Assembly (NCBI GenBank): GCA_964016885.1
Contig: CAXHJY010001125.1
Location: forward strand, 208,032 to 272,031
From: Eledone cirrhosa
Taxonomy: Eukaryota
Length of the DNA: 64,000 bases
Direction of reading: 5' to 3'
Within the stretch, counting starts at the first letter, position 1. Each line of letters opens with the position of its first letter. Made by a program: the position numbers and the translations under genes. The notes beneath the pieces are model-generated. The model did no database searches and had not been told where the DNA came from. It saw only the letters and a list, made by a program, of their open reading frames with translations. Below, piece after piece: positions 1 through 64,000 of the stretch.

Positions 1-1985
1 CCAGTCCAAACCTTGCTGTGATGACCAGTCCACACCTTGCTGTGATGACCAGTCCACCAGTCCAAACCTTGCTGTGATGACCAGTCCACCAGTCCAAACC
101 TTGCTGAGATGACCAGTCCACCAGTCCAAACCTTGCTGTGATGACCAGTCCACACCTTGCTGTGATGACCAGTCCACACCTTGCTGTGATGACCAGTCCA
201 CACCTTGCTGTGATGACCAGTCCACCAGTCCAAACCTTGCTGTGATGACCAGTCCACCAGTCAAAACCTTGCTGAGATGACCAGTCCACCAGTCCAAACC
301 TTGCTGTGATGACCAGTCCACCAGTCCAAACCTTGCTGTGATGACCAGTCCACCAGTCCAAACCTTGCTGTGATGACCAGTCCACCAGTCCAAACCTTGC
401 TGTGATGACCAGTCCACCAGTCCAAACCTTGCTGTGATGACCAGTCCACCAGTCCAAACCTTACTGTGATGACCAGTCCACCAGTCAAAACCTTGCTGTG
501 ATGACCAGTCCACCAGTCCAAACCTTGGTGTGATGACCAGTCCACCAGTCCAAACCTTGCTGTGATGACCAGTCCACCAGTCCAAACCTTGCTGTGATGA
601 CCAGTCCACCAGTCCAAACCTTGCTGTGATGACCAGTCCACCAGTCCAAACCTTGCTGTGATGACCAGTCCACCAGTCCAAACCTTGCTGTGATGACCAG
701 TCCACCAGTCAAAACCTTGCTGTGATGACCAGTCCACCAGTCAAAACCTTGCTGTGATGACCAGTCCACCAGTCCAAACCTTGCTGTGATGACCAGTCCA
801 CCAGTCAAAACCTTGCTGTGATGACCAGTCCACCAGTCCAAACCTTGCTGTGATGACCAGTCCACCAGTCCAAACCTTGCTGTGATGACCAGTCCACCAG
901 TCCAAACCTTGCTGTGATGACCAGTCCACCAGTCCAAACCTTGCTGTGATGACCAGTCCACCAGTCCAAACCTTGCTGTGATGACCAGTCCACCAGTCCA
1001 AACCTTGCTGTGATGACCAGTCCACCAGTCCAAACCTTGCTGTGATGACCAGTCCACCAGTCAAAACCTTGCTGTGATGACCAGTCCACCAGTCAAAACC
1101 TTGCTGTGATGACCAGTCCACCAGTCCAAACCTTGCTGTGATGACCAGTCCACCAGTCAAAACCTTGCTGTGATGACCAGTCCACCAGTCCAAACCTTGC
1201 TGTGATGACCAGTCCACCAGTCCAAACCTTGCTGTGATGACCAGTCCACCAGTCCAAACCTTGCTGTGATGACCAGTCCACCAGTCCAAACCTTGCTGTG
1301 ATGACCAGTCCACCAGTCCAAACCTTGCTGTGATGACCAGTCCACCAGTCAAAACCTTGCTGTGATGACCAGTCCACCAGTCCAAACCTTGCTGTGATGA
1401 CCAGTCCACCAGTCAAAACCTTGCTGTGATGACCAGTCCACCAGTCCAAACCTTGCTGTGATGACCAGTCCAAACCTTGCTGTGATGACCAGTCCACCAG
1501 TCCAAACCTTGCTGTGATGACCAGTCCACCAGTCCAAACCTTGCTGTGATGACCAGTCCACCAGTCCAAACCTTGCTGTGATGACCAGTCCACCAGTCAA
1601 AACCTTGCTGTGATGACCAGTCCACCAGTCCAAACCTTGCTGTGATGACCAGTCCAAACCTTGCTGTGATGACCAGTCCACCAGTCCAAACCTTGCTGTG
1701 ATGACCAGTCCACCAGTCAAAACCTTGCTGTGATGACCAGTCCACCAGTCCAAACCTTGCTGTGATGACCAGTCCAAACCTTGCTGTGATGACCAGTCCA
1801 CCAGTCCAAACCTTGCTGTGATGACCAGTCCACCAGTCCAAACCTTGCTGTGATGACCAGTCCACCAGTCAAAACCTTGGTGTGATGACCAGTCCACCAG
1901 TCAAAACCTTGCTGTGATGACCAGTCCACCAGTCAAAACCTTGCTGTGATGACCAGTCTACCAGTCCACCAGTCCAAACTTTGCT
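1..1985. repeat. 32-bp satellite (ccagtccaaaccttgctgtgatgaccagtcca)n
   Basis: Direct tandem repetition with occasional shortened units. Runs off the window start. Confidence 0.98.
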
Positions 1986-1993
1986 ATCAGTAG

Positions 1994-2024
<31 letters not shown>

Positions 2025-2222
2025 AATGATAAAAATTAATATACAAAAATCACCCACCCCCCCGTCCATCTTCTAAACAAACTTTCTAAATATGTCAGAA
2101 ATTTCAGAATCAGAGAAGAATTTTCTCATACCTCCCCCCATGATAAACTATTATGTTGTTGTTACTCCACACCTCACCACACACAACAAAGTCAGATTTC
2201 ACACTAGACAACTGCTGTATAT

Positions 2223-2296
<74 letters not shown>

Positions 2297-2569
2297 TTAA
2301 AAGATAAACAGAGATAACAACACAATCGGTACAGTATACGGAAGGAATATATTAGGTTAACGCTTATACACACACACACCTATATGTATACATACATATA
2401 TACATATCTATACACACACACACATATATAAGCTTATCTAGATTGCAGGTCATTGTTTTACCTCTAGAATAAACTGAAAAGATCTGCCCTCTCGAGAGAA
2501 AATAAGGTTATCTTTATCTAATATTAGTTGTTTTATCATTCTGACTAGCATTCATTTCACACATACACA

Positions 2570-5500
2570 CAACTAGATATAACTGGATATATTACTGGAT
2601 ATAACTAGATATTACTGGATATAACTAGATGTTACTGGATATAACGGGATATAATTTGATATAACTAGATATAACTACCATATAGCTAGATATAACTACT
2701 ATATAACTAGATATAACTACCATATCACTAGATATAACTACCATATAACTAGATATAACTACTATATAACTAGATATAACTACCATATCACTAGATATAA
2801 CTACTATATAACTAGATATAACTACCATATAACTAGATATAACTACCATATAACTAGATATAACTACCATATCACTAGATATAACTACTATATAGCTAGA
2901 TATAACTACCATATAACTAGATATAACTACCATATAACTAGATATAACTACCATATCACTAGATATAACTACTATATAGCTAGATATAACTACCATATAA
3001 CTAGATATAACTACCATATAGCTAGATATAACTACCATATAGCTAGATATAACTACTATATAGCTAGATATAACTACCATATCACTAGATATAACTACCA
3101 TATAGCTAGATATAACTACCATATAGCTAGATATAACTACCATATAGCTAGATATAACTACCATATAGCTAGATATAACTACCATATAGCTAGATATAAC
3201 TACCATATCACTAGATATAACTACTATATAGCTAGATATAACTACCATATCACTAGATATAACTACTATATAACTAGATATAACTACCATATCACTAGAT
3301 ATAACTACCATATCACTAGATATAACTACTATATAACTAGATATAACTACCATATCACTAGATATAACTACTATATAACTAGATATAACTACCATATCAC
3401 TAGATATAACTACTATATAACTAGATATAACTACCATATCACTAGATATAACTACCATATAACTAGATATAACTACCATATCACTAGATATAACTACTAT
3501 ATAACTAGATATAACTACCATATAACTAGATATAACTACCATATAACTAGATATAACTACCATATAGCTAGATATAACTAGATATAACTACCATATAACT
3601 AGATATAACTACTATATAACTAGATATAACTACCATATAACTAGATATAACTACCATATCACTAGATATAACTACTATATAACTAGATATAACTACCATA
3701 TAGCTAGATATAACTACTATATAACTAGATATAACTACCATATAACTAGATATAACTACCATATCACTAGATATAACTACCATATCACTAGATATAACTA
3801 CTATATAACTAGATATAACTACCATATAGCTAGATATAACTACTATATAACTAGATATAACTACCATATAACTAGATATAACTACCATATCACTAGATAT
3901 AACTACCATATCACTAGATATAACTACCATATAACTAGATATAACTACTATATAACTAGATATAACTACTATATAACTAGATATAACTACCATATAAGTA
4001 GATATAACTACCATATCACTAGATATAACTACCATATCACTAGATATAACTACTATATAACTAGATATAACTACCATATAGCTAGATATAACTACTATAT
4101 AACTAGATATAACTACCATATAACTAGATATAACTACCATATAACTAGATATAACTACCATATCACTAGATATAACTACCATATAGCTAGATATAACTAC
4201 CATATAACTAGATATAACTAGATATAACTACCATATCACTAGATATAACTACTATATAACTAGATATAACTACCATATCACTAGATATAACTACCATATA
4301 GCTAGATATAACTACCATATAACTAGATATAACTAGATATAACTACCATATAACTAGATATAACTACCATATAACTAGATATAACTACCATATCACTAGA
4401 TATAACTACCATATAGCTAGATATAACTACCATATCACTAGATATAACTACTATATAACTAGATATAACTACCATATCACTAGATATAACTAGATATAAC
4501 TAGATATAACTACCATATCACTAGATATAACTAGATATAACTAGATATAACTACCATATAGCTAGATATAACTAGATATAACTAGATATAACTACCATAT
4601 CACTAGATATAACTACTATATAACTAGATATAACTACCATATCACTAGATATAACTACCATATCACTAGATATAACTAGATATAACTAGATATAACTACC
4701 ATATCACTAGATATAACTACTATATAACTAGATATAACTACCATATCACTAGATATAACTACCATATCACTAGATATAACTACCATATAACTAGATATAA
4801 CTACTATATAACTAGATATAACTACTATATAACTAGATATAACTACCATATAACTAGATATAACTACCATATAACTAGATATAACTACCATATAACTAGA
4901 TATTACTACCATATCACTAGATATAACTACCATATAACTAGATATAACTACTATATAACTAGATATAACTACCATATCACTAGATATAACTAGATATAAC
5001 TAGATATAACTACCATATCACTAGATATAACTAGATATAACTACCATATAGCTAGATATAACTACCATATCACTAGATATAACTACCATATAACTAGATA
5101 TAACTACCATATCACTAGATATAACTAGATATAACTACTATATAACTAGATATAACTACCATATCACTAGATATAACTACCATATCACTAGATATAACTA
5201 CCATATAACTAGATATAACTACTATATAACTAGATATAACTACTATATAACTAGATATAACTACCATATAACTAGATATAACTACTATATAACTAGATAT
5301 AACTACTATATAACTAGATATAACTACTATATAACTAGATATAACTACCATATCACTAGATATAACTACCATATAGCTAGATATAACTACCATATCACTA
5401 GATATAACTACCATATAGCTAGATATAACTACCATATCACTAGATATAACTACTATATAACTAGATATAACTACCATATAACTAGATATAACTACTATAT

Positions 5501-7436
5501 AACTAGATATAACTACTATATAACTAGATATAACTACTATATAACTAGATATAACTACCATATCACTAGATATAACTACCATATAGCTAGATATAACTAC
5601 CATATCACTAGATATAACTACCATATAACTAGATATAACTACCATATAGCTAGATATAACTACCATATCACTAGATATAACTACCATATAGCTAGATATA
5701 ACTACCATATAACTAGATATAACTACCATATCACTAGATATAACTACCATATAACTAGATATAACTACCATATCACTAGATATAACTACCATATAGCTAG
5801 ATATAACTACCATATAACTAGATATAACTACCATATCACTAGATATAACTACCATATAGCTAGATATAACTACCATATAACTAGATATAACTACCATATC
5901 ACTAGATATAACTACCATATCACTAGATATAACTACCATATAGCTAGATATAACTACCATATAGCTAGATATAACTACCATATCACTAGATATAACTACC
6001 ATATAGCTAGATATAACTACCATATCACTAGATATAACTACTATATAACTAGATATAACTACCATATAACTAGATATAACTACTATATAACTAGATATAA
6101 CTACTATATAACTAGATATAACTACCATATAGCTAGATATAACTACCATATAGCTAGATATAACTACCATATAGCTAGATATAACTACTATATAACTAGA
6201 TATAACTACCATATAGCTAGATATAACTACCATATAACTAGATATAACTACCATATCACTAGATATAACTACCATATCACTAGATATAACTACCATATCA
6301 CTAGATATAACTACCATATAGCTAGATATAACTACCATATAGCTAGATATAACTACCATATCACTAGATATAACTACCATATAGCTAGATATAACTACCA
6401 TATAGCTAGATATAACTACCATATCACTAGATATAACTACTATATAGCTAGATATAACTACTATATAGCTAGATATAACTACCATATCACTAGATATAAC
6501 TACCATATAACTAGATATAACTACCATATCACTAGATATAACTACCATATAGCTAGATATAACTACCATATAGCTAGATATAACTACCATATCACTAGAT
6601 ATAACTACCATATCACTAGATATAACTAGATATAACAACCATATAACTAGATATAACTGAATATAACTAGATATAACTACTATATAACTAGATATAACTA
6701 CCATATCACTAGATATAACTACTATATAACTAGATATAACTACCATATAGCTAGATATAACTACCATATAGCTAGATATAACTACCATATCACTAGATAT
6801 AACTACCATATCACTAGATATAACTACCATTTCACTAGATATAACTACCATATCACTAGATATAACTACCATATCACTAGATATAACTACCATATAGCTA
6901 GATATAACTACCATATAGCTAGATATAACTACCATATAGCTAGATATAACTACCATATAGCTAGATATAACTACTATATAACTAGATATAACTACCATAT
7001 AGCTAGATATAACTACCATATAACTAGATATAACTACCATATCACTAGATATAACTACCATATCACTAGATATAACTACCATATCACTAGATATAACTAC
7101 CATATAGCTAGATATAACTACCATATAGCTAGATATAACTACCATATCACTAGATATAACTACCATATAGCTAGATATAACTACCATATAGCTAGATATA
7201 ACTACCATATCACTAGATATAACTACTATATAGCTAGATATAACTACTATATAGCTAGATATAACTACCATATCACTAGATATAACTACCATATAACTAG
7301 ATATAACTACCATATCACTAGATATAACTACCATATAGCTAGATATAACTACCATATCACTAGATATAACTACCATATCACTAGATATAACTAGATATAA
7401 CAACCATATAACTAGATATAACTGAATATAACTAGC
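2570..7436. repeat. 21-bp satellite (actagatataactaccatata and variants)
   Basis: Over 200 tandem units. Source of the MVVISSY ORFs. Confidence 0.98.
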
Positions 7437-7529
7437 ATAAATCAGTTATTTCCCTTTATGCCCCATCAATTTGGTCCTCCATCCTCCATCGAGATCAATA
7501 AAATTATGTAACCAAGTAAAAACTCTTTG

Positions 7530-8010
7530 AAGAAAACATCAGAGCGTGGTCAAAGTATGAGGACATCACAACATGGTCAAAATGTGAGGACATCACAACA
7601 TGGTCAAAGTATGAGGACATCAGAGCATGGTCAAGGAATGAGGACATCAGAGCATGGTTAAAGTATGAGGACATCAGAGCATGGTCAAAGTATGAAGACA
7701 TCACAGCATGGTCAAAGTATGAGGACATCAGAGCATGGTCAAAGTATGAAGACATCAGAGCATGGTCAAAGTATGAGGACATCACAGCATGGTCAAAGTA
7801 TGAGGACATCAGAGCATGGTCAAAGTATGAAGACATCACATGGTCAAAGTATGAGGACATCAGAGCATGGTCAAAATATGAGGACATCACATGGTCAAAG
7901 TATGAGAACATCCCAACATGGTCAAAGTATGAGGACATCACAACATGGTCAAAGTATGAGGACATCACAGCATGGTTAAAGTATGAGGACATCACATGGT
8001 CAAGGAATAA
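7530..8010. repeat. 27-bp minisatellite (gaggacatcagagcatggtcaaagtat)
   Basis: Tandem 27-bp and 24-bp units. Confidence 0.95.
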
Positions 8011-8344
8011 GGACTGAAAGCAGCAGACACACAGTAGAATACAACATATCTAAATATGAATTACTTACTGAGACTTGTTTGAATTGATGAGGAATGTCTG
8101 TGACAGTTCCACTTTAGAACCATGACATTCTGGTTTATGGAAAAGACCTGATCAATTATATTCAGATGTAGAAATGTCAAGTCACAAGAGGCTGTCCATA
8201 AATGTATGGATAGAAAATGCCTCCTACATAGAAAATACTTGAAACATAGCCAAGAGACGCAGAAGTGGAACGCCTCCACCACCACCATGTTCAGTTGGGG
8301 CATTTAGAAAGCAAAGTGTGCAACAGGTTGGTCTAGAAACATCT

Positions 8345-8560
8345 ATCATCACCATCACCGCTTTACGTCCATTCTTCCACACTAGCATGGGTTAGATGGG
8401 TTGTCCTGTTGTGGGCAATGTCAGATCAGGTGACCATGTCTTGCTCATACACAACTGATTTGGGGTCGATTTCTACAGCTGGATGCCCTTCCTAACACCA
8501 ACCTCATTTACAGTGAGTGCTGGGTGCTTTTTTTGTCATGGCCCTACACGTCCACTTTAC
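8345..8560 (-). mobile_element. Abundant SINE/RTE-related short retroposon, family A (other copies about 9515-9765, 12121-12410, 19850-20240, 37795-38250, 51705-52040, 58500-58830, 59925-60320, 61645-61965)
   Basis: Shared tttacgtcc..gctagcatgggttagacggg..ggatgcccttcctaacaccaacc core with a (CAT)n tail. Confidence 0.8.
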
Positions 8561-8699
8561 ACCGTCACTCTTGCTCTTGTGTTGGCATATAAACAGAACG
8601 GCAAACACTAATGTTTCTGGGTTATTACACTCCATCAATACCGTATACTGTTTACCTGCCAACTGTCAGAGCTAGTGAAAATATGATATTTTGGGGAAT

Positions 8700-8955
8700 A
8701 TACAGTGATTGATCGGCCTGATTTGCAGACTGCCTATATATATATGGAGAAACACCAGGACTCTGGCTTTACTGTAGCACCGGCTCAGAGCAGGAGAGTT
8801 AGGGCGAAAAAGGTATCGGATGCTGAATTTGCCGACGACATAGTTTTTGGTGACAAATACAGTGAAGGAGGCAGAGGATTTGATGCGGGAGGTTGAGACT
8901 GTGTCGATGAGTGTGGGGCTGAGAATGAATGAGACTAAAACAAAATATCTTGGGA
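8700..8955 (+). mobile_element. Non-LTR (RTE-like) reverse transcriptase fragment
   Basis: Frameshifted peptide SRRVRAKKVSDAEFADDI...VGLRMNETKTKYLG, containing the FADD motif. Confidence 0.8.
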
Positions 8956-8986
<31 letters not shown>

Positions 8987-9063
8987 TAGAAACACACAGA
9001 TATATGCGGACACACACATATATACATGAATGCATCCGCACCCAACTGTGAGTTATATATGTA

Positions 9064-9256
9064 TAGGAAAAGAGTCAGGGCCGCGGCGGCTGAGCTCCGG
9101 CCGTTTCGACAGCTAGATCCGAACTGTTCGGATCTAGGTGTCAAAATGGCCGGAGCTCAGCCGTAGGGGTCCTGACTCTTTTCCTATTACCCACTCTACT
9201 ACCCTAAGTATTGAGTACTCTGGTGGGTTATGGTCCACCTGGTATCTTACCACACC
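9064..9256. mobile_element. Palindromic interspersed repeat (related copies 31852-31931 and 58141-58275)
   Basis: 60-bp-arm palindrome at 9064-9186 plus a tail shared with 58205-58275. Flanked by (TA)n. Confidence 0.65.
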
Positions 9257-9261
9257 CTCTT

Positions 9262-9299
<38 letters not shown>

Positions 9300-9804
9300 T
9301 GATAAATTCCGACCTCACACACTTACACCTCTCCAAGACAATGTCACTAGACCGAGATCTTTGGCGCTACACAGTAATAATAGAGAAGACCCACCTTACC
9401 TAAATACAAAGTAAAACCTACGACAGTCAGTAGGCACCTCTAACAAAATACACCCCCATCCCACTACCCTCACCCCATCCACACCACCCCTTTCAATGTA
9501 AAGTTATGTTGGTGTCACAACATCCAGGCCGAAACAAATGAGGTCGTGTAGGTGTCACGACAAAAAAACACACAGTCCACGCTGTAATGTGGCCGTGTAG
9601 GCAACACGGTAAAAACCTCCCAGCCCCACACTGTAAATGTGGTTGGTGTTAGGAAGGGCATCCAGCTGTAGAAAACCTGCCAGACAGTCCTATGCGAGCA
9701 AGACAACCGCTCTTGCAAACCCATGCAAGCGTGGAATATGGACGTTAAACGATGATGATGATGATGATATATATATATATATATCATCATAATAAAATAC
9801 CTAC

Positions 9805-9954
9805 CTTGCTGGCATCGATTTTAACAGCATGGTTGTCTAATATATACAGTGCTGGTTCAATCTGTACTTTTACTTCAGATATGTCTTTCACCATAATACC
9901 CAAATTAGCAGGATTAGGGGGCTGAAGGTACATTTTTAATAGATGAAGGTATAC
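9805..9954 (-). CDS. VPS39: VPS39 exon (last one found; C-terminal exons expected left of the window)
   Basis: VYLHLLKMYLQPPNPANLGIMVKDISEVKVQIEPALYILDNHAVKIDASK. 150 nt. Confidence 0.92.
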
Positions 9955-10319
9955 CTGAAATTTAAAAAAAATAATAAACATTAAGATCATGAACTAAAAA
10001 GAAACAAAAAAAAACAGCATTTTAAGGCCATTTTCTCCTGTTAAAGTATTATATATATTATATATGTCTATATTTCATTCTGTGAGAAGTATTAAGTATT
10101 GTATATATAACCCTTTACCTGTTTCAGCCATCCGGCTGAGGCCATGCTGGGGCACCACCTTTATATTACATATGTCTATATTTTATTCTGTAATAAGTCT
10201 TCATTAAGTATTATATATATTATATATATTATATATGTCTATATTTTATTCTGTAATAAGTCTTCATTAAATATTATATATATTAAATAAATGGAAACTA
10301 TATTTATAAAACCATATTT

Positions 10320-10378
10320 ATTCTATTATATATATTTCAAGGGTACCAAAATGTTGGTACGCTTTCATCAGATAAAAT
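10320..10378 (-). ncRNA. Minimal type I hammerhead ribozyme motif
   Basis: Minus strand reads ATTTTAT-CTGATGA-[AAGCGTACCAA catt TTGGTACCCTT]-GAA-ATATATAT-A-ATAGAAT. Intact core, paired stems I and II, self-complementary stem III. Confidence 0.8.
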
Positions 10379-11224
10379 ACAAAGTGTGTTTTATAAATAT
10401 TGACATAACCAAGGAAAATATACCTTAACGGTTCAAGTTTTCCTGGGATAGTATATATATATATATTATAGTATATATATATATATATAATATATATTAT
10501 AGTATATATATATATAATATATATTATATATATATATATATAGTATATATATAATATATATTATATATATATATATATATAGTATATATATATAATATAT
10601 ATTATATATATATATATATATAGTATATATATATAATATATATTATATATTTCTATATTTTCATTCTGTAATAAGTCTTTATTAAGTATTATATATATTA
10701 TAGTATATATATAGTATATATATATATATATATAATATATATTATATATGTCTATATTTTCATTCTGTAAGCATTATATTATATTCATAGAAAAATAATA
10801 ATAATATTTTTGGTGATAATAATAATTGTTTCTACTTTATGCACAAGGCCAGCAATTACCCAGTGCATTACTGGTACTTTTGTTTCTACTTTAATAATGC
10901 TAATTGTTCCTTGTATTACCTTTAGATTTACAATAAATATAATTTAAACCAATATTTCCTCATATGTCATATGCAAAATTGCTACAGCAAACATCAAAAG
11001 AAAAATATGTAAAATTCAATAAGTCGGTGTGTGGTAGATTGAAACAGCCTGTATCTATTGAGTATTGATCTGGTGAGGATGATGATTCAGACAGCAGACT
11101 GTTACAACCAGAGAAAATATCAGACCATTACAACTATGACACATATCACCATTGAATATTAAATAAAGGCAATAAGAAGAGAAGTTGAAACACAACAGAC
11201 AATCCTGTCCCGTCTCACCGTACC

Positions 11225-11465
11225 ATACCTACCTACCAACCAACCAACCGACTGACTGACCAACAGCTGCACGTGTCCCACGGTACCGTACCAACCAACC
11301 AACCCACCACCCAATCCAACCACCAACCATCCAACTAACCACCCGTACCAACCCACCAACCAACCCACCAACCCACCAAGCAACCAGCCAACCCACAGTA
11401 CCCACCAACCAACCTACCACCCAATCCAACCAACCCACCAACCAATCAACCCACCAACCAACCAA
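11225..11465. repeat. (CCAA)n-like low complexity
   Basis: Degenerate tetranucleotide run. Confidence 0.9.
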
Positions 11466-11788
11466 GGCTGTACATGTATCAATGAAAGCCAGTCATTACA
11501 ATGATCAATGTGTAATATTACCATGAAACAAGGTAAAATGTCAAACTGACCTATTTCCACATGGAAGATGGCCAGCCAGCAGTGGAACAAAAGAAACACA
11601 AAATAGAGAGACTGACAGTCTGAGAAATCAGATGATATATCAGTGAAGAGTAAACTTAGTATTATAACTGTAATTACTAGTAAAATAAATATAACCATCC
11701 TTAATATTTAACCCTTTCGTCACCATATTTCTAATGAAATACTCCCTCTTTTAATTAATGAAGAATTTTGATGGATTTACTAATACTA

Positions 11789-12001
11789 TTAACCCTTTAG
11801 TATTTATATTATTCTGTATTTTCACAGTAAAGGGCTTTACTCACATAATTATCTAACATATCGAAGTTACAAGATTTTGATGATAATATTTTGAGAACAA
11901 TACCTTAACATGAGTATGAGTAGCTGGTTACAGCCGGTTTGAACAAAAAGAGGTGAGAGAATTCTGACCGGATATGGCTGGTTTAAATGCCAAAGGGTTA
12001 A
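11789..12001. mobile_element. piggyBac-type MITE (other copies 13977-14190, 34722-35147, 50298-50511, 50508-51312, 43540-44272, mini copy 43352-43410)
   Basis: TTAA|CCCTTT...AAAGGG|TTAA termini and a conserved interior of about 210 bp. Confidence 0.8.
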
Positions 12002-12799
12002 TTATTCATTACTAGGATAGTAACTTAATGTAAGGTTCTTATATAAAATTATGTTGGAAGATTTTAATTTAAATAGGAACCCTGTATTTTAATTAATTAA
12101 TGAAGAATTTTGAGGGAATCATCATCATCATCACCGTTTTACGTCCATTCATCCTCGCTAGCATGGGTTAGATAGGTTGTCCTGTTGTGGGCAATGCCAG
12201 GTCAGGTGACCATGTCTTGCTCATACAGGAACTAATTCTGGCTTCATTTCTACAGCTGGATGTCCTTCCTAACACCAACCTCATTTACAGTGTGGACTGG
12301 GTGCTTTTTTACTGTGGCGCCTACACGACCACTTTGCAATGGGAGGGGGTGGGGGCATCTTGTCTATATGCTTCAGCTTCGGCTTGTACCCGGGGGGGGG
12401 GGGGGTCTTCTGTATTACATTATCAATTATTTCATTAGTAAGATAGTTACTAATGTAAGGTTCTTATATAAAATTATGTTGGAAGATTTAAATTTAAATT
12501 GAAGGGTTAGAAGTCTAATTTTTATAAATCTACAAATATACTCTTCTAGGTGTAGTTATGGCTGTGTAGTTAAGGAGTTTACTGAACAGCCCCATGGTTT
12601 CAGGTTCTGTCCAGTCCCACTGCATGGAACCATAGGCAAATGTTCTTTACTATATATAGCCTTGGGTTGACCAATGCCCTCTCAGTGAAATTTGGTAGAT
12701 GGAAGCTATGTAGAAGCCCAACATGTGTGTGTGCATGTATGTGTGTGTATATATATATATATACATACACACATACATGCACACACACACACGTGTTGG

Positions 12800-13685
12800 G
12801 ATAGTGAAGAGGTCAACACACAAGGACTAAGGACACTGGACAGTGGAGAGGTCAACACACAAGGAGTAAGGACACTTATGGTGGACAGTGGAAAGGTCAA
12901 CACATAAGGACTAAAGACACTTATGGTGGACAGGTCAACACACAAGAACTAAAGACACTGGAGAGTGGAGAGGTCAACACACAAGAACTAAAGACACTGG
13001 ACAGTGGAGAGGTCAACACAAGGACTAAGGACACTGGACAGTGGAGAGGTCAACACACAAGAACTAAAGACACTTATGGTGGACAGTGGAGAGGTCAACA
13101 CAAGGACTAAGAACACTGGACAGTGGAGAGGTCAACACACAAGGACTAAAGACACTTATGGTGGACAGTGGAGAGGTCAACACACAAGAACTAAAGACAC
13201 TGGACACTGGAGAGGTCAACACACAAGAACTAAAGACACTGGACAGTGGAGAGGTCAACACAAGGACTAAGGACACTGGACAGTGGAGAGGTCAACACAC
13301 AAGGACTAAAGACACTTATGGTGGACAGTGGAGTGGTCAACACAAGGACTAAGGACACTGGACAGTGGAGAGGTCAACACACAAGAACTAAAGACACTGG
13401 ACAGTGGAGAGGTCAACACACAAGAACTAAAGACAATGGACAGTGGAGAGGTCAACACACAAGGACTAAGGACACTGGACAGTGGAGAGGTCAACACACA
13501 AGGACTAAGGACACTGGAGAGTGGAGAGGTCAACACACAAGGACTAAAGACACTTATGGTGGACAGTGGAGAGGTCAACACACAAGAACTAAAGACACTT
13601 ATGGTGGACAGTGGAGAGGTCAACACAAGAACTAAAGACACTGGACAGTGGAGAGGTCAACACAAGAACTAAAGACACTTATGAT
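12800..13685. repeat. About 37-46-bp minisatellite (ggacagtggagaggtcaacacacaaggactaaagacact)
   Basis: Tandem units with length variants. Confidence 0.95.
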
Positions 13686-14459
13686 GGACATAGGCAACTG
13701 GGAGGTATCCTGGACGACAACCAAATTGAAATTGAATAAAAATTGAATTATAAATAGTAAGATGATTTCAAACAATTTCTCTAAATCTAAAGAACAGAAT
13801 TTGTGTAGAATAATTCTGAGGAGATTTCTTTATTCCTCAATAGCAGCTGCTGTTCCAACATATTGGAATATCATCAATCATTCCTCTCACAATGTATTTC
13901 CTTCTCAGTTAATCTGTTCAAGAAAACATTTATTTCTATCTTATCTTTAGAATTTAGTGAAACTCTCAGATATATCTAACCCTTTAGAATTTACATTACT
14001 CTACATGTACTATTGTATTTTCATGGTAAAGGCTTTAACTCACATAATATCGAATCTATGAGATTTTGAAAGTATTTATTTTGAGAACTAAACCTTAACA
14101 CCAGTTTGAGCGACCAGTTACAGCCAGTTTCAACAGAAAGAGGTAGAGAATTGTGGCCGGTTTTGGCTGGTTTGAACATTAAAGGGTTAAATATATTACA
14201 TACAACAAAACATAACTGAAAAATGTTCAAGTCAGTTGATTAGACCAAAGATTATATAATTTCTAATTTTGGTAGAAGGCCAGCAATTTAGAAGGAAGTG
14301 AATAATTGACGGGTGTTTTATTTTATTGACCTCGAAAGGATGACAGATAACGTTGACAGTGGCAGGATTTGAACTCAAAACATTGCAAATTGTAACTAAA
14401 TACCACAAAGTATTTTGTCCAACGCTCTAACGACTCCACCAATCCACAGCCCTTTCAAA

Positions 14460-14499
<40 letters not shown>

Positions 14500-14631
14500 G
14501 GAAAGTTATATTTAAATTGTTGGGTTAACAACGAGTAAATATTTATAACTGATATAAAAGCACTCAACAAGTATTTGGAGTATATTTATGATATTAAATA
14601 AATGGAAACTATATTTATAAAACCATATTTA

Positions 14632-14693
14632 TTTCGTTATATATATTTCAGGGATATCATATTAACAATATGTTATGCCATCTTCAGACAAAA
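14632..14693 (-). ncRNA. Minimal type I hammerhead ribozyme motif (left arm of palindrome)
   Basis: Near-exact reverse complement of the 14813-14874 motif. Confidence 0.72.
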
Positions 14694-14812
14694 TACAATA
14701 TAAACAGTCTTATAAATAAATAGATACGACATACCTTTCAATCACCTTGCATTTGGGAGGTTGATTGAAAGGTATGTTGTATCTATTTATTTATAAGACT
14801 GTTTATATTGTA

Positions 14813-14874
14813 TTTTGTCTGAAGATGGCATAACATATTTTTAATATGATATCCCTGAAATATATATAACGAAA
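14813..14874 (+). ncRNA. Minimal type I hammerhead ribozyme motif (right arm of palindrome)
   Basis: TTTTGT-CTGAAGA-[TGGCATAACATATT ttt AATATGATATCCCT]-GAA-ATATATAT-A-ACGAAA. Confidence 0.72.
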
Positions 14875-14916
14875 TAAATATGGTTTTATAAATATAGTTT
14901 CCATTTATTTAATATC

Positions 14917-14950
<34 letters not shown>

Positions 14951-14969
14951 ATACATGTATATATATATC

Positions 14970-15200
14970 TTAGTCTTAGATTCTTCCGCGCCGTATGGCA
15001 CATCGAGCAGTAAGTACTCGCCAACGGTCACGATCAGCGGCAACTTTTTCGTGACCGTGCCAGGTGATGTTGGCTGCCATCAGGTCCTTCCGGAACGTTC
15101 GTCACCGGGTGATCCTTGGGCAACCCCGCCTCCGTTTACCGCCAGGCGGAGTCCAGTTCATCGCTGTTTTCGAATGCCATTCATTTGGCAGACGCAGAAT
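14970..15200 (-). mobile_element. RTE-like LINE 3' fragment
   Basis: Minus strand RKTAMNWTPPGGKRRRGCPRIT..RTFRKDL, typical of the RTE ORF C-terminus. Confidence 0.65.
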
Positions 15201-15254
15201 ATGGCCAGAATATGGCCAGAATATGGCCAGGATATGTACGCCTGAACTACCCAG

Positions 15255-15620
15255 CACACACACACATACTTACGCACGTACACAAGTATAACTCTTTTTA
15301 CAAAACGGCTTTTTTTCCATTTCAAGTCGACGCGCTCCATCATCCACTTTTCTAAAAAAACAAATCATACACAAAACGCCAGCACCAACAGTTTTGCAAA
15401 AGATGTCAACATGAATGGACCCGTTATTTTTATCTAAAGACATTTTTTCCAATTCCATCCCGCCCGTCCCCTCAATCTATCTTATTTCTCATTCTTTCTT
15501 CTGATGAAGGACTAGCGTCCGAAACGTTAAGACCCTCTTCCTGCTATATCAAGTGTTAACCTAATATATCCCTTCCATATACTGTACTGATTGTGTTGTT
15601 ATTTCTGTTTACCTTTTACA
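15255..15620 (+). mobile_element. Hammerhead-bearing Penelope-like/retrozyme-like element
   Basis: Hammerhead at 15497, followed by a 3' segment also found inverted at 2297-2365. Ends in (TACA)/(TA)n. Confidence 0.6.
15497..15532 (+). ncRNA. Minimal type I hammerhead ribozyme motif
   Basis: TCTT-CTGATGA-A-[GGAC tagc GTCC]-GAAACGTT-AAGA. Confidence 0.82.
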
Positions 15621-15627
15621 TACATAC

Positions 15628-15689
<62 letters not shown>

Positions 15690-15753
15690 AGCAGTTCTGA
15701 ACATTTGGTTTAACCTGTTCTATCATAAATAGGTCATTGCTTAATATATAAAT

Positions 15754-15784
<31 letters not shown>

Positions 15785-16237
15785 AAACACTATTGATCAA
15801 TGCAAGGAAATATATTGTTTTGTTGTCACTTAATAAAAAAAAATTCAATACCCGAGCAATGTTTTGAAAAATATATTTAGAAAACAAAAACATAACACTA
15901 ACATATTTTACAATAAACTCATAGTAGACATACATATCAGGTTTGGAGTGGTTTTACAACCTTATATTGCAGGCAATAAACTAATATAATCAACTTGTCC
16001 TTCTTTCCAAATGGTTTTATGTCTAAATTAAACACTATTCTTTCTTTTTATTTTAATAAGGTACAAAATTTTACCTTTATTGTCTTTTTACTGTACAAAA
16101 TTTTACCTTTATCCTCTTATTATGGTATAAAATTTTACCTTTATCATTTTATTAAAATACAAAATTTTACCTTTATCTTGTTACGGTACAAAATTTTACC
16201 TTTCAACTAACACTAAATATTTTCTAGAGGCAGCAAA

Positions 16238-16658
16238 CAGATATTGATATAGCAGGTATGAATACAGACAATGTCTTCCAGAGATTAGAGAGAATTGCGT
16301 TCAGTACTGGACTGGTCCTTTTTTTTTTTATCAACCTTGAAAAAAATGAAAGGCAAAGTTGACCTCAGTGGGATTTGACCTCAGATCATAGAGAGCTAAA
16401 ACAAATACTGCAAAGCTTTTTATCCAATCTTCTAATGTATCCAATCTTCTAATGTATCATTAGAAGATTGGATAAAAAGCTTTGCAGTATTTGTTTTAGC
16501 TCTCTATGATCTGAGGTCAAATCCCACTGAGGTCAACTTTGCCTTTCATTTTTTTCAAGGTTGATAAAAAAAAAAAAGGACCAGTCCAGTACTGAACGCA
16601 ATTCTCTCTAATCTCTGGAAGACATTGTCTGCATTCATACCTGCTATATCAATATCTG
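16238..16658. repeat. Near-perfect fold-back inverted duplication containing a SINE fragment
   Basis: About 200-bp arms, almost identical, with a 17-bp direct duplication at the centre. Confidence 0.9.
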
Positions 16659-16859
16659 GCAGAGGTCAACTTAGTCTTTCATCCTTCGAGGTTGATAAAT
16701 GAAATACTAGTCAAGCAACAAGATCGATTTTTTTCCCTACCCCCACCATCACTCTGGATGAAATCTGCTGAAGTCAATCATAGAGATGGATGAAGTTTAC
16801 TAGGTTTTAAATCCCCAAGAAAAGCCATATGTTACAATGAGGTCCCTAGAGCTCCATTA

Positions 16860-17420
16860 AGAGTCACAGGATCAATAAATATAAACCTTGTCTTTCTTGA
16901 ACCACCAACTGAGCCTCTGAGGTCCTTTTAATTCCAATAAGAGTCACAGAATCAATAAATGTGACCTTGTCTTTATTGAACCACCAACTGAGCCTCTGAG
17001 GTCCTTTTAATTCCAATAAGAGTCACAGGATCAATAAATGTGACCTTGTCTTTCTTGAACCACCAACTGAGCCTCTGAGGTCCTTTTAATTCCAATAAGA
17101 GTCACAGAATCAATAAATGTGACCTTGTCTTTATTGAACCACCAACTGAGCCTCTGAGGTCCTTTTAATTCCAATAAGAGTCACAGGATCAATAAATGTG
17201 ACCTTGTCTTTCTTGAACCACCAACTGAGCCTCTGAGGTCCTTTTAATTCCAATAATAGTCACAGAATCAATAAATGTGACCTTGTCTTTCTTGAACCAC
17301 CAACTGAGCCTCTGAAGTCCTTTTAATTCCAATAAGAGTCACAGAATCAATAAATGTGACCTTGTCTTTCTTGAACCACTAACTGAAACTCTGAGGTCCC
17401 TAAAACTCCATTAAGAGTCA
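16860..17420. repeat. 79-bp tandem repeat, about 7 copies
   Basis: aagagtcacagaatcaataaatgtgacc... recurs every 79 bp. Confidence 0.95.
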
Positions 17421-18019
17421 GTGTTTTACGGACAGATACCACTCCTTGCACCAGTCCTTTCAGTTGCCACTTATTATATACAGGAATTCATTAGGAGTGC
17501 ATTAACACAATATTGTCACATGCAAAAGCCATTTGATCAAATGTCAGCTGACCTGATCAAATGTCAGCTGATCACGAGCTAAACAACAGCTGGTTATCTC
17601 ACATAAGCTTCATACCTAAATAGGAAACCTTAAAATGGAGAATATATTGATTAATTAGTATACTGAGAGACATATGGAGTAGTGACCCATTATAGGACAT
17701 TGACTGAACACATCAGTTCACAAACATTAGTTTAACTGTCTGCATATGGCTACATCATCATCATCAACAACAATATCCTTTTCTGTCCTCTTTTCCCAGC
17801 TGTCATTCATAGGTCCTCACAGACAGGTTACTACAGATGGGTCTTCACAGACAGGTTACTACAGATGGGTCCTCACAGACAGGTTACTACAGATGGGTCC
17901 TCACAGACAGCTCTTCAACAGTGGCTCCTCGCAGGCAGGTCATTACAGACAGATCACTACATTTTAATGTGGCAGCAGCACTAGAGACTTGCCATGTTCC
18001 CAGCCAGATTGAAGGGGTA

Positions 18020-18460
18020 TTCTCTACCCTACATTGTCAACCACTTTACAGAGTGTACTGAGTGTATTTTACTGTGGCAGAAGCACTAGAGAGTTGCCAT
18101 GTTCCCAGCCTGGCCAAACAGTCCTCGCTACTCTATATTGTCTGTCAACTACTTTACAGAGTGTACTGAGTGTATTTTACTGTGGCAGAAGCACCAGAGA
18201 GTTGCCATGTTCCCAGCCTGGCCAAACAGTCCTCGCTACTCTATATTGTCTGTCAACTACTTCACAGAGTGTACTGAGTGTATTTTACTGTGGCAGCAGC
18301 ACCAGAGAGTTGCCATGTTCCCAGCCTGGCCAAACAGTCCTCGCTACTCTATATTGTCTGTCAACTACTTTACAGAGTGTACTGGGTGTATTTTACTGTG
18401 GCAGCAGCACTAGAGAGTTTGCCATGTTCCCAGCCAGACTGAAGGGCCCTCTCTACCCTA
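18020..18460. repeat. 108-bp tandem repeat, about 4 copies, derived from family A-like sequence
   Basis: cagagtgtactg at 18049, 18157, 18265. Confidence 0.92.
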
Positions 18461-18520
18461 TGTTGTGACATTATCAACAAGAAAACAAAGACAATAAAAT
18501 AAGAACATTTATTTACTTAC

Positions 18521-18566
18521 ATCTTTGTTTTCCTCTTTGTTTCCATCATAATGTTTGATACAATAC
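18521..18566 (-). CDS. VPS39: VPS39 exon
   Basis: YCIKHYDGNKEENKD. 46 nt, ttctag/gtaagt. Confidence 0.92.
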
Positions 18567-18620
18567 CTAGAAAATAAAATACAACCAAAGATGAAGTTCT
18601 TTATTCAATACTGTTTAATA

Positions 18621-19529
18621 CAGACATGTCAAACTGAGGGTGCCCCAAGAACCACATGGGTCACATGTGTGTTGTCTGAGGGCTACATGGGTCACATGTG
18701 TTGTCTGAGGCCCACATGGGTCACATATGTGTTGTCTGAGGGCCACATGGGTCACATAAGTGTTGTCTGAGGCCCACATGGGTCACATATGTGTTGTCTG
18801 AGGGCCACATGGGTCACATATGTGTTGTCTGAGGGCCACATGGGTCACATAAGTGTTGTCTGAGGGCCACAAGAGCCACATGGGTCACATAAGTGTTGTC
18901 TGAGGGCCACATGGGTCACATATGTGTTGTCTGGGGCCCACATGGGTCACATATGTGTTGTCTGAGGGCCACATATGTGTTGTCTGAGGGCCACATGGGT
19001 CACATAAGTGTTGTCTGAGGCCCACATGGGTCACATATGTGTTGTCTGAGGGCCACATGGGTCACATATGTGTTGTCTGAGGGCCACATGGGTCACATAA
19101 GTGTTGTCTGAGGGCCACAAGAGCCACATGGGTCACATAAGTGTTGTCTGAGGGCCACATGGGTCACATATGTGTTGTCTGGGGCCCACATGGGTCACAT
19201 ATGTGTTGTCTGGGGCCCACATGGGTCACATATGTGTTGTCTGAGGGCCACATGGGTCACATATGTGTTGTCTGAGGGCCACATGGGTCACACACGTGTT
19301 GTCTGAGGGCCACATGGGTCACACACGTGTTGTCTGAGGGCCACATGGGTCACATATGTGTTGTCTGAGGGCCACACACGACAACTAACTGCGCACATTA
19401 CAACTAATATTTTTTTTTATTTTATATTACGAAAATAAAAGATGCTCGCACTGTAAAAACCTTTGTGCCGGCCGCAGGTGTGTTGTAAGGGCCGGATGTG
19501 GCCCGCAGACCTTATGTTTGACATGTCTG
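18621..19529. mobile_element. hAT-type MITE with an internal ~31-bp tandem array (18650-19378)
   Basis: Perfect 14-bp TIR CAGACATGTCAAAC and an 8-bp TSD gtttaata/gtttagta. Confidence 0.85.
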
Positions 19530-21170
19530 GTTTAGTACATAACCATTTCTCTTTAACATGATACTGAAATAAAGTTTAGAGAGTCACTGAGCTGAGAATC
19601 AACATGCTAGAAATAGCAACCAAATATCCCTCAAATCATACTGTTATGTCTTAGAAAAGCACATGAAGTAATATATTGCCTTAGACATTGTGTGCCTAGG
19701 ATGAGAAAGACAGGCTGGACAAGGGTCTGTTGGATCAGAGTTGACTTGGGAGGGGCTTTAAACAATGACTTATAAAGAAATATCTTCTTTCACAAACATT
19801 TTCAATAACCTCACAATAAATACTGGGGTTGAGTTAAACCTTTTGCCATCATCATCATCGTTTAACGTCTATCTTCCACGCTAGCATGGGTTAGACGGGA
19901 GTTGTCCCACTTGAGGCAAGATTGGTCGGGTGACCGTGTCTCGCTCGTATAGGACTAGCTGGCAGGTTTTCTACGGCTGGATGCCCTTCCTAACACCAAC
20001 CACATTTACAGTGTGGACTGGGAGCCTTTTTACCGCGTTTCCTACATGGCCACATTACAGTGTGGACTGGAAGCCTTTTTACCGTGTTACCTACACGACC
20101 ACATTACAGTGTGGACTGGAAGCCTTTTTACCGTGTTTCCTACATGGCCACATTACAGCATGGACTGTGTTTTTTTTTTGTCGTGACACCTACACGACCT
20201 CATTAGTTTGGACTGGATCTTGTGGTACCAACATAACTTTATAGAGAAAGAGTAGTGTTGGCAGTAGGGGTAGTGGGTTGGGGTGAATTTTTGGTTTGGA
20301 GGGGTCTACTGACTGTAGGTTAACTGCACGTAAGGAAGGCGGGACACTCTAAAACTCTCCCTTGTTCTATGATACAGAACTGCTTATTTTGTATTCATCT
20401 AAAAACCTTCCATCATAATTTTATGTAAAAACATTTAAGTTATTATCCAAATACCAACTTATAAAAATGAGAACTTCTGTTATAATCCTTCTCACAGGCA
20501 GTGTGTGTTTCTTTCGTTTTCCTTTCATTCTGGTAGCAGAGTTCTTTCCCCTGTTTGTGTTCTCTTCATGGGAAATGAAAAACTTATTTAACCCTTTAGT
20601 ATTTCCATTACTCTATATTTACTATTATATTTTAATGGTAAAGGCTTTATCTCACATAATATCGAATCTGTGAGTTGAGGGTTAGGAATTCTGGCCAGAT
20701 ACAGATGATGGTGATGATGATGGTGGTAATGATAACAAATGCAGATATAATTATTTCTATATTATTAATAATTACTTCTTTTATAACGATAATTGATCGC
20801 TATAAATCATCATCATCAGTTAACATCCACTTTCCCTCCTTCTAAAAAAAAAAAAAGCCAAGGCCACTAATTAGCTGTATAATCAATACATTATGACCCC
20901 ACCCCCAACCTCTACATTTTACCATTGATCTTTTTTTGAGGGGGTCACATATTCTTCGGCTTATATTTCACCATTGATTTTTTTTTTAGGTGGGAGTCAT
21001 ATTCTTCGGCTTGCAAGGGTGGGATGGGTCCTATTCAGCACAGCATCTCTCCACAGTCCTTCGTCATCTCCTCCGTGAGCTTCAGCAATCTGAGGTCGGC
21101 TCTCACCACCTCCGCCCGTGTTTTTATTCAAGTATATACGGTAAGTGAGATAAAATAAATCTATACTTAC

Positions 21171-21273
21171 TGTTCAGCCAAGTTATGATTGTTGAGAACG
21201 TGGACATAAATAGCAAGAGCTTGTTCATGTCGACCAAGTCGACCAAGTAATATTGCTCGCTCCTCATAGAAAT
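21171..21273 (-). CDS. VPS39: VPS39 exon
   Basis: DFYEERAILLGRLGRHEQALAIYVHVLNNHNLAEQ. 103 nt. Confidence 0.95.
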
Positions 21274-21479
21274 CTAAATAAATGGACAACAGAAATACAT
21301 TAAAATACATTTAATAGAAGCACATACATTACCTTCATCTATAATAAACATATAGAAGTCACGCTATGGGTATTTTAAGCTGTGATCATGTCACAGCTAC
21401 CTCAGTGGCTGAGTATATCAATGCTAAATACTAGTATTTCAGGATCTTGGTTTCTACAGCTGGATGCCCTTCCTAATGC

Positions 21480-21822
21480 CAACCATTTTACAGTGTGGAC
21501 TGGGTACTTTTTGTCATGTCACCAACATGACCACTTTACAGTGTAGACTGTGTACTTTTTGTTGTGTCACCAACACGACCACTTTACAGTGTAGACTGGG
21601 TACTTTTTGTTGTGTCACCAACACGACCACTTTACAGTGTGGACTGGGTTCTTTTTGTCGTGTCACCAACATGACTACTTTACAGTGTAGACTGGGTACT
21701 TTTTGTTGTGTCACCAACACGACCACTTTACAGTGTAGACTGGGTACTTTTGTTGTGTCACCAACACAACCACTTTACAGTGTAGACTGGGTACTTTTGT
21801 TGTGTCACCAACACGACCACTT
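21480..21822. repeat. About 48-bp tandem repeat of a family A segment
   Basis: (ccactttacagtgtagactgggtactttttgttgtgtcaccaacacga)n. Confidence 0.92.
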
Positions 21823-22147
21823 TATAGTATTAAAGTTTTGTTATATTGAAGCTGCATACACACACACACACACACCATAACCATCTTAACAGCCTTGTAA
21901 GCTCCCAAGTAAAGCAATGCACTGGGGTTTCTACAGCATACATAGATTAGCATTGGACCCCTAAATATGGTGGGTCCCTGAGACATTGACATCCTCGTAC
22001 ACGCACACACACACACACACACATTGACACCCCCCACACATTGACACCTCCACACCCTCCACACACAGCGACCCCCCCCCCTTCTCACACTGGCACTCCC
22101 CCCACCCCCACCCCCCACACACACAATCAACCTAATTTGAAACTTAC

Positions 22148-22267
22148 CATCAAGAGGAAAGTAAGACAAAAGTCGTTCTGGTGTGTAATACTGTGAGCTT
22201 TCAAGGAAGGATATTAGTTTACCCTTATATTCTTGAAGTTCCTCAGAAGCTTTTTTATATTCTAGGG
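22148..22267 (-). CDS. VPS39: VPS39 exon
   Basis: SLEYKKASEELQEYKGKLISFLESSQYYTPERLLSYFPLD. 120 nt. Confidence 0.93.
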
Positions 22268-22349
22268 CTGCAAAGAAACGAAAGAAAAAGGCACAAGGAA
22301 ATGTTTCAGTTATAAGAAAACCACAAAATATAATAATATTAGAATTATC

Positions 22350-22555
22350 TTAACCTCCATACTTCCTGAGATTCACCAACACTACACCTGATACCCCCCC
22401 CCCCCCTCCATACACACGCACACCTGTATATCATGACTCATACGCTGTTCACTTTCCTGACATTTCTACATTATTCTATGTACTATACATGCACCTTTGA
22501 TGAGTTGTAGTGCACCTGAGCACTGTACACAATAATTTCATTATTATTATTACTA
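22350..22555 (+). mobile_element. CR1-group LINE 3' end
   Basis: Reverse complement of 25655-25840, with a (TTA)n tail. Confidence 0.7.
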
Positions 22556-23019
22556 GTATTATTCTTGGAGTCTCAGTCATTGATGTTATTTAACTGGAAA
22601 GTTTGTTCAAATGAACATCAAGCCACTACCTGCAGCCTCAGATATTCAGGACGTATCAGAGGGTTGTTGCTGTTCCCAGCAAACATGCCTTATTATTATT
22701 ATTATTATTGTTGTTAGATGAATATAAGAGAACAAGATAATAATTGTTGGATTTGGAAATAAAAGAAAAATAACCAAGTCACAGATATAGCTGTCATCAC
22801 CATCATCATCAGGGCACAGATAAAGCTATCATCATCATAGTTTTAATGTCTACCTTCCCTGCTAGCAAAGGTTGGATGGGTCTACATAGACGGAGTTAGA
22901 ACAGAAATGAGGCTACTGACATACCTGACAGGTTGGGCAGGTATGTATCTCACATACAGTTCCACATTCTACCAAGGGTATCTTATTGTGTCACCTGCAC
23001 TAAAGGGGTTGACATGTCT

Positions 23020-23732
23020 TTGGACACCTTCCCTACCATCAACCCCATCACACCAGGCCACCTTCCTTATCCCATCACACCTGGACACCTTCCCTACCAT
23101 CAACCCCATCACACCTGGCCACCTTCCTTATCCCATCACACCTGGACACCTTCCCTACCATCAACCCCATCACACCTGGCCACCTTCCTTATCCCATCAC
23201 ACCTGGACACCTTCCCTACCATCAACCCCATCACACCTGGCCACCTTCCTTATCCCATCACACCTGGACACCTTCCCTACCATCAACCCCATCACACCTG
23301 GCCACCTTCCTTATCCCATCACACCTGGACACCTTCCCTACCATCAACCCCATCACACCTGGCCACCTTCCTTATCCCATCACACCTGGACACCTTCCCT
23401 ACCATCAACCCCATCACACCTGGCCACCTTCCTTATCCCATCACACCTGGACACCTTCCCTACCATCAACCCCATCACACCTGGCCACCTTCCTTATCCC
23501 ATCACACCTGGACACCTTCCCTACCATCAACCCCATCACACCTGGACACCTTCCCAACCATCAACCCCATCACACCTGGCCACCTTCCCTACCATCAACC
23601 CCATCACACCTGGCCACCTTCCTTATCCCATCACACCTGGACACCTTCCCTACCATCAACCCCATCACACCTGGACACCTTCCCAACCCCATCACACCAG
23701 GACACCTTCCCAACCCCATCACACCTGGACAC
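23020..23732. repeat. 61-bp tandem repeat
   Basis: cacacctggacaccttccctaccatcaaccccatcacacctggccaccttccttatcccat units. Confidence 0.95.
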
Positions 23733-23802
23733 ACCAGATGTTAACAAAACTAATCAGTCTTCCTGTTCAGAATGTGAGAAAAATACTTGAGTGAAAACTT
23801 AC

Positions 23803-23920
23803 AATCAGAATTTAAAGAAGTCCTCATGTGGATTATATCTTGAGACTTTTCTCTGTATAAATTCACCAACAAGTTGTGGAAATCTGTGTTTGTTTCATTC
23901 CAATGTTCCACAATATGTTC
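23803..23920 (-). CDS. VPS39: VPS39 exon
   Basis: EHIVEHWNETNTDFHNLLVNLYREKSQDIIHMRTSLNSD. 118 nt. Confidence 0.93.
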
Positions 23921-24840
23921 CTGGGAGGAGAAATATAAATAGGACCTCAATAAAAGACAAACATATATTATCAGTCAGAAGATATCATTATAACACATGA
24001 TGTGACAACCACATTGTGTTAGACTTGTTTGGGAAGTGGTAATTTGAACATTATGTACTTCGGTATCTTCCTCCCTACCTATTTCTCTTACAGTGTTGAC
24101 AAGACATATTCACCTTCTAGGTGATCAGTAGTTTAATGGCAGCTATCTATATCTATAGCTCTCTAACTTCAGAGAATAAAAACAACATTCATATATCTAC
24201 CAGTCTATCTACATACATATCTGTCTATCTACTTGTCTATATCAATCTACATACATATCTGTCTATCTACTTGTCTATATCAATCTCCCTACCTGTCTAT
24301 CTATAGCTATCTATTAATGTATATTTACCAATGAATCTATCTTTGAACAAGAACAATAATAACAACAAAGACAGACGTTAGATAGCTACATAGATAGAAC
24401 AAAGTCATTTAATTCAGTGGATATATGTTTGATAATTATTAAGGAAAACATGGAAGAAAATTATTGTAATTGATCTAAATGAATGTAAAATGAAACGCAG
24501 CAATGGCCAGAGTGACAAGAGAAAGAAAGTCACGGATAATGGAAGATTCAAGCATCCTTTCATAGAATGATGTATTCAAGGAATTATTAAATTTTTTTTT
24601 TACTATGAACCCCATCATTTTTTATGGGTACTATGTTAGTTGATTTATATAATTGTTTCTATTTTTGGCACAAGGCCAGCAATTATCCCAGTGTATTACT
24701 GGTACTTCAGTTTATCGACCCCCGTAAGGATGAAAGGCCAAGTTGATTTATATAATAATGGCATAAAGGTACACATGATCAGTACATATATATTTCTAAA
24801 GAAACAAAATGTAATTTACACAACAATTAACAGTACTTAC

Positions 24841-24942
24841 TAAATACAAAATGGTAGTTGTGCTGTTAAAATTGGTTGATAAGAATTCCAACACTTTATC
24901 TCTGGGCAAAGACTCAACTTCAGGCATATCTTCTGTAAATAT
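24841..24942 (-). CDS. VPS39: VPS39 exon
   Basis: IFTEDMPEVESLPRDKVLEFLSTNFNSTTTILYL. 102 nt. Confidence 0.95.
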
Positions 24943-25044
24943 CTAAAACAGAAAAAAAAAAATCAACTAATAAACTTTTCTGAATCTATAATATTATTCT
25001 CCTTGTAATGTTTTTGATTATTATGTTTATCAAATACAAGCAGC

Positions 25045-25410
25045 CGAAATGGGGTTCCTCCAAAAGGTCTTTGGAGTGATGTTACACGATAAAGTGCGTA
25101 ACTCAGAGATCAGTGAGTCACTCCAACTCCAGGTAGATCCGTTATTTTTCCGAATTGAGAGATCACAGCTCCGATATTATGGAGGGCATGTGGTTAGAAT
25201 GTCTCAGGAAAGAACTGCTGGACGGACTTTACGGGCAAAACCAGCCGGAAGGAGACCCTGAGCAAGATGGCTGGATAACATCCATGAGCTTGGTTGGTCA
25301 TGCTTGGGGATCCAGCTGGATCAGTTGGAGATGTTTGCTTCTGACAGGACCTGTTGGAGGGAGTGTTTGAGGGCTCTGCTCCTCTCAGGAATAAGTGGGC
25401 GAAGAAGGAA
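25045..25410 (+). mobile_element. RTE-like LINE 3' fragment (related inverted copy about 53135-53700)
   Basis: AEMGFLQKVFGVMLHDKVRNSEI...IERSQLRYYGHVVRM, the RTE C-terminal motif. Confidence 0.8.
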
Positions 25411-25654
25411 GATGTTTATTAAAACATCTTTAACTAGAGAACAAAATTATAGACATAAGATTTTTAATCTAAAAAAGTTTGAATGTTAGATATTTAATAG
25501 CTTTACATATTCAATGAAATTGAAGACATACCACATTCACTCACAAAAATACGACTTGAAAATCAGCAGCTGATATAACTACTAGACTGATTAAACCACA
25601 ATTTAAAATATGGCAGAAAATAGGGTTGAGAGGACTGTTCAGTTATAATAATAA

Positions 25655-26625
25655 TAATAATGAAATTATTGTGTACAGTGCTCAGGTGCACTACAACTCA
25701 TCAAAGGTGCATGTATAGTACATAATGTACAAATGTCAGGGAAGTGAACAGTGTATGAGTCATGATATACATGTGTGCGTGTGTATGGAGGGGGAATATT
25801 AGGTGTAGTGTTGGCGAATATCAGGAAGCATGGAGGTTTTAAAGGATGCAGGTAGTTTGTTCCATGGAGGTTTTAAAGGATGCAGTGTCTCGACAGCTAA
25901 CATCTAATGCAGGGAGTTTGTTCCATGGAGGTTTTAAAGGATGCAGTGTCTTGACAGCTAACAACTGATGCAGGTAGTTTGTTCCATGGAGGTTTTAAAG
26001 GATGCAGTGTCTCGACAGCTAACATCTAATGCAGGGAGTTTGTTCCATGGAGGTTTTAAAGGATGCAGTGTCTCGACAGCTAACAACTGATGCAGGTAGT
26101 TTGTTCCATGGAGGTTTTAAAGGATGCAGTGTCTCGACAGCTAACAACTGATGCAGTGAGTTTGTTCCATGGAGGTTTTAAAGAATGCAGTGTCTCGACA
26201 GCTAACAACTGATGCAGTGAGTTTGTTCCATGGAGGTTTTAAAGGATGCAGTGTCTCGACAGCTAACAACTGATGCAGGTAGTTTGTTCCATGGAGGTTT
26301 TAAAGGATGCAGTGTCTCGACAGCTAACAACTGATGCAGGTAGTTTGTTCCATGGAGCTTTTAAAGGATTCAGTGTCTCGACAGCTAACAACTGATGCAG
26401 GTAGTTTGTTCCATGGAGGTTTTAAAGAATGCAGTGTCTCGACAGCTAACAACTGATGCAGGTAGTTTGTTCCATGCTTCAGCAACTCTGAGCGTGAAAA
26501 AATGTTTCCGAAAGAGTCGTGGGAGCTGTGCTGTTTTCTGATTTTGTTGGCATGCCCACGTGTGTTAGACACATGGAAATCAAAAAGGTACTCAGGGTTG
26601 TTGTTGGCAAGATTAATAATTATGC
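25655..26625 (-). mobile_element. CR1-group LINE 3' end with an internal 61-bp tandem expansion (25850-26475)
   Basis: NTRGHANKIRKQ...WNKLPASVV motifs and a (TTA)n tail. Confidence 0.8.
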
Positions 26626-26806
26626 CAAGACTACGACAACCTCTCTACTGTTGGTGAGCTATATGGTCAACAATCACCCAATACACTCTGTAAAGTGGTT
26701 GATGATAGGAATGGCATCCAGCCATAGGAAATCTGCCAAATAAAGAGTTACGGTAGGACAGTTGTTGAGCTGTGTTGAAGATATGACAACCTCTCTAGTG
26801 CTAGTG

Positions 26807-27284
26807 TCTTAATATAAGTAAGGAGTGCAGGACTGCGTACAGTTTATAATTTTTTATCCCATTAGTAAAATAAGTTGGATTACTTTGACTAAATAATAAA
26901 TGAATATTACATAATTTATCTACTAAATTTTGTGTCTGTTGATTAAATATATTTTATTGTTTATTTAAAGATTCATTTCTTTAAAATTTTCAAATGTCAA
27001 CACTTCTGGTTAGCAATCGCTTAAATAAACATACGTATATTTCCGTCACTAATTTTCTCCTAATGCAGTTTATATATAATATCGTCTTTTTTTAATGTAT
27101 CATGGATTACGTTACTGATTACATAAGAGAATGTCACACAGTCTTCGTTCAATTTCTGTTTATATTGTCAATTACGATTTTATTTGATGTATCATATCTA
27201 CATGTATATATACTTGTGTATAATATCAATATACACACTACACATGCTAGCAGAAAACCACCCGAAGGGTGGTTTTTCTGCTAG
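26807..27284 (+). mobile_element. Non-autonomous Helitron-like element, copy 1
   Basis: 5' TC start; 3' hairpin ccacccgaagggtgg followed by CTAG|T. Homologous to 27879-28370. Confidence 0.55.
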
Positions 27285-27371
27285 TTATGTTAATATCAAG
27301 AAACTTGCTGACAGAGAAAACTAACATAAAACATTGTTGAATATTTCTCCATAACAATGAGCAACACTTAC

Positions 27372-27445
27372 AGAGAGTCCTTCTGTGGGATCTTTCTGTA
27401 ACACCCCAGCCGAATATTCAAATATCAAATCAATATGAGCTGGAC
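27372..27445 (-). CDS. VPS39: VPS39 exon
   Basis: GPAHIDLIFEYSAGVLQKDPTEGLS. 74 nt. Confidence 0.92.
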
Positions 27446-27750
27446 CTGAAAAGATAATTTCAAACATTATTTAATCTGTGTTATCATTCATAACTCTAAT
27501 AATTCTAGATACAGTGAGGAATTCATTTTAAATTGATCCCAGTGTGTTACTGGTAATTTATTTTTTTCCGCCAATGAAATAATATAACTAAGAAAAACCA
27601 TGATTTTTTATGTGATTTGGTGAAAGGTTTATTGCTACAACAGAAAATATATTAAAGGCTAACTATGACTAGTTTAAAGCACCACTTATTCTTGAGAGGG
27701 TCATGGGTGCTGAGTAGAAAAATTGTAAAGAAAATTGTAAAGAAACAAAC

Positions 27751-27840
27751 CTAAATGCTGGAGGTATTCTACTATCCCTTCTTGACCACTGTGAAGGGAA
27801 GAAGCAGGTCGACAGGCTTGTTGCATCAATAGGGATAAAG
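27751..27840 (-). CDS. VPS39: VPS39 exon
   Basis: ALSLLMQQACRPASSLHSGQEGIVEYLQHL. 90 nt. Confidence 0.92.
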
Positions 27841-27878
27841 CTGTAAATAATAAAATGTATTGTGATCATGGTAAATAG

Positions 27879-28370
27879 TCATAATGTAATAAAGGGAGGA
27901 GTGTGGGACTGTGTCCTGAATATATTTTTTTTTATCCCATTACTTTGGATAAATAATTGTTTCTACTTTTGGCACAAGGCCAGCAATTACCCAGTGCATT
28001 ACTGGTACTTTATTTTATCGACCCCGTAAGGATGAATGAAAGGCAAAGTTAACCTCGGCGAGATTTGAACTCAGAATGGCAAGGGCCGTAACTCTATGCG
28101 TCAAAGCATGGCGTCCGACCCTCTACTGATACTGCCAATCCACCGCCAATATTCTTATATATAATGATTGCTTATTTTAAGATTCACTTCTTTTAAAATG
28201 CTCAAATGTCGATACTTCCAGTTATGATATAATGGACTTTATATTATATCGCTTCTAGACACGTTCATATATTTGCATCGTTATATCGTAACGTTTATAT
28301 TACATATAATATCAATATGTACACTTCACATGCTAGCAGAAAACCACCCAAAGGGTGGTTTATCTGCTAG
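27879..28370 (+). mobile_element. Non-autonomous Helitron-like element, copy 2, with a nested SINE
   Basis: Same termini and hairpin as copy 1. SINE at 27955-28148. Confidence 0.55.
27955..28148 (-). mobile_element. tRNA-derived SINE, family B (other copies about 14260-14450, 36615-36792, 44470-44600, 45268-45454, 48610-49100, 49195-49370, 62750-62870)
   Basis: A-box-like TGGCAGTATCAG, B-box GAGTTCAAATC and the shared body aactttgcctttcatcc. Confidence 0.85.
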
Positions 28371-28528
28371 TGATTTCTAATGTAGATACACTTGGGTGGG
28401 GGGGAAAGGTGAACAACATGAATCCCCAGCACATGACTGGTACTTTAATTCAAAATGAATGCGGTGCACCAGCATGGCCACAATCTAATAATTGAAACTA
28501 ATAAAACCACCATAACTAAAACACATAC

Positions 28529-28670
28529 CTTTTTGATGTAGTTCTTTTTTTCTATACAAAATTATTAATTCACTAAACTTTTCTTTGCTCCTCAGAACAC
28601 GTTCACTTTCTTCAATATGGCATTGGTTGTCCACTCTTCGGAGGAACGGTGCCATCAAAGCATCGTTTGT
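28529..28670 (-). CDS. VPS39: VPS39 exon
   Basis: TNDALMAPFLRRVDNQCHIEESERVLRSKEKFSELIILYRKKELHQK. 142 nt. Confidence 0.95.
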
Positions 28671-29049
28671 CTGCAAATGGATATGAAGAAGTTGATATAA
28701 GTAGAATCCAGTTGTAACTAAAGAAAACATTATGTTACAGACATGGCTGTATGATTTAAGAAGTCTACTTCTCAACAATAGAGTCTTTGATTCAAGCATC
28801 AAGTTTGGCACTTTAGGCCAACTAATATAAAGCTTTAGGCCAGCCAATTCTTGGGAGTGAATTTGGTTGATGGAGACTATAAAGAAGCCCATGGTGTGTT
28901 TATATATATATACACATATATATGGTATGGTGAATATACATTATATATATATATATATACATTATATATATATATATAGGCAGGGTTGTAGAAAAATACC
29001 AGGGCATATATGTATATAAATATATATATATATATATATATGAATATCA

Positions 29050-30100
29050 TTTTATGTCTACTTTTCCATACTTGCATGGGTTTGCTAGGTCTTTTCCAGC
29101 ACAGCGTCTCTCCACTCGTTGTGATCTCTTCCTCGAGCTTCAGCAATTTCAGATCAGCTCTCACCACTTCCGCCTAGGTCTTCCTCTACTGTGGCTTCCC
29201 TCCAAAGGGATTTCTTGGCACTTTTTCACCTACCGATCATCATCCATGTGCATCACATGTCAATACCAGTGCAGTCTTCGCTCCTGCACACAACATTTGA
29301 TTCCTCTTATATCCAGCTTCTCTCTCAGTTCACCCATTGAAGCATCCAAAATTCATTTCTCTCCAGCCATTACATATCCCCTGCATTCACTGCCCATGTC
29401 TAACTACCATGCAACATTGCACATTGCACACAGGCATCATACAGCCAGTCTCTCAATTGTAAAGAGAAAACCTTTGTCATCAACAAGGGTAGCAGCTCCT
29501 TGAACATTCTCCATCCTATTCTAATTCTGGCTACTATGGCTCTCAGAGTACTTTGTACTTCAGTGTAGCCATCCTAAGCTACCCAATATCCAGTTACCAG
29601 CTAGGATAAGGAGCTTCCTGTCGTCTATAACTGTCCTCTTCTTTATTAAGTCCTGATTCTAGTACATAGGTGAAGGTAAGTACTGTTAGAGTATTATCTA
29701 TGACTATTCAGACCGTGATAATTCTATCAGTCTGCCTTACATTTAATAGAATGCCTACTCCACCTACCATATCCTCATTTCCTACCCAGAAAACCATACA
29801 TCTGTTCCGTATTCCTGTGAGCAGTCATGCTGAGGCATCCATTCCTCTATCTCACCTCTTCAACAGAACACACATCCATTCATCTCCTCGCGAGCATCTC
29901 TACAATTTCCCTAGATCGACCTTTCAGTGTGCTCCCATCACCCACCTCATCCCACCCCACACATTAAGAATGGCAGCCCTCGGATGTTACCTGACCGTTG
30001 TCATTGGGTTGTCCTGGGGCAGTATCATTTTGTATCTGAAATAGAAAGCGGTTGTGCAATTGCTTGATGACGAGAGGCTGTCACATGTGGCTAAGTTAGC
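29050..30100 (-). mobile_element. Fragmented RTE-like LINE
   Basis: Minus strand encodes RRLHWYW/HVMHM..VKKCQ-like C-terminal residues. Homologous to 33935-34300 and 58910-59300. Confidence 0.65.
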
Positions 30101-30224
30101 CACCTCACTACCGTGCGCAGCACAAACATTACTGGTGTTAGTCATGTATACACAACAAGTGTGAATGTTATATATTGTGATTTATATAGATTTCTTTTCT
30201 GATTGGATGCCCTTTCTATATACC

Positions 30225-31045
30225 AACACTTCACAGCATGGCCTGGGTGTATAATGTACTAACCACTTCACAGCATGGCCTGGGTGTATAATGTACTAAC
30301 CACTTCACAGCATGGCCTGGGTGTATTATACACTTCACAGTATGGACTGGGTATATTATATACCAACCACTTCACAGCATGGCCTGGGTGTATTATGTAC
30401 CAACCACTTCACAGCATGGCCTGGGTGTATTATGTACCAACCACTTCACAGCATAGCCTGGGTGTATTATGTACCAACACTTCACAGCATAGCCTGGGTG
30501 TATTATATACCAACCACTTCACAGCATATCCTGGGTGTATTATGTACCAACCACTTGACAGTATGGACTGGGTATATTATATACCAACCACTTCACAGCA
30601 TAGCCTGGGTGTATTATGTACCAACACTTCACAGCATGGCCTGGGTGTATTATATACCAACACTTCACAGTATGGACTGGGTGCATTATATACCAACACT
30701 TCACAGCATAGCCTGGGTGTATTATATACCAACACTTCACAGCATAGCCTGGGTATATTATGTACCAACACTTCACAGCATGGCCTGGGTGTATTATGTA
30801 CCAACACTTCACAGCATGGCCTGGGTGTATTATATACCAACACTTCACAGCATAGCCTGGGTGTATTATATACCAACACTTCACAGCATGGCCTGGGTGT
30901 ATTATGTACCAACACTTCACAGCATGGACTGGGTGTATTATATACCAACACTTCACAGTATGGACTGGGTACATTATATACCAACCACTTCACAGTATGG
31001 ACTGGGTATATTATATACCAACACTTCACAGTATGGACTGGTTGT
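30225..31045. repeat. About 39-42-bp minisatellite from a family A segment
   Basis: (cacttcacagcatggcctgggtgtattatgtaccaac)n following ggatgccct. Confidence 0.93.
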
Positions 31046-31255
31046 ATTATATTTTGCACCAATACTAGAGAGGTTGTCAGACAAAACTTTAAAGTTCTCT
31101 TTACCCTCAGTCACTTTTAATTCAGAGTGACTGCTCTCCTAGACAGGTTGCCTCTGCTAATACAAGTAGAGCTCATGCCTACCCCATGTAGTCTTATTTA
31201 TACAGAGTGACTGCTCTCCTAGACGGGTTGCCTTCTCCATACTTTATGGAGCCCA

Positions 31256-31313
<58 letters not shown>

Positions 31314-31650
31314 TATATACACACACACACAAATGCACCCAGTACACCTTGTAAGGTGGCTGGTGATAGGAAGAGCCTCTTGCTGTAGAAGCCGTGTCCC
31401 CCCGCCCCCTAAATGATAATAATAATTGAGAGGACTCTCCTATTATGTCAAGGAATGGCAACCTCTCCAGTGCTGGTGATCTACATGATAAACTCCCCCA
31501 GAAAACACAGTAGAAGTTATTGCTAACTGGAAGGGCATCCAACCATAGAAAACTTACCCAATAAAGGAGTTCTCTTTCTCTCTCTGTATGTGAGTGTGAA
31601 TCCTGGGTTCAACCAGGGGTAACCACAGTAAGTTACTCAATATATATATA

Positions 31651-31748
31651 CAGGGTGTCCCCAAAAGATGTATGAACACAGGCTGTGCATTCTAATAAAT
31701 ATTGCCTGTACAGGTAATCAAAATGTATATACATTTTTGTGGGACACC

Positions 31749-31751
<3 letters not shown>
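31651..31751. mobile_element. Tc1/mariner-type MITE
   Basis: TA|CAGGGTGTCCC...GGGACACCCTG|TA inside a (TA)n tract. Confidence 0.8.
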
Positions 31752-31782
<31 letters not shown>

Positions 31783-32300
31783 CAGGATGGAATCAGTTTG
31801 AAACTACTTGTGTTAGTTGAGTGCGGTTATGTTATAAGAGTCGAGACCCTTCGGCTGAGCTCTTGCCGTTTCAACAGCTAGTTCCTGGTTCCTTGTCTGG
31901 AACTAGGTGTTGAAAAGCAAGAGCTCAGCCGTCGGCTCGGTGGGAGAAAGCGGTAGTAACTTACAAAGGAGGGACAGATGAAAGCGATCAAACGGGAGTA
32001 TAGCAAGTAATTAAAAATAAAACATACACCAAGGAGGGATAACTCTTGTAGTTAGAAAGAAATTGAAATAAATGAATTGCAAAGTTAAATGCTAGGTTGG
32101 CCAAAAATATCAAATTAAACAGGGGAGATAACTTAGCGCTACTGTTAAGGTATTGAAGGAAAGAAATGTTTCAGAGTTAATTGCTATGGAGGCCAGTTCT
32201 TTAGAAGGTGCTTCGTGGCGTGGGGACAGAATTACAGGCGGGTGTTTATAGGCGGGTGTTTAAAGATCTATTATTGTATAGTAATTAAATATATACTTAC

Positions 32301-32435
32301 TTCGAGGTAGCATTTTAGCAAAGTTGTGTCAATAATTTGAGCAATCTGTCTTTTGGACTTGATAGTTCGGTTCATATCACCAATGGCAGTAGTAGTTATT
32401 TCTTTGTTAGGTATTTTCATAATATGATAGCGTTT
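32301..32435 (-). CDS. VPS39: VPS39 exon (start of Vps39_1 domain)
   Basis: KRYHIMKIPNKEITTTAIGDMNRTIKSKRQIAQIIDTTLLKCYLE. 135 nt; hallmark IIDTTLLKCYL. Confidence 0.95.
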
Positions 32436-32505
32436 CTGGGAGAAAAAGAAAAAATTTTAAGATGTAGACAACCAGATAATTATAGTTGCTTAACCCTATC
32501 ATTAC

Positions 32506-32578
<73 letters not shown>

Positions 32579-33516
32579 ACAAAATGGTGTAGGACAGAAC
32601 AAAGGAGAGACACAAAATAAAAACCTAGTCAGAGGAGGTCACAGAATGTGTGACAAAAGAACTTTGACAATACATAAACAACCATAAACAACAATATAAT
32701 AAATTGAAGTGAAAACCAACAGGTATGTGTTTTTATAGGTAGCATGACCCTCCCAAAGTGTGTGTGTATATATATATATATATATATGTCAGGTCACCAG
32801 CTAGTGCTACTGGTAACATGTATCCCAGTACAACCTGTCTCATGGTCGGGTCGTTGGCGACTAAACTGGCAACCCCACCAAGGTTTCTTGGTGAGGAGGG
32901 TGACTTTGGACATCCTGCAGGACTAAAAACAAAACCTGTCAAAGGGCAAAGGAGCTCTAAAGAGTCAATGGCCATCCAAAATCACCGGGAGAGATGACCC
33001 CTTAGCCTTTGTCAAGGCAGAATTCTAGAAGGAAAACTCTGATATAACACCTGCAACCCTGATGGTACCCAATGATGTTGACTTGTTCTTCTTTTTGGTA
33101 AATATCATCTTGGTTAAGAGAGTGGGACTGGCTTTGTGCAGTGCCTTTGCTCGCTATAAAAGCTTCACGGCACAGGCATTGCTTTATATCTGGAGATCTC
33201 TCTGCACTTGTCGTCACATGGTACCATGGGCCTAGCACTATGTGTCAATAATTGTCACAAGTGTAGTGTTTGTACCAGAGTTTTCAAGTCGCTGGCTGGA
33301 CTAAAAAGTCACACTCATTCAGCGCATCGGTAGGAGTTCTCCTACATGGATATAAACTAGTGGCCGTACTCGAAAACAAGTTGGCAGCCACCATATATAT
33401 GGTACCAGGAAAAACAGGAATAATTAGGCAGGAAGAATTGGTCAGGAGATATTTGAGAGTTCATTCCTTACCATATGTTTCTGTACAATATCTGTCTACA
33501 TGCACTGATTGCAAAT

Positions 33517-33708
33517 CCCATGCTCAATCGTAGGCATTACGTAATAAATTATTACACTTCATCAGAAAGAGAAAAATTGTTATAGTCCAAGGGGAGGTCA
33601 TCGATTTTCCCAATATAAATGCGATGACCTCCCCTTGGACTATAAAAAATTTTCTCTCTCTAATACAGTGCAATATTTTATTACGTAATGCATACGATTG
33701 AGCATGGG
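33517..33708. mobile_element. Palindromic element with decayed hammerhead
   Basis: About 85-bp inverted arms. Minus strand CTGATGA-AGT-[GTAATAA t TTATTAC]-GTAA (GAAA mutated). Confidence 0.55.
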
Positions 33709-33934
33709 TTAAGCAGTGAGCCAGAGAAAGAGGATCAAGCAGAATATTAAATAAACATTGAGACACAGTAGTGGTGAGAAGGGTAAAGGTGGGGCTGCAT
33801 CAACTAGATTGAGGTGGGGAAACATTCAAGTGACAATTTTAGAAGAGTAAGGGACCACTGAGAGAGAGAGCGAGAGAAGTTGTTGGGTGTTGCTGAAAGA
33901 CAGTGTGTCACTAACTTAGATAAACTGGAGAAAG

Positions 33935-34300
33935 AAAAACAGATTTAAGCCTTCCTCTGTTGACATCGAAGGGTTTCTCCCTACGAACGAAAGGTCAGTT
34001 ATATGATGCCTGTGTGACATGCGTGATGCTGCAGCATGGTAGTGAGACATGGGCAGCAACTGTGGAGGATATGCAATGGCTGGAGAGAAATGAAGCAAGC
34101 ATGTTCTGTTGGATGGACAAGTTGAGAGAGAGACTGTGTATAAGAGGGATAAGTTGTAGTTTGCGGGAGAGAAGACTGTGTTGGTATGGCCATCTGATGC
34201 ACATGGAAGATGACTGCTGGGTGAAGAAGTGACAAGAAATCCTGGTGGAAGGAAGACGCAATAGAGGAAGACCATGAAAAACATGGGCGGAGGTGGTCAG
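33935..34300 (+). mobile_element. RTE-like LINE fragment
   Basis: TKGQLYDACV...HGSETWA...LERNEASM...RRLCWYGHLMHM. Confidence 0.85.
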
Positions 34301-34474
34301 CCCATGAACTCTTCAGCCGACCCTAATATTTTTATATAAAATAAACTCCAGTAAAAGTAAATAAGATGCAACCTAGAGAAATATATTTCAGTATTTCAAA
34401 GAACTTTAAAGATTACATCTGATAGTTAAGCAAGTAAACAATATAGAGTAGAAAATGTATCTGTAGACACATAC

Positions 34475-34617
34475 CTCATTAAGGTAGTCAATAAGTGCCA
34501 ATAAGGCATTTTCAAGGTCACCACCATCTAATTCAGGTACAGTGTCTGGGTAGGTTAGATCTTTATGGTAGCAGGAAGGCAGCAGATTAGGGTAGAGACC
34601 AATCACATGCGATGGAT
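34475..34617 (-). CDS. VPS39: VPS39 exon
   Basis: DPSHVIGLYPNLLPSCYHKDLTYPDTVPELDGGDLENALLALIDYLNE. 143 nt. Confidence 0.95.
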
Positions 34618-34837
34618 CTTTTAAATAATAAAATTATAAATATATGTCAACCATTGTATCAGAAGAACAACAGGAAATCTTGAGGAAATTTTACTAATAC
34701 AACACTGTAGGAAAATATTCTTTAACCCTTTAGCAGTCAAACCGGCCATATCTGGCCAGAATTTTCTCACCTCTTTCTGTTCAAACTGGCCGTAACTGAC
34801 CACTCATACTGATGTTAAGGTATTGTTCTCAAAATAA

Positions 34838-35052
34838 GAGACAGTCGATTGACTTTTGTCCAGTCGGACCGAGGAAACAATGTTTCCATTGGTCTTTCCA
34901 ATTGCTAAAACTATCTATCGGTCGCAACTCCAGGTAGAACGAGCACCGTGAAACAAAATGTCTTGCTCAAGGACATAATACATTGCCTGGTCTGGAAATC
35001 GAATGCACAACCTCACGATTGCGAATCCAATTCTCTAACCTCTCAGCCACAT
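34838..35052 (-). mobile_element. tRNA-derived SINE nested in a piggyBac-type MITE (sister copy 41173-41372 +)
   Basis: Homologous to 41173-41372, which carries a B-box gagttcgattcc. Confidence 0.7.
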
Positions 35053-35784
35053 AGATTTGATATTATGTGAGATAATTGTGTAAGATAAAGCCTTTACCAT
35101 GAAAATACAATAGTAAATATAGAGCAATGTAAATGGTAAAGGGTTAAGCCACTGTAAAAATTAAGGGCATCCAAAACCAATCAGTTCAGTATTTTAAAGT
35201 TTTACGGGTTTTTGTTTTTCTATTCTTTTACTGGTATCACAATTGGACTACAGTCATGATGGAACCCTCTATAAAGTGGTAGTGCTGGTGACATGGTAAT
35301 ATACACTGAGTACACTCTGTAAAGTGGTAGTGCTGGTGACATGGTAATATACACCGAGTACACTCTGTAAAGTGGTAGTGCTGTACACTCTGTAAAGTAG
35401 TAGTGCTGGTGTCTTGATAAAATACACCCTGTACACACTGTAAAGTGATAGTGCTGGTGCCATGATAAAATACACCGAGTACACTCTGGCCAGAATTCTC
35501 TTACCTCTTTCTGTTCAAAATGGTCATAACCGGCCACTCATGGTGATGTTAAGGTATTGTTCTCAAAATAAACAACATCAAAATCTCGTAGATTCAATAT
35601 TATGTGAGGTAATTATGTGAGGTAAAGCCTTTACCTCAAAAACACAATAGTATATAGAGTACTGTAAATGGTAGAAGGTTAGGAAAGTAAAGGTGGAGGT
35701 TCGGACAAACACTACATACTGTAATGTCTCAAACAAACCAAGGTACAATACATTGCAAGATATTTAAGCTGTGTAAATACAAAC

Positions 35785-35920
35785 CAGTGTCTAATTCCAT
35801 AAACAACTTCATTGAAGCATCAAACTGGTGCTGACAAAATAAGTGGAATGCTTGTCTGTTCTGGATTTTTTGTAACCGTTTCTTCTTCTCAGCTTCAGAT
35901 TCCGATTCCATGTTTTCGGC
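35785..35920 (-). CDS. VPS39: VPS39 exon
   Basis: AENMESESEAEKKKRLQKIQNRQAFHLFCQHQFDASMKLFMELDT. 136 nt. Confidence 0.93.
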
Positions 35921-36806
35921 CTAAACAATAATTTTACTGGTATTAGGGGACTTTATATAAAATAACTCTTTCTGTGTGAGTGTGTGTTTATATATAAGAC
36001 ATAAAAGAATAACAGCCACCAGGAAGGAAATCTTGGTTTTCTTCAAACACCCACTTATGGACCCCTCCTTGATAATGGATGATTAATCCAAACAAATTTA
36101 GGAATATTAAATTGCTGAGGAAACTTTTAGTTATTCTTTCTTCTCCCACTTTTATCTCCTTTTTCTCAATTCCTTCTGACTTGTTACCCTCGTAATGTAA
36201 CCCACTTTGCATTGTATGGCTTCCTAAACACACATATCATCTTTTTAAGTTTCTGGTCTGGCAAACCAAAGATGTGGGCTCGTATCCCATGTAAATCAAT
36301 ACCCATCCTTTTTCTCCATTCAGAGGGTTTTTTAAAATCCCAACTAACAGACTAATTCTATGTAGTCAAATACGGTGTAAACACATGTTACTACCTACTT
36401 TTCAAATTCGCTAGCCGCTTGTAAACAAAGCTTGCTTTGTGTCTCCCTATTTATATACACACATATATATAACGTGGTCTACCTTTCGTGGTAGGGTCTA
36501 TACTGTAGTTAGAACTCAATGCAATTCCTTAGCAAGTAATTCAGAGATAGGTTCTGTGTTTGCCTGAGTCAATGTTTCCGATACAGACTCTGATATATTA
36601 GATATTAGTTTAATAATTGTTTCTACTTTTGGCACAAGGCCAGCAATTACCCACTACATTACTGGTACTTTATTTTATCAACCCCGTAAGGATGAAAGGC
36701 AAAGTTAACCTCGACGGGATTTGAGCTCAGACCGTAAAGGGACGTAACTATGCTGGAAAGCATGGCGTCCGACCCTCTACCGATACTGCCAAATAATGAT
36801 CTAATA

Positions 36807-36850
<44 letters not shown>

Positions 36851-36922
36851 TCATCACCGTTTTACGTCCGTTCTTCCACGCTAGCATGGGTTAGACGGGT
36901 TGTCCTGTTGTGTGCAGTGTCT

Positions 36923-36964
<42 letters not shown>

Positions 36965-37011
36965 AATAACAGGAGGCTGGACTGGTGTAATTCCTTAAAG
37001 GTTTATTATAC

Positions 37012-37066
37012 TATGAACATTTCAATGACTGAGTTCAGTATGAATCCGGTGACATCATCAGGTATT
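37012..37066 (-). ncRNA. Degenerate hammerhead-like motif
   Basis: Minus strand CTGATGA-tgtcaccggattcatactgaactcagtcatt-GAAA-tgttc. Stems are imperfect. Confidence 0.5.
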
Positions 37067-37581
37067 CGAAATTTAACCAAGGAATATAATCCATGGGGCT
37101 GAAAAGGCAGAGAGACGAGAAGGCAGCCACACATTTATCAGTTTCTAGTTCGGTCGGCTGAATGTATGTACATACACACACTGGCACGCAATTTGTCACT
37201 ACAGTGTCACTAGGGTGTCGGTGAGGTACCTTCCTATTTGAACCAGCTCTCTACACACTATGTTCAAATCCCACCAAGGACAACTTTGTCTTTCATCCAT
37301 TTAAGATCCATAAATAATGTACCAGTCCAGGGGTGATGGATTGGTAGATTTGTAAAAGGATCAGACAGGTTACTTTGCAGTATCTGATCCAGTTCTGTAT
37401 GTCTTGAGTTCAAATCCCACCTCCAGGAGTGGCAGATAATGTTAGAAATGATATCAATGAAAACACTTGGTCCAATCTTACAATTGGCTCTTATTCTGAA
37501 TTATGACTACTTAAAGACATGAAATATAATTTGAGAAAAACTAAAATAAGATATTGAGGTACTTTGTTACAATATACTTAC

Positions 37582-37699
37582 AACTAAACGCAGAGCCAAT
37601 TCAAATTCTTTAATTTTCACTAAGTCATTCACTTGCTCAGAAATCGGAGCTTTTGTTAACCTCCAACAATGATTGTTAGAAGCTACATACACAAGTCCA
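37582..37699 (-). CDS. VPS39: VPS39 exon
   Basis: SGLVYVASNNHCWRLTKAPISEQVNDLVKIKEFELALRLV. 118 nt. Confidence 0.94.
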
Positions 37700-38578
37700 C
37701 TGAAATAGAATTAAAAAAATAGTTAAAGGTTGTAACAGGAGACCATACTATAAACTATGTCCTTTTCTGTAGATTTTGCCCCTGATACATCATCGTCATC
37801 ATCATCATCATCATTTAACGTCCATTTTTTGCCACGCTAGCATGGGTTAAACGAGTTGTCCCGTTGTAAACAAGCCAGATCAGATGACCATGTCTTGCTC
37901 ATACTGGACGAATTTTGGCTTGGTTTGTACAGCTGGATGTCCTTCTCAATGCCAACCCTATTTATAGTATCAAATGGTGCTTTTTGTTATGACACCTACA
38001 CTACCTCTTTACAGTGTGGACTGGGTGCTTTTTGTCATGGCATCTACATGACCACCTTACAGTGTGGGCTTGATGTTTTTTGTTGTGGCACCTACACGAC
38101 CACTTTACAGTGTGGACTTGATGTTTTTTGTTGTGACACCTACACGACCACTTTAAAGTGTGGGCTGGGTGCTTTTTGTCGTGACACCTAAGTGACAACT
38201 TTACAAGTGTGGACTGGATGCTTTTTGTCATGACACCTACATGCCCACTTTTCTCAGACCTGTGAAGGCTAGGATGAAAAGCTTTAAATAGAGAAGGTGC
38301 ACCCTGGGCATTTTAATGATAGGGGCTCTAGTCGTACTGAGAACAGTAATATGAAATAAAGTATCTTGTTCAAGAACACACTGATCCAACCAGTCTAAGA
38401 ATCAAAGCCATGATCTTATGGTCATGTGTCCAACACACTAACCCCCAAAAAGTTTCAAACAGATTGGTATCAAGAGGGTTAACAAAGTAAATTCGATTTT
38501 AAGATGGAATAAAACAAGAAAGATACTAGCAAATATAGAAAGACTGATACAGAGTGATTTACACCTGAATATACATAC

Positions 38579-38699
38579 CTTCCAACACAAATGTATAATG
38601 GTTTCGGAAGCTCAATACTCTGGATCATGAGACGTGGTTGAATGGTTCGGACTTCAACATATTTGGGGAGGACAGCAATAATATATGGAGGGTCGTGGA
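38579..38699 (-). CDS. VPS39: VPS39 exon
   Basis: VHDPPYIIAVLPKYVEVRTIQPRLMIQSIELPKPLYICVG. 121 nt. Confidence 0.95.
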
Positions 38700-38804
38700 C
38701 TGCAACAGATCAATAAATAAGATTATCAACAATAAACAACACTATGACAATAAACACTATCAATGATATAAAAACATTATCTATATATATCTACATATAG
38801 ATAA

Positions 38805-39765
38805 CAGTTCACAACTGTACAGCAATGGTGTCTACACAACACTTCACAACTGTACAGCAATGGTGTCTACACAACACTTCACAACTGTACAGCAATGGTG
38901 TCTACACAACACTTCACAACTGTACATCATTGGTGTCTACACAACACTTCACAACCGTACAGCAATGGTGTCTACACAACACTTCACAACCGTACAGCAA
39001 TGGTGTCTACACAACACTTCACAACTGTACAGCAATGGTGTCTACACAACACTTCACAACCGTACAGCAATGGTGTCTACACAACACTTCACAACTGTAC
39101 AGCAATGGTGTCTACACAACACTTCACAACTGTACATCATTGGTGTCTACACAACACTTCACAACTGTACATCATTGGTGTCTACACAACACTTCACAAC
39201 TGTACATCATTGGTGTCTACACAACACTTCACAACTGTACAACAACAGTGTCTACACAACTGTACATCATTGGTGTCTACACAACACTTCACAACTGTAC
39301 AACAACAGCGTCTACACAACACTTCACAACAACAGTGTCTACACAACACTTCACAACTGTACAACAACAGTGTCTACACAACACTTCACAACTGCACAGC
39401 AACAGTGTCTACACAACACTTCACAACTGCACAGCAACAGTGTCTACACAACACTTCACAACTGTACAACAGTGTCTACACAACACTTCACAACTGTACA
39501 ACAGTGTCTACACAACACTTCACAACTGTACAACAGTGTCTACACAACTGTACAGCAATGGTGTCTACACAACACTTCACAACTGTACAGCAATGGTGTC
39601 TACACAACACTTCACAACTCTACAACAACAGTGTCTACACAACACTTCACAACTGTACAGCAATGGTGTCTACACAACACTTCACAACTGTACAGCAATG
39701 GTGTCTACACAACACTTCACAACTCTACAACAGTGTCTACACAACACTTCACAACTACACAGCAT
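38805..39765. repeat. 35-bp minisatellite
   Basis: (cacaactgtacagcaatggtgtctacacaacactt)n. Confidence 0.96.
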
Positions 39766-39854
39766 TGGTGAGGCCTGCATCAACTACATTCTGGCATACT
39801 TTCCAAACTGTATCCTGACACTTTAGTGTGTCACCAACAATCTCTAGGTGTATC

Positions 39855-40530
39855 CTGACACTAGTGTGACACCAGTAATATTAAGGTGTGCTGTGACACT
39901 AGTGTGACACCAGTAATATTAAGGTGTGCTGTGACACTAGTGTGACACCAGTAATATTAAGGTGTGCTGTGACACTAGTGTGACACCAGTAATATTTAGG
40001 AGTGTCACAAAATTAAGACAAATCTTATCAATTTTTCCAAATATTTATCTGAAGTTTATTTCAGATGTGACAGTGTGTCTAATTAGATACAGGACTGGTG
40101 ACAGGCTGTGGTACATGAGATGTGACACAGGTTATGATATATCCGAGATGTGACACGGGTTATAGTATATATAGGATGTGACACGGATGATGATATATCT
40201 GAAATGTGACACAGGTTATGATATACCTAAGATCTGACATGTTATGATATACCTGAAATGTGACACAGGTTATGGTATACCTAAGATCTGACACAGGTTA
40301 TGGTATACCTAAGATCTGACACAGGTTATGGTATACCTAAGATCTGACACAGGTTATGGTATATCTAAGATCTGACACAGGTTATGGTATATCTAAGATC
40401 TGACACAGGTTATGGTATATCTAAGATCTGACACATGTTACGATATACCTAAGATCTGACACATGTTACGATATACCTAAGATCTGACACATGTTACGAT
40501 ATACCTAAGATCTGACACATGTTATGATAT
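39855..40530. repeat. Adjacent ~38-bp and 28-bp tgacac-containing minisatellites
   Basis: gtgacactagtgtgacaccagtaatattaaggtgtgct x3-4, then (tgacacaggttatggtatacctaagatc)n. Confidence 0.9.
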
Positions 40531-42094
40531 TCAATTCATTATTTATATACTTTATCAAAATTTCTCTTCACAAACAAAATGTGTCATTAAAATAATTATT
40601 TTTAAAAAGTATGTCACAAATATGAAAAATTTAGAAAGTTTTATATTTTGAACTTGATATTTAAACCTGTATTCATGCAAGTTAAAAATAGTACAATAGA
40701 CAAGAGGTTAAAGTCCTTGGTTAATGACCCTAGGTTATTACAGAGATCACTTTCTATAGTAATGTCATGTGCTCCTAAGCAAGAAACATTATGCCATGTG
40801 TCTACTGAAAAATAAACCTCAATTGAGAAGTTAACATCATAAATGCTGAACAAAGGTTTTGTTGTAAGCCAGAGAAAAGAACCTCCATGTCAGGGATCCC
40901 AAAACTTTTTAGACCATCAATCCCTTCAAGGAAACCTTGAGTCCCCCACCCCACCCTGACTCCCAGGCATGTATAAAAACAAATAAGTAAATAAATAAGC
41001 CAGTAAACAGAATCTAAAATAAATAAACAATGAAGTCCAATTATATATAAACCAAAAACTTATATAAAATACCTTATATTGTATCACATTGTATCAATAT
41101 TGTAACTATATTGTATTAATATTGTAACTATACTGTATCTATATTGCATCAATATTATATCAATATTGTATGAAGGCATGTGGCTAAGTGGTTTCGCAAT
41201 CGTGAGGCTGTGAGTTCGATTCCCAGACCAGGCAATGTATTATGTCCTTAAGCAAGACACTTTATTTCACATTGTTCCTTCTACCTGGAGTTGCGGCCGA
41301 TAGGTAGTATTAGCAATTGGAAAGACCAATGGAAACATAGTTTCCTCAGTACAATTTGACGAAAGTCGATCGTTCCTAGATTGTATGAATATTGTATGTA
41401 TATTGTATATATATTGTAACTATATTGTATCACATTCTATCTATATTGTATTTTCCCCTGTTATACAAACGCCAAGTTTTAATCCTCAATGTTCAATAAA
41501 TCACCTAACTCGCTACAAATACAAATTCCCTTGAAATTTATTGTTTTGAAGGCCACATTGAAAAATATAGTCTCTAACTGGATGGTCAGAAGTGGACTGT
41601 CTTTTATAATAAGTCTGCTGGACCCAGGCTAACCTAGAGCTAAATAACACCAATAAACATCTTGTCACGAATACATTAGTGTGTTAGTTAAAGGATGTTA
41701 ATACAACAATATAAATAAAACTGATGGCAAGTTGACTAAGTCGTTAGGACATAAAACTAAATACATTGGTATCTGTTCAAGCTCACTGCACTGTGTTCCA
41801 ATACTGCCAAGGTGAACTGTGCCTTTAATCCTTTCAGAGTTAAAGTACTGATCCAGGGGCAGTGGATTAGTGGAATTGTTAAAGAATTGAACAGAATGTT
41901 TTGTGGCATCTGATCCAGCTGTAGGAGTTCTAGCTTCAAATCCCTCCTCCATCTGCTAGAAGTTACGACAGGCAGATAATATCAGAAATGGAAAGATCAA
42001 TGGAAACATTGTTTCCTCAATCTGATCTGACAATCAGTTGTTTTCCTTTTCTTAAATAAACTAAATGTAAAGATATAGAATATTTAAACTTATT

Positions 42095-43000
42095 TATACC
42101 ACCCGTAAAAAAGGTCAAACTCTATACCGCCTGTAAAAAAGGTCAAACTCTATACCACCCATAAAAAAGGGAAAACTCTATACCACCTGTAAAAAAGGTC
42201 AAACTCTATACCAACCGTAAAAAAGGTCAAACTCTATACTGCCTGTAAAAAAGGTCAAACTCTATACCACCCATAAAAAAGGTCAAACTCTATACCGTCT
42301 GTAAAAAAAGGTCAAACTCTATACTGTCTGTAAAAAAAAGGGCAAACTCTATACCGTCTGTAAAAAAGGTCAAACTCTATACTGCCTGTAAAAAAGGTCA
42401 AACTCTATACCACCCATAAAAAAGGGAAAACTCTATACTGCCTGTAAAAAAGGTTAAACTCTATACCGTCTGTAAAAAAGGTCAAACTCTATACCGTCTG
42501 TAAAAAAGGGCAAACTCTATACCGCCTGTAAAAAAGGGCAAAGTCTATACCGTCTGTAAAAAAAGGTCAAACTCTATACCGTCTGTAAAAAAAGGTCAAA
42601 CTCTATACCGTCTGTAAAAAAAGGTCAAACTCTATACCGTCTGTAAAAAAAGGTCAAACTCTATACCGCCTGTAAAAAAGGTTAAACTCTATACCGTCTG
42701 TAAAAAAAGGTCAAACTCTATACTGTCTGTAAAAAAAGGGCAAACTCTATACCGTCTGTAAAAAAGGTCAAACTCTATACCGCCTGTAAAAAAGGTCAAA
42801 CTCTATACCGCCTGTAAAAAAGGTTAAACTCTATACCGTCTGTAAAAAAAGGTCAAACTCTATACCGTCTGTAAAAAAGGGCAAACTCTATACCGCCTGT
42901 AAAAAAGGTTAAACTCTATACCGCCTGTAAAAAAGAGCAATGTCTATACCATCTGTAAAGAAAGTAAACACTATACCAGCTGTAAAAAAGGGCAAACTGT
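42095..43000. repeat. About 29-bp minisatellite
   Basis: (aaactctataccgtctgtaaaaaaggtc)n with variable poly-A length. Confidence 0.96.
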
Positions 43001-43203
43001 ATAAACACTGCCCTCGACTGGTACTTTATTAACCAGGATGAAAGACAAAGTAGATGTCGAAAGTATTTGAACAGAGAACACAGTGAGCTGGAAAAGGTAG
43101 AAGATATTTTGTGAGTAACAAATAGTAATTAATTCCAGGTAATTTCAGGTAAGAGCCGTGTTAGAAGTATTTTCAAGTATCATTCGATAAACGTAGAACT
43201 TAC

Positions 43204-43350
43204 CAAGACAAAGAGGTTTGTCTGTCCATTGAAGGGGGTAATTCTGGATGGAAATACCTTCATTTTTTCCTAAAGTAAGTTGGTTATCAAATAATTTAGC
43301 AACAAGCGGGTCAGTCCTTGTACAATCCCAAGGTAACAATTCTTTTAAGG
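43204..43350 (-). pseudogene. VPS39: Degenerate tandem duplicate of the 184-nt VPS39 exon
   Basis: LKELLPWDCTRTDPLVAKLFDNQLTLGKNEGISIQNYPLQWTDKPLCL followed by gtaag. Has a 24-nt in-frame deletion; the acceptor is replaced by a mini-MITE carrying an in-frame TAA. Confidence 0.85.
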
Positions 43351-43549
43351 TTTAACCCTTTATATATAGAATAATGTATATATAGAATAAGGTAAATGCT
43401 AAAGGGTTAAAGAAAGACAGCTGTCAGTCCTTGTGCTGTAATTTGGGAAAGCTAATAATTAGAAACTGCTAGATTTAGTCAGTCCTAGTAACATATGTTA
43501 CAAATGAAAACACTGAGATTGCTAACATAGATCTTTATAATTGTTGCTT

Positions 43550-44240
43550 TTATGTGAGATAATTATGTGAGATATTATGTAAGATAAAGCCTTTACCGTG
43601 AAAATACAATAGTAAATATAGAGTAATGTAAATGTTATGTGAGATATTATGTGAGGTAAAGCCTTTACTGCGAAAATACAATAGTATATATAGAGTAATG
43701 TAAATGTTATGTGAGATATTATGTGAGGTAAAGCCTTTACCGTGAAAATACAATAGTATATATAGAGTAATGTAAATGTTATGTGAGATATTATGTGAAG
43801 TAAAGCCTTTACTGTGAAAATACAATAGTATATATAGAGTAATGTGAATGTTATGTGAGATATTATGTGAGGTAAAGCCTTTACTGTGAAAATACAATAG
43901 TATATATAGAGTAATGTAAATGTTATGTGAGATATTATGTGAGGTAAAGCCTTTACTGTGAAAATACAATAGTATATATAGAGTAATGTAAATGTTATGT
44001 GAAATATTATGCGAGGTAAAGCCTTTACTGTGAAAATACAATAGTATATATAGAGTAATGTAAATGTTAAGTGAGATATTATGTGAGGTAAAGCCCTTAC
44101 TGTGAAAATACAATAGTATATATAGAGTAATGTAAATGTTATGTGAGATATTATGTGAGGTAAAGCCTTTACTGTGAAAATACAATAGTATATATAGAGT
44201 AATGTAAATGTTAAGTGAGATATTATGTGAGGTAAAGCAT
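43550..44240. repeat. About 70-bp tandem expansion of a MITE segment
   Basis: tgtgagatattatgtgaggtaaagcctttactgtgaaaatacaatag... repeated, ending in the MITE terminus aaagggtt. Confidence 0.92.
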
Positions 44241-44747
44241 TTACTAGGGTAATGTAAATGCTAAAGGGTTTAAACAACATTAGTCATGAAACTAATATCG
44301 TCTTCTCCTCACTATATATTTCCAATTAGATTCTCAATATGTAGTGCATTCAATACGTTAGATTGTTACACATGAAATGTCATATTGTTTCTATCGCAGG
44401 GAGGGGGCACAAGCCCCCCAGCAATTTGAAGGGAAGAGAGGAAAGTTAAAGTGGATTAAATCAACTGCAGTGCATTACTGGTATTTTATTTTATCAACCC
44501 CGTAAGGATGAAAAGCAAAGCTAACCTCGGTGGGATTTGAACTCAGAATGTAAAGGGCAGTAACTACATGCTGCAAAGCATAGTCTCCGACGCTTTGCCA
44601 ATAATTTAATCTAGGCACAAGGCCTGCAATTTATGGGGTGGAGGGGGTTGATTACAACAACCCCAATATTTCACTGGTACTTCACTTTATCAACCCATGA
44701 AAGACAAAGTTGATCTCAGCAGGGTTTGGACAAATGTTGTGAAGCCT

Positions 44748-45253
44748 TTTATCTGATGGTCTAACAACCCTGTCTATCTGATGGTCTAACAACCCTGTCT
44801 ATCTGATGGTCTAACAACCCTGTCTATCTGATGGTCTAACAATCCCATCTATCTGATGGTCTAACAACCCTGTCTATCTGATGGTCTAACAATCCTGTCT
44901 ATCTGATGGTCTAACAATCCCATCTATATGATGGTCTAACAACCCTGTTTATCTGATGGTCTAACAACCCTGTCTATCTGATGGTCTAACAACCCTGTTT
45001 ATCTGATGGTCTAACAATCCCATCTATCTGATGGTCTAACAATCTCATCTATCTGATGGTCTAACAATCCTGTCTATCTGATGGTCTAACAATCCTGTCT
45101 ATCTGATGGTCTAACAATCCCATCTATCTGATGGTCTAACAATCCTGTCTATCTGATGGTCTAACAATCCTGTCTATCTGATGGTCTAACAATCCCATCT
45201 ATCTGATGGTCTAACAATCCCATCTATCTGATGGTCTAACAATCCTGTCTATC
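44748..45253. repeat. 25-bp minisatellite
   Basis: (atctgatggtctaacaaccctgtct)n. Confidence 0.96.
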
Positions 45254-46181
45254 ACCTTCATATATAAATTGTTTCTATTTTAGGCACAAGGCCAGCAATT
45301 ACCCAGTGCATTACTGGTACTTTATTTTATCGACCCCGTAAGGATGAAAGGCAAAGTCAACCTCGGCGGGATTTGAACTCAGATCGTAAAGGGACGTAAC
45401 TATGGTGGAAAGCATGGCGTCCGACCCTCTACCGATACTGCCAATCCACCGCCCTTATAAATAATAAACTCTAAAGATGGCTTCATTTACATGATTATAT
45501 TTATTTGTAGATTCAATGTAAATAAAGTGATAATTCAATATTAATGGTGAACATTGAACCCTTAATAACAATGGTTGATATTGAAGATCTAACAGCCATT
45601 TCCATGTATTAATTGAGGTTAGGTCACAATTGTAACTGAAGCTGTTAATAACATTTCAGTGGGAAAACAGCAATACTGGACAGACTGTTCAATATTGGTT
45701 CAATAAGTTGAAATCTGGCAATATTGATACCAATAACTGTTCAATATTGGTTCAATAAGTTAAAATCTGGCAAAGCTAAAAGGTAAAGTTGACCATGGTG
45801 AGATTTAATCTCTGATCACAGAAAGCCAGATCAAATACTGTGAGTCATTTTGTTCTATGGTCTAAAAAAGTCAATAGAAGATCATCATCTTTAAAATAAC
45901 TTAAACTGATCCATTTAGTAATGAATGAAAGACTCATCTTTTCTAACTATTAACACACTGGGCATTATCATTTGATCAGCAATATATAACAGATAGTGGA
46001 AGACAGTGGAAGATAGTGGAAGATAGTGGAAGATAGTGGAAGACAGTGGAAGACAGTGGATAGTGGCAGACAGTGGAAGTTAGTGGAAGATAGTCGTATA
46101 TAGTAATATATAGTGAGAGATAATCTAAGGTAAAATAGCATTAAAGATATTTTGAAGTATCATTCTATAAATATAACTTAC

Positions 46182-46365
46182 CAAGAGCAATAGGAATGTC
46201 TGTCCATTGAAGAGGATATTTCTGGCTTGGTGAACCTTCTTCATCAATAAAGATAGACATTTCATTTCTTCCTAAAGTGATTTGGTTATCAGATAATTTA
46301 GCAACAAGTGGTTCACTTCTTTTACCTCCTAAAGAGAAGAGTTCTTTTAAGTTTCCATCATTTAC
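46182..46365 (-). CDS. VPS39: VPS39 exon
   Basis: VNDGNLKELFSLGGKRSEPLVAKLSDNQITLGRNEMSIFIDEEGSPSQKYPLQWTDIPIAL. 184 nt. Confidence 0.94.
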
Positions 46366-46392
46366 CTAATAAGAAAAAGACATATATATATG

Positions 46393-46424
<32 letters not shown>

Positions 46425-46965
46425 ATGCAAGCATGGAAAATAGATATTAAATGATGATGATGATGATGAATTAACCTAGGTATTCCTCATTTTAGTAAAC
46501 AGTACCGTAAGTACCGTATAAACTTGAATATAAGTTGAGGAATATGTAACAAAAATAGATGGCAGAAGGAGAGAAGATGGCTTATATTCAGGGTTAATAT
46601 TTTGATGATTTTCACCAACTTTAAATTCTACATAAGGTTTGGATTTCTGCCCATTTCTCAGACATAAAATAGTGGGGTCAGCTTATACTTCAGTAGGTGA
46701 CAGTCGATCGACTTTTGTCTAGAATAAGCTTAAAAAGAATTTATTATATCAAATAAACAAAAATAAAATATAGATGTTTGAAAAAGTGGGGGGAACTTGT
46801 CCCCTGGTACCTCCCTGAAACAAGGCCCTTGGTGGTGATGATGATTTCCAAATTATATTGAAAATTATATCTAATGTCGTTAATTGTAGGTAATGTTAAT
46901 TAGAAATGTGAAATATTATAACAAAAACGTCAGGGATTATCAAATATACAAAGACATTAACTTAC

Positions 46966-47058
46966 TTTTATCACAAAATATTCTCGTTTGAATCCTACAA
47001 AAATGGAATCATTACACCAACTCATAGCTCGGGGAGTGTCATAAAGAGATAAATCAGG
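46966..47058 (-). CDS. VPS39: VPS39 exon
   Basis: PDLSLYDTPRAMSWCNDSIFVGFKREYFVIK. 93 nt. Confidence 0.94.
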
Positions 47059-47483
47059 CTGAAAGGAAAAATTAAAATTATTAAATAATTAGATAATTAC
47101 CAGAAAAATTTAAATTATTAAATAATTAGATAATTACCAGAAAAAATAATTGTTTCTAATGAGAAAAAATAGTGGAGTCACATTGATTAATATTTAAAGT
47201 AGAAGACGAGTCATAGTAGAACAATTCTTGTGATATTGTCATAAAAGGATTGGCAGTAATTGGTGGAGCATCGGACAACATGAATTGTGGCACAGAGTTA
47301 TGGCCCTTTACGACGATCTGAGTTCAAATCCTTCCGAGGTTAGCTGTGCTTTTCATCCTATCAATTCTAGTCCCCAGGCTCCAGTTTTGTTCCCCCCCAC
47401 AAACACTATCAATGTTACTGACCCCCCAGGCAACAATCTATTTCCCATCACCTCTCACAATACTCACTCCAAGAACAACAAAG

Positions 47484-48230
47484 ATGATGACGATGATGAT
47501 GGTGACAGTGATGTTGATGATGGTGATGATGGTGATGATGGTGATGGTGACGATGATGTTGATGATGGTGGTGGTGATGATGGTGACGATGATGTTGATG
47601 ATGGTGGTGGTGATGATGGTGATGATGATGATGATGGTGACAGTGATGTTGATGATGGTGGTGGTGATGATGGTGATGATGATGGTGACGATGTTGATGA
47701 TGGTGGTGGTGATGATGATGATGGTGACAATGACACGGTAATGATGACAATAATGACGGTGGTGATGATGATGGTGACAATGATGGTGACAATAATGACG
47801 GTGGTGATGGTGACAATGGTGATGATGACTGATGACGACAATGATGACAATGATGACGACGGTGATGATGACTGATGATGGTGGCGACGACAATGATGAC
47901 GGTGGTGACGCTGACAATGATGGTGACGGTGATGACGATGACGGTGGTGACGCTGACAATGGTGACGGTGGTGACGCTGGTGACGATGACGGTGGTGACG
48001 GTGGTGACGCTGACAATGATGACGGTGGTGACGATGACAATGACGATGGTGACGCTGACAATGATGACGGTGGTGACGCTGACAATGATGACGGTGGTGA
48101 CGATGACAATGATGACGGTGGTGACGATGACAATGATGACGGTGGTGATGACAATGATGACGGTGGTGACGCTGACAATGATGGTGACGGTGATGACAAT
48201 GATGACGGTGGTGACGCTGACAATGGTGAC
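47484..48230. repeat. GAT/GGT/GAC trinucleotide low complexity
   Basis: Source of the poly-D/G/H/S ORFs. Confidence 0.95.
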
Positions 48231-48265
48231 AATATTGGGAATATTTAGCAAACCAATTAACTTAC

Positions 48266-48304
48266 TTGCATTTCTTTAAATTCCCGATTCCTCCAATAAT
48301 ACAA
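48266..48304 (-). CDS. VPS39: VPS39 exon
   Basis: LYYWRNREFKEMQ. 39 nt, tttcag/gtaagt. Confidence 0.92.
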
Positions 48305-48494
48305 CTGAAAAATGGAAGAATTCCGACAATAAATCAATATTTCACAATTATTGAATATGACAGACTTTTATAAACATCATGGAGGTCTTTATAAGGCAAT
48401 GTTTTATAACAACAGTAATTTTTTGAAGGTGATGCTCCAGCATGGTCACAGTCTAATGATTGAAAACTAGTAAAAAAGAAGAAGCAGCTATTAC

Positions 48495-48557
48495 CTGGAT
48501 TTTTTTCTTGACAGCAACACACAGTCTTAAGTGTTGCTGTTTATTTGCATCAGGACT
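48495..48557 (-). CDS. VPS39: VPS39 exon
   Basis: SPDANKQQHLRLCVAVKKKIQ. 63 nt, AG/GT flanks. Confidence 0.92.
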
Positions 48558-48875
48558 CTGAATAAAACAGAAACATAAAATGGAAATTATTAATAATGTA
48601 AATTTAATAATTGTTTCTACTATTGGCACAAGGCCAGCAATTACCCCAGTGCATTACTGGTACTTTATTTTATCGACCCCGTAAGGATGAAAGGCAAAGT
48701 TAACCTCGGCGGGATTTGAAAAATAAATAACTGTTTCTACTTTAGGCACAAGGCCAGCAATTACCCCAGTGTAATACTGGTACTTTATTTTATCGACCCC
48801 GTAAAGATGAAAGGCAAAGTTAACCTCGGCGGGATTTGAACACAGAATGGTAAGAGCCGTAAGTCTATACGTCAA

Positions 48876-49098
48876 AACATGGTGTCCGACCCTCTACCAA
48901 TATTGCCAATCCACCGCCCTAACATGGTGTCCGACCCTTTACCAATACTGCCAATCCACCGCCCTAACATGGTGTCCGATCCTCTACCAATATTGCCAAT
49001 CCACCGCCCTAACATGGTGTCCGATCCTTTACCAATACTGCCAATCCACCGCCCTAACATGGTGTCCGATCCTCTACCAATATTGCCAATCCACCGCC
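48876..49098. repeat. 45-bp x5 tandem copy of the SINE B head
   Basis: aacatggtgtccgaccctctaccaatattgccaatccaccgccct. Confidence 0.93.
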
Positions 49099-49611
49099 AA
49101 TTTAATAATGTAAATATTTAATTAATGTAAATTTTATCATGTAAAGAATTGATATAAAAATAGAAGCTTCGCCGTAGTATTTCTTTACTATGTTTTGGGC
49201 AACAGGCCAGCAATTACCCCAGTGTATTACTGGTACTTTATTTTATCGACCCTGTAAGGATGAAAGGCAAAGTTAACCTCGGCGGGATTTGAACTCAGAA
49301 CATAAAGGGCCGTAAATCTATGCTGGAAAGCATGGCGTCCGACCCTCTACCGATACTGCCAATTCACCACAATATTCTTTTACTATAATATCATCTAATA
49401 ATGGGGCATATCTCATCTTTTTATATTCAGTGGCTTTATATGCCCCATCATTAGACTAGATTATGTAGTCAATGTTACAGCAAAGCTTTCAGTTCTATTT
49501 CAAGTCGAAACTTTACTTGCCACATTACAAACATACTTCCTTTATTATGTAAATATTTTATTATGAAACCACCCTTCGCTTTAAAACCCTAACCTAAAGT
49601 GTCTTCAATCA

Positions 49612-49960
49612 TTACCACTTTACAGAGTGTACTGGGTGTATTTTATCATGGCACCAACACTACCGCTTTACAGAGTGTACTGGGTGCATTTTATCATGGC
49701 ACCAACACTACCGCTTTACAGAGTGCACTGGGTGCATTGTATCATGGGACCAGCACTACCGCTTTACAGAGTGTACTGGGTGCATTTTATCATGACACCA
49801 GCACTACCACTTTACAGTGTGTACTGGGTGCATTTTATCATGACACCAGCACTACCGCTTTACAGAGTGTACTGGGTGCATTTTATCATGACACCAGCAC
49901 TACCGCTTTACAGAGTGTACTGGGTGCATTTTATCATGACACCAGCACTACCACTTTACA
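49612..49960. repeat. About 48-bp tandem repeat (inverted relative at 35270-35485)
   Basis: tacagagtgtactgggtgcattttatcatgacaccagcactaccgctt units. Confidence 0.92.
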
Positions 49961-50117
49961 CAGGAATTTTATTGTAGCACAAGCACTAGATAGAGATACT
50001 AAGTCTTTAATTGGTGACAATAAGATAGTCAACAATCTAAAAATATATAATCTTATAAAATAACAAAAGTCATCATAAATATTTAGAAAAAAATGGTTTT
50101 TAAAAAAATTCTTTTAC

Positions 50118-50212
50118 CTTCGCATCAACAGCAAACAATGTTGCCCCTTTGGTACGACTCATTATCGTTAATAATCCAAATGTTGACAGATCATGAACAC
50201 TTATCACATTGT
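50118..50212 (-). CDS. VPS39: VPS39 exon (CNH domain)
   Basis: DNVISVHDLSTFGLLTIMSRTKGATLFAVDAK. 95 nt, AG/GT flanks. Confidence 0.93.
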
Positions 50213-50689
50213 CTGAATTGAAGAGGAAAAAGAAAAGAGAATAATGACATTAATCATTTTGTTACTATATTTTTAACAGAAAAATATATATTTGAAGCTA
50301 ACACTTTAGCATTTAAACTGGCCATATCCAGCCAGAACTCTCTCACCTCTTTCTGTTCAAACCGGCTGTAACTAGCCACTCATACCTACATTAAGGTATT
50401 GTTCTCAAAATAAATAACATCAAAATCTCATAGATTCAATATTGTGAGGTAAAGCCTTTACCACAAAAATACAATAGTATATATAGAGTAATGTAAATGT
50501 TAAAGGGTTAACCCTTTAGCATTTAAACTGGCCAGAATTCTCTCAACTCTTTCTGTTCAAACCAGCTGTAACTGGTCACTCACACTTATGTTAAGGTATT
50601 GTTCTCAAAATAAATAATATCAAAATCTCAAGATTCGATATGATGTGAGATAATTATGTAAGGTAAAGCCTTTACCACAAAATTATATA

Positions 50690-51285
50690 TACCACAATAG
50701 TATATATACCACAAAAGTATATATACCACAATAGTATATATACCACAGTAGTATATATACCACAAAAGTATATATACCACAATAGTATATATACCACAGT
50801 AGTATATATACCACAATAGTATATATACCACAATAGTATATATACCACAATAGTATATATACCACAATAGTATATATACCACAATAGTATATATACCACA
50901 ATAGTATATATACCACAGTAGTATATATACCACAGTAGTATATATACCACAATAGTGTATATACCACAATAGTATATATACCACAATAGTATATATACCA
51001 CAATAGTATATATACCACAATAGTATATATACCACAATAGTATATATACCACAATAGTGTATATACCACAATAGTGTATATACCACAATAGTGTATATAC
51101 CACAATAGTATATATACCACAGTAGTATATATACCACTATAGTATATATACCACAATAGTATATATACCACAATAGTATATATACCACAAAAGTATATAT
51201 ACCACAATAGTATATATACCACAATAGTATATATACCACAAAAGTATATATACCACAATAGTATATATACCACAATAGTATATAT
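50690..51285. repeat. 17-bp array inside a piggyBac-type MITE
   Basis: (ccacaatagtatatata)n between intact MITE halves. Confidence 0.95.
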
Positions 51286-52157
51286 AGAGTAATGTAAATA
51301 CTAGAGGGTTAAATGAACATTGTTGCCGCTGATCAAGATGAAGCAAGAGTATATTTAAATATACAGAAAAATGAGAAAAACTCATCGCGAGAACAGCTGT
51401 TAAAACAGCGAAATGCTGCCAATGATAGTGATGGGCAAAAATACCTCAGCGGACAGAGACCAGTGAGTAGTGGTCCGCTGAGAGACAATCCACAAGGTGG
51501 GTGACAGGCAGGTGAAATATAGAAAAGCAATTTACTTTGATCTCTGATCTGCCTTTTCTGTTTGTTTTATCACACACGCATCATACCAGCAGAAAGATTT
51601 ATTTTTTTCTGTTGCACCATCCAGCATTTTAAAATGGTACTCTCAATTAAAACCATGTAAAATCATTTTGCTGGTCTGAGAGCTGATGAGGGTGAAGAAG
51701 ATTATCATCATCATCATCATTTTACGTCTGCTTTTTCCCTGCTTGCAAAGGTGGGGCGAGAACTGATTCTAGCTTGATTTCTACAGCTGGATGCCCTTCC
51801 TAACACCAACCTCATTTACAGTGAGTGCTGGGTGTTTTTTTGCCATGGCACCTCCACGACCACTTTACAGTGGAATGATATGGACCCCAGTCCCTATCAT
51901 CTCATTTCTACAGCTGAGTAAACTGGAGCAATGTGAAATAAAGTATCTTGCTCAAGGAAACAACACATCACCCGGTCTGAGAATTGAACTCACAACCTTT
52001 CGATTGCAAGGCCAATGCTCTAACCACTAAGCCATGTGCCTCCAGATGTGCGTGTGAACTTGTCTTGTACATTGCCTTTCTTTATTTCCTTCTTCCAGTC
52101 ACTTTTATGCACCAACACACTTCTTATTCTCCTCTTTTCTCAATCTTTTCTCTATTT

Positions 52158-52412
52158 CATCTTAGACAAATGTCTTCACCTCACAACCACATACTTACAA
52201 GTTTCATCTTACTACATCTTAGACAAATGTCTTCACCTCACAACCACATACTTACAAGTTTCATCTTACTACAACATCTTAGACAAACGTCTTCACCTCA
52301 CAACCACATACTTACAAGTTTCATCTTACTACAACATCTTAGACAAACGTCTTCACCTCACAACCACATACTTACAAGTTTCATCTTACTACAACACCTT
52401 AGACAAATGTCT
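52158..52412. repeat. 60-bp tandem repeat, about 4 copies
   Basis: Lines 52261 and 52321 are identical. Confidence 0.93.
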
Positions 52413-52504
52413 TCTACTGTAGCCTCTTACTATGGGAGAATGTAAGCTAAAGGACTGATAATGATGCAAGTGTAATGCTAAAGACACAATTTCTGTATAC
52501 TAAC

Positions 52505-52550
52505 CAGACAGACTAACCAGGATATATTCTTCATCTGTTATTGCACACAG
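52505..52550 (-). CDS. VPS39: VPS39 exon
   Basis: ttttag|...|gttagt. LCAITDEEYILVSLS. 46 nt, bridges phase 0 to 1. Confidence 0.85.
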
Positions 52551-52986
52551 CTAAAAAGAGTAAATTAAACAAACTTGGTTATGATGGTAATTGTCATAAA
52601 AAATTGTCAAACAAGTTGTAAAACTGAAACTATAAACTTTTTTCCTTATTAATATGGTTTTTGGAGAGAATAATTTAACGAAGGTTCTTACATAAAATTA
52701 AGATGGCTGGTTCAATCATTAGAAATTAAGTCCTCCATTTTAAAGGTTTCCAAAATAAATTAAAATCTTCCAACATAATTTTATATAAGAACATTACATT
52801 AAGTTACTATCTTAGTAATGAAATAATAATTTCCGTAAGTCCCTCAAAATTCTTCATTAATTAATTGAAATACAATGATGATGATGATGATGATCACTTT
52901 AAAACAAACACTGTAGTATGAGAGAACCGGGGCCAATTTCAGACAGTTTAGTATCAAAGGGGTTTAATAAATAAAAGAGAACTTAC

Positions 52987-53051
52987 TTGAGTGATTGGTT
53001 TTTTAGCAAATGACTTGTTGGATCCTTCCAACTGAATGGTGAATTTATTCT
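52987..53051 (-). CDS. VPS39: VPS39 exon
   Basis: cacag|...|gtaagt. ENKFTIQLEGSNKSFAKKPITQ. 65 nt, phase-compatible with neighbours. Confidence 0.92.
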
Positions 53052-53769
53052 CTGTGAAAAACCAAATTTACAATAATGTCAGCGAAAGATACATGTATAA
53101 AATATTTCACAGATTTAAACAATAAAATAGCATTTCTTCTTCTTCGCCCACTTATTCCTAAGAGGGTCGTGGGGACAGAGTCCTCAAACATTCCCTTCAG
53201 CAGGTCCTGTCAGAAGCAACATTCTCTAACTGATCCAGCTGGATCCCCAATTATAACTAGCCAAGCTCATGGATGTTATCCAACCATCTTGCTCGGGGTC
53301 TACCCCTGAGTCTCCTGCCAGTTGGTTTTGCGCCCGTAAGATCTGTCCAGCAATTCTTTCCTGAGACATTCTAACCACATGTCCATAGTATCAGAGCTGT
53401 GATCTCTCAATTCGGAAAAATAACAGATCTACCTGGAGTGACTCACTGATCTCTGAGCTACAAATCTGTCCAGTAATACTTTCCTGAGACATTCTAACCA
53501 CATGTCCATAGTATTGGAGCTGTGATCTCTCAATTCAGAGAAGTAATGGCTCTACCTGGAGTGACTCTCTGACCCCCGAGCTGCACACTCAATCGAGTAA
53601 CGTTACTCTAAAGACCCTTTGGAGGAACACCATTTCTGTCACTTGTATTCACAAGCATATTCTTTCAGTCATTACCTAAAGATTCATGACCATAAAGGTT
53701 GGCACAAATATTTGTGAATAATAAAAATGATGTTCAAACATTCCTTTCTATAATAGGATGCCCTTCCCA

Positions 53770-55005
53770 TCACCAATCACCTTACAGGGTGTACTGGGTA
53801 CATTCATTGAGTAGGCCACCAACACAAGAGAAGTTGTTGCACCATTGATGCACCAGAAGGGTCCTATAAGGGTTTCTATAGCAGGGTGCATCACCAAGCA
53901 CCTTACAGAGTGTACTGGGTACATTCATTGAGTAGGCCACCAACACTAGAGAAGTTGTTGCACCATTGATGCACCAGAAGGGTCCTATAAGGGTTTCTAT
54001 AGCAGGGTGCATCACCAATCACCTTACAGGGTGCACTGGGTACATTCATTGAGTAGGCCACCAACACTAGAGAAGTTGTTGCACCATTGATGCACCAGAA
54101 GGGTCCTATAAGGGTTTCTATAGCAGGGTGCATCACCAAGCACCTTACAGGGTGTACTGGGTACATTCATTGAGTAGGCCACCAACACAAGAGAAGTTGT
54201 TGCACCATTGATGCACCAGAAGGGTCCTATAAGGGTTTCTATAGCAGGGTGCATCACCAAGCACCTTACAGAGTGTACTGGGTACATTCATTGAGTAGGC
54301 CACCAACACTAGAGAAGTTGTTGCACCATTGATGCACCAGAAGGGTCCTATAAGGGTTTCTATAGCAGGGTGCATCACCAATCACCTTACAGGGTGTACT
54401 GGGTACATTCATTGAGTAGGCCACCAACACTAGAGAAGTTGTTGCACCATTGATGCACCAGAAGGGTCCTATAAGGGTTTCTATAGCAGGGTGCATCACC
54501 AAGCACCTTACAGAGTGTACTGGGTACATTCATTGAGTAGGCCACCAACACTAGAGAAGTTGTTGCACCATTGATGCACCAGAAGGGTCCTATAAGGGTT
54601 TCTATAGCAGGGTGCATCACCAAGCACCTTACAGAGTGTACTGGGTACATTCATTGAGTAGGCCACCAACACTAGAGAAGTTGTTGCACCATTGATGTAC
54701 CAGAAGGGTCCTATAAGGGTTTCTATAGCAGGGTGCATCACCAAGCACCTTACAGGGTGTACTGGGTACATTCATTGAGTAGGCCACCAACACTAGAGAA
54801 GTTGTTGCACCATTGATGCACCAGAAGGGTCCTATAAGGGTTTCTATAGCAGGGTGCATCACCAATCACCTTACAGGGTGTACTGGGTACATTCATTGAG
54901 TAGGCCTCCAACACTAGAGAAGTTGTTGCACCATTGATGCACCAGAAGGGTCCTATAAGGGTTTCTATAGCAGGGTGCATCACCGAGCACCTTACAGAGT
55001 GTACC
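53770..55005. repeat. 121-bp satellite, about 10 copies
   Basis: Near-identical units with period 121. Confidence 0.97.
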
Positions 55006-55160
55006 GACGGCATTTCTGTGGTACCAACACCAGAGAGGTTGTCAAATATTGCCCTAACTGAAGAACCCTCTCTGCTATGCAAGGATGGGAAAGAGGAGAG
55101 AAGATCAATAAACATGAAGTTATGAATGTAGGAATTGTAAAATAATATATCAAATAATAC

Positions 55161-55232
55161 CTTGGTCTTTATCTTTGCTGATTTTATACTGTAAAAGATG
55201 CCCTTGTTTTGTTCCAACCAAGAGCACATCCT
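55161..55232 (-). CDS. VPS39: VPS39 coding exon (first one found; probably exon 2)
   Basis: tttcag|AG GAT GTG...CAA G|gtatta. Translates DVLLVGTKQGHLLQYKISKDKDQ, matching the VPS39 N-terminal LLVGTKQGHLL. 72 nt, phase 1/1. Confidence 0.93.
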
Positions 55233-55279
55233 CTGAAATACAAAAGAAATTGTTTAACATTTGTAGATGTTTAACATTG

Positions 55280-57590
55280 AGGATGGCAGAAACTGAGATG
55301 GACAAGAGAGAGGAATACAGGGGAAAAGGGCCAGGGGACGGCAGAAAAGGAGATGGACAGGAGGGAGGAATACAGGGGAAAATGGCCAGGGGACGGCAGA
55401 AAAGGAGATGGACAGGAGGGAGGAATACAGGGGAAAAGGACCAGGGGATGGCAGAAAAGGAGATGGACAGGAGGGAGGAATACAGGGGAAAAGGGCCAGG
55501 GGACGGCAGAAAAGGAGATGGACAGGAGGGAGGAATACAGGGGAAAAGGGCCAGGGGACGGCAGAAAAGGAGATGGGCAGGAGGGAGGAATACAGGGGAA
55601 AAGGGCCAGGGGACGGCAGAAAAGGAGATGGACAGGAGGGAGGAATACAGGGGAAAAGGGCCAGGGGACGGCAGAAAAGGAGATGGACAGGAGGGAGGAA
55701 TACAGGGGAAAATGGCCAGGGGACGGCAGAAAAGGAGATGGACAGGAGGGAGGAATACAGGGGAAAATGGCCAGGGGACGGCAGAAAAGGAGATGGACAG
55801 GAGAGAGGAATACAGGGGAAAATGGCCAGGGGACGGCAGAAAAGGAGATGGACAGGAGGGAGGAATACAGGGGAAAATGGCCAGGGGACGGCAGAAAAGG
55901 AGATGGACAGGAGGGAGGAATACAGGGGAAAATGGCCAGGGGACGGCAGAAAAGGAGATGGACAGGAGGGAGGAATACAGGGGAAAATGGCCAGGGGACG
56001 GCAGAAAAGGAGATGGACAGGAGGGAGGAATACAGGGGAAAATGGCCAGGGGACGGCAGAAAAGGAGATGGGCAGGAGGGAGGAATACAGGGGAAAAGGG
56101 CCAGGGGACGGCAGAAAAGGAGATGGACAGGAGGGAGGAATACAGGGGAAAATGGCCAGGGGATGGCAGAAAAGGAGATGGACAGGAGGGAGGAATACAG
56201 GGGAAAAGGGCCAGGGGACGGCAGAAAAGGAGATGGGCAGGAGGGAGGAATACAGGGGAAAAGGGCCAGGGGACGGCAGAAAAGGAGATGGGCAGGAGGG
56301 AGGAATACAGGGGAAAAGGGCCAGGGGACGGCAGAAAAGGAGATGGACAGGAGGGAGGAATACAGGGGAAAAGGGCCAGGGGACGGCAGAAAAGGAGATG
56401 GACAGGAGGGAGGAATACAGGGGAAAATGGCCAGGGGACGGCAGAAAAGGAGATGGGCAGGAGGGAGGAATACAGGGGAAAAGGGCCAGGGGACGGCAGA
56501 AAAGGAGATGGACAGGAGGGAGGAATACAGGGGAAAATGGCCAGGGGATGGCAGAAAAGGAGATGGACAGGAGGGAGGAATACAGGGGAAAAGGGCCAGG
56601 GGACGGCAGAAAAGGAGATGGACAGGAGGGAGGAATACAGGGGAAAAGGGCCAGGGGACGGCAGAAAAGGAGATGGGCAGGAGGGAGGAATACAGGGGAA
56701 AAGGGCCAGGGGACGGCAGAAAAGGAGATGGACAGGAGGGAGGAATACAGGGGAAAAGGGCCAGGGGACGGCAGAAAAGGAGATGGACAGGAGGGAGGAA
56801 TACAGGGGAAAAGGGCCAGGGGACGGCAGAAAAGGAGATGGACAGGAGGGAGGAATACAGGGGAAAATGGCCAGGGGACGGCAGAAAAGGAGATGGACAG
56901 GAGGGAGGAATACAGGGGAAAATGGCCAGGGGACGGCAGAAAAGGAGATGGACAGGAGGGAGGAATACAGGGGAAAATGGCCAGGGGACGGCAGAAAAGG
57001 AGATGGACAGGAGGGAGGAATACAGGGGAAAATGGCCAGGGGACGGCAGAAAAGGAGATGGGCAGGAGGGAGGAATACAGGGGAAAAGGGCCAGGGGACG
57101 GCAGAAAAGGAGATGGACAGGAGGGAGGAATACAGGGGAAAATGGCCAGGGGATGGCAGAAAAGGAGATGGACAGGAGGGAGGAATACAGGGGAAAAGGG
57201 CCAGGGGACGGCAGAAAAGGAGATGGACAGGAGGGAGGAATACAGGGGAAAAGGGCCAGGGGACGGCAGAAAAGGAGATGGGCAGGAGGGAGGAATACAG
57301 GGGAAAAGGGCCAGGGGACGGCAGAAAAGGAGATGGACAGGAGGGAGGAATACAGGGGAAAAGGGCCAGGGGACGGCAGAAAAGGAGATGGACAGGAGGG
57401 AGGAATACAGGGGAAAAGGGCCAGGGGACGGCAGAAAAGGAGATGGACAGGTGATATTAAGGAATGGACAGGAAGGAGTTTGGTGGAGTGTACAGCAATG
57501 GTAAGAGACAGGAAAAGATGGAGAGTGCTGGTCCACGAGTCCATGACTCCCGACCCTCAGATATGAGGATGGGATGAGGCTAGGCTAATA
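55280..57590 (+). mobile_element. RTE LINE 3' end with a 55-bp segment amplified about 39 times (55280-57450)
   Basis: The unit encodes GKRARGRQKRRW and continues into DIKEWTGRSLVECTAMVRDRKRWRVLV, the RTE C-terminus. Confidence 0.85.
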
Positions 57591-57911
57591 ATAATAGCTT
57601 AGATGAGATATAGTTTAGGTTTGTGTCAGGATGTGGTAATCCTTATTCCTTCTTCTGAGAAAGAGTTAAAGGAATAAGTTCTTAGCAGAGGTGAAGAGTA
57701 TGATATATGCAGAAGACAGTAAGTGTGGCAGAAACTCGAGTATGGGTATAAATTTACGGTACCCGTTTACATGTGTTGTATTGAGTCAAATAACTTTGTG
57801 TCGACTCTGGGATTTATACAAAACTTTACCTATTGAGTATGCTGAGATGCAACCGGTATTAGCAGGGAAACCTTATGCTAGTCCCATTAACCTCTTATTA
57901 TATATATATAT

Positions 57912-58095
57912 TGGCGGTGGATTGGCAGTATGGGTAGAGGGTTGGACGCCATGCTTTCTAGCATAGTTACGTCCCTTTACAGTCTGAGTTCAAATCCCGC
58001 CGAGGTTAACTTTGCCTTTCATCCTTACGGGGTCGATAAAATACAGTACCAGTAATGTACTGGGTGATTGCTGGCCTTGGGCCTAAAGTAGAAAC

Positions 58096-58098
<3 letters not shown>
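57912..58098 (+). mobile_element. tRNA-derived SINE family B, full length
   Basis: ggcggtggattggcagtatgggtagag...gagttcaaatcccgcc, flanked by (TA)n. Confidence 0.85.
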
Positions 58099-58145
<47 letters not shown>

Positions 58146-58369
58146 AGAGTCAGGACCCCGACAGCTGAGCTAGGGCCATTTCGACAGCTAGATCCGAACA
58201 CATATTACCCACTCTACTACACTAAGTATTGAGTACTCTGGTGCGTTATGGTCTACCTGGTATCTTACTACATCTTCTTTGTTATATATATATGTGTGTA
58301 TGTGTCGGGTTCAATACGGTAACCACAGTTAGTAAGGTACTCAATACATTAGTAGAGTGTAAACATCAA

Positions 58370-58474
58370 GTTTAATATAGAAATGGCTTCTACAGGACTA
58401 GAACTGTTTTATTCGTGACGATTTCTTTTGAATGAAACAGTTCTAGTCCTGTAGAAGCCCTTTCTATATTAAAC
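58370..58474. repeat. Palindrome with 44-bp arms
   Basis: gtttaatatagaaa...tttctatattaaac, followed by (CA)(TA)n. Confidence 0.8.
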
Positions 58475-58909
58475 ACACATATATATATATATATATATAT
58501 ATCATCATCATCACCATTTTACATCTGTTCTTTCACGCTAGCATGGGTTAGACGGGTTGTCCTGTTGTGGGCAGTGTCCGGTCGGTTGACCTTGTCTTGC
58601 TCATACAGGAACTGATTCTAGCTTGATTTCTACAGCTGGATGCCCTTCCTAACACCAACCTCATTTACAGTGAGTGCTGGGTGCTTTTTTACTGTGGCGC
58701 CTACACGACCACTTTACAGTGTGGACTGGGTGCTTTTTTGTCATGACACCTACAAGATCACTTTACAGTGGCAGGGGAGTGGGGGTGTACTGTCTATATG
58801 CTTCAGCTTCGGCTTGTACCCATGGGAAGTTGGCTCTTCTGTGTGTGTGCGTGTGTGTGTGTGTATATGTATGTGTGTATATATATATATATATATACAT
58901 ATATATTAT

Positions 58910-59300
58910 CATCATTTTACGTCTGCTTTTCCCTGCTTGCAAGGGTGGGACAGGTCTTATTCAGCACAGCATCTCTCCTTCGTCATCTCCACCGTGAGCT
59001 TCAGCGATCTGCGGTCTGTTCTCACCACCTCCACCCATGTTTTTCGTGGTCTACCTCTACCACATCTTCCTTCAACTGGCATTTCCTGGCACTTCTTCAC
59101 CCATCGGTCATCCTCCATGCGCATCACATGTCCATACCACCACAGTCTCCTCTCTCGCACACTACATTCTATCCCTCTCAGACACAGTTTCTCTCTCAAC
59201 ACATCCATGCTGGGTCATTCACGCACATTGACATTGCACATCCAACGGAGCATGCTTGCCTCATTTCTCTCCAACCGTCGTATATCCTCTGCAGTTGCTG
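58910..59300 (-). mobile_element. RTE-like LINE 3' fragment
   Basis: LREKLCLRGIECSVRERRLWWYGHVMRMEDDRWVKKC...GRGRPRKTW. Confidence 0.88.
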
Positions 59301-59511
59301 TACTACATGCAGCATATATATATATATGCAGTTGCTGCACTACCATGCAGCATATATATATATATAAGTAAGTATGTTTTGAACAGTGAGCAGGTTTGAA
59401 ATTAGAAAATATATAGCTTTCACCGTATTTTTGACTAAAGGAATTTTAGCCTGATAATGGGGTTTAGAACCCTCAGATAAATGGAAAAAGATGAGTATTG
59501 ACGTATATATA

Positions 59512-59756
59512 TATTATAAAACAACAGGAGGCTGGACTGGTGCAAATCCCCAAAAGGCCTGTTACACTATGATCACCCCAATGACCGGGCTCAGCATGAT
59601 TCCGGGTGACACCATCAGGCACCCGAAACACAACAAAGGAATACAACAGACAAAATCTGTTGTGTTTCGGGTGCCTGATGGTGTCATTGGGGTGATCATA
59701 GTGTAACAGGCCTTTTGGGTATTTGCACCAGTCCAGCCTCCTGTTGTTTTATAATA
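59512..59756. mobile_element. Palindromic element, hypermutated paralogue of 36957-37090
   Basis: Inverted arms homologous to 36957-37090, with about 20 T-to-C differences on the plus strand. Confidence 0.75.
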
Positions 59757-59892
59757 ATTAACTCCGTACTCGCACCACCAACTACACAAACGAAGACGGG
59801 TGAGTTGCATTACATTGAGTACTCTCCATAATATTACATCGAGATTGACCATACGGAATGACCAGTTCTATCCAGTGGTGAACCAAATAACC

Positions 59893-59927
<35 letters not shown>

Positions 59928-60689
59928 TCATCATCATCATTTCATTTTACGTTCGCTTTTTCCCTGCTTGCAAGGGTGGGACGGGAACTGATGCTGGCTT
60001 GATTTCAACAGCTGGATGCCCTTCCTAACACCAACCACTCATTTACAGTGAGTGCTGGGGTGCTTTTTTTGCCGTGGCACCTCCACGACCACTTTACAGT
60101 GTGGGCTGGGTGCTTTTTTGCCGTGGCACTTCCACGACCACTTTGCAGTGGAATGATTTGGACCCCAGTCCCTATCATCTCATTTCTACAGCTGGGTAAA
60201 CTGGAGCAATGTGAAATAAAGTGTCTTGCTCAAGGAAACAACACATCACCCGGTCTGAAAATTGAACTCTCAACCTTTCGATTGCAAGGCAATGCTCTAA
60301 CTACTAAGCCATCTGCCTCCATATATATATATATATATATAGATATATATATATATATATATAAGTAAATATGATAGAATCAGAGATAGAGATGGAAAAC
60401 ATATATACTGCCATGATGAATCAATGTAATGGAGTCAGTGTAATAGAAGCAATGGCAATGGTTTCATGTAATTCTTCCTTTTCATCCCTTCAACTCATTT
60501 TTATAACATAGAAAATTAAAAAAAAAAGTTTATTTGACAACCCATAAACAAAAGATTCAAAGATATACAGTTTTAACCTCCTTAATCAGTTTTATTTCAA
60601 ACTATGACTAAAACCTGTTACACTTATCACATTCCAGTCTTTTTGTGTTTTTTTTCTTTCTATATCAAACATTAGATTATAGGTATTTA

Positions 60690-61270
<581 letters not shown>

Positions 61271-62062
61271 AGAGGTTTGGTTGTTATTTAGTCTCAATAA
61301 TGCAAACTTATTCAAAGGAATTCCAGACAGGATGTAAGCAGTACTGTCCCAAGTGTGTTCTTTCCTTAACATAGAAGGGTGTGGAATGAGGAAGGTTTAG
61401 CTGTTATTTCTAGCCTGTCGGGTGTCTCTAATAAGGCCCCTTTGTTGGTTCATTTATACAGATTTTATTTTTTATTATTTCCCACGATGGACAACTTGTT
61501 GAAACTACAATACGATGTGAGAAGATATCAGCTATGGAGTGTGTGTGTGTGGTGTGTGTGTGTTGTGTGTGTGTGGTGTGTGTGGGTGTGTGTGGTGTGT
61601 GGTGTGTGGTGGTGTGTGTGTGTATATATATATATATATAGATAGGCACATGGCTTAGTGGTTAGAGCCTTGAGCTTGCAATTGAAAGGTTGTGAGTTCA
61701 ATTCTCAGACCGGGTGATGTGTTGTTTCCTTGAGCAAGACATTTTATTTCACATTGCTCCAGTTTACTCAGCTGTAGAAATGAGATGATAGGGACTGGGG
61801 TCCCTATCATTCCACTGCAAAGTGGTCGTGGAGGTGCCACAGAAAAAAAGCACCCAGCACTCACTGTAAATGAGGTTGGTGTTAGGAAGGGCATCCAGCT
61901 GTAGAAATCAAGCCAGTCCCACCCTTGCAAGCAGGAAAAGTGGACATAAAATGATGATGATGATGATGATATATATATATGTGTGTGGGTGGGCGTGCGG
62001 GTAATTCCGAAGAAAAAGCAAAGGAAAAAAAGAGTGCTCTATGTATAGAACAGAGCTATTTA

Positions 62063-62250
62063 ATTAGAAAGTGAACAACACAATATATAACTACTCCATT
62101 ACCAAAGGTTTCTGGACCCTGGACAATACGCCTGGATCGTTCATCAGACAGAGATATCTGATGAACGATCCAGACGTATATTAGTATTGTCTGGGATCCA
62201 GAAACCTTTGGTAATGGAGTAGTTTTATATTGTGTTGTTCACTTTCTAAT
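62063..62250. mobile_element. Palindromic hammerhead-bearing element
   Basis: About 85-95-bp inverted arms, each with CTGATGA...GAAACCTTTGGTA. Abuts (GA)n. Confidence 0.65.
62156..62215 (+). ncRNA. Hammerhead ribozyme motif, with an inverted partner at about 62096-62149 (-)
   Basis: CTGATGA-AC-[GATCCAGAC...GTCTGGGATC]-CA-GAA-[ACC ttt GGT]-A. Stem I is truncated at the fold-back centre. Confidence 0.7.
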
Positions 62251-62378
62251 GAGAGAGAGAGAGAGAGAGTGTGTGGTGTGTGTGTGTGTGTGTGTGTGTG
62301 CGTGTGTGTGGTGTGGTGTGGTGTGGTGTGGTGTGGTGTGGTGTGGTGTGGTGTGGTGTGGTGTGTGTGGTGTGGTGT

Positions 62379-62415
<37 letters not shown>

Positions 62416-62949
62416 TTAGGTGTAGTTCACTCACTAAAATATTTCTAAAGACGGAACAGGATGAACGATACTCAATCATCCCATCCAGTGTAATTAAAGA
62501 GAGAGATGCTAAGGTATCTTCCTAAGTCCTCTCCATCCCCACACCCGGGGGGGGGGGGGGGTCTGAAGAGCCGGTGCCTATGACAGACGATCATAATGTT
62601 TTATCATAGGTAATATTGCCAAATTATTTTATTTCTCCCCAAGAAACAAATGAAAAATGAATCAGTTCTGGAATATAACTGCAGCAGATATTTTACTAAA
62701 ACACCGGTATCCGGTATGTATTTACTGGTTTCTATATAACGGTTTCTACGTTAGGCACAAGGCCAGCAATTACCCAGTACATTACTGGTACTTTATTTTA
62801 TCGACCCCGTAAGGATGAAAGGCAAAGTTAACCTTAGAGGGATTTGAAGTCAGATCATAAAGGGCCGTATATAATCCAAGAGAGCAATGTCAGGCCAAGT
62901 TAACGACGGTGTAGTGGGGTTTCTAACTCTCCAAATATCAGTTATCTCT

Positions 62950-63320
62950 CCGACATGTCTGCGGCCGGGCCGTGACAGTGGAAACTTCTAGTCTCATTGG
63001 CCCCCGGGTCACATGCCTGCTTACCATCATCGGCACAGAGTTAGCTACCCGTAGCAGTAGAGACTTCTGGTGTCCTTGGCGCTAGGGCCACCTCCCTGTT
63101 CACCACCATCGGCACAGAGTTGGCTACCCGTAGCAGTGGAGACTTCTGGTGTCCTTGGCCCTAGGGCAACCTCCTTACTCACCATCATCGGCACAGAGTT
63201 GGCTACCCGCAGGTGTGAGTCTCGTGAGCTGGAATGGCTCGGCTCTTCCAACACATCTCCCTCACCATACTCCGGGGCGACCAGCGCGTGTACCCCCATT
63301 TGCTCACAATAGTGAGGAAT
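62950..63320 (+). mobile_element. 3' fragment of a restriction-like-endonuclease (CRE-type) non-LTR retrotransposon
   Basis: PVAVETSGVLGPRATSLLTIIGTELA...RELEWL, then frameshifted QHISLTILRG. Resembles the CRE C-terminal P.A.ET.G..G...QR.S..IQRGN motif. Internal ~80-bp triplication. Confidence 0.65.
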
Positions 63321-64000
63321 GGGAAGAGCGAAAGAGACGGAGGCAGTGGGAGTTTGGTTCTTTTACGTTCGGACCTGGTTTATATGTATATATTTCACAC
63401 ATCTTAAGGGATTGTACAAGGGAAGAATAAAACTAAAGAGTCCCTTCTTCCAGTCCGATACCTTCTTATCACCAACCATTTTACAGAGTGTACCGAGAAG
63501 TTATATAAAAATTAGAGAAAAGCAAATTTATTTAACCTCTTGTGATTACCATGTCCCCGGTAACGGTCTACACATTGCCTTGATACTAGAATATTTTTTT
63601 ATGGAAAGGATAAGTGACTGTTAAAATAACTCCGGTACATTTTCTATCAAGGAATTAATTATTATGGACTTTGGTCAATTTAAGGGAAATGATTAAAGCT
63701 TGTTGGATGAAGTCACATGAAGTGTTTAGTCATAATAATGAGCATTGAACGTAATAATATTTATTATAAAAAGATATGTTGTATGAATTATAATTATTCA
63801 ATTGAACTTTGTAAAAATTTCTTCATCCGTTTAACATTTTTCATTCATCACACGTTATTTTTTTAGTATATACACTTAATTTATACAGTTGACTTTAAAA
63901 ACATTCGCCTCTCTTTCTCTTTCTCTAAAGGCACTCCCATTTTGAAGACATTGGTTCGGAATGTATGTTTAACAACATAAAACAACGCTACAATAACCCA

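Follow-up and report, generated by a model that had tools for sequence, protein, structure and literature searches.

The window, a 64,000-nucleotide stretch of genomic DNA from Eledone cirrhosa, contains a retroelement copy at 59512-59897 in which about half of the adenosines on the ribozyme-bearing strand have become G; the likely cause is deamination of the RNA template by ADAR, ahead of reverse transcription. We assign a probability of roughly 0.85 to this reading. Judged from its letters, the insertion is a short fold-back copy, truncated at its 5' end, of a Penelope-like element that is non-coding and carries a hammerhead. Nine other copies were found with the same scar, and edited RNA therefore likely enters inherited DNA now and then. 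The original prediction that an edited RNA had been retrotransposed stood up on three points: the family carries A at the changed positions, the G-rich copies do not form a subfamily, and short-read contigs support the edited alleles.

The edited copy and its element family

The insertion lies between a (TA)n target on the left (59503-59511) and an (AT)n target on the right (59896-59925), flanks around which a target duplication is not definable. The inverted left arm (59512-59657), which is the 3' part of the element's terminal repeat, reads in RNA sense on the minus strand and carries 20-21 A>G changes. By alignment, the sense right arm (59658-59756, plus strand) carries the same edits, and within the 65-column overlap of the arms all 10 edits are common to both. 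The right arm lacks 25 nt of hammerhead helix II between two GTCA repeats; alternatively, it can be read as starting at 59656 with an additional 13-nt deletion. A tail of approximately 140 nt follows on the plus strand (59757-59897), unedited at all of its 51 A's and 98-99% identical to its nearest relatives. The extent initially given, 59512-59756, was thus correct for the edited arms but not for the end of the insertion, as the tail continues to 59897.

The left arm contains a minimal type I hammerhead motif with a palindromic helix III (59564-59622, minus strand), recognized by sequence inspection. A9, A13, A14 and A15.1 of the core have become G (59612 and 59576-59578), in hammerhead numbering, while the cleavage-site A at 59568 is unchanged. 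With these core A's reading G, editing would have broken the ribozyme core, as had been suggested.

The changes had been noticed against a paralogue at 37 kb, from which about 20 T>C, no C>T and about 7 other differences were reported. An alignment of 59505-59660 with 36950-37110 (142 columns) gave 19, 0 and 8 on the plus strand, plus two single-base gaps, and both minus-strand core readings, CTGATGG...GGGG at 59.5 kb and CTGATGA...GAAA at 37 kb, were confirmed. That A is the ancestral state is borne out by the family, with CTGATGA kept in 98 of the 100 listed matches (980 in all) to a 35-letter pattern. The paralogue itself (36957-37158, minus strand) is an unedited single arm with an intact hammerhead core and no private A>G. 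The 39 next-best scored loci share 97-98% identity with it, whereas no other match to the 59.5-kb copy exceeds 89%. The 37-kb copy is a member of a younger subfamily and not the parent of the edited copy, and the changes were therefore recounted against near relatives. Compared with the 29 loci whose tails are most similar, the ribozyme strand of the 59.5-kb copy shows A>G at 21/39 A's and other changes at 4/99 sites; against the 8 nearest loci, A>G amounts to 20/38, with a background of 39/4,634. CpG decay and a family with ancestral G were ruled out by the A found in the family matches and in the relatives nearest by tail. As a side observation, the youngest subfamily, to which 36957-37158 belongs, has lost the helix III palindrome (TGTTCA for TGATCA) and has amplified nonetheless, which hints that cleavage is unnecessary.

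DNA support for the edited alleles came from run X1, a set of short-read contigs whose kind of run is not on record and which possibly derives from the assembly's own sample. Its contigs match 59513-59585 and 59556-59712 with no other letters, spanning the centre of the palindrome, apart from one G at 59604 that is missing from the contig and is likely an assembly error or an allele. At 95%, runs X4, X5 and X6 yielded nothing over the edited core, which has no bearing on its presence in other individuals or species.

Genome-wide, at least 4,937 arms of the family match one 23-letter pattern. Copies are 5'-truncated, occupy (TA)n runs and terminate at either of two sites approximately 140-150 nt apart; 89 of 218 loci have arms on both strands, and in 81 of 100 head-to-head arm pairs the duplex stops at the edge between core and tail. 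All core letters of the hammerhead and the palindromic helix III are present in 96 of the 108 scorable unselected loci. Rfam returned no hammerhead match at gathering score or at E up to 1, and the motif therefore rests on inspection of the sequence. Long copies (L263, L284 and L286) consist of a repeat, approximately 2.05 kb and a second repeat, i.e., a partial tandem with pseudo-LTRs. A long reading frame was absent from the three sense frames of L263 and from 30 long copies in a six-frame scan, and an autonomous coding partner was not seen among these 30. Neither a reverse transcriptase (RT) nor a GIY-YIG frame lies within the family unit; fragments of both occur in the flanks only and are parts of other elements. 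Such fragments, identified with Pfam, and other Penelope-like frames were noted at L290:149-631, at L268:2686-3231 and in the flanks of L035, L060 and L279. Separately, L263, L284, L286 and L291 contain an internally duplicated segment of about 300 nt at approximately 1240-1800 of the 2.05-kb unit, GC-richer than its surroundings.

Tandem units of retrozymes measure a few hundred bases. The recently described non-LTR retrozymes (bioRxiv 10.64898/2026.07.22.740005) resemble our family as non-coding, hammerhead-bearing, pseudo-LTR-related and non-autonomous Penelope derivatives; however, they form small tandem arrays, and the present family has a dispersed unit of 2.05 kb, which exceeds retrozyme size. 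A search of that preprint for ADAR and for octopus gave no hit. By its hallmarks, the family behaves like a non-autonomous Penelope element. Pseudo-LTRs, 5' truncation, an inverted 5' arm, an optional tail and a minimal type I hammerhead with palindromic helix III are all on record for Penelope-like elements (PMC8557442, PMC4209133), and partial tandems and microsatellite targets are shared as well (PMC8557442, PMC4209133, PMC11167929). The published tail is 30-40 nt long, compared with about 140 nt here, where the 2.05-kb unit also lacks an RT/GIY-YIG frame. Editing scars are not described in the consulted sections of these three papers.

Recurrence and signature of the changes

Searches that were enriched for A>G supplied 319 loci in total, of which 27 were discarded as duplicates; alignable arms were available for 288. 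Among these 288, ten insertions (the 59.5-kb copy and nine more) carry 7-20 private A>G changes each, counted against nearest relatives because subfamily letters inflate the edits of some loci when the overall majority is used. None of the 288 has more than 4 T>C, more than 3 G>A or more than 4 C>T. A pattern placed at a sense hot spot matched 33 arms, 7 of which belong to 5 hyperedited insertions. The mirror pattern over the same span matched 24 arms in 23 loci, with five or more T>C in 0/23, although this single mirror search is an imperfect control, as only the sense pattern sat on a known hot spot. A third hot-spot search recaptured four edited insertions and added none. Corrected for the site being edited in about three-quarters of cases, 7/4,937 corresponds to approximately 0.2% edited arms, or about 1 in 500.

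The ten insertions do not form one clade. Forcing their monophyly costs a delta logL of 215 (AU p=2.5e-82, from fewer replicates than recommended by the program) in a tree with purine transitions masked that comprised the ten, 60 random full-length loci and nearest neighbours. The set of edits differs from copy to copy; one edited insertion appears on each of two haplotype-like contigs, in the same flanking sequence and with every edit in common, and for seven of the ten either the insertion itself or an allele of it is located on a chromosome-scale contig. From the sequences compared, the scarring events are recurrent and rare and not one lineage. That the G-rich copies represent an old or distinct subfamily, or an artefact of assembly, is hardly credible against these data. 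The family does include several subfamilies, the window is situated on a small unplaced contig of a 3.0-Gb genome, and base 59604 differs from the short-read contig. However, a tail 98-99% identical to that of unedited relatives and the rejected monophyly contradict a subfamily, and the matching X1 contigs, the chromosome-scale placements and the insertion found on two contigs contradict an artefact. Regarding length, 0/10 edited copies extend beyond 240 nt, compared with 17% of 124 others (p=0.06), so that a particular shortness of edited copies is not established.

With regards to the classes of change, the ten insertions together show A>G at 139/430 sites, T>C at 4/562, G>A at 5/211 and C>T at 12/325. 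A>C and A>T combined stay at background (1.2% compared with 0.8%). All A>G clusters lie on the hammerhead strand, the RNA strand being assigned from the hammerhead motif alone. APOBEC-type G>A on the sense strand is confined to the 5/211 sites. Within the edited spans, A's are changed in 70/119 cases after U, in 42/85 after A, in 15/74 after C and in 12/82 after G (59%, 49%, 20% and 15%), and when each site is counted once the fractions are 0.49 after U/A and 0.16 after C/G (p=2e-5). For the 59.5-kb copy alone, 16/21 A's are edited after U/A and 4/16 after C/G (p=0.003). The ADAR order for the 5' neighbour is U>A>C>G (PMC3113232). The neighbour bias that had been read by eye from one copy, and the strand-specific clustering expected of further copies, were thereby both recovered across the ten insertions. 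On the 3' side, the counts of edited A's are 15/24 before G, 34/67 before C, 31/86 before A and 59/183 before U. This trend (G>C>A>U), which is not significant by site (p=0.36), resembles human ADARs and not the preference for a downstream A that one report gives for invertebrate ADARs (PMC5625713).

Pervasive low-level editing of the family was also considered and rejected, since background A>G (39/4,634) and T>C (61/6,291) are alike in 121 loci (p=0.54). In this set, 39 loci were picked from the first listed pattern matches, minus three with visible A>G and three that had already been included, and it leans slightly against A>G. Runs X5, X16 and X4, aligned to an unedited copy, showed no asymmetry of the spectrum among the rows listed (in X16, A>G at 21, T>C at 24, G>A at 24 and C>T at 25 places) at a threshold of 3%, below which edited copies at 0.2% would fall; X11 gave no alignments.

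Duplex geometry and copying of the arms

The four two-armed edited loci have 48 A>G changes in both arms and 2 in one arm, whereas 70 unedited arm pairs have 38 private changes in both arms and 355 in one. The edits are therefore older than the formation of the arms and come from one edited source molecule, in line with the earlier view that they predate the fold-back. Gene conversion between arms was ruled out as an explanation, as the unedited pairs are not homogenised.

Editing stops where the inverted arms of the family end. In five tail-bearing edited copies, 0/251 A's of the tail are changed (1/253 in another count), compared with 76/214 in the core, and this although 29 of 50 tail A's have a favoured 5' neighbour. 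A predicted hairpin of the read-through RNA of an unedited relative (L239) pairs 93% of the core A's and 27% of the tail A's, and the monomer fold of the element does not predict the edited sites (rho -0.20, p=0.22). An exception is L166, in which editing nearly ceases about 60 nt before the usual duplex edge. By the hairpin prediction, editing would be limited to double-stranded RNA.

These data weigh heavily against a pathway that involves no editing enzyme. Polymerase eta favours a 5' A or T. Misincorporation opposite A by the RT or by a repair polymerase, caused by pool imbalance or by polymerase-eta-like WA mutagenesis, would yield sense-strand A>G, and background A>G likewise leans to 5' U/A, albeit more weakly (odds 2.6 compared with 6.2 for edited copies). 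However, the tail from the same copying event is clean (0/251), A>C and A>T are not raised when up to 53% of the A's are changed, and two separate copying passes would not repeat the same errors (48 shared, 2 not). We regard misincorporation as very improbable. A DNA-level deaminase with single-stranded or hybrid DNA as its substrate, at the time of insertion or later, has scarcely any probability either, even though ADARs can also act on the DNA strand when it is paired with RNA in a hybrid (cited in PMC12925331). Deamination of the cDNA would give sense-strand T>C, of which none was seen, while deamination after insertion is at odds with shared edits that lie on opposite genomic strands in arms that are not homogenised, and with the 6/10 edited loci that are single-armed.

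For ADAR editing of the RNA template, the probable source of the duplex is a hairpin formed by the read-through RNA of a palindromic copy. The arrangement proposed for such a source is observed in many family members, which are inverted repeats with a duplex that reaches the 3' edge of the terminal repeat but does not include the tail. Germline read-through transcription of such a locus would produce a long hairpin, of which ADAR would hyperedit the duplex and spare the tail, as the signature suggests. A Penelope RT/endonuclease acting in trans would then nick a (TA)n target and read inosine as G. Both arms would be copied from one RNA molecule, probably by priming off both target strands at two start sites that bracket the tail. 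A single cDNA that folds back is an alternative and would give the same structure; the edits shared by the arms are observed, and their manner of copying we infer. Each arm reads as a cDNA begun from one target strand, at the two 3' ends of the family. The one Penelope enzyme studied in vitro cuts and extends both target strands, with two start sites bracketing the tail (PMC11167929), which fits twin priming. The 25-nt deletion in one arm suggests two passes, provided that it arose during copying. The outcome would be dead-end copies with a broken ribozyme core, rare but recurrent. A copy that extends into the hairpin's other arm, recognizable by sense-strand T>C, was not found among the loci searched; as such a copy would show T>C, the other arm of the source hairpin appears not to have been copied.

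Alternatively, ADAR may have acted on an intermolecular duplex of sense and antisense RNA from dispersed copies, with the tail spared because RT protein covered it or because copying started only on unedited tails. We consider this unlikely. In its favour, the Penelope protein depends on the initial 172 nt of the ORF region, within which a stem loop serves as its starting point (PMC11167929); furthermore, L166 misfits the usual duplex edge, and the antisense-edited arm that a hairpin could leave was not found. However, a filter by the RT demands near-total intolerance over 140 nt (0/251), and in 4/10 edited copies, tailed or tailless, editing stops at columns 213-218, adjoining the edge at which 81 of the 100 arm pairs end.

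Precedents and effect on the family

ADAR-type A>G changes have been reported in retroviruses (PMC12925331, PMC8025556), where the passages concerned likewise describe rare, clustered A>G in integrated reverse-transcribed copies, with nearly 50% of the A's changed in an inverted-repeat region, as here. Those viruses are exogenous and were studied in culture or somatic cells, whereas the present element is non-viral and target-primed, and its scars recur in an assembled animal genome. The APOBEC 'DNA editing' of genomic LTR retrotransposons (PMC4866542, PMC2873906) is alike in that a deaminase leaves strand-specific clustered transitions in inherited copies, and those scars, too, were found via subfamily comparison. 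It differs in giving sense-strand G>A via editing of the cDNA, in vertebrates only, as opposed to A>G on the RNA of a Penelope-like element. As described there, that screen covered LTR elements only, was filtered for G>A and reported invertebrates to be devoid of such editing. ADAR1 and ADAR2 also meet retroelement RNA in the restriction of LINE-1 (PMC5224506, PMC8677026, PMC12925331), which, from the portions consulted, appears editing-independent and scarless, while a scar is present here with no sign of restriction. In the full-text literature searched, whose coverage leaves out most subscription journals and supplements, no description of ADAR scars in inherited retrotransposon copies was found; the precedents located are the retroviral ADAR and the APOBEC cases only.

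The proposed route points to A-to-I RNA editing becoming an inherited DNA change in an animal, and published screens of retroelements, being directed at G>A, would have discarded such A>G scars. The scars would record germline ADAR activity and barcode single RNA molecules, with a barcode that is common to both arms of a Penelope fold-back and ends at the tail boundary. With such barcodes, the question of how Penelope elements build their inverted repeats and tails can be tested on nothing more than genome sequence.

The original prediction had further offered an ADAR restriction or diversification route, which is unsupported because edited arms make up only about 0.2%, the spectrum across the family is symmetric, amplified descendants of edited copies were not seen among the matches and loci compared, and the single Penelope element tested in vitro could insert without cleavage by its ribozyme (PMC11167929). 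The hammerhead core is changed in 10/10 edited copies and in 12/108 scorable unselected loci, a difference that is partly due to the search design. Overall, the effect of editing on the evolution of the family looks small.

Several copies that are otherwise unedited (e.g., L068, L072, L075, L077, L103 and L120) have a G at the cleavage base of the hammerhead, in a UAG context. This G stands in both arms of 15/27 adjacent pairs, compared with 3/15 at three control sites (p=0.049, post hoc), or in 17/31 compared with 4/21 with looser pairing. It occurs in many subfamily backgrounds, with about four loci possibly alike by descent. Site-selective editing and selection for uncleavable templates are both possible explanations; an RNA edited at this single site may no longer cleave itself and may be preferred as a template for that reason. 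A broader scheme, in which Penelope-like elements make their own ADAR substrates, fold-back hairpins are edited in the germline and written into inherited DNA with twin-primed arms, and cleavage-base editing may favour templates, is put forward only as a tentative and, taken as a whole, rather doubtful proposal.

The remainder of the window contains two further long palindromes, at 14581-14925 (164-nt arms, 98%, in a (TA)n run) and 16319-16576 (119-nt arms, 100%), which are probably fold-back insertions of other families; a motif scan found no matching hammerhead in either. On the plus strand, 15497-15532 contains another minimal hammerhead-like motif, which belongs to an unrelated family. Finally, a 4.9-kb minisatellite with a 21-nt unit occupies 2571-7439, and about 30 other arrays, many of them tandem repeats of 25-121 nt, fill much of the window.
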